In this document: positions 1-64,000 of the stretch, in pieces
Numbering within the stretch: the stretch's first letter is position 1
How the letters are laid out: each line of letters begins with the position of its first letter
Assembly (NCBI GenBank): GCA_951406725.2
Contig: OX597826.1
Location: 33,666,001 to 33,730,000 of the forward strand
From: Octopus vulgaris
Lineage: Eukaryota
Direction of reading: 5' to 3'
Length of the DNA: 64,000 bases
Made by a program: the position numbers and the translations under genes
The notes under the pieces: model-generated
What the model was told of the DNA's origin: nothing
Database searches by the model: none
The model's input: the letters and a program-made list of their open reading frames with translations, nothing else

Positions 1-419
1 TATTTTCTTGGTGACGACAATGATGATAATAAGAGTAATAAATTATTATTATTATTATCATCTTTCTTCTTCTTCTTCTTCTTCTTCTTATTATTATTAT
101 CATCATTCTTCTTCTTCTTCTTATTATTATTATTACCATCATAATCGTCATCATCATCATTATTGTTGTTGTCTTTCTATAATCGTGTTTTCAACAGTTT
201 TATGAGAGTTTCCACTGCATCGACGCTGCCGCCACCACCACCACCACCTGCAGCTCCCCCCCCCCACCATGTGTGCAGCATTGTTCTTTGGAGACGTGGA
301 ATTATGTTTGTTTTTTCGCATCAATTCTGTATTATTTTGGTTGTATGGTTTCATTGTTTTTGACTTTAGTTTTTTTGTTTGCGTCTATTTTGTTGACAAC
401 GTGTTGTGTGAATCTGTTA

Positions 420-741
420 TTTTCTATTTGTTTCAGGCGCTAGACTGTGGACATGCTGGGGCACCACCTTAAACAATTTTTAGCTGAATGAATTGACCCC
501 AGGACTTATGGATTTTGTCAAGCTTGGTACTTATTCCAGTGATCTTTTTTGTCAAACTGCTAAGTTATAGGGAATATAAACACACCAACACTGGTTGTAA
601 AGAAGTGGTAGAGGACAAACACTGACACACACACACACACACCACACATAAATGTACGATGGGCTGCTTTCAATTTCTATCTGTCAGTTCCACTCACAAG
701 ACTTTGGTCAGCCCAAGGCTATAGTAGTAGACACTTGCCTA
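420..741 (-). mobile_element. tRNA-derived SINE family A, partial copy
   Basis: Reverse complement of the body/tail of the copy at 43690-44070 (gtgtcttctactatagcc...aataagtac...gctccagcatggcc). Confidence 0.8.
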
Positions 742-839
742 AGTTAAGATCAGAAGCCACGAGAGCCACTGCCTGGTACTGCATCAGGGCATTTATTATC
801 ATTATTATTATTATAATTATTATTATTATTATTATTATT

Positions 840-1112
840 ATTCTATGCTTGACTTTTGCTTTACATTTGTACAAGTTGGCTCCAAGTCTCACCCAGAGAC
901 CTCAAGAGACAACAGGCTGGAAGTTCATGTTGTTGTTATGCCTAGTGTGTCATATATTTGGTTTTGTATTTAGTGTTGTACTAGTGAATGTCTAAAAAAA
1001 ACCATACGAAAATTATATTTGTTTTAAAACTTGAGATTACATAGAAAGTATTTTGCATAGGATATGAGCAGTTCCCATGAGCACTATCTTTTGAATTTCT
1101 GCCATTTTTGGG
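840..1112 (-). mobile_element. 3' end of an R4/Dong-like RLE non-LTR retrotransposon
   Basis: Peptide EIQKIVLMGTAHILCKILSM* matches the C-terminus IQKIALLGTAHILRRTLSIQ* of the 59742-62820 element; flanked by (TAA)n. Confidence 0.75.
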
Positions 1113-1141
1113 TTTCTTTTTTTTTGGTGGGGGGTCCTTTC

Positions 1142-1213
<72 letters not shown>

Positions 1214-1217
1214 TGTG

Positions 1218-1975
1218 GTGGTGGTGAGCTGGCAGAGTACAACAGGCAAAATGTTTAGTGGCATTTTGTCTGTCTTTACATTCCAAGTTCAAATTCTGCT
1301 GAGGTCGACTTTGCCTTTCATCCTTTTGGAATCGATAAATTAAGAACCAGTGAAACACCGGGGTCAATGTAATCAACTAGTCCCCTCATCCAAATTACAG
1401 GCCTTGTGCCTATTGTAGAAAGGATTATCATTTTTATTATGAGGGTGAGCTGGTAAAATCGTTAGCATGCTGGACAAAATGCAGCATATGTCTGTCTTTA
1501 CGTTTTGAGTTCAAATTCAGGGTCCATAAAAGATATACCAGTTGAACATTGGGATCGATGTAATTAACTTACCCCCTCCCCTCAAATTTCGGGCTTTGTT
1601 CCTCTAGTAGAAAGGATTATTATTATTATAATTATTAGACTTTGCCTTTCATCCTTTCAGGGTTGATAAAATAAATACCAGTCATGTATTGGTGTCAATG
1701 TAATCAACTTCGCCTTCTTCTTACAAAAAAAAAAAAAACGAATAAAAAACCCGCTGGCTCAATGCCAAAAATCTGGAAAACATTATTAAAGGAGGTTAAG
1801 TTGACAGAATTATTTGAGTTGTCTGTAAAACATGGTTTGTGGTATTCGTTTTAGATCTTTACAGTCTAAGTTCGCATCCGCCCCGCTTTCAAGGTCAATG
1901 AAATAAAGCACCCAACAAGAAATGGGGTCAACGTGATTGTCTAAAATTGCTGGTCTTGTGTCAAAACTTGCAAGA
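1218..1975 (+). mobile_element. Tandem cluster of SINE family B (MetaSINE-like)
   Basis: Repeated ggtgagctggcaga...gagttcaaattc...gaggtcgactttgcctttcatcctt...gataaa.taagtaccag, separated by (ATT)n; core resembles the Meta domain. Confidence 0.8.
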
Positions 1976-2944
1976 ATTCTTACTCTTGTTATGATTCTCT
2001 ACAATTGTGGTCACTTGGTTTTTCTATCAAGTGGAAATTTCGATAGTGCGACCTTTAGGTTTATGACCAGAGAAAGAGATAGAGGGGAGATGAGGAGGGA
2101 GGAGGAGCTAGGATGAGGGGGAATGATGTGATATAAACTGAAAGGGACGGAGTTAAAATACAAGAGAGATGAAGGGAAAGAGGATGAGTAAAAGATAAGA
2201 AACTTTCAAATGAAGGTGAGAAAAGAAGACTGATAATGGCAATAGTTGAGAAATGGGAGAATATTTGGCACCAACTGAAAGAGGAGGAGGAGGAGGAGGT
2301 AACTGTGAATGTCTTTATAAATCAACCATCCTTCCATCATTAACTTGTGACATGTTTGTATACAGTTGATATAAGATGGTAGCGTTGTCAAAAAAAAAAA
2401 AAAACTAATTTTAATGAAATAATACAGATGACAGCAAAATGTTTAGAAAAATTCTTGACGTCAAGATTGAGTTTACGTTAGACTTAACTCTCTCACTCCT
2501 TCATATTCTCCTTTCTCTCTCTCTCTCTTGCTTCTGTTTATGTTCTCTTCTTCCACGTCTATTTCTCTCCCTTCATTGCCATCATTCATCTTCACTTTCT
2601 CTCTCTTCTCTCAGTCAATCATCTTTTGTATACAAACACACACACACACACATCCCCTCTCGTACTACGTCTTAATTTACCATTCCGTTGGAACTAAAGG
2701 TAGAAGACTTTCAGAATATCCCGAGAAACTAATGAAGATTAAGCTAAGCCCCTGCCTGTTAATTTGTTGTTAGATTTGTCTTTGTTCTGGATATTTACTT
2801 GAGACCACCCATCAAGTATTCGGCCTTGCTGTTTTGTGTTTTTACTCACAAGAATGACAAATACGTGGCTTTAAATAAACTGATATATCGCCAGCCCATA
2901 GCCCACTTTATGTCTGATGAAACTATGGAGCTTATACCATAGAC

Positions 2945-3320
2945 TTGTTCAAATTCCGCCGAGGTCGACTTTGCCTTTCATCCTTTCGGGGTCGATAAAT
3001 TAAGTACCCGTTGAACACTGTGGATCGATGTAATCGGTTTATTCTCACCCCACCCCACCACCATCATCTCGAAACCGCTGTCCTTGTGTCAAAATCCGAA
3101 ACCCTTGTTATCTGCTTAATTAATGTGGTGAACTGGTAGGATGGTTAGCACAGTGCTTAGTGGATCATCTTTATGTCCTGCGTTCAAATTCCGTCGAGGT
3201 CGACTTTGCCTTTGATACTGTCGGGGTTGATAAAATAAATGCCAGTTAAGCAGTGGGGCCGATCTAATTGATTTATTTCCTTCCTCAAAATTGCCGGCTT
3301 TGTGCCAAAATAAGAAAGGG
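2945..3320 (+). mobile_element. Two SINE family B copies
   Basis: gttcaaattccgccgaggtcgactttgcctttcatcctttcggggtcgataaattaagtacc and a second diverged copy. Confidence 0.8.
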
Positions 3321-5261
3321 TTATTATCTTCCTAACTCCAATAACGTCACTTCGAAGGTCATGTAAAATATAATAGGTGTTTCTGTCGCACTCTGTAGCT
3401 GGAATCGTGTCGACCATTATTTAAATATAGGAAGAGAGAAGGATGTTTATTTGCTGTGTTATACTTATCTTCGATAACGATGCATCGTTTGGTTATTGTG
3501 TAAACACTTCTCCAGAATAAACCGACTGTTGATGACATTTACCAATTCTGTTAGAGAAGAAACATTTTAATCTCCATTCACTAAGTCTAAAATGTTTAAA
3601 AAAGAAACTTCTAAGTATATAATACAGAAGAACCCGACAAATATTTACATATTCTCAGAGATTAGTAACTGATAATTCTTATGGCATTCACGATCAGATC
3701 TTAAACACTTTCTAGTGTTGTTGTAAATACTGAGGCGAAAAAGGAGGACAGAGTTGAAATAAGTTCCTTCCTTGTGCCAAAAATCAGTCATAGAACAATT
3801 CTCATGGGTAGATAACTGTAGATTAATATCAATAGTCGAAAAAAAAAAGAAGAAAAAAGTGAGTGTAAGTATGCGTAGGACGCATCTGTCATATGGCTAT
3901 CGTCAGTTAGAAACGTACATAGCTGACATTTTTTTTCGCAGGTTAATTTTGCTTTAGACATTCTGTAATAATACTTAACTTAAGCAATATTTATCTTACA
4001 TTTTATTAACTTTTAAGCAATAAACGCATACATACATACATACATACATACATACATACACATTCGTTCGAGGTTTTTATGTCTATTTTTCCATACTAGC
4101 AAGAGTCAACTGAATATATTGATAGAATGTTGTTTTACAGACGAATACGCTTTCTGTCGGTCACCCTTATTAGGTTTTCTACGAAAGCATCCCCTATTCC
4201 AAGTTTTCGAAAGTGTAGAACCATTGGACGATTGATAGAGAAATGACAGCAAACTTTAGCACTAACAGCACAGCATTTTTTCACGTGAAGCACGTAGGCT
4301 GAGAACATTCGCACAGACACATACAAATGACAGGTTTCATACAGTTTCCATTTATGGAATTTTCTCAGAAGACATTAGTCCACAATAGAAGACATTTTAC
4401 CCAAGTGCTGCACAGTAGGGCTGAACCTGAAATCATGCAGTAGAAGAGTGAACTTAGTCACGCAAACATACTTGCACACGTATCATACACACGCATATAC
4501 ATATGCCCACGTACACACATACTCACACATCCTTGCGATCGTTTCATATCGTTATTTTATAATTTCACCAAGAAGTTCGTTTAAAGTAAGATTGTATGAA
4601 CAGGAAACATAAATGATGTAAATCACTGTAGATAATGGTAAATAAACAAGTTTAATCTCTCCCTGTAATAAAAGCATTTTGAGTAGAGACAAGATGACTC
4701 ATTGGATAAAGTATTTAACTTCTCGTCCATACATCAAAGGTTCAAATCTCACTCTGTGCTTTGTTGTATCGATGAGTGAATATTTCATATTTTTATTACC
4801 TTAATTTACCTATCTTCTATCCCATCAAAGGCTATCCAACAAATATGACGTCCGCTCCTCCTCCTTTATCTACCCATATTACAACGGCCTTTGCTTATCC
4901 AAGATATTTGGTTTCATACCATTTCCGCTAAACTCACACTGACACATTTGTCTCATCTCCTCTCATCAGTTTTATTAGATATGGTTGTCCCCTACACGAG
5001 GCCTTGCACTAACCAGTTCTTCTGTAGCAGATTCAAAGCCAAATCACTGGATGGCCGAGCAAACATTACGACTAGGCCACGGTTGTTTCACAAGATCAGC
5101 CGATTAGCCGACCAATCAGTGTCAAATCATCATGTAATTCGATTGTCTAGGTAGGACTTTCTCATTGAGTCTTATATAATGCTAGAATTTTCACAGCAAT
5201 TCCAGAATGTGAGGCTTCTGTTCCCTGCCTATTGAAGTAGTCGATTGACGTCGCCATTCTC

Positions 5262-5353
5262 ATGGCAGCAAAAAAGACACAAATACTGTCACCACGAATA
5301 CAGTGCGTTTATTCTCCAGCTGTGATGAGCCAACCACAGATTGATACATACCA
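5262..5353 (+). CDS. Candidate first coding exon of an unknown gene (MAAKKTQILSPRIQCVYSPAVMSQPQIDTY)
   Basis: ATG-initiated open frame in non-repetitive sequence ending at a strong donor cca|gtgagt; CCAAT (gaccaatcag) near 5112; no homology recognised. Confidence 0.25.
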
Positions 5354-5710
5354 GTGAGTTTGTCGAAGATCCCCTCTCTGTGTTTAACCCCTTGTGAGTA
5401 GTAAAGAAATAGGTATTTCTCTTCAGGTGTGTAAATGTTATTTTTCATTCAATGCAGTAAACAAAACTTTTCTAAATTGTTCGTGGGTGTTATTTATCAT
5501 TTTTACACTCAGCCCTAGAAAAAAAACATCCTCGTTTTCCACCAACATCAAGCTCTAAACGACACCTACTACGGCCCTTCGTTCTTAGAATGTTTTCGGT
5601 CTTGAAAGTTTTCTTTACTCAACATTTGTTCTGCACTTATTGAGTGGTTCCCTGTTCCAGGTGACCAGCGACTACGTCAGTCTCACCAACCTCGGAGGGC
5701 TTGTCTAGGA

Positions 5711-5887
5711 CAGTGCTGTGTAACTTGCTTTCACTTGCGGCACACTTACATTCTTTTCAAAATTCGGCGGCACACCTGAATGAAAAATATAGGGAAAAAA
5801 TTATATTCTGGTTACACTGTGGCACGACTAGCATCGTCTCTAATTAACATCACCAGTGTGCCGTGGAACATCGGTTGTGGGGCACTG
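5711..5887. mobile_element. hAT (Charlie-like) MITE
   Basis: Termini cagtg...cactg; imperfect 8-bp flanks gtctagga / gtctagat fit the NTCTAGAN-type target; internal gcggcacac motifs. Confidence 0.6.
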
Positions 5888-6696
5888 GTCTAGATAATAG
5901 GTGCAGGAATAGATGTTAAATTACTTTTAAAAAATTTGGTATGCATTAGACCGATATATAACGTCGCTTATTAAATGTATGTGTGTATGCGTGTTAATAT
6001 GTTTGTAAGTGCGATCGTGTGTGCTTGTATCATAATTTTCTTCATGATTGGTGCTTTAAGTTTCACTCACTCATTCACTGGTCCAATAGAACAGTCAGGT
6101 GAAACTTAAAATCTCGTTCAATATGAATTTTATAATTAATAAGACTCTTCTCTTAGTTCTGAGTCCCACATCAGTAAATGTTTCGTTGTTGTTCTTAAAC
6201 TAGCTTCAAAATAATAACCCCCACCAACCAAGCGCACGCACACACACACACACACATACACACATACACACACACATATACACACGCACACACATTTTTT
6301 TAATAAATCAATAAATATACGACTGGTAGTATTCAATACACACACACACACACATATTCTCTGTTCGCCATACATACACGTACACGTACAGACATAAATG
6401 TGCATCCTTACACAGATACGTAAACAAATAATTACAAAACGTCTACAAACATTTAAACACTTGAGACAAGATGTATTAATCCAATTTAAAGCAGTCAAGT
6501 TGGTTCTGTTGTGAATATTTTTTTTTATTTCTTTTAGGAGAAACCAAATTGTTAAAATGCCACTCAAACCTATAAAAAATCAATAGGAACTGGAGATGAA
6601 TATACATACATATATATATGTATGTTTGTGTGTGTGCATGTATATGTATGTATATAAATATAAAAATATTTGTGTATGTATATATATATGTATAAA

Positions 6697-6844
<148 letters not shown>

Positions 6845-7569
6845 TGTATGTATGTATGCATGTATGTATATAGGTAGATATGTGTGTCTGTAGACTTTTT
6901 CTGTACATATATATTCGTGTTTCGTATGTTGATGCACATATGTATTTATCTGTGTTTATCAATGTACAAATTTTACCACCACCATCAACACCACCGCCAT
7001 CACCACCACCACCATCTTCAACAACCACCACTAATACCAATCTGAAGTTCTCAATGGATTACCGTTCCCACATCCCTGATATTGGTTCTATACACGTAGA
7101 CATCCTGAACAATATCCAGAAGACAAAAAAACCTACTCAACTGAATGGCATTAAATACCACGGTCTCTAGTCCCTGGTTCTTAGTTCTGATGCTTTCCCT
7201 CTTTTCTTCTCCTGCTGCTATTATAATGATCCCTGTCCCTCGTCTCTCTCTCTGCCTCTCCAATTCACTTGCCTCTTCATTGTTCGTTACCCTTGTTGTA
7301 TTCTGACCTTCAGCTGCCAATCTAAACACTGTGTTCATTCCTTCTTCTCCAGGTCATTAGTCTCTACAATCTTCTTCCGGTTCATCTTTTTCCGGCTCGT
7401 GTTGATCTGCCACAGATTAAACGGAACACTAGCGATTAACTCACCGCTCTCAGAGGATCTGTAAAGTCCATACACGCCCCTCCTTCATTCTCCATTGGCT
7501 TAACAAATAACAAAAATGGCTTCACTTCAGCTTACCATTTACTTTACTGGTCCTCCGTCGGTTACAACA

Positions 7570-7871
7570 ACGAGTGTTCCATTTGATCCAGTTAATGGAA
7601 CAGCCTGCTCATGAAATTATCGTACAAGTGGTTGAGTACTCCACAGATATGTGTATCCTTAACGTAGTTCTCAAGGATATTCAGCATAACACAGAATGTG
7701 ACAAGGCTGGCCCTTTGAATTACAGTTATAACTCACTTTTGTCCGCTGAGTGAACTGGAGCAAAGTGAAATAAAGTGTCTTGCTCATGGACACGAAGCAC
7801 TGTCGGGCATCGAACTCACGACCTTACGATTGCAAGTCGATAACCCTAACCACCAAGCCACGCGCCTTCAC
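7570..7871 (-). mobile_element. tRNA-derived SINE family C
   Basis: Minus-strand head with A box tggcttggtgg and B box gagttcgatgcc, followed by gtgtccatgagcaagacactt...ctccagttcactcagc. Confidence 0.75.
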
Positions 7872-8128
7872 TCAGCTTTCCATATGATACATATAGAGGT
7901 AGAGCGCGGTTCTCGATGAAAATTGCATTTTTAATTGTTATTTTACATTCTGCATTTCGTATGTCTTACTAACCTGTCACTGACCAGTGGTAGATAGATG
8001 CAGACAGTCAACCTTACGAGATAACTTAGCATTAGCCTGAGTTTGGCCCGTTCAATTTTGTAGTTGTTGTTTTTTAGTGCCAAACTAACCCTGATTGAGT
8101 AAATGAGTGAAAATATTCAAGAGATAAT

Positions 8129-8555
8129 AATATATCTCTGAACAAGGTATAAACAGCAGCTGCACGACAATGTGAAGTATATTTTCCACTTAAACGTGGC
8201 CAACCACTAAGGGTGGATGCTACTGTAGCTTGATGCTCCAGGAGAACATCTTCTCCAGCTGGCTATTGACACACTTTCTGTGCCCTATCAGTATTTGCAA
8301 AGGGAAGCCATTCTTCTCATCGTCGACCTGACGTGATACGCATGGACCCGGGTTTCTGAGTATTTACCCGTCGTCAGCGCACGACTATCACCGGTCTTCG
8401 ATGCGAAGGGGTCCCAATGCAAAACTATATATCCTTTTTCCAGTGACGAAAAGTCACTGATCTCGCAAATGTGTAAACAAGCAATAATAAATTTCTGAAC
8501 GAGATATAAACAGTAGCTGCACGACAATGTGAAGTATATTTGCCACTTATATGTG
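8129..8555 (-). mobile_element. Retrozyme-like insertion: 357-bp HHR monomer with 62-bp terminal redundancy and 15-bp TSD
   Basis: TSD tattcaagagataat at 8114-8128 and 8556-8570; direct repeats 8137-8198 and 8494-8555 (about 6 mismatches); internal HHR motif. Confidence 0.7.
8339..8383 (-). ncRNA. Type I hammerhead ribozyme motif
   Basis: cgtgcg CTGACGA cgggt-aaat-actca GAAA cccggg TC catgcg; intact core, palindromic stem III (ACCCGGGT), GUC triplet; stems partly decayed. Confidence 0.7.
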
Positions 8556-9956
8556 TATTCAAGAGATAATTACTTAGCATTTTCAGGGCTATGTAGGGAT
8601 AAATTAACCAATGTGTCCTTTCTTTAAGACATTAGGCTGTTATAAACATAACATGAACAATGATCGAACACAAAACGTTTATATGTCTGGCTCCTAGACA
8701 CAATATCGATTCTAACATATCACATCGTGTCCATCCATGTTGTAAGCTTTTGTGTTGCTAGAAATTCGTGCACGCAGTTATTTGCTCACTGTTGTTACTT
8801 ATCAACGAGCTTCGTTTTGCAATCAATAACTGTAGCATTCCGGAGGTCATATTTTGTCGCGAAATAGTCTGGTGCCACGCGAGTTTCATTTCAGCATGTT
8901 GAGATTTCATTCCTACAACCAACAGCGAATTGTTTTGCTGTAATAAAGCAATTACATAAATCATTATTGATTCATAATTCAAAGAAAATGTATTTTAGTA
9001 CTTTACAACTCTGATTTCTTCTGAACATCCTCTGGAAAATAATTCAAGTCAAAAGTCCTGTCCTGTAATGATTCTGTTACAGAGCAGAAATAAATGACAG
9101 GAAAGGAGATAATAGTGTTCTCCCATTCATTAGAGTATTTTGCTCTTCCTTCAAAATGACGTTAGGATATATTTTGTAGTACGGTGCGTTTCAAGACTGG
9201 TTGACTGATGCAGTCACTGGCGGTTCTCTGTTTTGCAGGAAGTTAAATATTAACCACGATTAATAGCACTCTGTTTACCTTTTACGATAGTGCTTTTCTT
9301 TGGTCTTTCTCGGATCTCTTTTTTGACATCGCTGATGTTGTGCTCAGCTATATTTGTTAAAATTCTCTGTGATGTGTGAACCATAGATTTACATTTATAG
9401 AATCGTGATTAAAAAAGTTTTTTTTAAAAATGTGACTAGAGAAATAGCTAGATATTTAACATCACTAAGAATTATAGCATTAATTTTGGAGTTGGTTACA
9501 AAAGATGTGTCAGTTCCTACGACTAGTGACGGTCGTATATTTAAGAATGTATCTATGTACATACGTATGTATGCATCTAGTATGTATATATGCATCAATC
9601 TATGTATGTCTGTATGTACATGTATGCATACATAAATGCATTCACTGCTATTTGTGAATATGCGAACATGATTTAATGTGTGCACATTTGTGGCCGTATA
9701 TCTACATTATGTGAGTGTATGTGTGTGAAACGTTTCTCTATGTCTCAATACGCTTGCAATTATGTAATGAGTGTACTTGTCCTTTTAGTGTACAGTCGTT
9801 TGCTTGCTCTCAATGTTCGTTGGTTTGTATATATATTATTAAATGTTTTGTAATTTAAATTGGGCGTGAAGTGAAACAATTGTAGGAAGTGTTAATTAAT
9901 TAATTAATTTATATCCATTGAATCCTTTCATTTTCAAACTTTTTCTATTATATAAT

Positions 9957-10338
9957 GGCAGGAGTGGCCATAGGCGCAAGGGTAGCTATGTGGTAAGTAG
10001 TTTGCTTACCAACCACATGGTTCCTTTTGCAAGTGTCTTCTACTATAACCTTGTGTCGACCAAATCCTTGTGAATGGATTTGGGAGACGGAAACTGAAAG
10101 AAGCTTGTCATATGTGTGTATGTGTGCATATGTTTGCGTGTTTGTATTTGTCCCCGCCACCATCGCTTGATTACCGAGGATGGTGTGTTCCCTGTGACTT
10201 ATCGGTTCGGCAAAAGAAATGGATAGAATAAGTACTAGGCTTACAAAAAAATAAGCCCTGGGAGTCGATTTGCTCGACTAAAGGCGGTGCTACAGCATAG
10301 CCGCAGTCAAATGTCTGAAACAAGTAAAAGAATAAAAA
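9957..10338 (+). mobile_element. SINE family A, near full length
   Basis: gtggtaagtagtttgcttaccaaccacatggttc...gaaactgaaagaagc...gtcgatttgctcgactaaaggcggtgc...gaaacaagtaaaaga. Confidence 0.85.
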
Positions 10339-10367
10339 ATATGTATATATATATATATGTGTGTGTG

Positions 10368-10423
<56 letters not shown>

Positions 10424-11997
10424 TACACACGCACGCACACATACGGTATGGAGATGGGTACTAACGTTCCATGTGGAAGGCTTGATAATTGTTAAGAGAT
10501 ATCTCTCGGCATGGAACCAACGGTAGCATTGTTAACACACAAATATAGTATACACACGCACCCACGCGCACAGATACATATGAATACACACACACACACA
10601 TATGCTGTCGGCAGATCTCCGATGATAAATGCACACATACAAAGGCACATATGTATATGTAAGTATGAATGTATGTTTGTATTTATATCCACTTAATAAG
10701 TATGTAAGTGTTAATTCATAGAAGAAGCGGGGGAAAGCTTTCAAACGATTCCGTCATGAATGAATCAAAGACAGCGTTTAACCATTTTGTGGATAGCTGG
10801 AATATATTTACCATTTTCAATCACGGTGTCCATAGTTGAAAGAAAATCCAGCTAGCCGTAAGTTAACATCGTACTGAAAGGGTTTAAACATGAATTATTT
10901 GCTTTAACTGACCATTCTTTCCCTGTGAAGTCTATTCCGACCATTCACTGTCGAATTTGTATTGCTATGTTATCGATATCAAAGCATAAAATTTACCTGT
11001 AGTGTAAATAACCCATTAAATGACACAGAAAACACACACACGGACATGAATGAACTTACATACAGTTACACACACATATATATATATACCTTGTCTTTTG
11101 CTATCTTGTCTCTCACCCTCTCTTTCTCATACTCGCGGAATATAAAGAAAAAAAGAATATTCTGTAAATGGTTTATATGGTTTTCGAAAGCTTAATCTGC
11201 GTAATTTAATTTCTAATGGAATACATTCGATTGCTGGTATAACAATCACTGCCACACTTGGTTGAAGGATTGGACACGTGATGCAGATACGTCACAGAAA
11301 ATGTGCGACACATGCTGTGTATGTATAACTATAAATATATAAATATATATATAGTTATACATACACGAATATATCATTATGTATTTTACATGTATAAGTG
11401 TTATGTATAAAAATAAATTTATTAAAATATACGTGCATTAAAATTTTTTATGAAAAGGAATTTGTATGAATATGTAAATTAACTTGGTATCTGGAGAGCA
11501 TAGAAGAGGACACCAATCAACTATAATCTAAATAAAATGTAGAAGTTTAAGTCGATTAATCTCTGCTACGCTACAGTTAAAAGAACGTTTCATTGGAAGA
11601 AATTAATGACATGCTTAAAGTACAAATGGAACATTAATTCTGAGAATATTTAAATGCAGTTTATCTTCCAGTGAAAAATGTTGAAATCCATAGATAACTC
11701 AGTATGCCAGAAGCATTAGTTCTGCAACTAAAGCAGAATGATTCCAAACGGCGTTTCCATTCGTTTCAACTTTATCACAGCAGAAATCTTGTGCTCAAAG
11801 CCTTCCAGAAACAAATCTAGAAACCTCTTGTCAAACTTGCGCCAAACTCTGCTCATTTATCCCTCAGATATTGATATAAATTCTTATGGGCGATAGATTA
11901 GGAAGCTTCAGATACTTCGAAAATAGATTTACTGTGGTTGTAGAACTTGTCATCTTTAATTAAAACTTGTTTTTGGAAGTGTGACTAAAATATTCTT

Positions 11998-12219
<222 letters not shown>

Positions 12220-12242
12220 GTAAATATGTATGTGTGTGTGTC

Positions 12243-12535
12243 ACATGGCTTAATGGTTATAGTGTTGCACTCAGGATTGCTGGTTCGTGACTTCAATCCC
12301 TAAACCGGGTGGTGTGTTGTATTCTTAAGCAAAACGCTTCACCTCGCTTTGCTCTGCAATCACTTCGACAACTGACGCGTGGTACACTGTGCACCTGTTC
12401 AGACAACGTTGATTTGATGGAGAGAATGCGTTGATGTGCGGCACAGATATTTGATCACTATAAACAAATCATCTGTGCAAGTCATTCGGCAAAAGCCGAG
12501 CGCACACACGTCGTCTTCGACGGCAGTCTCCATCA
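12243..12535 (+). mobile_element. tRNA-derived SINE, diverged
   Basis: A-box-like tggcttaatgg, B-box-like gacttcaatccc, then gtattcttaagcaaaacgctt resembling the family C core. Confidence 0.55.
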
Positions 12536-12704
12536 TATTTGTATATTTCAAAAAATATTGTGAAAATGTGAACAAAAAGGAAAATTTCGGTTAAATCTAG
12601 AATTGTGTTTTACTTAGATTGACGTTTGGTAGAATATTTTAGAAAATTTGTGTTTGTAGGAATTTATAGCAATGCATATGAAACATCAACAGGAACAACA
12701 ATAA

Positions 12705-13050
12705 CAAATATAGGTTTCAAATTCAGGAAAGGGGCTAAGTCGATTACATCGACCCCTGTGATCAACTTTTACTTTTATTTTATCGATCCCGAAAAGGATG
12801 AAAGCAAAGTCGGCGTCGGCGGAATTTGAACTCGGAACATAAAGACAGATGAAATGCCAATAAGCATTTTGCACAGTGTGTTAATGAGTGTACCAGCTCG
12901 CCACCATAGCAATAACAGAGCTATTCTTTTCTACTCTAGGCACAATGCCCGAAACTTTGGTGGAGGGGGCCAGTTGATGAGATCGACTCCAGTATGCAAC
13001 TGGTGATTAATTTATCGACCCCGAAAGGATAAAAAGTAAAGTTGACCTAG
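12705..13050 (-). mobile_element. SINE family B copies
   Basis: cccgaaaaggatgaaagcaaagtcggcgtcggcggaatttgaactc is the reverse complement of the family B core. Confidence 0.8.
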
Positions 13051-13281
13051 ATGTTTGGATTAACTGCAAAGCACAAATATATTTTGACCATTGGCATCTG
13101 GGATGTTAATTCTAAGTCCTTTTTATCAATGTAGTGTTTTTTTGTTATTGTAAACCGCCATGAAAACTTTTTTAATTCAGCATTTTGAGCTAAAAAAAAA
13201 TACCCACTCGTTATTTAAAGAAGATACTTACCGCTTAGTAGCAGAGACTAATTAATTCGTTTTAATATTAACAACAATTAA

Positions 13282-13660
13282 AGTGGCTAGTTGTAGAATC
13301 ATTAACAGGCTGGGCGAAATTCTTAGCGGTATTTCATACGTCTTTATGTTCCGAGTTCAAATTCCGTTGAGATCAGCTTTACCCTTTATCCTTTCAGGGT
13401 CGATAAAATAAGTACCAGTTGAATACTGTGGCTGATGTAATCGACTTACCCCTGTCCCCGAAATTTCTGGCCTTGAGCCAAAATGTGAAACAGATAGCAA
13501 CAATTTTGAGACGAAGGTCAAATTAATTATATCAACTGCCCCAAAGGGCAAAATTGCAATGTTAACTTTGGAGTGATTTGAACTCGTAACATAAAGAGCC
13601 AGAAACGTCACGAAACATTTTGTTCAAGAGCTTAATGATGCCATCAACTCTCCACCTTAA
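13282..13660. mobile_element. Two SINE family B copies in opposite orientation
   Basis: Plus copy 13282-13492; degenerate minus copy about 13500-13660. Confidence 0.65.
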
Positions 13661-14516
13661 AATAGTGACTAATTAACAAATGACTTTGTATATTTTATAG
13701 CTGACAGGTTGGTCATTTTGAGTGCAATGTATCTTTTGTCTTGGATACAGCACAGCTTTGTTAGGAATACCTCGACTTTCGACACTTCTTCAGATGTCTG
13801 CGATACAAATAAATATATTTAAAGAACTCTCGATATTTTTATTTCACATTCAGCCTCAACATGTATGAATTTGAATATAAAAAAATATATTAAAAAAAAG
13901 CCATTTGATGACGAAACATTTTGTTATTCACAAAATAGTAGTTTGACACAATAAAATTATTGGAATAAATATCAATTGATGTTGACGAGACACAATAAAG
14001 GAGGAACACAATTAATTGAATTATTTTTTGCTTTTGAGTGGTTGTCAGAGAATGAAAGTTATTAATGAACTCATAAACTTGATAGAGCAAGTCACAATAC
14101 GTAAAACATATCCAGGCTGACACTTTTAACCTCACGCACCAGCTTCACCGTCTTCAAATAAACATCAAGGAGGAGAAAATAAAAGCCAGACTGAGGTGAC
14201 AAAAAGATATTACATAATAGTAAATAGGTTGTTAGAAAATCTATTCAACAGATTCGTAACAAGGCCAATGTCATTGTTAATAGTATAACAGAAGTTTGTG
14301 ATCAATGGTAGTCGACGTCTCCAGTTTTTTAATCAACAACTATTTATGGTTGTTTCATGGTTGAAGATTCTGCCATGAAACCATTCCATTTAGAGCCGTA
14401 ATTATTATTAAATAAATATAGCATAAATATTAATAATAAAAATATAAAAAAACATTATTCTTCTTGCAGCAAGACAGAATAACATTTTAGAGTTGCTGCA
14501 TCCTCCTCTCTCACCC

Positions 14517-14552
<36 letters not shown>

Positions 14553-15437
14553 CTACCACCACCATACCATCACCAGCATCATTATCATCATCAGCATCAC
14601 TACCATTATCATCATTACCACCACCATCACCACCATACCACCATCATCTTTTTCTTTCTTCTCTCCCCTCCTCTTCCCCCTCCCTTCCTCATCATCGTTA
14701 CCGTCACCACCACCACCACCACCATACCACCATCATCCTCTTCTGTCTCCTCTCCCACCTCTTATTTTCTCCTCCTCCTCCTCCTCATCGTCACTACCAC
14801 CACCACCACCACCACCACCACCATACCACCATCATCCTCTTCGTCTCCTCTCCCACCTCCTCTTCCCCTCCCCTACATCATCATCGTCACAACCACCACC
14901 ATCGCAGTACAATAGTGCTGTAATTGCATTTACTGCTGTTGCTATATTTATCTCTTCATCTTTACTAATTTCATCCATTCTTTCATTTTTTTATTGGTTA
15001 TTTCCAGTATTTCGTCCATCAAATATATTTATTCGTTATCTTCTGATCTTTGCGGATTTATTAACATTTCTCAACAAGATTTTTCATCTGTGTCGGAGCT
15101 TCCATTTTCATCCACTTAGTTCTAAAAATTCTTCCGCTATTTACTTTTTTGATTCTGTACAAGAGAGGAAAGATGAGAGGAATTATCACTCACCACTCAC
15201 CATCTTTGACAAAAACTATAATTAAATAAATAAATAAACCAAAATAATTCTTTAAATCTGATATTCTTGGCATAATTTTAAAGTATATTTACAAATTTTT
15301 TTTTATATTCTGATTTTAGCATTTTCTAGATCTTGGAATCATATTTACTTGAATCATTTTGTACATTAATAATGATGATGATGATGATAATAATAATAAT
15401 AATAATAATGATGATGATGATGATGATGATGATAACA

Positions 15438-15585
15438 GACTTGCCCAAAACCACTACAAGTTGTGGCGACACGACCAGGTAGCGAAAGTGCTATATTGGA
15501 AACTATGCAAAACATTGGGGCTAACGAGAAGCAAGGTGTGGTATGAGCACAAACCACAGAGTGTAGCGGAGTTGGAGACTAGCAG
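15438..15585 (+). mobile_element. RLE retrotransposon fragment (RHD region)
   Basis: LAQNHYKLWRHDQVAKVLYWKLCK...WYEHKPQSV aligns with LAKKEYIHRHDRVGTYIHWKLCQ...WYRHTPEKV of the large element. Confidence 0.8.
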
Positions 15586-15844
15586 AATCATTCAAATACG
15601 TATCTTTCGGGTTTTTGTAAGGTATAATAGTAAATGCATCTACTATGTAAACCATCGTCTGTTAAAGCATTTCAAAAATATGAAGAAATTGATGGAAACA
15701 TTTCAATATATTTATGATCAGAGCAGTAAGTTGGCTACTAAGTTAGGAGGATAAATATATATACAGAAGGGCAGAGAGAAAACAAAAGAGGAAAATGTCT
15801 TTGCTTTTCTTTTAAATGTTTAATTTCACTGAAGACTTTATGAC

Positions 15845-16105
15845 AAAAATCAGTTCCATTGCTTTTCAGAACTTTGGGTCATCCCTCGAGCATTTATAGA
15901 AGGGAAAGGTCTTGAATTTGTTGTCTCCATATATTTCCAGATGCTTACTCAGTGGTATCTTGCATTGTTGCTTTTGTCAGATATGCTGTCTGTGGATTCT
16001 TGCACAATGGTAAAAGGTTTCGCCAATATAATTTTCCTTGCAGTTGAGGCAGGTTATGCTGTATATAAGATTCTGTCTTACAGTTTATATCTGCATTTAT
16101 TTGAA
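15845..16105 (-). pseudogene. Decayed PLE GIY-YIG endonuclease (CxxC-containing, Neptune/Penelope type)
   Basis: Manual translation across one frameshift and stops: INADINCKT/NLIYSITCLNCKENYIGETF..RIHRQHI*...PLSKHLE...FPFYK. Confidence 0.75.
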
Positions 16106-16694
16106 GGAAAATCAACTTTTAAATTTTAAATAAACCACTGGCCAAATATTTGAAGCTGTTGTTACATGTTCTCTCATGGACATGACTGAAAACCACTACT
16201 CTGAGACATTTTTATGATTCAAAATTTAAAATTTACAGTAATTCACCTGCTTTCTGTAACATTTATCTGGTTATTTTTAACCTTCCTGAGACAAACACAT
16301 CTGTGTAAAATTAGACAAGGAGTGATAAACATTTTACTATTAAGGGAACGAGAAGGGATCTAGTGGGAACCAAGAACTAAACAATAAGAGCTTGATGACA
16401 ACTTACATTGTTTGGATGGCAAGTTTGCAATAGACATAGCAGTTTTGAATTTAGTTCCAGTTATTTTCAGGAATCTTTCATCAACATCCATTACTGACTT
16501 TCAATTCTGCCAAAAGTGTGATCTGGGAAGAGATAAGGTTCTCTATGTTGATTTATGCTCTTGTTACACAGCATGGGAAGAAATTCCAAATTAAAACATT
16601 TTAACCAAACCATTTATAGGTTGTTTGTCAGCACTCACACACTCACACACACACACTAAGCATTTTGTCTGGCAGGGTAATGATTTGGCCAGCC

Positions 16695-16828
16695 CTTGCT
16701 TACCAACCACATGGTTCTGGGTTCAGTCCCACTGTGTGGCACCTTGGGCAAGTGTTTTCTACTATAGCCCCAGGCCGACCAAAGCCTTGTGAGTGGATTT
16801 GGTAGACTGAAACTGAAAGAAGCTCGTC

Positions 16829-16872
<44 letters not shown>

Positions 16873-17082
16873 TTGTGTATCTGTGTTTGTCTCCCCAACG
16901 TCACTTGAAAACCGATAGTGGTGTGTTTATGTCTCTGTAACTTAGCGATTCAGCAGAAGAGAATGATAGAATAAGTACTAGGCTTACAAAGAATAAGTCC
17001 TGGGGTCGATTCACTCAACTAAAGACTGTGCTCCAGCATGGCCACAGTCAAATAACTGAAACAAGTTAACAGATAAAAGAAT
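16695..17082 (+). mobile_element. SINE family A
   Basis: cttgcttaccaaccacatggttctgggttcagtcccactg...gctccagcatggccacagtcaa. Confidence 0.85.
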
Positions 17083-17097
17083 GAATAATAATAATAA

Positions 17098-17285
17098 TCA
17101 TTTCTACTATAGGCATGAGGCGTGAAGATTCAGGGGAGGGGGATGAGTCGATTATATTGACCGCCCCTGCCAATGCTCAGCTGAAAGGATGAAAGGTAAA
17201 GTTGACCTCTGCAGAATGTGAACTGAGAGAAAATGCTGCTAAACATTTTAACCACCAGGCCAACAATTCTGCCAGTGTGCCACCT
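17098..17285 (-). mobile_element. SINE family B
   Basis: ctgaaaggatgaaaggtaaagttgacctctgcagaatgtgaact. Confidence 0.7.
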
Positions 17286-17346
17286 TCTTGATGATGATGA
17301 TGATGATGATGACGCTGCCGCTGCCGCCACCGTCGACAATAATGAC

Positions 17347-17413
<67 letters not shown>

Positions 17414-18172
17414 GTGGTGATGGTGGTGGTAGTGGTGGTGGTGGTGGTGGTGGTGATAATGATGATGCTGATGATGATTGATGCAATCAGAAAATCATTA
17501 TCATTGAACAAAGCAAAAACAGAAACGAAATTAGACAGCTTTATTCTTATTCTGACCTCATCAGTAAAGCCTACTCTATAGCATAGCAACTGAAATGCAG
17601 TTGAATGAATCACTTTATGAAGCATGTGAAATCATTGTCGAACTGAATGTATTTCTCACTAGTTGGTAAACAAGTACTCTATCCTGAACTCCTGTCTCCT
17701 TAATTACATCTCCAAGAGTACCGTAATTGACCCCTAATGATCTGCACCCACTTAGAATCAAATATAAAAACATCTTGAAGAATGATAATGAAGCTAGACA
17801 AAGTCTTGAATTAAAACAAGTCTCTAGTTGATCTTAATCAGACACTCTACCTGAATAGAAGCGACTGCAGGCGCCGTTGGATATCAAATATTTCTATATA
17901 AATAAATAAAGAGAAATAAAAGGAAAATAAAAAAAGTGAACAAAAACAAACACACAGAAAATCGTTAATTAAATATCAAAAAAACCAATACAGCTGTGTT
18001 TGAATATCTGAAATTGTGAAGAAAATAAATCACACACACACACACAGATACACATGGACATACATATGCAAGTATTCACACAATAACACACACATAATGT
18101 GTGTGTTCTTGTGTTGGCTGCCAATCTACCTCACTCCCCCATTTTACCTATTTATCTATCGATCTATCTACA

Positions 18173-18206
<34 letters not shown>

Positions 18207-18347
18207 CCTAGTCCTCTCCTTCTCCTTGTCTATATACATACACACACAGTCACACACATGTATGCATGCACACACACACACACACACATATATATGCATA
18301 CAATATAAATGTATATATGTATGTTTATATATAGATATATATGTGTA

Positions 18348-18378
<31 letters not shown>

Positions 18379-18554
18379 ATATATATATATATATACATAT
18401 ATGTATGTATTTATGTATGAATGTATTTATGTATGTTTGTATCTACTCCTCTCCCTCTCCTTGTCTATAGACATTCACACACACTCACACACATGTATGC
18501 ATGCACACACACACATACATATATGCATACAATATGAATGTATATATGTATATT

Positions 18555-18593
<39 letters not shown>

Positions 18594-18807
18594 ACATATA
18601 CATGTATATATATATATGTATATATATATGTAATGTGATTATGGGTTCACACTGGTTTGAAAAGCTTTTCATTGAAAAAGTACTCAATATTTTTAAATAG
18701 ATTGAATAAAGATAATTATACCAAGTTAGATAATTTGTGTATATCACTGCTTAGAATTTTGTGTTTATAAGATTTAGGTGACTGTGTATATACATGCATA
18801 CATACAC

Positions 18808-19220
18808 AACAGGTGAAAATGAGAACACCTATGCTGAACTATTGAGAAATCTGCAGTTACTCTATCCAGATTACAAGTTCAGATTTATGCCTATGATTAT
18901 TGGGGCCCTAGGATGTGTAACACACTGCCTAAATATCAATCTTGAGAAATTAGGCTTCTCAAAACCAGAAAGGAGAAAGCTAATTCAAAGACTACAGATC
19001 CAATCCATCAGTGGAACTATAAAAATCTGTAAAACTTTCCAGAAGTCTATTATTTAAAAATGTATGAGTATGTCTAGATATGCAAGTATATGGATGAGAA
19101 TACATGCATAAAACAAAACATACAAATCTTCACATACACATACATACATACACACATACATACATAAATACATACATACATACATACATACATACGTACA
19201 TACATACATACATACATACA

Positions 19221-19252
<32 letters not shown>

Positions 19253-19356
19253 AACAGAAGTACCCTGTTGTTGATGTTGAAATTCCAATGAGGAATCTAG
19301 GTTAGAAACCGACTCTTTCTCTATTGGCAAGAAATCTTGAAAAAAAACTGAACAAT
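18808..19356 (+). mobile_element. 3' end of a second RLE retrotransposon family, with 3' UTR
   Basis: TYAELLRNLQLLYPDYKFRFMPMIIGALG...QIQSISGTIKICKTF is an RLE C-terminus (IIGALG); the tail recurs inverted at 45110-45215. Confidence 0.75.
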
Positions 19357-19393
19357 GTTATACATGCACACACACACACACACACGCACACAC

Positions 19394-19779
19394 ATAACAC
19401 ATGAGAGAAAGAGAAAGAAAATGGTATTCATGAGATTCTTTAATAATCACTATGAACATTTCAACCCCTTATGCATTGGTCATTCACAGGTGAGATTCAG
19501 GTGCAAATTATTGCAGCACATCATTTGCTACAGATGTGCCTAATCAGGTGACTTACGAAATGGTACTTCATTCTTTAATCTTCATTTCATTTATTTCAAT
19601 TGGAATACTTTTGGTACCTGAGAAATTTTTGATGCGACACATTTGCACCAAATGATGCACCGTAACTATTAATATAGCATCTCACCTGCAAGTGACCAAT
19701 AGATGATGGATTGAAATGATTATAGTGATTAAAAAACAACCTCGTGAATTCCATTTCTTTTCTCTTTCTCTCATGTTAT
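19394..19779. mobile_element. Foldback/MITE-like element with ~150-bp imperfect terminal inverted repeats
   Basis: catgagagaaagagaaagaaaatgg...attggtcattcacaggtgagat pairs with atctcacctgcaagtgaccaat...ccatttcttttctctttctctcatg. Confidence 0.65.
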
Positions 19780-19993
19780 AAACTCTATGGACATGGAATT
19801 CCTGAAGTAAATCCTGTGGTATTTGAATTCATACTGTTGTTGACATCAGGTAGCCAAATACAGTGAAGGAGCTTAAAACAACACACTAGAAGGTGTACAC
19901 ACAAATTTATCATTATATATATATATACATATATATAGTGATATATGTCCATGCATGTATGCACACAGACACACACACATATAGACACACATG

Positions 19994-20027
<34 letters not shown>

Positions 20028-20219
20028 TACACACACACACATAACCTCATCATAATGATCATCATCATTTAAAGTCTGTTGTCCATGCTGGCATGGGTTG
20101 GATGGTTTAACCAATGCTAGTAAGCAGAGGGGCTGCGCAGGCTCCAGACTGATTTGGCATGGTTTCTACAGTTTATAAGTGTGTGTATATATTTAAATAT
20201 ATATATATATATATATATC

Positions 20220-20367
20220 TGTGGATTTCCACCTCGGTATCCGAAACTCGGAGTTTTATCATGGCTACCGAATAATTGTCACATATTACATTTATAGATA
20301 AATTCCTCTATTTACATAATATCGAGGTCTCTTTCTTTCTTTTGTCATCTTACCATTTTTACCAATA
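20220..20367 (+). mobile_element. Solo 3' pseudo-LTR fragment related to the 24925-26637 PLE
   Basis: gtggatttccacctcggtatccgaaactcggagttttatc...taccatttttaccaata is a diverged match to the reverse complement of 24925-25067. Confidence 0.75.
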
Positions 20368-20489
20368 TATATATATATATATAAGCACTTTCTCTCTATC
20401 CACACTCTCCTGTCTGAGAAAGCACTTTCTCTACATTCCTTCTATATCTTGTCACTTCCGAAATGTAGCTACAGGTGGACTGTTGGTGA

Positions 20490-20672
20490 TTTTTTTCCCT
20501 CTTCTTCCTTCTTTCCCTTTGGACTTTCCTCTTTTTCCTGTTTCTGAAGAAGAGCTATGCTCGAAGCATAAAGCAACTACTCTCTCCCTTCTTTGAGCAT
20601 CATATTAATACATTGCTTGTGCTACGTCCCCACGTTTGCTGGTTTTTCTTTTCCTCTGTGTTTTTTAATTGA
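20490..20672 (+). mobile_element. PLE pseudo-LTR-like fragment with a degenerate minimal HHR (20541-20572)
   Basis: ttt CTGAAGA agagc-tat-gctc GAAG ca TA aag; same family at 51915-52095 and 41500-41583. Confidence 0.55.
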
Positions 20673-20673
20673 C

Positions 20674-20709
<36 letters not shown>

Positions 20710-20794
20710 TGTATGTATGTATGTATGTATGTATATGCATATATACATATATTTGTGTGTCTATGTGCATATATATATGTATATATATATATAT

Positions 20795-21012
20795 CTATTG
20801 TTATATTTCGGATTGGTCATTTTGCTAGTTTAGCCAATAAAAACACACGCACTATATATTTGGTGTTACTTTGCTTCAGTGTTATTTATTTTTTACATTA
20901 ATCTTAATCTTATTTCAGCCAGAGTTCTTTCATCACACTCCTGTGACCGCATCAGTGGTCCTTTGTTTTCTTCTTTCTTATTTGTGTCTCTCCTTACTAA
21001 CCGTTAGCCATT
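20795..21012 (-). mobile_element. HHR-bearing pseudo-LTR-like fragment (HHR 20919-20958)
   Basis: cca CTGATGC g-gtcaca-ggag-tgtgat GAAA gaac TC tgg; same family at 49345-49630. Confidence 0.6.
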
Positions 21013-21190
21013 TTGTATTTCTATTGTATGTCTTCATTTGCACATGCTTATATCTCTATGTGTGTCTATGTTTATTTAGTGTGTGTATGTGGGGGGATGC
21101 CTGTAATATTTGTATCTTCTGTTTATATACGTCCATTACATACATGTATATTCATATATATATATATGTATGTAATCATTTTCTATCTAT

Positions 21191-21263
<73 letters not shown>

Positions 21264-21446
21264 GAGAGAGAGAGAGAGGGAAGGACATACTTATTTGAAG
21301 CTGTTACATGAAGTAATGATGTGTTAAGTTTGAACTTGCAATAAATATGATATTTAACTCAACTGTTGTGGGGTTTCATTTTATTCTTCCTTTTTAATGC
21401 TTGTATATGAGTGTGGGAGTATATGTACATATGTATTAACCTTTCA

Positions 21447-21484
<38 letters not shown>

Positions 21485-21722
21485 TCCTGTCTAAGTATGT
21501 ATGCATCTATCGATCTATCAGCCTATCTATATACATATATACTCACACACATACACACATGTATATCTGAATGTGTGTATGTGCATATGTATGTATGCAT
21601 GAATGTATGTTTGTATGTATGTCTGCGTGTATATATGTATGTATGTATATGAATGTATATAGACATATATATGTTTATATCAACTTATCTATATCTATCC
21701 ATCTATCTATTTATGAACCTAA

Positions 21723-21785
<63 letters not shown>

Positions 21786-21907
21786 TATATACATATATAG
21801 ATGTGTAGATATAAACATATATATGTCTATGTACATTCATACAAATACGTACATACAGATATACATACATACATAAATATATACATATATATGTGCGTAT
21901 GTGTGTG

Positions 21908-21945
<38 letters not shown>

Positions 21946-21950
21946 CTCGT

Positions 21951-22018
<68 letters not shown>

Positions 22019-22892
22019 CTCTCCTATATACACATATAAACAATCATCTATACATTCAGACATTCGGTCTTTTATATCTCATTCTTGATATATAGTTTCA
22101 CTTCATGCTGGTGATGGTTACGGTAGGCGTGGTGGTGGTGGTTCTAATTCTGATAGTGATGTTGGTGGCTGTGGCTGTGGTACTGATGATGGTGCTTGTC
22201 ATGGTGGAGGTGACGGCGTGTAGCTTGTAGGGATTGGAAATTGTTAAAAAATTATTTCTTCAAAAAAGAAGAGAAGTATAAATTATTTAGTTTTTCCCAG
22301 CAGGGTGACAATAAAGAAAGCAAAGAAGAACTAGCATAGCAGAAGCTATAACAATAAATAAATCTAAATAAATTCTTCGTACATCTCCATTTTATCTCTG
22401 AGTACTAAAAGCTGTCAGCTATATCAAAATTTTCCTATTTCTTCATTTATTGTTATTGTTGTCTGCTACATAGTTGTCCTTTTTTTTTCTTTTCTGCCTT
22501 TTTTTTTTACTGCATAAGTTTTTTTTATATATTTCGTTTTTAATCAACTGAATTTTAGTTCTTGTTGAGATTTGATATCAGGGTCAAACGTGGGAATGTA
22601 GCAAAATATGCCACGGTTGGAAACAGAACAGGAAAAAATAGTTTGTGTAATGTTTATTAAGTAAATGTTTATGTGTAGTCTTAGAAAGTAAATTTGTTTT
22701 CTATGTATAAGACGAAATACTAAACATACACAGCAATGGCATCGATTGTTCATAGATATACTAACATTATAGAAACAGAATAAAAAATTGCACAAAGAAT
22801 TTTCATGAAATAGACGTTTTTGTATAGTCTTAAGAATTGCCATTTGTTTTGCATGCATAAGACGAGATAATAAACTTATACATCACTTACAG

Positions 22893-23115
22893 TTCTATAT
22901 TTAAGTGATGAGGAATTATGTGCATTATTTACATTTGACGGATATTTGTCCTCATCTTGTTTGTTGTTAACACAACGTTTCGGCTGATATACCCTCCAGC
23001 CTTCATCAGGAATGAGAACCTAGGTTCGAAATTTCCCCCAAGACACCTGATGAAGGCTGGAGGGCATATCAGCAAACAAGATGAGAACAAATATCCTTCA
23101 AATGTAAATAATGTA
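22893..23115. mobile_element. Head-to-head inverted copy of the HHR tail of the tRNA/HHR SINE
   Basis: 22925-23010 is the reverse complement of 23046-23115 (right arm has a short deletion); minus arm reads CTGATGA a ggctg..cagcc GAAA cg TT gtgtt. Confidence 0.75.
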
Positions 23116-23459
23116 TATACATCACTTATTCTTTGTTAAAGTGAAATTAAACAGTCTTTAGAGTGACCCTTGTAATTTCTATATATATGTCTGTTTGGTA
23201 GGCATGTTTAAAGTATTTTGTCTCACAACATCCTCTATTAATGTCAGTGGACAAGTCAGACATCTTAAAAACACGATACTCTCAGACAATTGAATATTAT
23301 TCTATTATTACTATCAGTAATTATTCTATTATTCTGTTATTCTATTATTCTATTATTGAGCATTATTCTATTTTTACTATCAGACTATTGAGTATTCTTC
23401 TATTATTTACTAGACTCACCGAATACAGAATTCTGATTTTCTTCATATTTTCAATCTTT

Positions 23460-23675
23460 TATCTTTTACTTGTTTCAGTCATTAGACTGTGGCCTTGCTG
23501 GAGTACAACCTTGAAGAGCTTTTAGTCAAATGAATCAACCCCACAACATATTGTTTTTTAAAGCCTGGTACTTATTCTATCAGTGTCTTTTGCTGAACTG
23601 CTAAGTTAAAGGGATGCAAACAAACCAACACCAGTTGTCAAGTGGTGGTGAGGGACGAAAACTGAGAGAAAGACA
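23460..23675 (-). mobile_element. SINE family A, 3' half
   Basis: tcttttacttgtttcagtcattagactgtggcc...gctgaactgctaagtt. Confidence 0.75.
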
Positions 23676-23724
23676 CACACACATAGTTATACATAAATAT
23701 ATAGAAATGCATTGTGCACAACAT

Positions 23725-24055
23725 ATTACATAGTTCTACTAGCTACTATATCAGGTCTACTATTAAATTTAAACAGATATTCTGCACATCTAAACTCATT
23801 TAAATATGAAGAGCATAGCAAAACCACATCCCTAGACAACTATATATGCCATCTGATAAATAGAAAAGTACCATATATGATATCCTGGGCAATAATAGAT
23901 TCTGGTGTCCCATACCAAGGCCACCACTTCACATGTGAACTCTGCCTGAAAGAAACCCTCTAAATATTAATTCATAATTCAGTGCAATTACTCAATAAAC
24001 AAAACAAAGTATTTTCTACATGTAAGCATAAGTTCTTTTACACCTTTAGATTCTT
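23725..24055 (+). pseudogene. Decayed C-terminal half of a Naiad-type PLE GIY-YIG endonuclease (second family)
   Basis: RYSAHLNSFKY...TSLDNYICHL...ISWAII...CELCLKETL*...LLNKQNKVFSTCKH parallels RFNNHTLSF...TQLSNHIW...WKIL...CGLCDME...CLNTRTELFGSCPH. Confidence 0.7.
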
Positions 24056-24777
24056 CCATAGGTCCAAAAACAAGCAATATCAACACACATGACATTTGCC
24101 AATATGCATCCACAATTGTTACAATATACATGTTTTTTCTTCCTTCTTCTTCCCTATTAACATAAAATCCTTAGAAGCAACCTAGCTTTAATTCCTTAAA
24201 CTTTAATTTAAAAAAATTTTAATTTAAATTCAACTTTTAACTTTTAAATTTTAAATTTTAATTCTTTAATCTGTATCCTTTAGCCATATAATTCTAGTTT
24301 TATCCTATATATACCCCCTTAAGCTAAGCATCTATTTTTAGTTATCCATACTGACCACTGACCACTTAGTGTAGATTTCATCTATTCAATTAACAGATAT
24401 AAATACCTTCCTCCGTTACTTTATCAAAGCCTTAATGCCTGACCTCTCACCCCAAAGAATAATATTGGCATCTTATTTCTATCTTTATTCCTTTTCTTTT
24501 TCTTTTTTTTTCTTTTTTCTTTTTATTTGGAAGGGCATCCAGCCATAGAAACTTTGCCAAATCAGACTGGAGTTTGGTGCAGCCTTCCAGCTTGCCAGCC
24601 CTAGTCAAACCGTCCAACTCATGACAGCATGAACAATGGATGTTAAATGATGATGATGATGCTGATGATAATGATAATGATAAAGAAGATATTTCTTCCA
24701 TCTGGCTGCTTTTTTTTTTCCCCACAAAACGAGAAGTTACAATGCAGAACTGTTATTTTAATGAGTTGCATTCATTT

Positions 24778-24854
24778 ATCACCCAACGAGATATATCTGC
24801 ACCACCTGATGCCCCTGAACCAGTTGCTAGATGTGGTGAAACAATTGTTGTGAT
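24778..24854 (+). ncRNA. Degenerate HHR with long stem II
   Basis: atcac CCAACGA gatatatct...agatgtggt GAAA caattg TT gtgat; sister copy at 41936-42041. Confidence 0.55.
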
Positions 24855-25025
24855 TAATAATAAATTCCCTTATATTCCATCTTCTGTCTTTCTTATGCTA
24901 TATATATATATATATATATATATGTATTGATAAAACGGTAAGATAACAAAAGAAAGAAAGAGACCTCAATATTATGTAAATAGAGGAAATTTATCTATAC
25001 AATATGTTACATTACTCGGTAGTCA

Positions 25026-25088
25026 AGATAAAACTCTGAGTTTCAGATGCCGAAGTGGAAATCCACAACACCATCTCTTCGGTTATCT
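25026..25088 (-). ncRNA. HHR-like motif in the PLE pseudo-LTR
   Basis: agataa CCGAAGA gatg...catc t GAAA ctcagag TT ttatct; non-canonical CCGA core. Confidence 0.55.
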
Positions 25089-25283
25089 GGCTATTTGAAA
25101 ACGTTATGAAAAAATACCGTTAAAAATGAAGGGAAATTACTCTGTTATAACTCTGCTTTGCCTGCGTACTTATACATCGCTCGCATTTTTCGTCATAAAA
25201 ATTATATAAAAATACATAAAAAATATATAAAAATATATAAAAATATATAAAATCTTCTTGGGACATAACACAGAAAGCATGTT

Positions 25284-26374
25284 CTATCCGTTTTCTTTAG
25301 GGGACCAAAAACGTAACAGAAATTTAGTCACATGTGGGCATGATCCGAAAAGTTCTGTCCTTGTATTTAGACATGTGGTAGGGTCTAAGCTGCTTTTCCA
25401 GATAAGCCATCTCTCCATGTCGCATAAACCGCACCTTCCGCTGCCGTTAGTATAGGGCTTACATCTGGCCAAAATCTTCCATTGTATGTTATAATCGACA
25501 CCTTTATCTCTTAAAGACCAAATATGATTGGATAATTGTGTCGCTTTTCTTTGTTCCAGTGCCTAAAGCTCAAAGTGTGGTTATTGAACCTGGCCTTGAA
25601 ATTACCCTCTGTCAGGCCCACGTATTTCTTCGTCGAAACGGTGTCTTTAGTGGTTATAGAGTTTACGGTAGCCTCATATATGATGGTCTTGGACATGCAA
25701 GCTCCATTTAGCGGGCACAATTCTTTATTCCTGCATGAACAGCTGTTTTCTTCTTGTGTTTTTTGTATGTTATGATTGATTATGTTTTTAAAATTGGTAG
25801 TTGAACTAAAACTAATTTTTAAATTGTGTCTATTGAAGAGTTTCCTATAAGCATGGTTAACTGGAAAATGTCTATCTATCAGTGCTAGGAAATATTTACC
25901 TATATTGAAGGCCACCTCGGGTGAGTAAGGGGGCGTAAACCAGATGACCTTCCTATTTCTATTATTCCTTTTCTTTATTGTTGGGCTGGTGATAGGTGTA
26001 TATTTTATTTTTTCGCTAAAACCACTATCTTTTAAAGCTTTATTATAAACTGGGGCAACGCTATTGAAGATGTCCTCATTAGATGAGAGGCTAGAAATCC
26101 TCTTACTAATATTTTTAACTAAATTTTTGAATACTATAGGGGGATGGCATGAACCTACATTAATATAACTTAGTCTATCATTGGGCTTCCTATAAGGCTT
26201 ATAAATATTATTATTAAGATCTAAGGAAACGTCTAAGAAATTGACAACCGTCAGGTTAGTGTCTATAGTTATACTAAGTCCGAAGTGTTTCATTAACTGG
26301 ATAATATCCTTCCTAAAACGATCTTGTGCTGGTCCATTTGTATTAGCTGTTAAGGCGAGGGCATCATCTTTGTA
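25284..26374 (-). CDS. PLE reverse transcriptase (from YKDD) plus GIY-YIG endonuclease; one frameshift near 25546
   Basis: YKDDAL...VNFLDVSLDL...YKPYRKPN...SCHPP; linker CSCRNKELCPLNGAC (CxCx5C); IIY...YVG-LTE..FKARFNNH; one added base joins to KATQLSNHIW...CGLCDME...CLNTRTEL..SCPH. Confidence 0.88.
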
Positions 26375-26540
26375 GATTTTATATATTTTTATATATTTTT
26401 ATATATTTTTTATGTATTTTTATATAATTTTTATGACGAAAAATGCGAGCGATGTATAAGTACGCAGGCAAAGCAGAGTTATAACAGAGTAATTTCCCTT
26501 CATTTTTAACGGTATTTTTTCATAACGTTTTCAAATAGCC

Positions 26541-26603
26541 AGATAACCGAAGAGATGGTGTTGTGGATTTCCACTTCGGCATCTGAAACTCAGAGTTTTA
26601 TCT
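26541..26603 (+). ncRNA. HHR-like motif in the inverted pseudo-LTR copy
   Basis: Same sequence as 25026-25088 in the opposite orientation. Confidence 0.55.
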
Positions 26604-26672
26604 TGACTACCGAGTAATGTAACATATTGTATAGATATATATATATATGTAGATATATATACATACATACAT

Positions 26673-26713
<41 letters not shown>

Positions 26714-26831
26714 CATATGCATACACACAGACACACATACACACTCATACATATATATAAATATATATATATATACATATACACATACATGTATATACAT
26801 ATATATATATTTATAGATATAGATATATAGA

Positions 26832-29800
26832 TATAATTTCAACAATTGAGGGTAAAATTAATTAATTATTAATCAATTTCACCAAGTGTTCAGTATGCAA
26901 AGGGACCATTTAAGGCGAATTCAAATTATTACATTATATAAAAGGGCTTAGTAAAATAAATTACTTTGCCGCATACTGAACTCATTAGAAATAGCAGCTA
27001 AAAAACTTTTTTAAAACTATTTCTAATACTTAAAGACAACCTCTCTCATATAGTGCTTGCTCAACTCAACTCACGAAAGTTTGGGGGTAAATACATCAAA
27101 AAATCAAATGCAAAGGTTATTTGAGAACGTACGTTTCAAGATTAGTCAACACGACACTTCTATCATCAGCTCAGAAACTCCTTGGTTTGGATTTGAAAAC
27201 ACTGAAAGTGAGAGCATACCCTTTCGGCTTCTCATCGCTTTCGAAGATCTGCTCGTAACTAACAGTGCCAACAAACTCAAATATGCAAGCGAAGAATTTC
27301 TGTTCTCCCCTTTCCACCAGCGTGGGTTAAAATCAGCAAACACTATGCTTATTTCGGTAAAATCCGAAGCATTAATTAGAGGGAGATTAATTATAATTTC
27401 AACAATTGAGGGTAAAATTAATTAATTATTAATCAATTTCACCAAGTGTTCAGTATGCAAAGGGACCATTTAAGGCGAATTCAAATTATTACATTATATA
27501 AAAGGGCTTAGTAAAATAAATTACTTTGCCGCATACTGAACTCATTAGAAATAGCAGCTAAAAAACTTTTTAAAACTATTTCTAATACTTAAAGACAACC
27601 TCTCTCATATAGTGCTTGCTCAACTCAACTCACGAAAGTTTGGGGGTAAATACATCAAAAAATCAAATGCAAAGGTTATTTGAGAACGTACGTTTCAAGA
27701 TTAGTCAACACGACACTTCTATCATCAGCTCAGAAACTCCTTGGTTTGGATTTGAAAACACTGAAAGTGAGAGCATACCCTTTTGGCTTCTCATCGCTTT
27801 CGAAGATCTGCTCGTAACTAACAGTGCCAACAAACTCAAATATGCAAGCGAAGAATTTCTGTTCTCCCCTTTCCACCAGCGTGGGTTAAAATCAGCAAAC
27901 ACTATGCTTATTTCGGTAAAATCCGAAGCATTAATTAGAGGAGATTAATTATAATTTCAACAATTGAGGGTAAAATTAATTAATTATTAATCAATTTCAC
28001 CAAGTGTTCAGTATGCAAAGGGACCATTTAAGGCGAATTCAAATTATTACATTATATAAAAGGGCTTAGTAAAATAAATTACTTTGCCGCATACTGAACT
28101 CATTAGAAATAGCAGCTAAAAAACTTTTTAAAACTATTTCTAATACTTAAAGACAACCTCTCTCATATAGTGCTTGCTCAACTCAACTCACGAAAGTTTG
28201 GGGGTAAATACATCAAAATATCAAATGCAAAGGTTATTTGAGAACGTACGTTTCAAGATTAGTCAACACGACACTTCTATCATCAGCTCAGAAACTCCTT
28301 GGTTTGGATTTGAAAACACTGAAAGTGAGAGCATACCCTTTCGGCTTCTCATCGCTTTCGAAGATCTGCTCGTAACTAACAGTGCCAACAAACTCAAATA
28401 TGCAAGCGAAGAATTTCTGTTCTCCCCTTTCCACCAGCGTGGGTTAAAATCAGCAAACACTATGCTTATTTCGGTAAAATCCGAAGCATTAATTAGAGGG
28501 AGATTAATTATAATTTCAACAATTGAGGGTAAAATTAATTAATTATTAATCAATTTCACCAAGTGTTCAGTATGCAAAGGGACCATTTAAGGCGAATTCA
28601 AATTATTACATTATATAAAAGGGCTTAGTAAAATAAATTACTTTGCCGCATACTGAACTCATTAGAAATAGCAGCTAAAAAACTTTTTTAAAACTATTTC
28701 TAATACTTAAAGACAACCTCTCTCATATAGTGCTTGCTCAACTCAACTCACGAAAGTTTGGGGGTAAATACATCAAAAAATCAAATGCAAAGGTTATTTG
28801 AGAACGTACGTTTCAAGATTAGTCAACACGACACTTCTATCATCAGCTCAGAAACTCCTTGGTTTGGATTTGAAAACACTGAAAGTGAGAGCATACCCTT
28901 TTGGCTTCTCATCGCTTTCGAAGATCTGCTCGTAACTAACAGTGCCAACAAACTCAAATATGCAAGCGAAGAATTTCTGTTCTCCCCTTTCCACCAGCGT
29001 GGGTTAAAATCAGCAAACACTATGCTTATTTCGGTAAAATCCGAAGCATTAATTAGAGGGAGATTAATTATAATTTCAACAATTGAGGGTAAAATTAATT
29101 AATTATTAATCAATTTCACCAAGTGTTCAGTATGCAAAGGGACCATTTAAGGCGAATTCAAATTATTACATTATATAAAAGGGCTTAGTAAAATAAATTA
29201 CTTTGCCGCATACTGAACTCATTAGAAATAGCAGCTAAAAAACTTTTTTAAAACTATTTCTAATACTTAAAGACAACCTCTCTCATATAGTGCTTGCTCA
29301 ACTCAACTCACGAAAGTTTGGGGGTAAATACATCAAAATATCAAATGCAAAGGTTATTTGAGAACGTACGTTTCAAGATTAGTCAACACGACACTTCTAT
29401 CATCAGCTCAGAAACTCCTTGGTTTGGATTTGAAAACACTGAAAGTGAGAGCATACCCTTTCGGCTTCTCATCGCTTTCGAAGATCTGCTCGTAACTAAC
29501 AGTGCCAACAAACTCAAATATGCAAGCGAAGAATTTCTGTTCTCCCCTTTCCACCAGCGTGGGTTAAAATCAGCAAACACTATGCTTATTTCGGTAAAAT
29601 CCGAAGCATTAATTAGAGGGAGATTAATTATAATTTCAACAATTGAGGGTAAAATTAATTAATTATTAATCAATTTCACCAAGTGTTCAGTATGCAAAGG
29701 GACCATTTAAGGCGAATTCAAATTATTACATTATATAAAAGGGCTTAGTAAAATAAATTACTTTGCCGCATACTGAACTCATTAGAAATAGCAGCTAAAA

Positions 29801-32312
29801 AACTTTTTAAAACTATTTCTAATACTTAAAGACAACCTCTCTCATATAGTGCTTGCTCAACTCAACTCACGAAAGTTTGGGGGTAAATACATCAAAAAAT
29901 CAAATGCAAAGGTTATTTGAGAACGTACGTTTCAAGATTAGTCAACACGACACTTCTATCATCAGCTCAGAAACTCCTTGGTTTGGATTTGAAAACACTG
30001 AAAGTGAGAGCATACCCTTTTGGCTTCTCATCGCTTTCGAAGATCTGCTCGTAACTAACAGTGCCAACAAACTCAAATATGCAAGCGAAGAATTTCTGTT
30101 CTCCCCTTTCCACCAGCGTGGGTTAAAATCAGCAAACACTATGCTTATTTCGGTAAAATCCGAAGCATTAATTAGAGGGAGATTAATTATAATTTCAACA
30201 ATTGAGGGTAAAATTAATTAATTATTAATCAATTTCACCAAGTGTTCAGTATGCAAAGGGACCATTTAAGGCGAATTCAAATTATTACATTATATAAAAG
30301 GGCTTAGTAAAATAAATTACTTTGCCGCATACTGAACTCATTAGAAATAGCAGCTAAAAAACTTTTTTAAAACTATTTCTAATACTTAAAGACAACCTCT
30401 CTCATATAGTGCTTGCTCAACTCAACTCACGAAAGTTTGGGGGTAAATACATCAAAATATCAAATGCAAAGGTTATTTGAGAACGTACGTTTCAAGATTA
30501 GTCAACACGACACTTCTATCATCAGCTCAGAAACTCCTTGGTTTGGATTTGAAAACACTGAAAGTGAGAGCATACCCTTTCGGCTTCTCATCGCTTTCGA
30601 AGATCTGCTCGTAACTAACAGTGCCAACAAACTCAAATATGCAAGCGAAGAATTTCTGTTCTCCCCTTTCCACCAGCGTGGGTTAAAATCAGCAAACACT
30701 ATGCTTATTTCGGTAAAATCCGAAGCATTAATTAGAGGGAGATTAATTATAATTTCAACAATTGAGGGTAAAATTAATTAATTATTAATCAATTTCACCA
30801 AGTGTTCAGTATGCAAAGGGACCATTTAAGGCGAATTCAAATTATTACATTATATAAAAGGGCTTAGTAAAATAAATTACTTTGCCGCATACTGAACTCA
30901 TTAGAAATAGCAGCTAAAAAACTTTTTAAAACTATTTCTAATACTTAAAGACAACCTCTCTCATATAGTGCTTGCTCAACTCAACTCACGAAAGTTTGGG
31001 GGTAAATACATCAAAAAATCAAATGCAAAGGTTATTTGAGAACGTACGTTTCAAGATTAGTCAACACGACACTTCTATCATCAGCTCAGAAACTCCTTGG
31101 TTTGGATTTGAAAACACTGAAAGTGAGAGCATACCCTTTCGGCTTCTCATCGCTTTCGAAGATCTGCTCGTAACTAACAGTGCCAACAAACTCAAATATG
31201 CAAGCGAAGAATTTCTGTTCTCCCCTTTCCACCAGCGTGGGTTAAAATCAGCAAACACTATGCTTATTTCGGTAAAATCCGAAGCATTAATTAGAGGGAG
31301 ATTAATTATAATTTCAACAATTGAGGGTAAAATTAATTAATTATTAATCAATTTCACCAAGTGTTCAGTATGCAAAGGGACCATTTAAGGCGAATTCAAA
31401 TTATTACATTATATAAAAGGGCTTAGTAAAATAAATTACTTTGCCGCATACTGAACTCATTAGAAATAGCAGCTAAAAAACTTTTTTAAAACTATTTCTA
31501 ATACTTAAAGACAACCTCTCTCATATAGTGCTTGCTCAACTCAACTCACGAAAGTTTGGGGGTAAATACATCAAAAAATCAAATGCAAAGGTTATTTGAG
31601 AACGTACGTTTCAAGATTAGTCAACACGACACTTCTATCATCAGCTCAGAAACTCCTTGGTTTGGATTTGAAAACACTGAAAGTGAGAGCATACCCTTTC
31701 GGCTTCTCATCGCTTTCGAAGATCTGCTCGTAACTAACAGTGCCAACAAACTCAAATATGCAAGCGAAGAATTTCTGTTCTCCCCTTTCCACCAGCGTGG
31801 GTTAAAATCAGCAAACACTATGCTTATTTCGGTAAAATCCGAAGCATTAATTAGAGGGAGATTAATTATAATTTCAACAATTGAGGGTAAAATTAATTAA
31901 TTATTAATCAATTTCACCAAGTGTTCAGTATGCAAAGGGACCATTTAAGGCGAATTCAAATTATTACATTATATAAAAGGGCTTAGTAAAATAAATTACT
32001 TTGCCGCATACTGAACTCATTAGAAATAACAGCTAAAAAACTTTTTTAAAACTATTTCTAATACTTAAAGACAACCTCTCTCATATAGTGCTTGCTCAAC
32101 TCAACTCACGAAAGTTTGGGGGTAAATACATCAAAAAATCAAATGCAAAGGTTATTTGAGAACGTACGTTTCAAGATTAGTCAACACGACACTTCTATCA
32201 TCAGCTCAGAAACTCCTTGGTTTGGATTTGAAAACACTGAAAGTGAGAGCATACCCTTTCGGCTTCTCATCGCTTTCGAAGATCTGCTCGTAACTAACAG
32301 TGCCAACAAACT
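26832..32312 (-). repeat. Tandem array of ~9.8 near-identical 558-560-bp units, one HHR per unit (retrozyme-like)
   Basis: Anchor positions 27057, 27616, 28174, 28734, 29294, 29853, 30413, 30972, 31532, 32092; units differ only at a few positions. Confidence 0.95.
27122..27173 (-). ncRNA. Type I HHR in array unit 1 (repeated in every unit)
   Basis: tgag CTGATGA taga..gtc-gtgtt-gac..tctt GAAA cgtacg TT ctca; canonical core, palindromic AACGTACGTT stem III. Confidence 0.7.
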
Positions 32313-32313
32313 A

Positions 32314-32946
32314 TTTTTAGCTGCTATTTCTAATGAGTTCAGTATGCGGCAAAGTAATTTATTTTACTAAGCCCTTTTATATAATGTAATAATTTGAATT
32401 CGCCTTAAATGGTCCCTTTGCATACTGAACACTTGGTGAAATTGATTAATAATTAATTAATTTTACCCTCAATTGTTGAAATTATAATTAATCTCCCTCT
32501 AATTAATGCTTCGGATTTTACCGAAATAAGCATAGTGTTTGCTGATTTTAACCCACGCTGGTGGAAAGGGGAGAACAGAAATTCTTCGCTTGCATATTTG
32601 AGTTTGTTGGCACTGTTAGTTACGAGCAGATCTTCGAAAGCGATGAGAAGCCGAAAGGGTATGCTCTCACTTTCAGTGTTTTCAAATCCAAACCAAGGAG
32701 TTTCTGAGCTGATGATAGAAGTGTCGTGTTGACTAATCTTGAAACGTACGTTCTCAAATAACCTTTGCATTTGATTTTTTGATGTATTTACCCCCAAACT
32801 TTCGTGAGTTGAGTTGAGCAAGCACTATATGAGAGAGGTTGTCTTTAAGTATTAGAAATAGTTTTAAAAAAGTTTTTTAGCTGCTATTTCTAATGAGTTC
32901 AGTATGCGGCAAAGTAATTTATTTTACTAAGCCCTTTTATATAATG
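32314..32946 (+). repeat. Inverted ~1.13-unit segment of the 560-bp array (HHR at 32705-32756)
   Basis: Reverse complement of the unit; abrupt junction ...caacaaact-a-tttttagctgct... Confidence 0.95.
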
Positions 32947-33004
32947 ATATATAGATATATATATATAGATATATATACACATAAACACGCACACACACAC
33001 ACAA

Positions 33005-33043
<39 letters not shown>

Positions 33044-34147
33044 GTGTTCTTTGTTGATAAGCCTCAAAGTAGAATTGTTTCAAATCAATAATTGCTTATT
33101 TCAGCTGAGACATGAAAAGTTACCCTCAAGGACCAATGATAAAGGTAAAAAGAATTTAAATAAACAAAAGCAGTTTCTCATTTGATCAACTTAAGAAAAT
33201 TTTAAAACTCTTTTTACCTGTATATAAATAAAATAATAAAAGATGACTTCCTTAATTCTGACTTGTCCTTTTTATCTCCACCAAGGAAGGAGGTTATGTT
33301 TTGTTAGTGTTACTATACTATTATGTACACAAAAACACACAGACATTTGTGTGTGTGTGTGTGTTCCTTATGGATTCGAAAATTGGGTTGCTGATTTTGA
33401 GGTTAGAGCTATCAAAAGATTCCATAATCTTTCAGCTACCAAATAAAGGATGTTTTTGCACAACTCTTCTTTACTGCAAAAATAACCTCAAAAACGAGAT
33501 TGGGTTGCACAATTTTGAGGGCAACTCTGCCTGCACAATTTTTTCTATGTCTCAGATAGAGCATAATGAGAAAATGTTTAAAATACATAGAGTTTTAGCA
33601 AGAAATGAAACTTTGAAGATATACTGTCAACTTTATTAGTATTATTTAGTAGATAAACTTTTAATGTGAAGTATGTTTGTCTGTGTTTTGTTTAGTCCAG
33701 AGTTGCCTCTGATCTAGCAAACCCATCGCATACTTTTTTCTTCCTGAAATTCTGTAAATCTGTGTCTTTCTTTTGATGAAAGGATGTGTTTTAAGAGAAA
33801 TTTGGCTACTATTTGTAGTAGTTCAAGTTACCACAGACACATCTCTGTGTGTGTGTGTGTGTTTTGATGTAGTGAAAAATGTACTTTTTCTCAGAATATT
33901 TTGCACATTAATTTCGTAAGAAATCTAGATATCTTTCTTACTGCTAACCATTCAACTTCAAATTACAGTAGTTAATTGTTGGAAGTCAAGTAGACTGAGA
34001 TGTACATATAGTGTTATCGTATAGAATAGAAGTTCAATACGAAGTTTTAAACTCATTATCTTGTTATTAATCCATTACCTTAAATTTGAAGCCATTGAGT
34101 CTGTAAACATTATTTAATTGGGTTTAGTCTTTCGACTCATAAGTCTT

Positions 34148-34418
34148 TTAACTCCTAAGACACCTGGCAAAGTCAAAAAGTATGAATAAAAAAGTTTGGC
34201 AATCAATCGGTTGAACAGGCCAGATCTGGCCAAAATATTCAACCTGTTTTATGGTCAAACCAGCTAGATCTGACCCTTCACAACTACCCTACAATGTCAT
34301 TGAAAAAGCAATCACATCATCAGAATCTTGAAGCTGTGAGATAATGAATGATTAATTTTAAAAATGTGAATGAATAAGCATTATATTTGACAGAGTAATC
34401 TGAATGGTAAAGGGTTAA
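34148..34418. mobile_element. piggyBac-like MITE, degenerate
   Basis: Ends ttaactcc... and ...aatggtaaagggttaa (TTAA plus CCC/GGG termini); body matches 58453-58685 in reverse. Confidence 0.5.
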
Positions 34419-34536
34419 CAGGGATAGAAACTGAAGATTTATGAATTTTGTGAAATATTACAAAAAACAAAACCCCCAAACGTTCACTGTATGAAAGGCA
34501 TATATAGTCTTTCTCTCATAAAATGGCATGCCTTTA

Positions 34537-34668
34537 CTACAGTAGGCCTGCTATCAACGCCCTATTTAACACATTTGGTGGTTTATGCGCCCACATGCTT
34601 GCCTTGATAGCCCCATTTTCATTCTTCACTTCACTGAATACCGTAATAACAGCAACATCTGAAGAATT
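34537..34668 (-). CDS. Candidate terminal exon (NSSDVAVITVFSEVKNENGAIKASMWAHKPPNVLNRALIAGLL*)
   Basis: Long polypyrimidine tract plus AG, open frame with protein-like composition in unique sequence; no homolog recognised. Confidence 0.3.
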   Translation of the reverse strand, partial: NSSDVAVITVFSEVKNENGAIKASMWAHKPPNVLNRALIAGLL

Positions 34669-35290
34669 CTTAAGAGAAATAAAACAAAAAGAAGAAAACA
34701 CGAAGACAAATGGAAAAAGCAAGCACACACACAGACACTCGTATAAACACATATATCATATATATGTGTGTGTGTGTGTGTAGGTATGTGTGAGCACACG
34801 AAGTGTGCAAAGAATATGAGGAGAATTCCTCAAGTTAATAACTCTCAACGAGAAAACAAGTGAAACAATTAGCAAAGAATGAGACACATGCAGACAATGT
34901 GTTGATGTCTAAATTTTTTTTTTATTTGTGTGTTAGGTTCTGAAGAACTCCGTCTTTAAGTAGGCATGTATACTCACATATATCTATGGGTGGTTACATA
35001 CACACACACACACACATTCACATATATTTATATACAAATACACATATACATATGTCTATATGTGTGTGTATGTATAATTTGTTGTTTTTGTTTGACTCCT
35101 TTTGACTATGATCAAGCCCTGCTAAATTTTTAATTACTCTTCAAGTATCTTAAGTGAATAAAATTTCATTTAGGCAAGTGAAAATGCACTTCGTGGAGCC
35201 CATGTATGTCTAGTTGCCAAATATATGCACATATATATATATATGTATATGTGTGTGTATATATATATCATATATATACATATATATATG

Positions 35291-35324
<34 letters not shown>

Positions 35325-35356
35325 CATGTATATACATATATATATATACATATATA

Positions 35357-35397
<41 letters not shown>

Positions 35398-36223
35398 TTA
35401 CATATACATGCATATATACATACATATATATATACATATATAAATACATACACGCACACACACATATATATATGAGGTGAGAGAGATTCATATACATACG
35501 TACATATACACAAATGTATACACACAAACACAGACACATGTGCAAAAATGTATGCATACACACACACACACATACGTGTGTAAGTGTATATGTTTATATA
35601 TGTGTGTGTGTATATATGTATGTACATATGTATGTATGCACATATATATGAAGTAGTAAATGAATGTACATATATATATGTATATATATATATAAGTAAG
35701 GGTGGTTTGTTAATTGATTAGACAGAAAAGGCGTGGTTATTCCACCGTCTAAAATATGACTAGAATGTGTGTGTGTGCATGTGATATATAGACTTATATG
35801 AATAAGTATTCCTCCTGCATAGGTGTATCTGTATATGCATGTATGTGGATCTAGGTATGTTTCATGAAGCAATATGATTGATTAGCAATACAACTACTAA
35901 AAAAAGTATGTAACTAACTCATACGCACACACATATATGTATGCATGCAGATACATATATACTTATACACACAGAATACGCACATATGTATATGAATGTG
36001 TAACATAAGTAGAATAAATGCCTGTGTGTAAGTATGCAAGTGTAACTATGTATGTATATAAATGTGTCATACATATATATGAAACCACATGTATATATAT
36101 ACACACACTTATATGTATATGAATGTATATATGTATGTATGTGTATATATATGTATATATATGTATATATGTATATATATATGTATATAAATACGTATAT
36201 ATATATATGAATATATATGTATA

Positions 36224-36272
<49 letters not shown>

Positions 36273-36994
36273 TATTTATATTGTATATATGTTACATACA
36301 CACGCACATAGTTATGTATATATGAATGGTAACTTATTAAGAGAAAGCTTTCATTGCACAGCATTTGCAGCAAATCTTCCGGAAAAAAATATGTAACTGC
36401 ATCTATGATGAAGTCACAGCAAGAGTCTGCAACACCTCTTATACATCCAGAGGGTGTGTGAAGATTAATACTCTCTCTCTCTCACACACACCCACACACA
36501 CATGTATTTAGATACCTTTATATAAAAATATATATATATATAATAAAAGAATGATGTATATGCATGTCTTTGAGAATAGGATTATTCTCATGAGTAGTGT
36601 GTCAGTTCTCTCTTTGGCACCCTAGTATATATGGGTATTCACACCCATATTATATTTATTTATACGTATATTTATTTGCATTCTTTATATGTGGGTTAAT
36701 GTTCATGTAATAACTTTTATACAACCATCAAGATTATGGAACTCCTCTGTATGACTGGAACAAGCGTCTACTCACACATCTCTCTTTCCTGTTCTATTTA
36801 TATACATTCTGTCCATTATTGCATCTTCTGGATTTTCAGAAAGTAAGATGCGAAGATTTCCACTCACCTCAATTGCAGTCATTCTTGTTAGTCATTCAGC
36901 TTGGGAAGAAATTAATGTATATATTATAAATATATATATATATATATATATATGTATACATATATATATATATGTATATATATATACATATCAT

Positions 36995-37215
36995 CATCAT
37001 CATCATTTGGCATCCGTTTTCCATGGTGGTATCAACTGGATGGTTTGATAGGAGCTGACCAGCTGAAGGGCTGTTCAGGCCCCATGTCTGTTTTGGAATG
37101 GTTTCTATGGCTGGATGCCCTTCCTAATGCCATCCACTTTACAGAGTGTCATGGATGTTTTTAATCAACACTGGCAAGGGTGCTTTTTATGTGGCACCAG
37201 CACTTATGAGTCTAC
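36995..37215 (-). mobile_element. RTE-type 3' tail with (GAT)n end
   Basis: ggctggatgcccttcctaatgccatccactttacagagtg matches the 63590-63756 tail. Confidence 0.7.
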
Positions 37216-37690
37216 AAGGTTAGGGATGTTCAGCTGAAGAGAGTTGCAAGGGACGAACCTATATATATGTATGGGGGGGGGGTGTATATACACACACACA
37301 CACACACACACGCACACACAAGTAAGCACATAAATTCAAATCAAGGCAGAGTAATACACTTTTTATTAAAGCTGAGAAATTGTCACAAACTACTACTCAG
37401 AGTTTCACATTTGTTGGACAATTGTAGTCATACTACTATATTCATATGCATATATATATATATAATATATGCATATATTTGCATGCTCACACTCACATAT
37501 ATATATATATACAACAGGCTTCTTCCAGTTTCTGTCTACCAAATCCACTCAGTTTGGCCCAAATCTATAGTAGAAGACTCTTGCCTAAGGTGCCATACAG
37601 TGGAACTGAACCTGGAACCATGTGGTTGGCAAACAAGCTACTTACTACACAGCTTCTCATATACATATAATAAATAATATATAATATATC

Positions 37691-37722
<32 letters not shown>

Positions 37723-37739
37723 TTGTATATATACATATA

Positions 37740-37791
<52 letters not shown>

Positions 37792-39458
37792 CATTACATA
37801 TACATATATATACACATGCATATTATGGGTACACAACATCACCAATGGTGCAAATAACATGAAATACATAAACATATGAGGGGAAAACAAGTGAAATATG
37901 TAAACAACGAGAAAAAAGAAATGGAAAGCAGGACAAGTAAACACAGAGAATGGACCCTTCATCAGTTGTCGGCTGTGTATCTACTTCTGATTTTGAGCAT
38001 TCAATGACAATGAGTCTTCAAAGACAGTTGGTCCCGTAAATTCTAAAATAGAATTTACGATTTATAGAGGATCAAAGTTGAGAACAGAAAAATGACAGTG
38101 GAAACACAGAAGGAAACCAAACGAAAACAAACATGGAGGGTCGTTGGACCAGAACAAGAGGAAGGTATTGGATGCTGGGAGAAACATTTTTTTGAAAAGA
38201 GAAATGATAGAAGATATATGTATATGTGTGTGTGTGTGTGTTTGCATATATATATTTACTTATATAAGCAGGAAAGTTTATAGTGTAAAGTGTCACTTTA
38301 AATCTTGGATTCAATTTCAATTGAATACAAATCAATTTTTAAGAAAGGAATTTTAGATCAATCCTTAAAGAAACTCTATTTTCAAAGGTGTAGAGAAGCA
38401 AATGATGGTACAGCAACAAGAGTTATTAAGTGTTACTGAATGTTTGAACAAACTCCATGGCCCAGCAACTGTTTGAAAGAAATCTCTGAGTTGCTTGCTT
38501 AAAGGCTTTAAGAAAATATGATATTTGCATTGGTTGCGTAGGTGTGCAGATAAACATGCATTGATAAATTGAGAGACTTAATGTCATGTCATCTGTTTCT
38601 TTGTATATATGATGAGCTCTGTTGCTTTGTTGTGCCACTCAAATGGACGAACTCCACAGCAGATCTCATCTGGTGCACAGGCTTATCTACGAACTGTGGA
38701 GACTAGATTTTAAGAACTGTAGATACATTCGGTGTACTGTTTTATCTCATTTTGATTTAAACTGTATTATCACCGAACATGATGCTTAGTTTTACTGCAG
38801 CTTGCGGCATGTGAGTTATTTCTGTAAAACTTAATCACCTAAATGCTATCGGGAATTCGTCTTGCCAGAGTTATGTAGCTATTTGCTTCCAAATCTTTAT
38901 AACCATTATATATACAAAGAAAAAAAAAATGGTAAAAACGAAGAAGTATTTGCAAAGCAAAGTTTATAGTTGCTGTCAAAAAATTACTTAAGATTGTTTA
39001 AAACTTACTGTGGACATACCTTAGGCGTTTCAGTTTCTTTAAAATCGGTGATTACTGGAGTCTAACCTTCACAATGAGAAAAATCTTAATTGTCTCCTCA
39101 ATAATTAGGCTGATTATTAATTATAATAATAAAATGATTTATAATATGAATAATAGAAATATTTGTTTATTTGCTGGAGGGCAAATAACTATTTCAACAT
39201 TTCTAACTAATTTGGAACCAAAATCTTTTCTCGAAGCAGTTCTTCTGTTACAGATTTAGAAGACTGGCTTGAAGAAGATTTCTCATCAAATGATAAAACA
39301 ATATGTTTGAATAAATCCCATGGTTTTCTACCATTTTGGTTCTTGTCACTTACTTGGTTGTATTATTGTTGCAATAAAAGATCTTTCTAATCATTTTATT
39401 CATTATCATCATCATCATCATCATCATAATCCTCCTCCTCTTCTTCTTCTTCTTCTTC

Positions 39459-39524
<66 letters not shown>

Positions 39525-39525
<1 letters not shown>

Positions 39526-39739
39526 GGTGGTGAGCTGGCAAAATCGTTTGTGTCTTGGACAAAATCCTTAGTGGCATTTCATCTGGCTCTTTATGGTCAG
39601 AGTTCAAACCCTGCTGAGGTCAACCTTCCCTGTCATCTTTTGCTATTAATGAAAGAAATACCAGTCAAGTACTGGGGTAACCGACTAGCTCCAACCGTCA
39701 AAATTTCAGGCCTTGTCTCATAGTAGAAAGGATTATTGC

Positions 39740-39791
<52 letters not shown>

Positions 39792-40022
39792 TTATTATTA
39801 TGAAGGCAATGAGCTGGCAGAATGATTAACATGCTTGGAAAAAGCTTAGTAGCACTTCATCAAGCTTTGCATTCTGAGTTCAAATTCTGCCAAGATCAAC
39901 TTCACATTTCATCCTCTTGGGGGTCAATAAAACAAATGCCAGTTGAGCACAGGATGGGGTGGGGATGAGGAAATCACATTGCCCACTCCCTCGAAATAAC
40001 CCACTCACCCAAAATTTGAAAC
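39525..40022 (+). mobile_element. SINE family B tandem copies within (ATT)n
   Basis: ggtggtgagctggcaaaatcgt and ggcaatgagctggcagaatg heads, each followed by (ATT)n. Confidence 0.8.
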
Positions 40023-40071
<49 letters not shown>

Positions 40072-40134
40072 TCATAATTCATGTACATATTTTAAACAGT
40101 TCCTTCATTCCACCATTCACCTCTAATAATATTA

Positions 40135-40450
40135 GTGTCAATTTTTGGCACAAGGCCAGCAATTTTGGAAGAAGGGTTTACTCAATTGCATCAACTGGTA
40201 CTTATTTTATCAACCCTAGAAGGATGAAAGGCAAAGTCAACCTTGGTGGAATTTGAACTCAGAACTTTAGGACAGACAAAATGCCACTTAGTATTTTGAC
40301 CATCTTGCTAATCACTCTGCCAGCTTGCTGTCTTAGTCTGCTGATAAATTTAATTTGGAGGATAAAAGAACCATAGAACAGTGATGTAGAAACCATAGGA
40401 ATAGCTAAGCATTTTGCCTGGTATACTAACGATCCAGCCAGCACACTGCC

Positions 40451-40491
<41 letters not shown>

Positions 40492-40498
40492 CATAATA

Positions 40499-40545
<47 letters not shown>

Positions 40546-40740
40546 AATGATAATCATAATAATAATAATCCTTTCTACTGTAGGTACTAGGCCTGAAATT
40601 TTTTGAGAAGGGGCAACTGGTACTTAATTTATCGACCCCAAAAGAATGAAAAGCAAAGTGGACCTTGACAAAATTTGAACCCAGAACATAGCGACGGGTG
40701 AAATACTGCTAAGCATTTCATCCAGCGTGCTCGCCACCTT
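40135..40740 (-). mobile_element. SINE family B tandem copies within (AAT)n
   Basis: aaggatgaaaggcaaagtcaaccttggtggaatttgaactcagaac and related copies. Confidence 0.8.
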
Positions 40741-40762
40741 AATAATAATAATAATAATAATG

Positions 40763-40805
<43 letters not shown>

Positions 40806-40894
40806 TAATAATAATAATAATAATAAATATAATAATAATAATGATGATGATAATATTAATAAAAATAATGATGATGATAATGATGATGATAATG

Positions 40895-40940
<46 letters not shown>

Positions 40941-41935
40941 TAATAATAATAACATCACAAACTACAAGAACTAATAATATTGCTGCTGTTGTTGTTGCTA
41001 CTGTGGTGGGTGTTGCTGCTGCTGCTACTCTTTGTACTGTTTCTCTCTTCTCCATTTCCCTCAGCGTCACTGAGTCAGAAGACGTAAGTCATATGTCAGC
41101 CCCATCACTCAATTTGATGACATATTTTCTTAATTCCTCTGCCAGATTTCTGATATAAACCAAACAATTCCAAGTTTACAAAATTTGGTAAGGGAAAGAT
41201 GTGCGGTGAAGAGGGAGGAGGGAAAAAAATCTGGTTTTTATTATTGGAACGGTTCATGCCATTGCAAACCATTATTTCAAGACTTCTTGAAATTTAGATT
41301 CTTATTTGATACACGTCACCTCTTTTTGGTTGAGCGGCGTACATAGGGAATAGTTTCTTTTCCTTAACCGTTATATCTGATGTGAATTAGCTCCGGCAAA
41401 AGAGCAAAAAGGAATCTAACTTCCTATCTATTGTGCTTATATACATTCATCCACACACACACACACACACATGCATATACATACATATATGTGCATGCGT
41501 GTCTGAGCGTCCAATAATACTATACTTATTCCACATCCTCGCGTTGTTGTGTTTTCTCCTTGTGTTTTCATGTTTGGATTAACTATATATATATATGTAT
41601 GTGTGTGTGTATGTGTGTGAGTATGTATCTATATACACACTGATATATATAGGTATATATACACACACACACACATACACTTATGAGTCTATGTATGTAA
41701 TCTGAGTAAGTTTGTTCCATTAAAATATATTTATACTTAATTTTTAATCATTTAAATATTATAAGCTTGCCTTCTCGTTTTTTCATGTACACATGTATAT
41801 ATATTTTGTACATTTAAACCCAAGGTCTTTATCTGTTTATTTGAATTATTGTCTACAATTATATATGTGTGTGCTTGTAACGATATATATGGCAAGTGAA
41901 AGACGGAAGATGGAATAAATGAGAATTTATTATTA

Positions 41936-42041
41936 ATCCCGACAATTGTTTCAATACATCTAGCATCAATTCCTCCTGGGTGGGGCACTCAACAACTGGT
42001 CCAGGAGCATCTGGCAGTGCAGATGTATCTTGTCAGGTGAT
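41936..42041 (-). ncRNA. HHR with long stem II
   Basis: atcac CTGACAA gatacatct...agatgtatt GAAA caattg TC gggat. Confidence 0.6.
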
Positions 42042-43317
42042 AAATAAATATATTCAGTTATACCCCTTATCAAAATTTTTGATGTCTAGTTTACTGTTAC
42101 ACTCCTGAATCCTTACTGTAACCATTTTATCTAAAGAAGGAGAGCCCAGACAGAGCTCAGATTGTTCAGGAAATGAGTCATGTAATATAGAAATATTTAC
42201 AAAACCAAAAGTTGACATCCTGGATGCATTTAACACACACATTTCTAGAATTTTTGTAAGATAACATTTATGAAATTATATCTTCTTCAGTCAACATTTC
42301 AAAATATACATGGTAATTAAAAAATTTACTCTGTCTCTAAAACTCAAAGTCATAGAAAATCCATAGGAAAACAAAGCAAAACTCAAACACAGTAATGAAT
42401 AAATGGACACAAATATTTATTTTGTGTGCGCTTGATTACACTAGTGACTAATTAGAGCTTCTACAATTAATCTATATTATGGCATTGAGTAATTTTTTGT
42501 GAGTTTGTTAAAGCTATCACAGTATGTACTTACATATATACACATATATGTGCATGTGTGTGTGTTTGTGTAAATGTATGTGTGTATGTGCGCAGTTTGA
42601 CAGAACAGTGAAACTTCATAGTCACTACTTTATAAAACTACAGTAAATATTAAAATCTACTCAGTGTTCACTGATTTTGTATTTCTTTGAAACACCGATT
42701 TCTCAATATCTGAAAATACCTTTAGTATGCATCTTTAGAGATGTTAGCTTATATATATTTATACACATATATATATCTGTGTGTGTGTGTGTGTATGCAT
42801 GTGTGTGTGTGTGTATGCATGTGTGCATGCATAGATGCATGTATACTTGTATGTAAACATAAAACACGTACATATACATATATTCATATATAATACATAT
42901 AAATGGATTATATACATACTTGCATCTATATATATATATGTACATATAAATAAGTATGTGCATATATATATATTTACACATATATAAAGGCATGCAAACA
43001 GACATATATATATATATACACATATATAAAGGCATGGCAAACAGACATATTTATATATATATCATCATCATCATCATCATCATCGTTTAACGTCCGTTTT
43101 CTGCGCTAGCACGGGTTGGACATATATACATATATATTAAGCAGTGTATACTCAAATATATTTTTTATCTCTGACCAGAAATTAAAGGGGTTTGTGTAAA
43201 ATATTAATGGAAAAGAGGAAATTCTACACTTCTGTGTTGAATTGAGTCTACATATGAAAGTAATCAACAAAGAATCAATTTCAGTGAAGGAAAGAAATTA
43301 CATATATATCATGTTTG

Positions 43318-43402
43318 ACACTCTGATGGAACTGTAAGGTGTTAATCCAGCACTCAACAATGAGACCATCACATCTTATAGTGAAAAACAGCCGTAAGAA
43401 GT
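43318..43402 (+). ncRNA. Degenerate HHR
   Basis: ct CTGATGG a actgtaag...cttatagt GAAA aacagccg TA ag. Confidence 0.4.
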
Positions 43403-43488
43403 TCATAAGATAATCATTTTCTTCCTTTGTCATCTCTGTTCTCATATGTATGTATATCTATGTATATGTATATATATGTGTGTATATT

Positions 43489-43530
<42 letters not shown>

Positions 43531-43689
43531 TACACACACATATATATATATATAGGAAGGGCGTCAAGCTGTAGGAGCCATGCCAAATCAAATTGGAGTC
43601 TGGTGCAACCTTCCAGATTGCCAGCCTTGGTTAAACTGTTCAACTCATGCCAGCATGGCCAATGGAACATTAAATGATGATGATGATAT

Positions 43690-44070
43690 AGTAGCTGTGT
43701 GGTAAGTAGCTTGCTAACCAACCACATGGTTCCGGGTTCAGTCCCACTGCGTGGACATCATGGGCAAGTGTCTTCTGCTATAGCTCCGGGCCGACCAATG
43801 CCTTTGTGAGTGGATTTGGTAGACAGAAACTGAAAGAAGCCTGTCGTATATATATATATATATATATATATGTTTGTGTGTTTGTCCTCCTAGCATTGCT
43901 TGACAACCAATGCTAGTGTGTTTACGTCCCCGTCACTTAGCGGTTCGGTAAAAAGAAACCGATAGAATAAGTACTTGGCTTACAAAGAATAAGTCCCGGG
44001 GTCGATTTGCTCGACTAAGGGCAGTGCTCCAGCATGGCCGCAGTCAAAATGACTGAAACAAGTAGAAAAA
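43690..44070 (+). mobile_element. SINE family A, near-consensus copy
   Basis: tRNA-like head (gctgtgtggtaag, gggttcagtccc), internal TA/TG tract, tail gaaacaagta. Confidence 0.9.
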
Positions 44071-45293
44071 AAAATATATATATATATATATATAGGGAGA
44101 GAAAGAGAGAGGGAGAGAGAGAGATAGAGAGAGACATACCTATACATACACATACTTACACATATATGTACATATATATATTTAGATGCAGGTATATATA
44201 TAAATCCATTTATATGTATTATATATTCACATATATATATTTATATATGTATGTATGTGTTTTATGTGTACATACAAGTATGCATGCATCTATTCACACA
44301 CATACACACACACACACATATACAGAGAGAGAGAGAGAAAGTGAGAGAGAGACAGTGAAAGATAGATACTATACGTATGCAAGTGATTGAAATGTGTTGT
44401 GTAACAAGAGAGCGACAAGCAAAGTTGCGTAACTCTATCAACATCATTTAAACAGAATGAAGTAGACCAAATGTAATTTTGTTGTCAGTTATAATATAAA
44501 TATTGACTAACACTATTTTCCATGAAACTAGATCGGGTAACTCTTCATTCAACGAACCTTTTACCTTTTTTTCACACTCGACACACAGCTCATATTACTG
44601 TTGATGTTGTTGATGACGAAAATGATGAAGAGGTTGTTAATGGTGTCGGTATTATCATTGTTATTGTTGTTGTTGTTGTTGTTGCAGCAGATTAACATGT
44701 TAAACTCTACAGAGCTAAGTATTTCAAATGTATTTATCCTCCTTCTAACCATTTTTAGGCAACAGGCAATTCTCACGGGAGTCAAAAGCCATATAATCGA
44801 CTTACAATTGCTGCTGTGAATGGTTGTTGGTGCTGTTATATGTTGCTGATGTTTAGTAGCACCAGATCAGCCTTTATAGAGTCAAGCTTTGATCAAAGGA
44901 ACTCCATCCATGGCCACCCAAGATGTGAGAGTCGTATGGGGAACTTAGATCAGAGGATGGAATTGTTCTCAAACACATCACAAAACAATTTAATGTGTAT
45001 AAAAACCTTTATGCAACACTTTGAGCATGAAATCAAAAAAGGTGTGTGTGTGTATATATACACACACACGTGCATGAATATATATATATGCACATGTATG
45101 TATGTATGTCATTATTCAGTTTTATTTCAAGATTTCTTGCTAATAGAGAAAGAGTCTGTTTCTAATCTAGATCCAAAGCTCCTTCATTGGAATTTCAATA
45201 TCAACAGCAGGATGTTTTTGTATGTATGTATGTATGTATGTATGTATGTATGTATGTATGTATGTATGTATGCATGCATATATCTATGTGTGT

Positions 45294-45680
45294 AGGCGTA
45301 GGAGTGATTGTGTGGTAAGTAGCTTGCTTACCAACAACAGGGTTCCAGGTTCAGTCCCAGTGCATGGCATCTTGGGTAAGTGTCTTCAACTATGGCCTCA
45401 GGCCATAGGAGTGGATTTGGTAGGCAGAAACTGAAAGAAGCCCGTCGTATATATGAATATATATATATATATGTTTGTATGTCTGTGTTTGTCCCCTCCA
45501 ACATTGCTTGACAACCGATGCTGGTGTGTTTAAGTCCCCGTAACTTAGAAGTTTGGCAAAAAGGACCAAAGAATAAGTACTAGGCTTACAAAGAATAAGT
45601 TCTAGGGTCGATTTCTTCAACTACAGGCAGTGCTCCAGCATGGCCACAGTGAAATGACTGAAACAAATAAAAGAATAAAA

Positions 45681-45683
<3 letters not shown>
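45294..45683 (+). mobile_element. SINE family A
   Basis: Full head-to-tail match to 43690-44070. Confidence 0.85.
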
Positions 45684-45725
<42 letters not shown>

Positions 45726-46399
45726 TTTATAAATATATGTAATAGAATGACTAAAAAGTTTTAATTACTTATTAATTACTTACTTTTTTAATCAATAAGT
45801 GAAAGATAGTCTTGAACAAAGCATATGACCTTAATTTATTTTAATTACATTTTCTTTGTTTCAGCATGTTTTGAATAAAACTGATGCCTATCTCATTTTG
45901 AGTTTGTAATTTTATATTTTTAAACATAATTTTATCATTTCAGCAGCAGATGTGTGTGTGTGAGATATATGTGTATGTGTGTGTGTGTCTGTGTGTCTGT
46001 ATGTGTGTGTGTGCGTGTGTGTGTATGAGTTTGTGTGTGTGTGTATGTGTGTGTGTGCCAATGCCTGTCTCCTACCAGCATTTGACAATTAGTGTCAGCT
46101 TGCTTATTTTCTGTAACTTAGCAGTTTGGCAAAAAGAAACCAATAGAATAAGTACCAGATTTTTAAAAGAAATTTACTGTGGTTAATGTGTTTAGCTAAA
46201 CCCTTCATGGAGTCGCCCCAGCAAGACAGCATTCTGATAACGGATATCTGAAACAAAAACAGCTAACATCACATTATGGTATGACTGCTATGAAACAAGG
46301 GTTTTCTACACTTAAAGAATTCTAGCATTGGCTTGGAACCTGACTGCGTTGGTGGCTTCGTATATGGGTTGAGTGCTTCTCTGGAAATACCCAACCTTT

Positions 46400-46665
46400 A
46401 CACCCTACACAGCAGTGAAACATGGGCTGTGACTGTTGAGGACATGCATTGGCTTGAAAGAAATGAAGCTAGTGTGCATACACGACAGATTGTAAGTGCC
46501 CTAGGAAGGGCACCCAGTTGTAGAAACCTTGCAATATATATGGTTGGAGCCTGGTGCAGCCTCCCAGCCTACTAGTTCTCAGTCAAACTGTCCAGCCTAT
46601 GCCAGCACTGAAAACGGTCGTTAAATGACGACGATGATGACGACAATGATGATGATGATGATGAT
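46400..46665 (+). mobile_element. RTE-clade LINE fragment plus 3' tail
   Basis: LHSSETWAVTVEDMHWLERNEAS resembles the RTE (Y/H)GSETW motif; RTE-type tail ending (GAT)n. Confidence 0.65.
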
Positions 46666-47160
46666 ATATATATATATATATATATATGATATTATTTGTG
46701 ACTGTGTATGTGCAGGATCATAGGTTTTCTTACTTGCACATGTTAATGTATAAAAAGATAAATTAAAAAACACCCTCGCAGTCTTTAGGAGGATGTATTT
46801 ACATTAACTTAACTGGTTTAATGATTTCACAATTTTCAAAAGTCGTGTGAGATGGAGACATAGCAGCGATGCTACAACCAAATCAAGGCAATTACAGCTC
46901 AGCTTCGGATCCTTTCATCTCACACTAAATGGTAAAAATTATGAAACAGGGAAAATGGTAATGGTTAGGTTAATGTAAAGAAATCTTTTTAAGGTTGAAT
47001 TATAAAATTCATTTTATTATATCATGCATATACATACACACACACACCCACGCACACGCACACATATATATATATAGAAGTGGCTGTGTGGTAAGTAGTT
47101 TGCTTACCAACCACATGGTTCCAGGTTCAGTCCCACTGCATGGCACCTTGGCGATTAGTG

Positions 47161-47217
47161 GAACCTGGGTTCTCATTCCTAAGGTATTTTCTGATGTTGT
47201 TATTGTTATTGTTATTA

Positions 47218-47260
<43 letters not shown>

Positions 47261-47522
47261 AGTCACTAGTTGGAGTTTGCTTCCAGGCAGTGACCTGAAT
47301 GATAATAATAATAATAATAATAATACTAACACTGATATACTCTCCAGCCTTCATTAGGAATGAGAACCCAGGTTCGAAATTACCCCAAGACACCTGATTA
47401 AGGCTGGAGGGTATATCAGCCGAAACATTGTGTTAACAACAAACAAGATGAGGACAAATATCCGTCAAATGTAAATAATGTAAATAATGTACATAATTTC
47501 TCATCTCTTAAATATAGAATTA
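47161..47522. mobile_element. Rearranged (multiply inverted) tRNA/HHR SINE; HHR at about 47389-47444 (+)
   Basis: Segments alternate -/+/-/+; gacac CTGATTA aggctg..cagcc GAAA ca TT gtgtt. Confidence 0.7.
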
Positions 47523-47717
47523 TATTTACCATATTTTAAAATGGCTGAAGACTTTTGTATGGTGCTGTATACATACTGCTCACGTTCTTCCTCTTATCCC
47601 TTTCCTCACTTACATAAACTCCTCTGAAATCTACTATTCCGAGCTTCTCCCGGCAGCTTTTCCAGATCAGAATTACTCACGCACACACACACACACACAC
47701 ACATACACACACACACG

Positions 47718-47763
<46 letters not shown>

Positions 47764-47788
47764 TGCACACACGCACGCACACACACAC

Positions 47789-47825
<37 letters not shown>

Positions 47826-48417
47826 GATATTATTTTCTCATGTAACTCTCAGAGTAATTTTCATTAATTGAAATTTTTGGCCCCATAAACATTAAAAAAT
47901 GTTAATGGCCTTCTTTATTACATTTGTAACTTTGTTTTTGTACTGGTATGTATAGAACGAATGGCTAAGGTAAGGGTTTACAGATCTTTCCGCATCACTT
48001 AGGATGTAAATGAGCCTCTAATTATGAAAGATTAAAATAAAGCACTTTATCTCACAAATATTTTATCAAGCAACCCCAACACACACACACACACACACAC
48101 ATACACACACACACACACACACACATACACACACATACACATGCACATACACAGACTGTGCTGTTTCATAAAAATGAGCATATCAAATTATGTACACATT
48201 ATCTTCATAAATATATATGTATATTTGGGTTCTGTATGTTTTTATAAAACTTACAATCTCATCATCGCCATCATCATCATCATCATCGTCGTCATGGATC
48301 ATCCATCATTATCATCCATCATCATCGTCCATCATTATCATCATCGTCGTCGTCATCGTCGCCGTCATCGTCATCATCATCATCGTCGTCATCGTCATCA
48401 TCTTCATCATCACCGTG

Positions 48418-48450
<33 letters not shown>

Positions 48451-48688
48451 ATCGTCGTCATCATCATCATCATTGTCGTCGTCGTCGTCGTCATCATCAT
48501 CATCACTGTCGTCATCGTCGTCATCATCATCATCATCATTTTAACGTCCACTTTCCCATGCTTGCATTGATTGGATGGAGTTAATTGAGGCAGGTTTTCT
48601 GTAAACAGGTGCCCCCTATCCCACACACCCCTGTCACCAACCCTTACAAGTTCCCAAACAAAGTAATATTTCAGTTCTATGGGAACTG

Positions 48689-48844
48689 TTCAGAAGGCCT
48701 CCAGGAAAGCGAAACGACCCATATTATGTGACGAAATCAGTGAAGTTTGGTGGGGGTAAGAGTCTCATGCTTTGGGGAAACATAAAAAGTGATGGTTCGA
48801 GAAAGTTGATAAAAATTGATGGTGAGTTGAATAGTGCTAAATAT
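48689..48844 (+). pseudogene. Tc1-family transposase fragment
   Basis: RRPPGKRNDPYYVTKSVKFGGGKSLMLWGNIKSDGSRKLIKIDGELNSAKY matches the Tc1 VK(H/F)GGG-S-M-WG...IDG-LNS--Y block. Confidence 0.8.
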
Positions 48845-48909
48845 GGCATAGTGTTTAAGAGCGCAGGCTACTAACTCCATGACTCAGAGTTCAATTCCAG
48901 GCAGTGACC

Positions 48910-48967
<58 letters not shown>

Positions 48968-49113
48968 CATCAAAAAATACTTAGGAATGAGAACCCAGGT
49001 TCGAAATTTCCCCCCAAGACACCTGAAGAAGACTGGAGGGTATATCACCTGAAGCATTGTGTTAACAACAAACAAGATGAGGACAAATATCCGTCAAATG
49101 TAAATAATGTAAA
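48844..49113 (+). mobile_element. tRNA-headed SINE with an internal (AAT)n and an HHR-containing tail
   Basis: A box tggcatagtg, B box gagttcaattcc, (AAT)n, then gacac CTGAAGA agactg..cacct GAAG ca TT gtgtt, ending aatgtaaataatgtaaata. Confidence 0.7.
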
Positions 49114-49287
49114 TATTTTTTCATTGCACAGTATGTTTCCACAGAACCTAGGAAGAGAGTGGCATTCATTTACAAATAATATGGGATGTCAAGACAAGGA
49201 GACACAAGCATACACACACTCTCTCTCCCTCTCTCTCACACACACACGCACACATGCACACATAGATGGATAAGCAGATTGATAGAT

Positions 49288-49338
<51 letters not shown>

Positions 49339-49344
49339 GGGGAT

Positions 49345-49630
49345 GATGTATTTGGGGATGATCATGTTGCTAGGTTAGCCAATAAAATCACACGCACTAT
49401 ATATTTGGTGACAAAATGGCTGATCATTAGTAAGGAAAGACACACAAAAACACAAAAAAGAAAGAAGAAAGCAAAGGACCATTGATGAGGTCACAGAAGT
49501 GTGACGAAAAACTCTGGCTGAAATACGATTAACTTAGAATAAAGCTGAAGCAAGTGAACACCAAATATATAGTGTGTGTGTCTTCACTGGATAAACTGGC
49601 AACATGAACATCCCCGAATACAACAATATC
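49345..49630 (+). mobile_element. HHR-bearing element with inverted 5' end (HHR 49479-49517)
   Basis: cca TTGATGA g-gtcaca-gaag-tgtgac GAAA aac TC tgg; 49345-49410 is an inverted copy of about 49558-49625. Confidence 0.65.
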
Positions 49631-49710
49631 TGTCTCAACACATGAATTCACATCAAGAATCTTGCAAAACGAATATATAAACGTATATATATATACATAT
49701 ATATATAAAC

Positions 49711-49935
49711 AATTGCAACGTGGAAGGTGCTGCAGCACAAAGCTTTGTCAGTGAACAGGTCGCGGTCTCAAAGCGACGAAAATATTTTGATAAATTAAAT
49801 TTAAATGTTGAAGTGAATCTAACGGTTTTATGTGTTTCTTAAATGGCTTATAAATACCTTCCATGCTGCAATTATTTTCGTTCCAGCACACGATCTCAGA
49901 TCAAGTCACTTGCTATGCAAGTACATCTCCGTAAA
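49711..49935 (+). mobile_element. HHR-bearing element with short inverted 5' end (degenerate HHR 49744-49794)
   Basis: tttgtca GTGAACA g-gtcgc..gcgac GAAA atat TT tgataaa; aattgcaacgtggaaggt is inverted to accttccatgctgcaatt. Confidence 0.5.
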
Positions 49936-49974
49936 ATATATATATATATAAATATATATATGCATACATGATAA

Positions 49975-50550
49975 AAATTGGGTATATAAGGCATCATATG
50001 TAGTGTGCAAGAGAGAAGATTGTGACATTATGGCCATGCAATGTGTATGGATGAGGATAGCTGCATCAAGAAGCGGAAATGTCTAATTGCAGAGGGAACT
50101 TGTGGAAGGGGTAGACTCAGGAAGATGTAGGATGAAGTGATGAAGGAGCATCTTCAGATGCTGGGAATCACAGAGGTGACAAGGAACCAAGGCTTTTGGC
50201 GGTTTATTGTTCCCTAGAAGACAACTCAAGCTAAGTAAAGTTCTGGCTGTCTTCTTCATCCCTCACTCAGCTGGGGGGTTCCCAGTCCTGTGGGCTGATG
50301 GGTGCTGGTGCTATATAAAAGTACTGGTGCATGTGCCATGTTAAGGCACCTGTGCCAGTATCACATAAACAATATCTGTGACAGTGGCACATAAAAGTAC
50401 CCAGTGCACTCTGTAAAGTGGTTGGCATCAGGAAGAGCATCCAGTTGTAGAAATCATGCCATAACAGACAAATGAGGCCTGGGCAGTTCTTCAGTGGGTC
50501 AGCTCCTGTCAAACCATCCAGCCACTGATGGACATTTGATGATGATGATA
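49975..50550 (+). mobile_element. RTE-clade LINE 3' end, decayed
   Basis: VQERRL*HYGHAMCMDEDSCIKK...EGTCGRGRLRKM*DEV resembles RL-W-GH...GRGRP; followed by the RTE-type tail and (GAT)n. Confidence 0.75.
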
Positions 50551-50561
50551 TACACCCAAGC

Positions 50562-50626
<65 letters not shown>

Positions 50627-50992
50627 TGGTGGTCCAGCATGGCTGCAGTCAAAGGACTGAAGCAAGTAAAAGAATAAAAGAATAGAAGATTAAAAAATTG
50701 TATTTGGTTTGCAAGATTCTTGATGTGAATTTGTGTGTTGAAACAAATCTTGTGTCTTGGGAAGGTAATTTGGCCAATAATAATAACAACATATACACAG
50801 GGCCAATGTCACTTTTTGTAAGTGACATTGACCTAATTAATTAAATATCTAATCAACTAATTAATCAATCATTTGTTTAATCTGATGGTTAAACAATAAA
50901 TTGGATGTTTGTGTGTCAAAGTCCTTTGTTACTATATATGAATAGAAATGAAAGGAAGGAATTTGGCTTACAGAAACTGTGTTGAAGCCCAT

Positions 50993-51040
<48 letters not shown>

Positions 51041-51137
51041 TATGTGGGCACAGAACATCATGAAATATGTACACTCAAAATACGAGAATAGAAACAGCCA
51101 ACAACTGATGAAGAGTCGTATATATATATATATATTT

Positions 51138-51650
51138 AAATAAATGGAGTTTCATGCAGGTATAATTCAAATACTTTTACTTCCGACACATGTTTTGAAG
51201 ATTTCACTGATATTATTCAAAAGAATAATATTATTTTTTCTAAAAATCCCTCATAAACACGGTTATAGAGTGTACATACCGATGTAAACATTGGCAAAAA
51301 CACACCTTTAGTTCATATAAGTTATCTCTATCATTATATATAATTTATACTTTAATTTTCTTTTATATTTAACATTCACTAAAAATATCCCTCCTCTTTC
51401 TATAGGCTACTTCTGATGTTATATCATATAACGTTTTTCAAACAATATTAATAGCATTCAGTAAATCACTATAAATATCCATCATTTTCTGTTAAAATAT
51501 CTTATTTATGAGTTTCATTTCTTCACTTCCCTGAAGAGAAGATCACATTGCTTTATACCATTTATTCTTTCGAATATCAGTGAAATCTTCGAAACATATG
51601 TCAGAAGTAAAGATATTTGAATTGTACCTGCGTTAAACTCCATTTATTTA
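51138..51650 (+). mobile_element. HHR-bearing element with inverted 5' end
   Basis: 51138-51228 is an imperfect inverted repeat of 51562-51650; flanked by (TA)n. Confidence 0.65.
51525..51608 (+). ncRNA. Type I hammerhead ribozyme
   Basis: acttcc CTGAAGA gaagat...atcttc GAAA catatg TC agaagt; canonical core, perfect 6-bp stem II, palindromic stem III, GUC; the inverted copy keeps ggaagt, which restores stem I. Confidence 0.75.
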
Positions 51651-51805
51651 TTTTTATATTATACAAGAAATTCCACATAAACCCGAATTTTCTATCTTTA
51701 AAAACACTGAGTTACAGACTCTTTATTTGTGTGATTTTTTGCTACCCTGGTAACTATTTATCTATTTTTTTCCATGTTAATTGTTAACAAGGGAAAAATA
51801 CACTC

Positions 51806-51845
<40 letters not shown>

Positions 51846-51914
51846 TATACGTATTTATCTATCTATATATATATATATATATATAGTATGTGACCTCATC
51901 TGTATCACTAGGGA

Positions 51915-52092
51915 TTTTTTTTCTCCTGTCTTCCCTTCTCAGGAATCTTTCCTTTTCCTATGTTTCCGACGAAGAGCTCCACTCGAAATGTCAAACCCTC
52001 CTTCTTCCCTTCTTTCCAGAGCGTCCAATAATACTTTATTTGTTCCACGTCCTTGCGTTGTTGTTTTTTTGTTTTTGTTTTCTTTTTTGGAT

Positions 52093-52095
<3 letters not shown>
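51915..52095 (+). mobile_element. PLE pseudo-LTR-like fragment with minimal HHR (51962-51996)
   Basis: gttt CCGACGA a gag-ctcca-ctc GAAA tg TC aaac. Confidence 0.6.
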
Positions 52096-52152
<57 letters not shown>

Positions 52153-52177
52153 CACCTATTTATCTATTTATATATAT

Positions 52178-52361
52178 AGGCGCAGGTGTGACTGTGTGGT
52201 AAGAAGCTTACTTCCCAACCACATGGTCCAGGGTTCGGTCACACTGTGTGACACCTTGAGTAAGTATCTTCTACTACAGCCTCAGACCAACCAAAGTCTT
52301 GTCGGTGGATTTGGTAGACAGAAACTGAAAGAAGCCTGTTGTTTATTTAGATATACATATA

Positions 52362-52393
<32 letters not shown>

Positions 52394-52813
52394 TATCTGT
52401 GTGTCTGTGTTTGTCACCAGCCACCACTCAAGAACTGATGCTGGTGTGTCTATGTCCCTGTAACATAGCAGTTCAGCAAAAGGGACCAATAAAATAAGTA
52501 CTGGGGTTGATTCAATTGACTAAAAATTCTTCAAGGTGCTACCCCAGCATGGTCGCAGACTAATGACTGAAATATGTTTGTATTCCTTTTACTTTCTCTT
52601 CCTTTTTATCTGTTTCAGTCAATTGACTGTGGCCATGCTGGAGCACTGCCTGTTGTCAAACAAATCAACCCCAGAACTTATTCTTTGTAAGCCTTGTACT
52701 TATTCTATTGGTCCCTTTTTGCCGAACTGCTAAGTTACAGATACGTAAACACACCAACACTGGTTGTCAAGCAATGGGAGGACAAACACAAACACACAAA
52801 CATATACACACAA

Positions 52814-52860
<47 letters not shown>

Positions 52861-53025
52861 TATATGATGGGTTTCTTTCAGTTTCCATCTACCAAATCCA
52901 CTCATAAGGCTTTGGTCGGCCCAAGGCTATAGTAGAAAGCACTTTCCCAGTGTGCCATACAATGAGACTGAACCCGGAACCATGTGGTTGGGAAACAAGC
53001 TACTTACCACACAGCTACTCCTGCA
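52178..53025. mobile_element. Tail-to-tail pair of SINE family A copies
   Basis: Plus copy 52178-52575, minus copy 52585-53025. Confidence 0.85.
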
Positions 53026-54042
53026 ATTATGTATGTATGTCTGTTTGTATGTATGTGTGTATATATGTTTAGATGCTTGTATGTATATACCCCATGGATG
53101 GTGACTAAATTCCCCTGATGTTGACTTTGAAACTGGCATTTTCTCCATTGGCGAGAGATTCGAAAGATACAAGAAGAATACAAGAATGACACTCTTAAAG
53201 AGCTGCCAAAACTACCAAAGAACAAAGTCAGTGAGAATAAAAGAATTGGTAAGAAGGGGAAGGAAGAATAGAGAAACCAGACACTTAATGCAGTTACCAT
53301 TCCATCTGCCACCCACAAGTCAATACAGACACTGCTAGAGTCATCTAATACACCACATTTTAGGGGGAAAGGGGTAAATATATCAAGCCCCTTAAAGTTC
53401 TACCTATCGTTGTTTAGCCCCAGGTCAGCCCAGATCAGAGTACATCTGTGATCAGTATGCATCCAATCATGACCAGTTCAACTTCTTGTCATGTTATGTG
53501 TATCCAAGACTAGATTATGCAGTGTACTGTATTTTTTTTTTTTTGAAGTTTGTAGGGTGTTACTTATGGGAAAGTTAGCTGCAATTTCTTGTAAGCATGC
53601 CAACCACATAGAGGCTTCCTTTCTGGTTCCTATTTCTGACAGGAGAAATGTCAGCTATTTGAAATCTGAACATGGTCCTTGTTATCTCTTTCTTTTTTGT
53701 TTCTCTCTTCTCCTCTCTCCCTTCCGTGTATATACATTCATATATATTTACATAGAAAAATGCATACATACATTCATACATACATACATACATACATACA
53801 TACATACAAACATACATACATACATACATACACTCTGCAACAAGACAGATGCCAACATAACTTAGAATGTACATCATATTTACTTAGTCTTTGAGAAGAA
53901 TTTTTCACCAGAAGAGCTCAACAAGAATTCATATGAATTATTAATTATTTGGGACTACAATTTTAAGTGTATATACAGCGGAAGTATCACTGGGAAAATT
54001 CAACTTCTGCCACTTGATGTATAAGCAATACACTCATGCATA

Positions 54043-54075
<33 letters not shown>

Positions 54076-54150
54076 TGTATGTATGCATGTATGTATGTAT
54101 GTATGTATGTATCTATGTATATGTGTATGCATGTATATATGTATATACAT

Positions 54151-54196
<46 letters not shown>

Positions 54197-54288
54197 GTGT
54201 ATATATATGTGTGTGTGTTTGTGTGTGTGTATTTCTATACAAATATATGTATATACAAGTATATATATATCTATATATATATGTGTGT

Positions 54289-54324
<36 letters not shown>

Positions 54325-54475
54325 ATGTGTGTGTGTATGTACATGAGCACATACGCATACACATGTATACACACATGTATACACACATGTATACACACAT
54401 GTATACATCTGCATGTACATATGCTAATACTTACAAATGTATTTTCATGGATGTGTGTGTGTGTGTTCATGTGTA

Positions 54476-54514
<39 letters not shown>

Positions 54515-54889
54515 TATTCTAGCTATCTAATTTATAATATATATAAATTGATCAAATAAGAAAAGTGAGGTGAGAGATATTTATTCTATTAGTTACAGCT
54601 GTTTCGTAATTATGTAAGTTATATAATTGACATTATATCATTATTTACACATTTATAAAATACTCCTTTGAATACATTTGTACATCTATATATGTAAATG
54701 TGCTGTAATATATGTATGCATATATGACTGTAAGTATGTATGCATGCATGTATATACATATGTATATATGTATGTGTGCATGGCTGCAAGCATGTATATA
54801 TGCATGTATGCATATATGTATGCATATATGTATGTATTTATGTATGTACATGTGTGTGTTTGTGTGTGTGTTTACATCCCTTTTACTAT

Positions 54890-55104
54890 TTTACTCTTTT
54901 ACTTGTTTCACTCATTTGACTGCAGTCATGCCTTTTAGTTGAGCAAATTGATCCTAGGACTTCTTCTTTGTAAGCCTAGTACTTATTCTATCGGTCTCTT
55001 TGTGCTGAACCACTAAGTTACAGGGACGTAAACACACCAGCATTGGTTGTCAAGTGATGGTGGGTGGACAAACAGAGATATACAAACATATACACACACA
55101 TACA

Positions 55105-55152
<48 letters not shown>

Positions 55153-55312
55153 CATATGACAGGCTTCTTTCAGTCTACCAAATCCGCTTACAAGGCTTTG
55201 GTCAACCTGAGGCTATAGTAGAAAACACTTGCTCAAGGTGCCATGCAGTGAGACTGAACCGGGAACCATGTGGTTGTTAAGCAAGCTACTTACCATGCAG
55301 CCACTTCTGCAC
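54890..55312 (-). mobile_element. SINE family A
   Basis: Reverse complement of the full element. Confidence 0.85.
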
Positions 55313-56171
55313 CTACTGTAAATAAGACAGGACATGCTAGAAATGGGAACAATGACACTGTGTTGCCAGATTAAAATTGATGTCTTTGAGTGGTTTCGTC
55401 TCTACTAGAAATCAAATCTCACCTTTGCTCACAAACCAAGAAATCTCAATGAATTTCTAACACTCAGTGGAGTGCTCACTTTCAATGAGCCTCACATAAG
55501 CAGCGAAGAAACTCACACTCACATATCTCCTCTGTCACCCCACCAACCATACCTCACCCCCCCCCCCAGCTCATTTACTGTAATTACATTTTTTTCTATT
55601 TCCATTCAACACCTTTTAATTTAATCATTTCGTTTTTCATTTTCACATTCCCTTTCATGACCACCCCTTATGAAGAATACCAGTTTGAAACAGCATTTCT
55701 CATTCCTTTAAACAATCAAAAAAAAAAAATAATAATAATTGAGAGATTCAATGGAAAGGTCATGCATATGGATCTCTCCATTATTAGGAATAAGGCACGA
55801 AATTTGCAAAATTCTAAGAGTGGTGGCTAGAATACTGATTTGTTTTGAATCTGTATAGTCAAAGTTCAAATTTTGCTGAAGTCAAGTTTGCCTTTTCTCC
55901 TTTCATCGTTATTTTATCATCATTGTCCTTTGTCCATCCATGTTTACCATGCTTGCATGCATCAAACCAAATTTGTTGAGGCAAGATTTTCTATGACTGG
56001 ATGCTCTTCCTGTAGCCAACCTTGGCGTATTTCCACGTAAGGAGTTATTTACTTGAACTGAACTTGTTTTTATGGAAGACTGGAAATGACACTGCTTGTA
56101 TGACAGTGCTGCTCGTTTACAACTATCGCACTATGTTAATACATGGAGACACTGACAGACACATATACACT

Positions 56172-56245
<74 letters not shown>

Positions 56246-56453
56246 TACATGCACACACTTACATCAGGTTTTGCTAGCAAAATCCACTTACAAAGCTTTA
56301 GTTGGTGCAAGGCTGTAGTAGTGGAATATTAGAAAGCACTTGCCATGTGGTGGGACTGAACTCTAAACCATGTGGTGGTTGTGAAGTAAATGTCTTAACC
56401 ACACAGCCATGTCTGTCCCTATCAATACACACACATACATGCATATAATTTGA

Positions 56454-56505
<52 letters not shown>

Positions 56506-57369
56506 TATACATGGATAGAAAGAGAGAGAGAGGGAGAGAAAGAGGGAGAGATAGATATACTGACAGATAAATGAATGTTTCTATATGTATATATACATGT
56601 GAATAGTTGTGTGTATATTAAGATAAATAGGTAGAGATATGGATAGATAGAAAAATAGGAAGATGGAATAAATAGCTATAGATAGATAGATAAATAGAGA
56701 GAGAGAGAGTGAGAGGGAGAGAAAGAGAGAGAGTGAGAGAGCGGTAGATAGAATAGATATAGATAGATAGTTAGATAGATAGATAGATAGATAGATAGAT
56801 GGATAGATAGAGAGAGAGAGAGAGAGAGCTATGCACTTACATATCTGACCCCCTGTATTATACCCCCTTTGTCAATACATAATATATGTATAACACTACT
56901 CAGGAACAACACAAAATAAGAAAGAAAGAAAGAGGGAAAGAAAGAAAGAAAGAAAGAAAGAGGGAAAGGAAAAGGTGCGTTATTTATAAAATATTCTTTG
57001 CTAAACTTTGTCGATTACATAATGATATATGTTTCATCTACGATATATTTACTCTGTACCATGTAAATGTTTAAACGTCAGGGGGTACGTTCATCCCTGG
57101 ATGAGAATCACCGAGATAAAGGCCAACGTCGATTAGTGAAGGGAGCAGCTCTGATATTTAGCAGGGAGCCCCTCGCCCCCCTCCCGTCACTATTTACAAA
57201 ATAAATACTGAACTACTGTAAACATATATAAGTGGTTGGTGAATGTGTGTGTGTGTGTGTCTGTCTGATAAGTCTGGCTGTATGTGTCTGCAATACATGT
57301 AGCAATGGGTGTTTGTATATGTGTATGTATGCATGTCAGAGTATGTCTTTATATATATACAAATATGTC

Positions 57370-57443
<74 letters not shown>

Positions 57444-58452
57444 TAGCTAGATACATAGGTAGATAGATATACACATATATATGTACATATATGTATATAT
57501 GTAAATACAGAAAAACAAACACATGCAGCATATACATATGTGCCTATATACTTACGTACACATGCATACACAAAAACTTTATGTGTGTATATTAACCAGA
57601 TAAAGACTATTCTACATATATATATATATATATAAGGCAAACAATTATGTATATAATATATATATATATATATAAATATATATAAATATATATACACATA
57701 TGTATATCATATACACATATATGCATATGTATATAATAGATATATTCCTATATATACATGTGTATAGATTGCACTGCAATATTATAATGTCAACATAGCA
57801 AGTTTACTGTTAAATGTCGAACAGTGTTTTTGAGAGATTAATAATAACCAAAAGATACTAAAAGCATGAGATCTATAAGAATAATTTAAAAGCAACTAAT
57901 AATTTAGTTAGCATTGTGTGGAAATGGTATTTACTAAATGGTAGAATATAAAAAAATCATGTTGTATATCAGATATATGGTTGCGATGTTATAATACACG
58001 ATTATTACTTTCTGAGCTTATTGTGTATTAATAATAAACTAGAGTGAAATTTAAGTGGTTTATAAATGAGCTTATTCCTGCTTACAGGTATAAATTTGAT
58101 AAAGATTTCAATTATGTCTTCGTTGTTGTTCCATAGTAAATGTTCTTAAAAGTATACATATTTTATTAAGTTAAATATGTTGATTTATATCTTTCTTTGT
58201 CGTTCCATAGTTAATGATATTTAAAGTGTAACAGTGAAACACATTTAATGTAAACTATTTTGAGCGATTTATGTCTTCGATATTTTTCTACAGCATTCTT
58301 GAAAGCAAGACACTCAAGCATATTTTTGTTATGTTAAATATTTCATTTATAACACCATTGTGATATATGATATAACAGCCTTAACCATAGTTAAGGCTGT
58401 TTAGTGTGTTACAGTTAACTATATTTTATTATATTAGTTATGGAAAGATGTC

Positions 58453-58685
58453 TTTACTCTTTGGCATTCCAATTACTCTGTTAAATGTAATGCTTATTAA
58501 TTCACATTGTTTTTAATTAATCATGCATTATCTATCTCCTGACGTTGATATTTCATTAATGCGATTGTTGATTTTTTAGAATGACATTGTAGGGTTGGTG
58601 TAAGAGGCTGGATGTGGTTATTTTGGACATAAAACAGACAGAATATCTGGGGTGGACGTGGTTGGTTTAAATGTTAAAGGGTTAA
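58453..58685. mobile_element. piggyBac-like MITE
   Basis: tttactctttggcatt ... aatgttaaagggttaa imperfect TIRs with a TTAA end. Confidence 0.55.
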
Positions 58686-58897
58686 ATTTAGTTTTCCTAG
58701 CAACTCTCCATCACACAAATACCAGGACAAACAGAGAAGTAGAGCTTTTGACAACAAGAAATATATTTCAAATATCAAATTAAAACAACACACCATCAAA
58801 AACATGAATTTTGTGATGCCCGATGGTATTGTAACATTTCTATGTATATTAACATTATTTCCTGATTTGATTCTCCAATTCAACGCTGAAGGAAATA

Positions 58898-59570
58898 ATG
58901 GCACCAAATTTTGGCACAAGGCCAGCGATTTTGAGTGAAGAGGATGGATTTATCGATACCATCAACCCAATTATTGAATGGTTCTTTATTTTATCAACCC
59001 CAGAGAAATGAAAAGCAGACTTAATCAGAATTTAATGAGTTACAAGAAATACCACAAGGCATTTTGTTTGATGCTTCACTGATTCTGACAGTATACTGCT
59101 TTTGTGCTAAAGTATTTAGAGAATGGCAAATTGGTACCAAAATAGTCTGAACTCATCATCCAAGAATTCAGAACACATTACAATAGAATAACTATTATTA
59201 CAATAAAATTTTGTTCAATATTGTAAATGCAGGTATGGTTAAGAAAGGCTGTATGGTTAAGAAACTTGCTTTACAACCATGAGGTTTCAGGTTCAGTCCT
59301 ACTGTACAGCAGCTTAGGGAAGTGTCTTCTACTATAAACCTTGGACAGACTAGTGTATATTCCAAAATAGATGTATATTCTAGGCAGATGAAATACCGCG
59401 AAGTATTTCGCCCAGCATGCTAATGTTTCTGCCTGCTCACTGCCTTGTTTTATTGATATTGAAGATGAAAGGTAGGGTGGAACTTGGTGAAATTTGAACT
59501 CAGAATGTGAAGATGGATGAAATGCTGCCAATTTTTTCCAGCATGCTAACGATTCTGCCAGCTCACCACC

Positions 59571-59571
<1 letters not shown>
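58898..59571 (-). mobile_element. SINE family B cluster, with a family A head inside
   Basis: gatgaaaggtagggtggaacttggtgaaatttgaactcagaatg...gattctgccagctcaccacc. Confidence 0.7.
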
Positions 59572-59643
<72 letters not shown>

Positions 59644-59741
59644 TAACAACATCAATAATAATAATAATAACAATAATAATAATAATGATGATAATAATAA
59701 TAACAATAATAATAATAATAACAATAATAATAATAATAATA

Positions 59742-62717
59742 ACCACAGAGCTCACAATGGACCACCGACCATACCTCCCAAGAATCAAAATAAACAAAAT
59801 AACAACACCTATTATAAACAGCATAAACCTAGCCGTCACTGAACTGATAGCCACTGAATCAAAAAAAGTGATATCACTGAGCTAAATAACCTAATATACG
59901 CAGCAGCCACTGCAGCCACAAAAGAAGCTGGATACTCACCCAAACCCGCCCAAACAGGAGTACCACCACCCAAACAAACCCTGTGGATAAATAACATCCA
60001 AAGCAAAATAAAAAAAAATAGAAAAGACCTGTCGATTCTTAATGAAATCAGCAAAGAATCAACGCTACTGAGCAACAAAAAGAGAACAAAAATACTCCGC
60101 AAATATAACATCACAGAAATGGATTTGCCTGAAATAAAAGAAAAGCTGAAGCAAGATATCCTTGCCAAAGCACAAAGGATCCGCCGGTACAAGAAACGCC
60201 AACGCTTCTTTGAAGAAAACAAAAAGTTCAACTCCAACCCCAAAAAGTTCTACCAAGAACTGGGCAAAAATAAAATAGAAGTCACTGCAGCACCAACGGC
60301 AGAAGAATTGGAAGAATTCTGGGGAGAAATATGGTCGGCGAACGAACCACCAAAAAAAGGAGTATCAAAATAACAAACTCGGCATCTGAACAAATTTGGA
60401 CCCCCATAACAACTGAAGAGGTCACCCAGGCACTGCAAAGACTAAGCAACTGGAAGGCACCTGGGCATGACAAGATCCCCAACTTCTGGTTGAAATATCT
60501 AACAGGAATGCACAAAAAGCTGGCTGAAAACTTTAACAACGTACTAGCAGAGCCAGAGACAATGCCTGAATGGCTCACAAAGGGGAAAACCATCTTAATT
60601 CCCAAATCAAATGAAACAGAAAAACCAGAAAACTACAGACCAATAACCTGCCTCCCTACTATGTTCAAGGCATTTACTGCAGTGATATCACAAAGGCTGA
60701 ACAAGCACCTGGACGAAAACAAACTGTTCCCAGAAGAGCAGAAAGGATTCCGCAAAGGCTCATATGGCTGTAAAGATCAACTAATGATTAATAAAGCCAT
60801 AACTGAAGAAAGCCACAGAAAGAAGAAAGGCCTCAGTATGGCCTGGATTGACTACAAAAAGGCGTTTGATAGCATCCCCCACACATGGATCCTCGAAACA
60901 CTAGCCATTAACAAAGTAGCACCAACAATCATAACATTCATAGAGCACTCTATGAATAAATGGCAAACAGTCCTACACCTCCAAACAAAAGAGGGACTCA
61001 TGAAAACCAAAGACATCCCCATTAGAAGAGGAATATTCCAGGGAGATACGCTCTCTCCACTCCTTTTCTGCTTGGCACTGTCACCTCTATCTGATATGCT
61101 AAATAGAACTGGATGCGGATATAAATGTTACGGCAAAATGATCAGCCACCTTTTATATATGGATGACCTAAAACTATACGCTGCAAATGACAAACAGCTG
61201 GAAACACTATTAAAGACAGTTCATGGATTTACCAAAGAAATAGATATGAAATTTGGATTAGAAAAATGCGCCAAAGTAACCATGAAAAGAGGAAAACTAG
61301 TTAAGAGTAACAACATCACACTAGATGAAGCAAATGAAATAAAAGAATTAGACCAAAGCCAAACTTACAAATACTTAGGAATCCATGAACTAGATAAGAC
61401 ACAACACACACAAATGAAAGAGAAAATAAAAAAAGAATATTATAGACGAGTTAGATCAATACTAAACACAGAGCTCAATGCTAAAAACAAGATAATAGGT
61501 ATCAACACTTTAGCTGTCCCAGTTATAAGTTACAGCTACAATATCCTTAACTGGATACGAAATGAACTGACCAAAATAGACAGGAAAACAAGAAAAATAA
61601 TGACAGGATCTAGGATGCATCACCCAAAATCTGACATAGAAAGACTATATATACAACGTATAGAAGGTGGTAGAGGCCTTATACAGCTGGAAAACTACTA
61701 TAAAATAACCACCATAGGACTGCAAAAATATCTACTTCAGAAGGAAGGAAAACTGATCCAGATAGCAGCAAAACACGAGCAAAACAAAAAACTGTTCTCA
61801 GTATTTAAGGAAGCTGACAAATACAAACAAGAAATCATACCACCTAATAAACATGAAGAAGAAGAAGAAGAAGATGAAGAAACAACAAAAGCTATAAAAA
61901 AAATGAAATCCAAACTAAAAATAGAACAGCAACGAACCATGATAAAACGATGGCAAGAAAAGCCCCTTCATGGTAAATACTGGACTAAACTAAACGCAAA
62001 AGAAATAGACAAAGAAAAATCCCAGCAATGGTTGAGAAGCTCAGGACTCAAAGCAGAAACAGAGGGATTTTTAATTGCAGCACAAGACCAAAGCCTCCCC
62101 ACCAGAAATTACCAAAAACATGTAATGAAACGAAATATTACAAGTAACTGCAGAATATGTGCAGATGGACAAGAAACAATAAATCATATTATCTCTAGCT
62201 GCCCAGTCCTGGCTAAGAAGGAATATATTCACAGACATGACAGAGTTGGAACCTACATACATTGGAAGCTATGCCAACATTATGGAATAACAACAGAAAA
62301 AAGATGGTATAGGCACACACCAGAAAAGGTCACAGAAAACGAGAAAGCAACCATACTCTGGGATATGCCGATACACACAGATAGAGAAATTACGGCCAAC
62401 AGACCAGATATAGTTGTCAGAGACCATGAAGAAAAAAATGCTTTCTAATTGATGTATCAGTACCAGCAGATGACAACGTGTCTCTAAAAGAAATGGAGAA
62501 ACTCTCAAAATACAAAGACCTGGAAATAGAGGTAACTAGAATGTGGAATCTGAAAACAGAAACAATTCCTATCATAGTAGGTGCATTAGGCATGATAAAA
62601 AAATATTCAGACAAATACATAACAAAAACACCAGGACTTACAAACACATATAACATACAGAAAATTGCACTACTAGGCACTGCACACATCCTACGCAGAA
62701 CACTTTCCATACAATAA
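59742..62717 (+). CDS. RT/RLE polyprotein (~990 codons) with three frameshifts at A7 runs
   Basis: KAPGHD, YRPITCL, WIDYKKAFDS, GIFQGDTLSP, YMDDLK, CRICADGQETINHIISSC, RHD, NRPDIV/FLIDVSVP, EKLSKY, IIVGALG. Confidence 0.9.
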
Positions 62718-62817
62718 CCGTCAGAGCATCACAACAAATCACAGCACATACCCAAGGCACACAGAGCTGCGCTCGGTAGTGAAGTGAAAGCACGCTATAA
62801 AAATAAAAATAAAACTA

Positions 62818-62820
<3 letters not shown>
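59742..62820 (+). mobile_element. 5'-truncated R4/Dong-clade RLE non-LTR retrotransposon inserted in (AAT)n
   Basis: RT, CCHC and PD-(D/E)xK-type endonuclease at the C-terminus; ~100-bp 3' UTR; (AAT)n on both sides, as known for TAA-targeting Dong elements. Confidence 0.92.
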
Positions 62821-62861
<41 letters not shown>

Positions 62862-62883
62862 CAATAATAATAATAATAACAGC

Positions 62884-62919
<36 letters not shown>

Positions 62920-63021
62920 AATAACAACAACAGCAACAACAACAACAACAACAACAACAATAATAACAACAGCAACAACAACAACAACAACAACTACAAT
63001 AATAATAATAATAATTATAAC

Positions 63022-63310
63022 AATCCCTTCTATTAAAGGCACAAGGCCTGAAGTTTTGGGGAGAGGTCTAGTTGATTACGTTGATCCCAGAATTTCATTG
63101 GTACTTAATTTCTACTCTACTCTAGGCACAAGGCCTGAAATTTATTTTTTTGAGGGGTGGGTAGTCGATTAGATGGACCCCAGTACACGAGTGTTACTTA
63201 ATTTATTGACCCTGGAAGGATGAACGGCAAAGTCGACCACAACAAAATTTGAACTCAGAATGTAGCAACAGGCGAAATACCACTAAGAATTTTGTCCAGC
63301 TTGCGGCCTA
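63022..63310 (-). mobile_element. SINE family B tandem copies
   Basis: ggaaggatgaacggcaaagtcgaccacaacaaaatttgaactcagaatg; duplicated 3' ends aggcacaaggcctgaa. Confidence 0.8.
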
Positions 63311-63328
63311 AATAATAATAATAATAAT

Positions 63329-63756
63329 CCGAACGTGGTCGATGCCAGTGCTGCCCCGACTGGCTTCTGTGTCGGTGGCACATAAAAAGCACTGTCCGAA
63401 CGTGGCCGATGCCAGCGCTGCCTCGACTGGCTCCAGTGCCGGTGGCACATAAAAAGCATCATCCAAACGTGGCCGTTGCCAGCGCCGCTTTGGCTGGCTT
63501 CCGTGCTGGTGGCACGTAAAAAGCTCCAACCGATCGTGGCCGATGCCGGACCCCCCTGGCACCTGTGCAGGTGGCACGTAAAAAGCACCCACTACACTTG
63601 CAGAGTGGTTGGCATTAGGAAGGGCATCTAGCTGTAGAAACTCTGCCAGATCAGACTGGAGCCTGGTGCAGCCCCTGGCTTCCCAGACCCCGGTCGAACC
63701 GTCCAACCCATGCTAGCACGGAAAACGGATGTTAAACGATGATGATGATGATGATG
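63329..63756 (+). mobile_element. RTE-type 3' UTR with four 67-bp tandem units and (GAT)n tail
   Basis: Units start at 63329, 63396, 63463 and 63530 (ccgaacgtggccgatgccag...ggtggcacgtaaaaagca); tail shared with 50300-50550. Confidence 0.75.
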
Positions 63757-64000
63757 AATAACAACAATAATAATAATAATTAACACAGGTTCACATACAA
63801 AACATAAGAGACATGCAACAACATAAAAGGCAAAGACAGGATAATACATTGGGTTTTACTGCGTGTATACAATATAATAACAATAAAAATTAAACAAATG
63901 AAAACTCCCAATAGGCACTTTAATAATAATAATAATAATAATGATGAGGAGGAGGAAGAGAAGGATGATAATGATGATGATGATGATGATTCTGCCTTCT

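Follow-up and report, generated by a model that had tools for sequence, protein, structure and literature searches.

A predicted hammerhead repeat of Octopus vulgaris bears the insertion footprint of Penelope-like elements

In the 64,000-nt stretch of Octopus vulgaris DNA analysed here, to which we refer as the window, about 1.2 copies of a 357-nt repeat with a predicted hammerhead ribozyme stand between two identical 15-mers. Which enzyme brought this repeat to its present place, and from what kind of RNA was it copied? Our answer, in which we have good though not complete confidence, is that a reverse transcriptase-endonuclease of the Penelope-like type likely inserted it from an RNA longer than one unit, and that this RNA was slightly likelier a circle than a tandem transcript.

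The insert is about 427–430 nt long, and the coordinates of its parts are collected in Table 1. As the preliminary description of the locus had stated, its target site duplication (TSD) is a perfect 15-bp repeat; this 15-mer occurs exactly twice in the whole window, at the two positions given. The terminal direct repeats (8126–8198 and 8483–8555) are spaced by 357 nt, which bears out the earlier estimate of about 1.2 units; they had been described as 62 bp long and are indeed present at both ends, but their true length is 73 nt, with 89% identity. The longest ATG-initiated open reading frame (ORF) of the insert has 32 aa, the GC content of the unit is 45%, and none of the 16 open frames of at least 150 aa listed for the window overlaps the insertion. 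Elsewhere in the window, there are open frames at 60274–62448 on the plus strand (724 aa), within a strongly A-skewed stretch, and at 25511–26398 on the minus strand (295 aa). Next to the insertion but beyond its limits, the segment 8582–8643 is matched by contigs of several runs and is thus probably another repeat.

Table 1. Positions of the insertion and its predicted elements within the window. Unit positions (p) are counted in the sense of the ribozyme, i.e. on the minus strand of the window.
Feature	Position	Strand	Remarks
TSD, RNA 3' side	8114..8128	.	last 3 bases shared with the element end (microhomology)
Long fixed 3' end (unit 71–77)	8122..8128	-	predicted reverse-transcription start 2; that of the window copy
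Inserted element	8126..8555	-	one 357-nt unit + 73 nt; non-coding
Second pass over unit positions 1–73	8126..8198	-	contains both fixed 3' ends of the family
Short fixed 3' end (unit 27–31)	8168..8172	-	predicted reverse-transcription start 1
357-nt repeat unit	8199..8555	-	p = 8556 - window position
Predicted type I hammerhead	8333..8391	-	6-bp stem I and distal helix; 4-bp stem II; palindromic stem III
Predicted cleavage site	8344..8345	-	after GUC, unit 211/212; inferred from hammerhead rules
Insertion site of ORF1-only LINE derivatives in other copies (unit 161–178)	8378..8395	-	empty in the window copy
Predicted transcription start	8399..8402	-	first four bases as in U2, 59 nt after the motif
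Predicted proximal sequence element	8455..8461	-	7-base motif common to U2 snRNA gene promoters of the same genome
TSD, RNA 5' side	8556..8570	.	15-mer identical to 8114–8128

The insert is a single copy, and an old one, of a non-coding repeat that is abundant in the genome. Contigs assembled from the runs X18 and X19 cross both insertion junctions with 0–2 differences, and no empty-site junction is found among the contig matches listed. The shape of contig coverage over the insert is similar in the runs guessed to be RNA (5 of 8) and in larger unlabelled runs, and the depth of assembled contigs cannot rank the parts of the insert. The unit departs from the family's column majority at 17 of 357 bases (4.8% divergence), and the two terminal repeats differ at 8 of 73 sites without a single rare variant in common; the copy is therefore old and uninformative on the choice between circle and tandem transcript. 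Since the release of a monomer would take two ribozymes and this copy has one, it likely represents a dead end; given this single ribozyme, its divergence and a stem I mismatch (C.A at 8343, a position paired in most family copies), it is probably inert.

The ribozyme is predicted on the minus strand, which the preliminary description had left unstated. The type I motifs that it had named are all present: CUGACGA (8377–8371), GAAA (8356–8353), the palindrome (8353–8346) and GUC (8347–8345). Stem II is closed by a C.A mismatch, both in this family and in a sister family described below. Hammerhead models, which had been suggested as a check, found no match: an Rfam scan of the window returned nothing at gathering score, and one of 8000–8700 no hammerhead family at E<=10. 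The window unit folds better than any of 100 shuffles (z -3.69), and the minimum-energy fold of the monomer differs from the hammerhead fold; for an intact copy, the hammerhead reaches -11.2 kcal/mol versus -20.0 kcal/mol for the minimum-energy fold. Consequently, the ribozyme call rests on comparison. In an alignment of 19 hand-picked rows, 18 of them distinct, 92.6% of the cells in the hammerhead stems are paired and 4 of 19 pairs show changes on both sides, with none of 500 shuffles scoring as high; this covariation stems mostly from the split between two subfamilies. In the older of these, both sides have changed at one stem I pair and at the stem III palindrome. Such compensatory changes suggest that the ribozyme fold was kept, and together with the core motifs they support the predicted hammerhead identity.

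The family is a newly found member of a type already known, the animal non-LTR retrozymes (Cervera and de la Pena 2020, PMC7229834; Li, Clavereau and Pollet, bioRxiv 10.64898/2026.07.22.740005). In the accessible parts of these reports, such retrozymes have a type I hammerhead in a non-coding unit of 150–450 nt with less than 50% GC and TSDs of more than 4 bp; they occur as dispersed monomers and some multimers in genomes that also hold Penelope-like elements, and the units of mussels measure 350–390 nt. The octopus family resembles them in its predicted type I core with three stems, and in unit size, GC content, TSD length, dispersal and the co-occurrence with Penelope-like elements. It differs in that its copies are mostly 5'-truncated, shorter than a unit and often inverted rather than arrayed.

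With the insert as query, the 2.8-Gb genome yielded 4147 candidate matches, of which 40 were scored, and four exact 34-mer probes from the unit gave 31, 381, 82 and 96 matches, the 381 being those of the probe near the 3' end. Across the copies, the 3' ends concentrate at two fixed positions separated by about 45 nt; the 5' ends are variable. Among 90 loci chosen by a motif ending at unit 27 (with five removed for overlap with another locus), 53 arms end at unit 25–31, 46 at 66–84 and 12 elsewhere, which places 99 of 111 at the two sites; in a second set, the first 50 of 96 exact matches to an internal motif, the two sites account for 42 of 50 (26 at 21–33 and 16 at 71–82). After four of the 90 had been dropped, 86 insertions were kept, 46 of which are inverted head to head: 35 combine a long with a short end, one has two short ends, none has two long ends, and ten involve another end. 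Non-repetitive TSDs of 10–16 nt flank 22 of the 86 (mismatched-flank controls, 7/600), and low-complexity duplications a further 14. The flanks are 83.5% AT, and (TA)3 lies within 16 nt of 48 of 100 ends, compared to 7% of random 16-mers. Most copies are shorter than one unit, with a median arm length of 173 nt and 7 of 100 arms exceeding 357 nt. In a single copy (L020:2063), the 3' end coincides with the predicted cleavage site instead of a fixed site; no clustering of such ends was observed.

These counts change the earlier picture in part. Copies had been expected to start at permuted positions, and the terminal redundancy had been read as a sign of passing around a circle; since the 5' end alone varies, the redundancy instead amounts to a fixed start and a variable stop. 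The expectation that further copies carry TSDs and the proposed target-primed insertion of a retrozyme-type unit are both supported.

What kind of enzyme leaves such ends? Penelope-like elements have been described as partial tandems that have an inverted truncated arm and, on one end, a tail of 30–40 bp (PMC8557442), and in the anole element Poseidon, this tail was traced to two internal reverse-transcription starts (PMC11167929). As far as the accessible text of these sources goes, the footprint of the octopus copies, with its two ends, a tail on one end only, inverted 5'-truncated arms and (TA)n targets, is that of Penelope-like elements with an endonuclease. The palindromic stem III is shared as well, being a feature of the hammerheads in the terminal repeats (pLTRs) of these elements (PMC4209133). 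By contrast, the octopus unit has no ORF, its tail measures about 45 nt, and it has no sequence match to the autonomous families examined. In the literature covered, chiefly open-access main texts and not supplements, we found no report of Penelope-type ends mapped on retrozymes; hammerheads and retrozymes go unmentioned in the accessible text of PMC13282606. Judging from the copy ends, insertion by a Penelope-type enzyme is likely.

Long TSDs and 5' truncation with inversions are also seen with L1-type elements. The repeat might accordingly be a SINE-like element moved by an ordinary LINE, or else a TRIM with true terminal repeats. Yet the 3' end lacks poly(A), there is no B-box match, and the two fixed internal 3' ends are used in complementary pairs on opposite arms. 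Moreover, the length of the terminal redundancy differs from copy to copy, unlike that of a fixed LTR, and the TSDs measure 10–16 bp, where 4–6 bp would be expected of a TRIM or LTR element. We regard this origin as very improbable.

Another reading sees no independent retrozyme in the copies but the remaining stumps of an autonomous Penelope-like element's terminal repeat. The identical insertion footprint would fit, as would two features known from Penelope hammerheads, namely the base added after A9 and the palindrome in stem III (PMC4209133, as far as accessible). However, long copies run 5' into the 357-nt unit again and not into an ORF, a LINE derivative was the only shared non-unit sequence found upstream of the 5' ends, and none of 329 loci has a reverse transcriptase (RT) or GIY-YIG ORF in line with the unit. 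For the copies examined, this reading is largely refuted, and we consider it improbable overall.

We return to a retrozyme likely served by a Penelope-type enzyme and to the question of which one. Elements with GIY-YIG and RT domains are abundant in the genome (6136 GIY-YIG candidates, 150 scored). No nucleotide similarity of the unit to Penelope parts was found in 45 GIY-YIG loci (30 of 148 matches and 15 longer stretches), and a partner search by a profile of the two hammerhead families was negative. A 17-nt stretch shared with one Penelope family was attributed to chance (E=0.31), and two loci in which the repeat lies near Penelope pieces (L249 and L096) proved not to be joined, the parts being separated by (TA)n or placed tail to tail. 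At one place among the 329 loci screened, some of them duplicates, a Penelope arm with a short end stands head to head with a retrozyme arm with a long end, with (TA)n on both outer sides (L019:585–1913). The Penelope family concerned has two ends about 50 nt apart; its 3' region shows no similarity to the unit (p=0.83), and the unit is absent from the other 24 loci of this family. It is possible that this junction is a chimeric insertion that names the partner family (L441–L465). Among other Penelope elements, one (L187:1321–4483) shows the same layout of inverted arms as the octopus repeat: its arms of 766 nt are 100% identical, and just one of them bears a tail; it also has a hammerhead-like motif of its own. 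A young family (L181–L188) has many intact 781-aa RT plus GIY-YIG frames and, in several copies, an upstream frame of 300–480 aa; a pattern search found no ordinary hammerhead in this family. The fragment L091:2290–2950, which precedes a composite copy on its upstream side, combines a distinct GIY-YIG-like frame with a hammerhead-like motif of its own.

The sister family has a 351-nt unit and 3183 candidates (loci L237–L255, and L256:1501–2417 with 2.6 tandem units). It is distantly homologous to the window family, downstream of the ribozyme (score 61, shuffle maximum 34) and has two 3' ends of its own. A probable third related hammerhead family is represented by L169:14–273, which ends before (TA)n (profile match, E 3.9e-14).

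As for the template, the arms that reach the predicted cleavage site do not stop there: none of 44 ends at unit 206–218, and in a second set, 2 of 49 end near the site. This rules out a linear self-cleaved monomer and leaves an uncut multimer or a circle, and it supports the earlier proposal of a template that runs through the cleavage site.

A further consideration is where transcription might begin. Of 15 U2 loci examined, out of 48 matches, 13 have the 7-base motif at -57 to -61, although the 15 fall into three promoter types and are thus not independent. In the unit, the motif occurs once, at 95, and the first four U2 bases once, at 154; 0.44% of 5000 shuffles match this arrangement. The distance from the motif to the ribozyme core is 84 nt in the window family and 85 nt in the sister family. 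We therefore predict, from similarity to the U2 upstream regions, an snRNA-type promoter inside the unit, whose transcripts would start shortly before the ribozyme. Around unit 154, 5' ends show a weak excess (7/36, p=0.08; 6/26, p=0.048; baseline from another set), and 29 of 49 arms pass upstream of unit 146. If the promoter upstream of the start is real, copying it needs a multimer or a circle. An snRNA-type promoter has been reported for newt satellite 2 (Coats et al. 1994, as cited in PMC2220036), likewise a hammerhead repeat with the promoter in the unit; the octopus family, for which the promoter is a prediction, is dispersed and not satellite-like. In two U2 copies (L381 and L388), the motif is absent, and the sequence in front of U2 is an A-rich end like the tail of the LINE derivatives described below, which suggests insertion at the U2 start.

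On a rival view, element and Penelope-type enzyme are the same but the template is linear: a few multi-unit loci would supply read-through transcripts that are used uncleaved, with no circle and with the ribozyme idle in insertion; we give this scenario, and with it a linear multimer as template, a substantial chance, though one below even. Multi-unit loci exist: L048, L277, L279 and L346 span two ribozyme positions in tandem, and a strict pattern for two ribozymes is matched by 1 of 309 loci. In three motif-picked sets, the farthest 5' ends (-175, -184 and -200) overshoot the predicted start by no more than about one unit, as a linear transcript would have it. Two copies, L277 and L279, exceed this limit and reach farther 5' than a transcript of two units that begins at the predicted start would allow. 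In vitro, uncleaved linear RNA is the main substrate of the anole Penelope protein, and mutants of the ribozyme have no effect on insertion of the anole element (PMC11167929, accessible parts). Against a linear source speaks that no long array was found among the best 40 of 4133 candidates, that each round would be expected to lose the first promoter and shorten the source, and that the compensatory changes between the subfamilies suggest a ribozyme kept in shape.

The stopping points of the arms were equally compared. In an upstream-motif set of 82 loci, 38 of 47 short- or long-ended arms stop in unit 1–95 (baseline 0.46, p 1e-6). A circle specifically predicts an arm's own start as preferred stop, which was not observed for the interval 58–88 (short 9/28 vs long 5/16, p=1) or for 13–43 (7/15 vs 5/10, p=1). 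Short- and long-ended arms stop alike, which is compatible with linear read-through; no circle-specific barrier is seen, and the test does not discriminate. A barrier at the own start that 9 of 9 arms had suggested was discarded, as that set had left out L092, which passes the point in question. Rare variants common to the tandem passes of one insertion were found in 5 of 7 copies tested, as expected if a single molecule was read twice; a tandem source with homogeneous units would fit equally. In a separate comparison, part of the excess of shared variants comes from later local duplications. The tandem sister locus L256 was rejected as evidence for a circle, its units 1 and 2 differing at 9 of 351 sites and sharing 14 variants, which points to later local duplication. 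On balance, we lean slightly towards a circle as the template.

The repeat is also a target itself. In other copies, ORF1-only LINE derivatives of at least three lineages, 1.2–2.5 kb long and with a zinc-knuckle motif (Pfam match below cut-off), are inserted just 5' of the ribozyme with short duplications (L221, L227, L233, L235, L366, L367, L370, L371, L372 and L373). Both halves of the target are kept in 6 of 10 loci that were selected for a unit match broken at the site, and additionally in L221, L227, L233 and L235; L227 holds two inserts in series. Of 30 loci with a LINE-derivative 3' tail, 11 continue into the window family, a number favoured by the query, and 7 of the 19 others into the sister family at the equivalent place. 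In several composite copies, the upstream half is missing and the ends lie at the two fixed sites, which suggests that the inserts are carried by the Penelope machinery. No ORF2 was seen in these inserts, so that we infer their Tx1-type clade. Tx1-clade LINEs such as Keno, which targets U2 genes, and Tx1-Mar are target-specific (PMC4494074, as accessible), and the inserts resemble them in hitting the same site of a multicopy target time and again, with short duplications and in serial arrangement; they differ in being ORF1-only and in having a hammerhead repeat as target. In the literature covered, again mainly open-access main texts and not supplements, we found no report of LINEs targeting hammerhead repeats.

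The course of events that we favour would thus be as follows. Driven by an snRNA-type promoter within the unit, transcription would begin shortly before the ribozyme; where a locus holds two ribozymes, a unit-length RNA would be released, and its ligation would yield a circle that also holds the promoter. A Penelope-type protein would nick AT-rich DNA at points about 10–16 bp apart. Internal priming would take place at either of two sites (174 or 219 nt beyond the cleavage site), in many cases from both strands, which would produce the inverted arms, and synthesis would end at a variable point. The window copy would have started at the long site and run for 430 nt, 73 nt beyond one unit. One may go further and imagine a parasite system of three levels, which we offer as a speculative and rather doubtful extension. 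Here, the external snRNA-type promoter of the unit would survive only via the circle made by the ribozyme, and a Penelope-type dimer would copy from the two fixed sites, one RNA per DNA strand, whereby the two RNAs could differ, as in the possibly chimeric L019. ORF1-only LINE derivatives of several lineages would insert just past the promoter, spare the ribozyme and both starts, and be carried along.

In the accessible parts of the two retrozyme reports (PMC7229834; bioRxiv 10.64898/2026.07.22.740005), mobilisation by Penelope-like elements is proposed from co-occurrence and homology, and the entry of animal retrozymes into new loci is likewise proposed but not demonstrated. The window copy itself is an ordinary decayed member of its family, and the mechanistic value lies in the family as a whole. 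It offers two mapped, predicted priming sites, a candidate partner family (L019, L441–L465) and a predicted promoter, so that the hypotheses of a Penelope partner and of a circular template may be tested in the existing in vitro system of the anole Penelope element.

Follow-up and report, generated by a model that had tools for sequence, protein, structure and literature searches.

The debate over which retroelement mobilises animal retrozymes, and over whether their arrays originate by reverse transcription or solely through local amplification of DNA, still rests on co-occurrence and pseudo-LTR homology. Mobilisation by Penelope-like elements (PLEs) is a hypothesis already in print. A 64,000-nucleotide stretch of the Octopus vulgaris genome (GCA_951406725.2, contig OX597826.1, 33,666,001–33,730,000), here called the window and numbered from its first letter, brings this question to a single locus. 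A broken PLE lies there beside a non-coding array of units that carry hammerhead ribozyme (HHR) motifs, and a preliminary description read the pair as PLE machinery mobilising retrozyme-like RNAs in trans. Part of that reading stands, as the array has the arm, tail and target duplication of a PLE-type insertion. Action in trans, however, is unproven; the neighbouring PLE is broken, and the array lacks the end hairpin of Hydra-clade PLEs.

Two insertions in one (TA)n tract

Both elements lie on the minus strand, break at their 5′ ends and continue as an inverted sense copy, just as first described. The PLE main copy (24925–26373) is followed by a 264-bp plus-strand arm (26374–26637), the reverse complement of 24992–25255 at 264/264 positions by blastn. 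Likewise, the array (26833–32312) adjoins an inverted, 5′-truncated copy of 633 bp, or 1.13 units (32314–32946, plus strand), the reverse complement of 26932–27564 at 633/633 positions (blastn). At the head-to-head array junction (32313), one base separates the copies and unit position 27277 is joined to 27004. One-sided tails, target duplications and a dimer periodicity went unmentioned in the preliminary description. In each element only the main end carries a minus-strand tail, of 67 bp in the PLE (24925–24991) and ~100 bp in the array (26833–26931). A 17-bp target duplication brackets the PLE and its arm (24910–24926 and 26635–26651, plus strand; at most 5 bp fit the element too), and one of 14 bp brackets the array (26822–26835 and 32946–32959, plus strand; at most 4 bp fit the element too). 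A G that interrupts the TA run is present in both. The duplication cores match other TA tracts at 57/2536 (PLE) and 20/2584 (array) positions, and cross-pairing the left PLE copy with the right array copy yields merely 7 bp of TA. The PLE and the array are thus two separate insertions into the same (TA)n tract, each with its own target duplication, and the TA/CA microsatellite between them, originally given as ~195 bp, spans 26638–26832 (195 bp). Because these are separate insertions into a shared type of target, their adjacency carries little weight.

A two-armed layout with a one-sided tail is the published PLE signature, the tail being 30–40 bp long (Craig 2021, PMC8557442), and internal priming on two strands at two sites has been demonstrated in vitro for a Poseidon PLE. 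The unit that endonuclease-bearing PLEs insert (Craig 2021, PMC8557442; Frangieh 2024, PMC11167929) has in common with the array a 5′-truncated main copy, an adjacent inverted 5′-truncated copy, a one-sided tail, an AT-rich or microsatellite target, and ends that lie away from the HHR cleavage site; the ~100-bp array tail, seen in one insertion only, is longer than the published 30–40 bp. Since the array layout equals the published signature and agrees with Poseidon priming, we count it for PLE-type insertion. For the non-coding array, such an insertion is well supported by the arm, the tail, the element's own target duplication and the match to section 6 of Craig 2021.

The inversions might instead be DNA events that followed insertion, through fold-back or template switching at AT-rich palindromes, with the array an ordinary satellite. 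A 10-bp inverted repeat (26987–27027) does lie at the array junction site, and further joints fall at 27003 and 27013 in contigs. However, main copy and arm are enclosed by a single target duplication, and the source of the arm is the distant 3′ end, not the sequence adjacent to the break. At one site it also has G where adjacent unit 10 has A, and arms occur at seven HHR-family loci and not at the LINE or the inspected SINE pairs, all of which makes this reading very improbable.

Marginally less credible still is an assembly error at the 32313 junction or in the copy number, from a fold-back read or a mis-resolved tandem. The 27277–27004 joint is missing from the joint lists of the contigs in all of the sequencing runs (4/4), and homopolymer length differs among the array units; such contigs, however, drop rare variants and may derive from other individuals. 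Moreover, the arm is no mirror about the break (273-nt offset), ends at an internal site, and runs into the target duplication and then into unique DNA. In favour of PLE-type insertion, the contigs of two of the four runs contain joints between opposite strands in further copies of the array unit. Two joints are listed in run X1 without a stated kind. No RNA run is listed among those with the unit, X4 being RNA by conjecture only. Also in favour of PLE-type insertion, both arms are 100% identical to their source, whereas family copies diverge (87% for the other PLE stub, 85–100% for array-like contigs).

The least probable reading of all is insertion of the array by a LINE through twin priming. 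The window does contain an RT-bearing LINE. In twin priming the inverted piece is upstream sequence that is not duplicated, whereas both arms here are copies of the 3′ end. Furthermore, the resident LINE terminates in (TAA)n/(AAC)n and is armless; no abutting 3′-end arm was found at the LINE at 59743–62820 or at the inspected inverted SINE pairs.

A broken Hydra-clade PLE

The minus-strand PLE main copy is 5′-truncated at the RT YxDD motif and has 54 homologs of 508–750 aa with 39–53% identity. Its ORF remnant (25284–26373, minus strand) spans the RT C-terminus, a CxCx5C linker and a GIY-YIG region, with a single frameshift near 25550. The linker between RT and endonuclease reads CSCRNKELC (25741–25715), as in the Hydra clade. 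The GIY-YIG region falls short of the Pfam cut-off (E 0.069) and does align with the homologs. In the second frame the CxxC and CxH motifs of the clade are present and CCHH, judged by eye, is absent. RWK and DKT are each conserved in 8/8 aligned homologs; the corresponding N-terminal part is missing from the window copy. The 3′ UTR holds a type I HHR-like motif (25026–25088, minus strand) with a decayed core (U4 to C) and predicted cleavage after 25032, the motif being recorded at 25082. This 3′ position of the motif, together with TA flanks and a target duplication, again agrees with the Hydra clade.

By its motifs and homologs, and with most of the RT missing, this element is assigned as a broken Hydra-clade PLE of a family other than Hydra-1_Obim, with which it shares ~70% of the first 100 residues by a count made by eye. 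The CxCx5C linker, C-terminal GIY-YIG, CxxC and CxH motifs, HHR and (TA)n target are common to both; relative to Hydra-1_Obim (Craig 2021 supplement), the window copy is truncated and frameshifted, and its HHR core has decayed. A second 3′ stub (20219–20366, plus strand) is 87% identical, has the same long end as the 24925 PLE, carries no arm and is flanked by (TA)n on both sides. No PLE relatives were found in viral contigs.

A non-coding array with hammerhead motifs

The minus-strand array comprises 9.8 units of 558–560 bp with 34% GC and one HHR motif each. Units start from 26833 to 31868 at a period of 558–560, and the last is broken at 32312. An HHR-like motif occurs on the minus strand in 10/10 array units; the array arm has one on the plus strand, and the PLE 3′ UTR and arm contain one too. 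A motif scan of the collapsed window gave 8 matches against 0–2 in 20 shuffles; Rfam at its gathering score gave no match in the window, HHR included. In unit 1 the motif (27120–27175, minus strand) has a canonical core, U10.1-U11.1, a self-complementary stem III and a GUU site, with predicted cleavage after 27126. The predicted unit RNA folds far better than its shuffles (z −7.6 sense, −5.6 antisense; +0.8 to −2.7 in six controls), local folds of the HHR regions do not surpass those of shuffled sequence (z +1.2 to −1.8), and ARAGORN found no tRNA in the window or at four loci.

Tandem non-coding units with a type I HHR motif, low GC and a highly self-paired predicted RNA are retrozyme features. 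In the available portions of two accounts of metazoan non-LTR retrozymes (Cervera and de la Pena 2020, PMC7229834; Li, Clavereau, Pollet 2026, 10.64898/2026.07.22.740005), these elements likewise consist of head-to-tail non-coding units with one type I HHR each, GC below 45%, a highly self-paired fold and a proposed dependence on PLEs. The 560-bp unit lies outside the 170–400 nt given by Cervera and inside the 51–972 bp given by Li. Compared with the same portions, the array is set apart by a short stem I of PLE type, a palindromic stem III and a U-U closing of stem II; it is known from sequence, with cleavage predicted and circles putative. Those portions of the two sources do not deal with insertion anatomy, such as an arm, a tail or a target duplication.

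Alternatively, the array unit may be the pseudo-LTR of an autonomous PLE outside the window, and the array a cis product of stacked 3′ ends and later local tandem amplification, with no independent RNA parasite. In Xenopus, according to the available portion of Li 2026 (10.64898/2026.07.22.740005), 24/57 retrozyme families match known repeats, and 21/22 of the matched are PLEs, at their termini. The array also contains a higher-order dimer (27393–30748, minus strand), marked by two SNPs and present three times (units 2–3, 4–5 and 6–7), a pattern expected of local amplification or of a multimeric donor. On the other hand, no coding remnant was found in the unit (best tblastn E 0.024, against PLE homologs), frameshift indels are common in the unit family (contigs of sequencing runs), all between-unit joints share one register, and the arm itself exceeds a full unit. 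We therefore consider the pseudo-LTR origin unlikely. The unit does have a plus frame of 123 codons, and 8/500 shuffles contain a frame of that size; as a gene it was rejected, because its single match, P0055, is a tandem-repeat protein whose score was summed from 10 weak stretches and is judged spurious.

Small hammerhead elements and the (TA)n target

The same 5′ inversion had been attributed to smaller HHR elements at 22893, 49345, 49711 and 51138, and three of these have clear arms. Family A (22890–23115) has arms 78/83 identical and a 13-bp duplication in non-repeat sequence, not (TA)n. Family B (49340–49683, plus strand) has a decayed HHR, arms 56/67 identical and a ~50-bp tail; its short end recurs at 20796 and its long end at 50701. 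Family C (51128–51655, plus strand) has an HHR motif at 51531 and arms 86/98 identical, its right end being undefined. At the fourth site the inversion is weak: family D (49709–49934, plus strand) has an arm of 18 bp, only 16/18 identical, although none of ~2000 random windows was equally good. It also has an HHR motif with a G3-C8 swap at 49751, a ~60-bp tail and a 13-bp, mostly-TA duplication. The motifs at 22893 and 49345 are partly decayed, and target duplications of families B and C and of the 20219 stub are TA-only or absent. Overall, an inverted arm is present at 7/11 HHR-family loci in the window and absent at 20219, 48965, 20796 and 8377.

The small elements fit the opposite-strand dual minimal HHRs of Schistosoma, two motifs 100–700 bp apart that were read as truncated PLEs (Cervera and de la Pena 2014, PMC4209133). 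Those are not multimeric, and the available portion of that paper does not describe their ends, tails or target duplications.

The suggested preference for (TA)n targets is already in print for the Hydra clade. Element ends lie near (TA)4+ in 11/16 cases against a background of 8%, a partly circular figure, as some ends were placed where TA begins.

End hairpins and the neighbouring PLE

Hydra hairpin 1, in the covariant form CCTC-N15-GAGG-TCT, lies 5 nt behind the PLE short end (24961–24986, minus strand). When a model built from other loci was run over the window, this site scored highest (rough E 0.095). Pairing is 100% in the alignment of hairpins, a circular figure because the instances had been picked by pairing, and an anchor test was used in its place. 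Craig 2021 has no occurrence of hairpin or stem-loop in its main text; a twin hairpin preceding each end is nonetheless discernible in the published Hydra consensi. At one other locus (L048), a Hydra-related PLE and a (TA)n run accompany a 281-bp non-coding HHR tandem that retains the hairpin and stops 3 nt before it. An inverted repeat was seen in only 10/78 short metagenome loci, which are fragmentary, so that no arm frequency is derivable.

No Hydra hairpin was found at the array ends or in the small-element tails, the only near match (3/4 pairs) lying 12 nt behind the array short end. Nor does the array have detectable 3′ sequence in common with the neighbouring Hydra family: as first described, PLE and array share no sequence above chance, 71 to 166/200 shuffles scoring as high in four comparisons. 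A 12-nt match by eye between the array unit and the Hydra-1_Obim 5′ end lies away from the ends and was taken as chance. MRC1 and other non-autonomous Chlamys elements (Craig 2021) are likewise non-coding PLE partners with multicopy head-to-tail insertions; they generally have 3′ sequence in common with the autonomous family and mostly lack HHRs, whereas in the array an HHR is present and similarity to the neighbour was not detected. The array and Hydra PLEs in general have only the U-U type of HHR in common. Stem II of the array motif is closed by U10.1-U11.1; the same closing occurs in 26/42 distinct HHRs of 78 Hydra-related loci (Neptune, Poseidon and Nematis are outside this count) and in 14/25 Hydra families of Craig's File S2 (counted by eye). 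With U-U stem II and no Hydra hairpin, the array does not demonstrate its neighbour's family as the driver.

A proposed model for insertion in trans

We favour the reading that the array is a non-coding hammerhead-motif repeat probably inserted in trans by PLE RT and endonuclease, in an event separate from that of the Hydra-clade PLE 195 bp away. Head-to-head 3′-end copies, a one-sided tail, a duplication around each insertion and TA-rich flanks are the features seen that it explains. A PLE protein, probably a dimer, would nick both strands of a (TA)n tract 10–17 nt apart, and each nick would prime cDNA at one of two internal RNA start sites, TA-rich spots separated by 100 nt in the array and by 67 nt in the PLE. 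In Hydra PLEs each start site may be set by a GCTC...GAGCACT hairpin immediately 3′ of it. Both cDNAs would pass through the predicted cleavage site, and the two truncated products would be joined 5′ to 5′ at a point of scant homology or none. Since they cross that site, since the array ends lie 195 and 295 nt from it, and since the arm exceeds one unit, the template would not be a linear monomer released by self-cleavage; it would be either a multimer left uncleaved or a circle closed by ligation. The recurrence of two SNPs as a dimer argues against one simple rolling-circle pass of one monomer circle; the two-unit block may have been triplicated in place later, or may have been present already in a linear donor transcript.

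Against this explanation count the array ends without a Hydra hairpin, the lack of likeness to the neighbour, tails of 67 and 100 bp where 30–40 bp are published, the dimer periodicity, an antisense strand that also folds well, and the 4/11 HHR-family loci that are armless. The driver was probably a Hydra-like lineage, at about an even chance, and not demonstrably the neighbour's family.

A broader reading, tentative and on the whole rather doubtful, is that internal priming enables PLE RTs to copy retrozyme RNAs that are circular and so have no ends. On a ribozyme circle of 560 nt, a dimer of Hydra type would engage two structural signals, prime from both nicked (TA)n strands and roll round the circle, producing a multimer and a head-to-head arm. 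The Hydra signals would be the twin GCTC...GAGCACT hairpins, a portable cassette kept by non-coding HHR units, as in L048, for hitch-hiking.

The PLE signature on a multimeric HHR array is likely new, and supports the printed idea with a kind of evidence that we did not find in the literature. Being young, and with its arm, tail and duplication still intact, the array is evidence at the level of the single insertion, and it shows how a census could be made in any genome with long reads. In addition, the link of two Hydra ends to two conserved hairpins offers a candidate RNA signal that is open to mutation in the in vitro assay already available for PLEs.

Two adjacent insertions with the same anatomy

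The Penelope-like element (PLE) at 24925–26373 and the non-coding tandem array at 26833–32312, both on the minus strand, each run into an arm, an inverted head-to-head copy of their own 3′ end. By blastn, the PLE arm (26374–26637) is the exact reverse complement of 24992–25255, and the array arm (32314–32946) is that of 26932–27564. The array comprises nine full 558–560-bp units and a tenth broken at 32312, and 195 bp of TA/CA repeat separates the two insertions. This inverted-copy anatomy was correctly read in the preliminary description, as was the lack of shared sequence: aligned locally, the PLE and the array unit score no better than shuffles.

That description missed two further features. 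The arms end 67 bp (PLE) and 100 bp (array) before the main 3′ end, leaving a one-sided tail, and a separate direct repeat flanks each of the two elements, 17 bp long at the PLE and 14 bp at the array. Both repeats contain a G interrupting the TA run, and their cores match 57 of 2536 (PLE) and 20 of 2584 (array) positions in the window's other TA tracts. Cross-pairing the left PLE flank with the right array flank gives just 7 bp of plain TA. With its own TA-breaking repeat around each element, the PLE and the array are two insertions; in each, main copy and arm entered together in one event. An inverted 5′-truncated copy with a one-sided tail is a published PLE signature, although the described tails are shorter, at 30–40 bp (Craig 2021, PMC8557442).

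A Hydra-clade PLE and its relatives

The PLE reading frame (25511–26373; 54 homologs of 508–750 aa) begins at the YxDD motif and carries a CxCx5C linker and an endonuclease with one frameshift. The linker, with the RWK and DKT present in eight aligned homologs, marks the PLE on sequence grounds as a member of the Hydra clade, for nearly all families of which (TA)n is the insertion target (Craig 2021, PMC8557442). Identity to the published Hydra-clade element Hydra-1_Obim, counted by eye, is about 70% across 100 residues, which together with the abundance of microsatellites points to an Octopus host.

Among 78 Hydra-related metagenome loci, drawn from the best 80 of 187 stretches, 41 have a hammerhead ribozyme (HHR) match. 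Stem II is closed by U-U in 26 of their 42 distinct motifs, as in the array, and in 14/25 Hydra families versus 0/6 Chlamys/PLE-X families (by eye, from entries in Craig 2021 File S2). G10.1-C11.1 is described as highly conserved in other PLE HHRs, and U-U closing is already known as a rare variant.

In these loci a hairpin, GCTC-N8-28-GAGC-ACT, occurs twice 3′ of the HHR. The first copy lies 38–53 nt past the HHR in 22/24 cases, and 13 second copies lie at 94–134 nt; with the 3′ half alone as anchor, a complementary arm was present at 37 of 41 anchors against 2.9 expected. Twin hairpins occupy the HHR-to-ATG interval in L001, L002, L009, L010, L011, L018, L019, L037, L040, L057, L058 and L062, many with a 2-nt 3′ bulge above a second stem. 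Searches of the open literature returned no description of them. Among the 18 (TA)n runs located no more than 330 nt from an HHR motif, five lie at 31–37 nt, four at 109–115 nt and nine elsewhere; the window PLE ends lie at 40 and 107. In L009, and in both the PLE and the non-coding unit of L048, the TA-ended copy halts 3 nt short of the position at which the continuing copy has the hairpin. The short end of the window PLE lies 5 nt short of a covariant CCTC/GAGG hairpin, which a model built on 36 hairpins taken from other loci ranks first (rough E 0.095). Head-to-head arms, short and set in (TA)n, also mark the 5′ end of longer Hydra-related copies at L018 (711–904) and L046 (432–576), 50–105 bp upstream of the ATG.

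L048, from another animal, repeats the window's layout of PLE, (TA)n and non-coding HHR tandem. Its 281-bp tandem (2637–2988, minus strand) sits next to a Hydra-related PLE within a single (TA)n run and keeps the Hydra hairpin; A-box/B-box-like stretches are visible by eye, with no ARAGORN match.

The array unit and its template

A type I HHR motif is present in every array unit, its core intact, with a GUU site and a self-complementary stem III; the HHR scan gave eight matches on the collapsed window versus 0–2 across 20 shuffles. Protein-homology searches found no coding remnant in the unit. As a circle it folds at −153 kcal/mol, versus −114 ± 5 for 60 shuffles, and its antisense sequence is likewise well folded (z −5.6), unlike six control sequences. 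Dual HHRs on opposite strands were noted in 2014 (PMC4209133).

Twenty sequencing runs contain the unit; they come from 11 studies and bear five organism labels. The family is diverse in contigs from four of these runs, two of which have opposite-strand joints and one a tandem joint. The 40 variable sites listed (24 more exist) include HHR positions 7 and 10.1 and leave the invariant core unchanged. The joint at 32313 in the window is absent from those listed for these contigs; an assembly artefact is nonetheless an unlikely origin for it. Window alleles at 27037, 27056 and 27092 make up only a small fraction in each of the four runs, making the array a rare young subfamily. The locus is real and young, a retrozyme-like multimer that cleanly displays the insertion anatomy of PLEs.

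Measured from the predicted cleavage site, the insertion ends fall 195 and 295 nt to the 3′ side, and the arm exceeds one unit, which excludes a self-cleaved linear monomer as template. At two SNPs, units 2–7 read as three successive copies of a dimer, and neither SNP occurs in units 1, 8–10 or the arm; this points to amplification in place or to a linear donor that was already multimeric, not to a single circuit of one monomer circle. At one site the arm reads G and unit 10 reads A, which counts against a mirror copy; DNA fold-back is an improbable source of the arms.

Other elements in the window

Abutting head-to-head arms occur at seven of the 11 HHR-family loci found (the PLE, the array, 22893, 47330, 49345, 49711 and 51138) and are missing at 20219, 48965, 20796 and 8377. 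The preliminary description's small inverted elements at 22893 (family A), 49345 (B), 51138 (C) and 49711 (D) do carry arms, but the one at 22893 is not in (TA)n: its 13-bp duplication lies within ordinary sequence. One inversion junction, with a 3–4-nt overlap, is common to two family A copies (23010 and 47356); inheritance or recurrence may therefore account for some arms. In family B each of both ends is seen twice. The motif at 49751–49790 has its C3-G8 pair swapped to G3-C8, and an isolated HHR-like motif (8345–8383, minus strand; stems 5/5/3, GUC site) has neither arm nor TA flank.

LINE twin priming is an unlikely maker of the array arm. The window's 5′-truncated LINE (59743–62820; RVT_1, zf-RVT-like), between (TAA)n tracts and terminating in (TAA)n/(AAC)n, has no arm at its end, and the inverted SINE pairs inspected stand tail to tail or enclose unique DNA, with no abutting arm. 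Also present are an old MITE-like inverted pair (19400–19776; 72–82%, spacer 83–180 bp, no HHR motif) and a GC-rich tandem repeat (63327–63547; 67 bp × 3.3) of a SINE-like segment.

Probable mobilisation in trans

Mobilisation of animal retrozymes by PLEs has already been proposed (PMC7229834, PMC7761336), and a 2026 preprint (10.64898/2026.07.22.740005) argues for it from co-occurrence and pseudo-LTR homology; a text search of it gave no match for tail, junction or insertion site. In a Poseidon PLE, both strands are cleaved and extended, the tail is bounded by two internal start sites, HHR cleavage is not needed, and a dimer is predicted (Frangieh 2024, PMC11167929).

We consider it probable that PLE machinery acted in trans on the array: two internal priming events on uncleaved or circular array RNA would yield copies that join head-to-head, and the dimer block would have been amplified later. 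The preliminary proposal of trans mobilisation gains from the arm, one-sided tail and own flanking repeat of the array, and loses in that pattern and model searches found no Hydra hairpin at the array ends, which counts against a direct array/Hydra link. By eye, the hairpin was likewise not seen in the 5′ region of Hydra-1_Obim. Whether the driving lineage was Hydra-like is close to a coin toss; Naiads are another PLE lineage reported to target (TA)n in Octopus. The main rival, in which an unseen autonomous PLE has this unit as its pseudo-LTR, is rather unlikely. Head-to-tail copies of non-autonomous PLEs are already known.

In the open literature, with Repbase/Dfam and subscription papers outside the search, we found no description of arm, tail and target duplication together on an HHR array. 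This anatomy makes the published PLE–retrozyme hypothesis testable insertion by insertion.

Follow-up and report, generated by a model that had tools for sequence, protein, structure and literature searches.

Non-LTR retrozymes are already known in animals and have already been proposed to be non-autonomous derivatives of Penelope-like elements (PLEs). The available text on coral, mussel and axolotl retrozymes names PLEs as strong candidates for their mobilisation (PMC7229834). In vertebrates, the link to PLEs was drawn from co-occurrence and from pseudo-LTR similarity in 35 species, with no mollusc among them; local amplification of the pseudo-LTR was suggested, and one of nine predicted Xenopus retrozymes cleaved, according to the portion of that work available (10.64898/2026.07.22.740005). 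For a PLE of Anolis, the accessible sections report in vitro work in which the tail lies between two internal start sites of reverse transcription (RT), insertion proceeds without need for cleavage, and the start site is not homologous to the cut DNA (PMC11167929). PLEs with an N-terminal endonuclease (EN+) were reported to be without hammerhead motifs in the part of the survey at hand (PMC8557442). Mobility of animal retrozymes by PLE enzymes acting on RNA circles has so far been proposed on indirect grounds.

The window, a stretch of 64,000 nucleotides of Octopus vulgaris DNA (contig OX597826.1), carries a tandem array at 26832-32946, composed of 9.8 direct and 1.13 inverted units of 558-560 bp that are 99.3-100% identical to each other, in agreement with the roughly 9.8 and 1.1 near-identical units of the sequence-only reading. 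This unit length is outside the range of Tandem Repeats Finder, which has a period limit of 500. Positions in the unit are numbered from U1, the base immediately 3' of the predicted hammerhead cut; GC is about 0.34 and the longest stop-to-stop frame 123 aa. The long arm (26832-32312), with the RNA (hammerhead) sense on the minus strand, consists of nine full units and a final one of 446 bp ending at 32312, with unit starts at 26832, 27392, 27950, 28509, 29069, 29629, 30188, 30748, 31307 and 31867 (spacing 558-560); its outer end is U294 and its inner end U409. At the head-to-head junction (32312-32314), U409 meets U122 out of phase, with one filler base, and the inverted short arm of 633 bp or 1.13 units (32314-32946, plus strand) runs from U122 across one cut site to a second fixed end at U194 and then into (TA)n. 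The long end lies in a (TA)n/(CA)n microsatellite (26630-26831) that also contains the short end of a neighbouring PLE, and a similar microsatellite (32947-33045) adjoins the short end.

Units 2-7 (27392-30747) form a two-unit block repeated three times, in which private variants at U461 and U24 alternate; this points to duplication at the DNA level after insertion. The 9.8-unit length is therefore in part the result of later DNA duplication, and the rolling-circle origin first suggested for the concatemer does not hold for all of it. The median insertion length in the C1 sample is 722 bp, as against the 9.8 units present here.

With a generic descriptor applied to both strands, 11 type I hammerhead motifs were found in the 64 kb, all of them inside the array. 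Ten are on the minus strand (the first at 27122-27173; cores starting at 27169, 27728, 28286, 28846, 29406, 29965, 30525, 31084, 31644 and 32204) and one, in the inverted copy, is on the plus strand; the earlier placement of every hammerhead on the minus strand thus stands for ten motifs and fails for the eleventh. The latter (32705-32756) has its CUGAUGA core at 32709-32715, a predicted cut at 32752/32753, a 4-bp stem I, GAAA, a palindromic 2-bp stem III and a GUU triplet, and its stem II opens with a U.U mismatch. The triplet, the short stem I and the mismatch had been raised as caveats. The forced hammerhead fold reaches -2.1 kcal/mol versus -7.9 unconstrained, the minimum-energy fold of the monomer is another structure (z +1.09), and the motif is predicted to be weak as a monomer. 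Pairing of the palindromic stem III between two copies was computed at -13.0 kcal/mol for the dimer helix III. Across 77 loci, all 11 core positions are invariant, and the free position 7 varies in nine. A pair gained at the stem II base in variants was considered and rejected, the changes being from U.U to A.A.

The two further hairpins described before are both present. In the first unit, hairpin U145-238 occupies 26888-26981 (minus strand; 26888-26898 paired with 26971-26981) and hairpin U99-142 occupies 26984-27027 (minus strand; 26984-26994 with 27017-27027). In the former, pairing is kept in four of four inherited variants among 24 loci, one via a two-sided change, and the short-end site falls in its predicted unpaired interior. 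In the latter, pairing is kept by 5/5 inherited variants in the lower 12-bp stem and by 2/6 in the upper homopolymer stem. Folded as a ring, the sense strand of the unit reaches -152 kcal/mol (z -6.3, 30 shuffles) and the antisense strand -125. Predicted pairs are broken by 17 of 53 inherited variants, and variability at paired sites is not significantly below that at unpaired ones (63/302 vs 45/162, p 0.11). Inherited variants occur at 2/60 sites of U241-300, a value partly biased by the choice of the 60 loci by their match to this end.

The array represents a large copy of a dispersed family of young, non-coding 560-base repeats. Genome-wide, 864 exact junctions of the long end with (TA)n, 710 short-end junctions and 1841 hammerhead 3'-halves were counted, and the reversed-pattern control gave 0 in each case. 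These junctions, the conserved core and the lack of a linked coding ORF in 100 loci (Hydra-type protein query) sustain the earlier proposal of a young dispersed retrozyme-like family rather than a local satellite. That the array is such a satellite with a chance hammerhead-like motif would agree with an Rfam scan of 24000-36000 (E<=1), which returned microsatellite noise only and no hammerhead, and with its partial growth by local duplication; it is refuted by the dispersal of the family, with 864 or more fixed-end insertions, and the core invariant in 77 loci, together with a descriptor giving no matches elsewhere in the 64 kb, leaves it with a negligible probability. On the organisation of its sequence, the family is assigned to the animal non-LTR retrozymes, with cleavage as a prediction.

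Two head-to-head arms were observed in 75 of 100 sampled loci. Among the 73 of these not cut by the locus edge, 68 combine a long and a short end, four a long and another end, and one two long ends; in these 68/73 scorable loci, the long outer end lies 294 nt and the short outer end about 195 nt beyond the cut site. In 20 loci picked by the hammerhead alone, all 11 inverted ones were long+short, one of them repeating a locus of the 100-locus sample. The dispersed arrays had been expected to show permuted ends; instead, two fixed sites define their outer ends, as in Penelope elements. The ends sit in (TA)n, within which target-site duplications are unreadable. The tail of about 98 nt between both fixed sites (U197-U294; 26832-26929, minus strand) is present at one outer end only. 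The motifs TATA at U74-78 and ATAT at U402 have predicted accessibility like that of the used sites, yet they are never outer ends. Several arm junctions fall at short palindromes, as read from the unit sequence.

About 190 bp from the array there is a separate insertion, a 5'-truncated PLE assigned to the Hydra clade (24925-26640, minus strand), whose preserved part spans RT motif DD to the endonuclease and whose frame is broken near 25550. It has a 267-bp inverted arm (26374-26640), a long end near 24925 and a short end near 26640, and its insertion pattern is that of the array family, a point absent from the sequence-only reading. The RWK, DKT, CxCx5C and CxH motifs were found in its full-length relative L103, and the family unit is 2.59 kb; these motifs, the length below 3 kb and the (TA)n target would place the neighbour in the Hydra clade as delimited in the available text of PMC8557442. 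A Pfam search with the 717-aa PLE frame returned no family, and a young PLE family with intact 717-aa ORFs is present in the same genome. The coding Hydra PLE of this genome ends 43 and 110 nt past its own hammerhead-like site (stagger 67 nt), and 16 of 19 scorable rows, one locus being counted twice, are long+short, all in (TA)n, a target common to both families. A tail-only piece inside (TA)n at two loci (L214 and L269), which at first resembled a PLE end, was rejected as the unit's own insertion.

On comparing terminal repeats, that of the neighbouring PLE was found to be unrelated to the unit (blastn word 7, 39 loci, best E 0.18 outside the window's locus), and three protein searches covering 134 PLE loci of about ten Hydra-type families gave only copies of the unit and no parent PLE with a unit-like terminal repeat, so that it is the insertion pattern alone that points to the partner. 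The unit might be a mere pseudo-LTR of an unsampled coding PLE family, with the arrays as its truncation products, a reading in line with the PLE-like ends, with the PLE 190 bp away and with the resemblance of Xenopus retrozymes to PLE pseudo-LTRs noted in the consulted part of 10.64898/2026.07.22.740005. However, multi-unit arms are perfect head-to-tail units without an ORF between hammerheads, no PLE-like ORF is joined to an array in 100 loci (Hydra-type protein query only), the neighbour's terminal repeat is unrelated, and unit subfamilies of 545-560 bp, 8-10% apart, have spread as units; this reading is very improbable. PLE-dependent retroposition of the unit itself is very likely.

The relation between the two arms bears on how this retroposition proceeds. 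Divergence in the C1 sample is 0.44% within an arm, 0.76% between opposite arms and 6.2% between loci. Variant calls in a 40-locus set gave 25 variants fixed on both arms versus one that was arm-specific, and 12 of 73 loci have fixed locus-private variants, 16 altogether, that every piece of both arms carries. In a nearest-neighbour test of 62 loci, the opposite arm of the same locus was the sole nearest sequence in 28 and shared that place in 15; in the remaining 19, a different locus was closer. In the C1 sample, both arms stop at the same unit position in 17 of 45 junctions (permutation mean 2.6, p 5e-5), and the other 28 are out of phase. Since the two arms are of the same variant (0.8% apart vs 6.2% between loci) and in-phase junctions are frequent, a PLE enzyme probably starts two cDNAs on a single RNA. 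The array is an insertion of this dispersed hammerhead repeat, and it was probably placed in trans by a PLE RT-endonuclease, probably of the Hydra clade, and two primers on one RNA are likewise likely. The enzyme would cut both (TA)n strands; each target 3' end would pair with an accessible UAUA in the RNA (U186-191, U291-294) and prime a cDNA; and the two cDNAs would extend inward and then be joined, often at short microhomologies. Counting against such pairing, the RT start site described in the accessible text of PMC11167929 has no homology to its target. Long arrays such as that of the window would grow further through tandem duplication in DNA. Classic L1-type twin priming, in which the first cDNA stops at the second primer, was rejected, inner ends at U185-212 being found in about six of 75 long arms.

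A single RNA primer could also suffice if the inverted arm were a fold-back self-copy of the cDNA, with the next TATA microhomology serving for its attachment to the opposite end of the target. Such copying would produce identical arms that meet in phase; in 17/17 in-phase cases the shorter arm terminates at whichever fixed site comes first from the junction, and several junctions lie at short palindromes. Against it stand the 28/45 C1 junctions out of phase and the two RT start sites demonstrated biochemically for a PLE (PMC11167929, text in part); nor does it predict that either arm may be longer, that long+long insertions are almost lacking (one of 73 loci), or that short+short pairs are absent from the first 100 of the 710 short ends, as read by eye. 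It is regarded as unlikely.

For priming on one RNA, the form of the template is less certain. The cDNA reads through the cut site 217 times versus nine arms that stop near it; these nine fall within U556-U6 (3.5 expected, p 0.009), so that cut linear RNA may have served as template in some cases. A template of linear, mostly uncleaved multimeric read-through RNA would still be PLE-dependent, with the hammerhead acting in a different step or requiring protein assistance. Both cDNAs would run off a common 5' end, which yields in-phase junctions and fits all 17, including the +1-lap case L126 and the -1-lap case L121. The weak monomer fold suits such a template, as does the statement, in the available text of PMC11167929, that the Anolis PLE used mainly unprocessed RNA in vitro. 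In L054 and L063, variants occur in part of the units on each arm, a distribution not expected from a strict one-unit template. Lap-specific variants argue the other way: among 8549 informative site-laps, 50 were on one arm only and 0 were common to both, versus an estimated 13-17 if donors were mixed like present arrays, an estimate that uses half of the 0.3-0.4% within-array divergence and would fall if young donors were more uniform. The 16 locus-private variants would also need a one-unit bottleneck or unsampled subfamilies. The linear template is given a substantial chance, though one below even.

An RNA ring as template fits the data and has about an even chance. With similarly balanced confidence, a one-unit ring might form when the hammerhead, probably as a dimer, cleaves the RNA and the product is ligated, and it might be copied for more than one lap. 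In its most specific form, a pair of PLE enzymes would prime on a single 560-nt ring at two UAUA loops separated by 98 nt, with one priming event per strand of the cut (TA)n, and roll round it, in-phase junctions being scars of one polymerase catching the other; this version is tentative and, in all its details, rather doubtful.

Seven runs presumed to be RNA contain contigs of the unit, as well as of an unrelated repeat (34212-34430) and the neighbouring PLE, all of them free of information on strand, ends, level or circles. In seven of eight examined U1 and U2 snRNA genes of the genome, AATTAA-N27-TCAGT is located about 90 to 55 nt upstream. This arrangement is absent from the sense strand of the unit, and the antisense strand has N24 and N28 spacings only. 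The best scores of a promoter matrix, itself weak since a U2-only version missed the U1 sites, were -6.4 (sense) and -0.4 (antisense), within shuffles (95th percentile 1.1). An snRNA-type promoter in the unit was therefore rejected.

In the octopus family, the reaction has left its record in hundreds of young insertions, through their ends, the phase of their junctions and the variants that the arms share. The family also provides material for in vitro tests: the RNA is 560 nt long and has two candidate priming sites that are mapped, the target is (TA)n, and the candidate enzyme has 709 aa, so that the identity of the enzyme, the ring or linear template and the origin of the inverted arm are directly testable. 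If the ring reading were true, the family would be evidence, at genome level, of rolling-circle target-primed reverse transcription and of the origin of PLE inverted arms and tails.

Compared with known systems, the unit resembles the retrozymes of coral, mussel and axolotl in being non-coding and head-to-tail, with one type I hammerhead per unit, GC of about 34%, no ORF, a stable ring fold and a short palindromic stem III; axolotl HHR_Amex2 has the same U-U mismatch at the helix II base. It differs from them in length (560 versus 150-450 bp), in its GUU (or GUA) triplet and in its fixed two-ended inverted insertions in (TA)n, a feature outside the descriptions in the available text, and cleavage and circles, demonstrated for those elements, are putative in the octopus family (PMC7229834). 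Vertebrate retrozymes, as covered by the available portion of 10.64898/2026.07.22.740005, are of the same class, with the same proposed PLE partner; their 51-972 bp include the octopus length, and both occur as dispersed monomers, dimers and multimers. In octopus, unlike there, the PLE link comes from insertion ends, the unit itself moves, and a similar pseudo-LTR was not found in the 134 Hydra-type loci. Non-autonomous Chlamys elements such as MRC1 are likewise non-coding, multicopy, head-to-tail and PLE-dependent; they are green algal and, unlike the unit, generally share 3'-end similarity with an autonomous partner (PMC8557442, in the part available). In the Poseidon PLE of Anolis, too, the tail lies between two internal RT start sites located 3' of the hammerhead cut, and both strands of its AT-rich target, likened here to that of the unit, are cut and extended; RT begins there at an AC-rich stem-loop without homology to the target, whereas both ends of the unit are at UAUA motifs matching (TA)n (PMC11167929, accessible sections). 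Unlike Hydra-clade PLEs, the unit encodes no protein and has no sequence similarity to the sampled families, and its tail of about 98 nt compares with 67 nt in the neighbouring PLE and 30-40 bp in published members; with these PLEs, as described in the available text, it shares the (TA)n target, the inverted 5'-truncated arm, the tail at one end and the hammerheads, which they carry in the terminal repeat (PMC8557442).

The array comprises ten direct unit starts between 26832 and 31867, spaced 558-560 bp apart, and the tenth unit is incomplete (446 bp, ending at 32312); it is followed by an inverted stretch of 633 bp (32314-32946). The units are 99.3-100% identical to one another, which confirms the tandem array of direct and inverted units of about 560 bp described in the sequence-only reading. 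When a generic type I hammerhead descriptor was run on both strands of the whole 64-kb window, 11 matches were obtained, all within the array. The hammerhead had been placed on the minus strand of each unit; ten of the motifs do lie there, but that of the inverted part is on the plus strand, with a predicted cut at 32752/32753. Rfam reported no hammerhead for the array. In predicted folding the single-copy hammerhead is weak, the forced fold costing about 6 kcal/mol more than the free fold, and the palindromic stem III allows pairing between two copies at -13.0 kcal/mol; metazoan type I motifs are described as usually weak alone and acting as dimers (PMC4209133).

A search of the genome (2.8 Gb, 227 contigs) gave 1630 candidate matches to the unit. 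The 40 that were scored each represented a different locus, spread over at least 17 contigs, and their full units were mostly 98-100% identical. The proposal of a young retrozyme-like element was borne out. Unit positions are counted along the hammerhead strand, U1 being the first base 3' of the predicted cut; insertions end at U294 (long end) or near U195 (short end), the roughly 98 nt in between being termed the tail. Exact-pattern counts, which are lower bounds, gave at least 864 junctions between U294 and (TA)n, at least 710 short-end junctions with A/T runs and at least 1841 hammerhead 3' halves, against none for each reversed control. The dispersed copies sought as a check on the sequence-only reading thus exist in abundance. 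The family includes subfamilies of 545-560 bp whose divergence reaches 8-10%, some having a GUA triplet. One of these is 545-546 bp long, has GUA as its triplet and lacks 17 nt through a deletion (L169, G000:C1:33098500-33106500; L170, G000:C1:71596300-71606200); in it, U100-330 is nearly identical to the 560-bp unit and the remainder differs by 8-10%. Across 77 loci, all 11 hammerhead core positions were invariant and the free position 7 varied in nine; since 58% of all unit sites were likewise invariant and the loci are related, this is support rather than a formal test.

The insertion pattern was mapped at 100 loci: besides the window, these were the 39 loci with the best scores and, on contig C1, the first 60 matches to the long end. 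Two head-to-head arms with their 3' ends facing outward into (TA)n were found at 75 of them, and either arm may be the longer. Dispersed arrays with permuted ends had been expected; the dispersal was found, but the outer ends are fixed. In 68 of the 73 inverted loci not cut by the locus edge, one outer end lies at U284-296 and its partner at U186-208 (four of the others pair a long end with another position and one has two long ends). Because this sample favours long ends, 20 loci were also picked by the hammerhead alone, and all 11 inverted loci among them, one repeating an earlier locus, were long plus short. No short-plus-short pair was seen among the first 100 of the 710 short ends, read by eye. 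The arms overlap by two or more bases at 37 of 71 junctions, are blunt or overlap by one base at 12 and carry filler at 22, four rows with hairpin overlap having been dropped. In the C1 sample the median insertion is 722 bp, and two units are reached in 17 of 58. A piece of the tail region of about 60-85 bp stands alone inside (TA)n at L214:3017-3101, and likewise at L269; it is a minimal insertion of the family.

Regarding the template, units of the same arm diverged by 0.44% in the C1 sample, those of opposite arms by 0.76% and those of different loci by 6.2%. Of the variant calls in the 40-locus set, 25 were fixed on both arms and one on a single arm, and in the window three family variants occur in all 11 pieces of both arms. 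Given these shared variants and the low divergence between arms, both arms derive from one unit variant. The arms stopped within 10 nt of the same unit position at 17 of 45 C1 junctions (permutation mean 2.6, p = 5e-5; L118, L138 and L154 dropped), 15 in the same lap round the unit, one a lap ahead and one a lap behind. This excess was absent from the long-array set (2 of 27), and at the junction in the window the two arms are not in phase. The predicted cut site was crossed 217 times in 174 arms (in the C1 sample, 72 times in 105 arms), and nine arms stopped within U556-U6, where 3.5 were expected; the template was therefore mostly ligated or uncut. Among 8549 informative site-laps, none showed a variant restricted to a single lap in both arms and 50 showed one in a single arm, which favours one unit copied repeatedly over a mixed multimer. 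Two results speak against a strict monomer template: L054 and L063 carry variants in some units of both arms, the two in L054 suggesting a dimeric template or gene conversion, and in a nearest-neighbour test of 62 loci the own arm won in just 28 and tied in 15. An RNA ring and a uniform linear multimer are both possible templates; fold-back of the cDNA could also give the inverted arm, though it fits less well than either.

The length of the window array appears to have a further source. Two private substitutions alternate through units 2-7, so that a two-unit block is present three times; since reverse-transcription errors on a ring would not recur every lap, this block most likely grew in DNA after insertion, although an assembly effect is possible. 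Similar periodic variants occur in other long arrays (L054, L046, L031). Together with the 722-bp median, the block marks the window array as one of unusual length that did not arise by rolling-circle copying alone; of the proposed origin by rolling-circle reverse transcription, a ring template stands as a possibility.

The predicted ring fold of the sense strand has -152 kcal/mol (z = -6.3 against 30 shuffles) and that of the antisense strand -125. Across 119 loci, inherited variants in predicted pairs kept the pairing in 36 of 53 cases and broke it in 17; in three local stems all ten kept it, one through a double change. Variability was not significantly lower at paired than at unpaired sites in these loci (p = 0.11). 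Both outer-end sites are TATA motifs in mostly unpaired regions of the predicted fold, yet two further TATA/ATAT sites, about equally open, are not used as outer ends.

Several other features were observed. The window contains an old, degraded PLE (Penelope-like element) endonuclease-like remnant at 23775-24071 (plus strand, 30% identity), a different high-copy repeat at 34212-34430 with deep coverage in four of four runs, and a GC-rich 67-bp tandem repeat of 3.3 copies at 63327-63547, with a similar stretch near 24525-24683. Elsewhere in the genome, seven of eight U1 and U2 snRNA genes examined (L284-L307) have in common the upstream sequence AATTAA-N27-TCAGT, which spans about -91 to -54 and may be a proximal sequence element; the U2 copies have several different upstream types. 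About ten Hydra-type PLE families (L249-L268) have long open frames of up to 1091 aa, Hydra elements being described as generally below 3 kb and of few families (PMC8557442), and some of these loci (L251, L260-L262) carry canonical hammerheads with a GUA triplet and long stem II. At L102, a further type I hammerhead motif with a GUA triplet occurs as an inverted pair (709 and 7400) flanking a PLE locus, and probably represents another hammerhead-bearing element.

The array's neighbour, a 5'-truncated Hydra-clade PLE with an inverted arm (24925-26640), belongs to a very young family with many 99%-identical copies and many 717-aa open frames, whose RWK, DKT, CxCx5C and CxH motifs, size and (TA)n target match the published account of the clade (PMC8557442). 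This neighbour has a hammerhead-like motif of variant form, with the core CCGAAGA and the triplet GUU, on the minus strand at 25082 and on the plus strand at 26547. No sequence was shared by the unit with this family or about nine other Hydra-type families (134 loci), and no PLE-like open frame touched an array in 100 loci searched with a Hydra-type query. The best reading is that the array and the PLE inserted separately into the same microsatellite.

Animal non-LTR retrozymes have been defined, with cleavage and circles demonstrated in coral, mussel and axolotl and PLEs named as candidate partners (PMC7229834), and it has been argued that they are non-autonomous PLE derivatives (bioRxiv 10.64898/2026.07.22.740005). 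PLE insertion structures and non-autonomous Chlamys elements have also been described (PMC8557442). No paper on a cephalopod retrozyme was found in literature searches, most subscription papers and supplements lying outside their coverage. The 560-bp family is a real non-LTR retrozyme, young and abundant, whose insertion ends are clearly of the PLE type and whose self-cleavage is predicted; it adds one member to a known class and is useful as a test system for the copying of such RNAs by PLE enzymes. In the PLE biochemistry reported (PMC11167929), both target strands are cut and extended in vitro, and a tail of this kind corresponds to the segment bounded by two internal reverse-transcription start sites. 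Insertions of the neighbour's family end 43 and 110 nt past their own hammerhead-like site; of 19 rows that could be scored, one locus being entered twice, 16 were long plus short. This is the same end pattern as in the unit, but with a stagger of 67 nt in the PLE and 98 nt in the unit.
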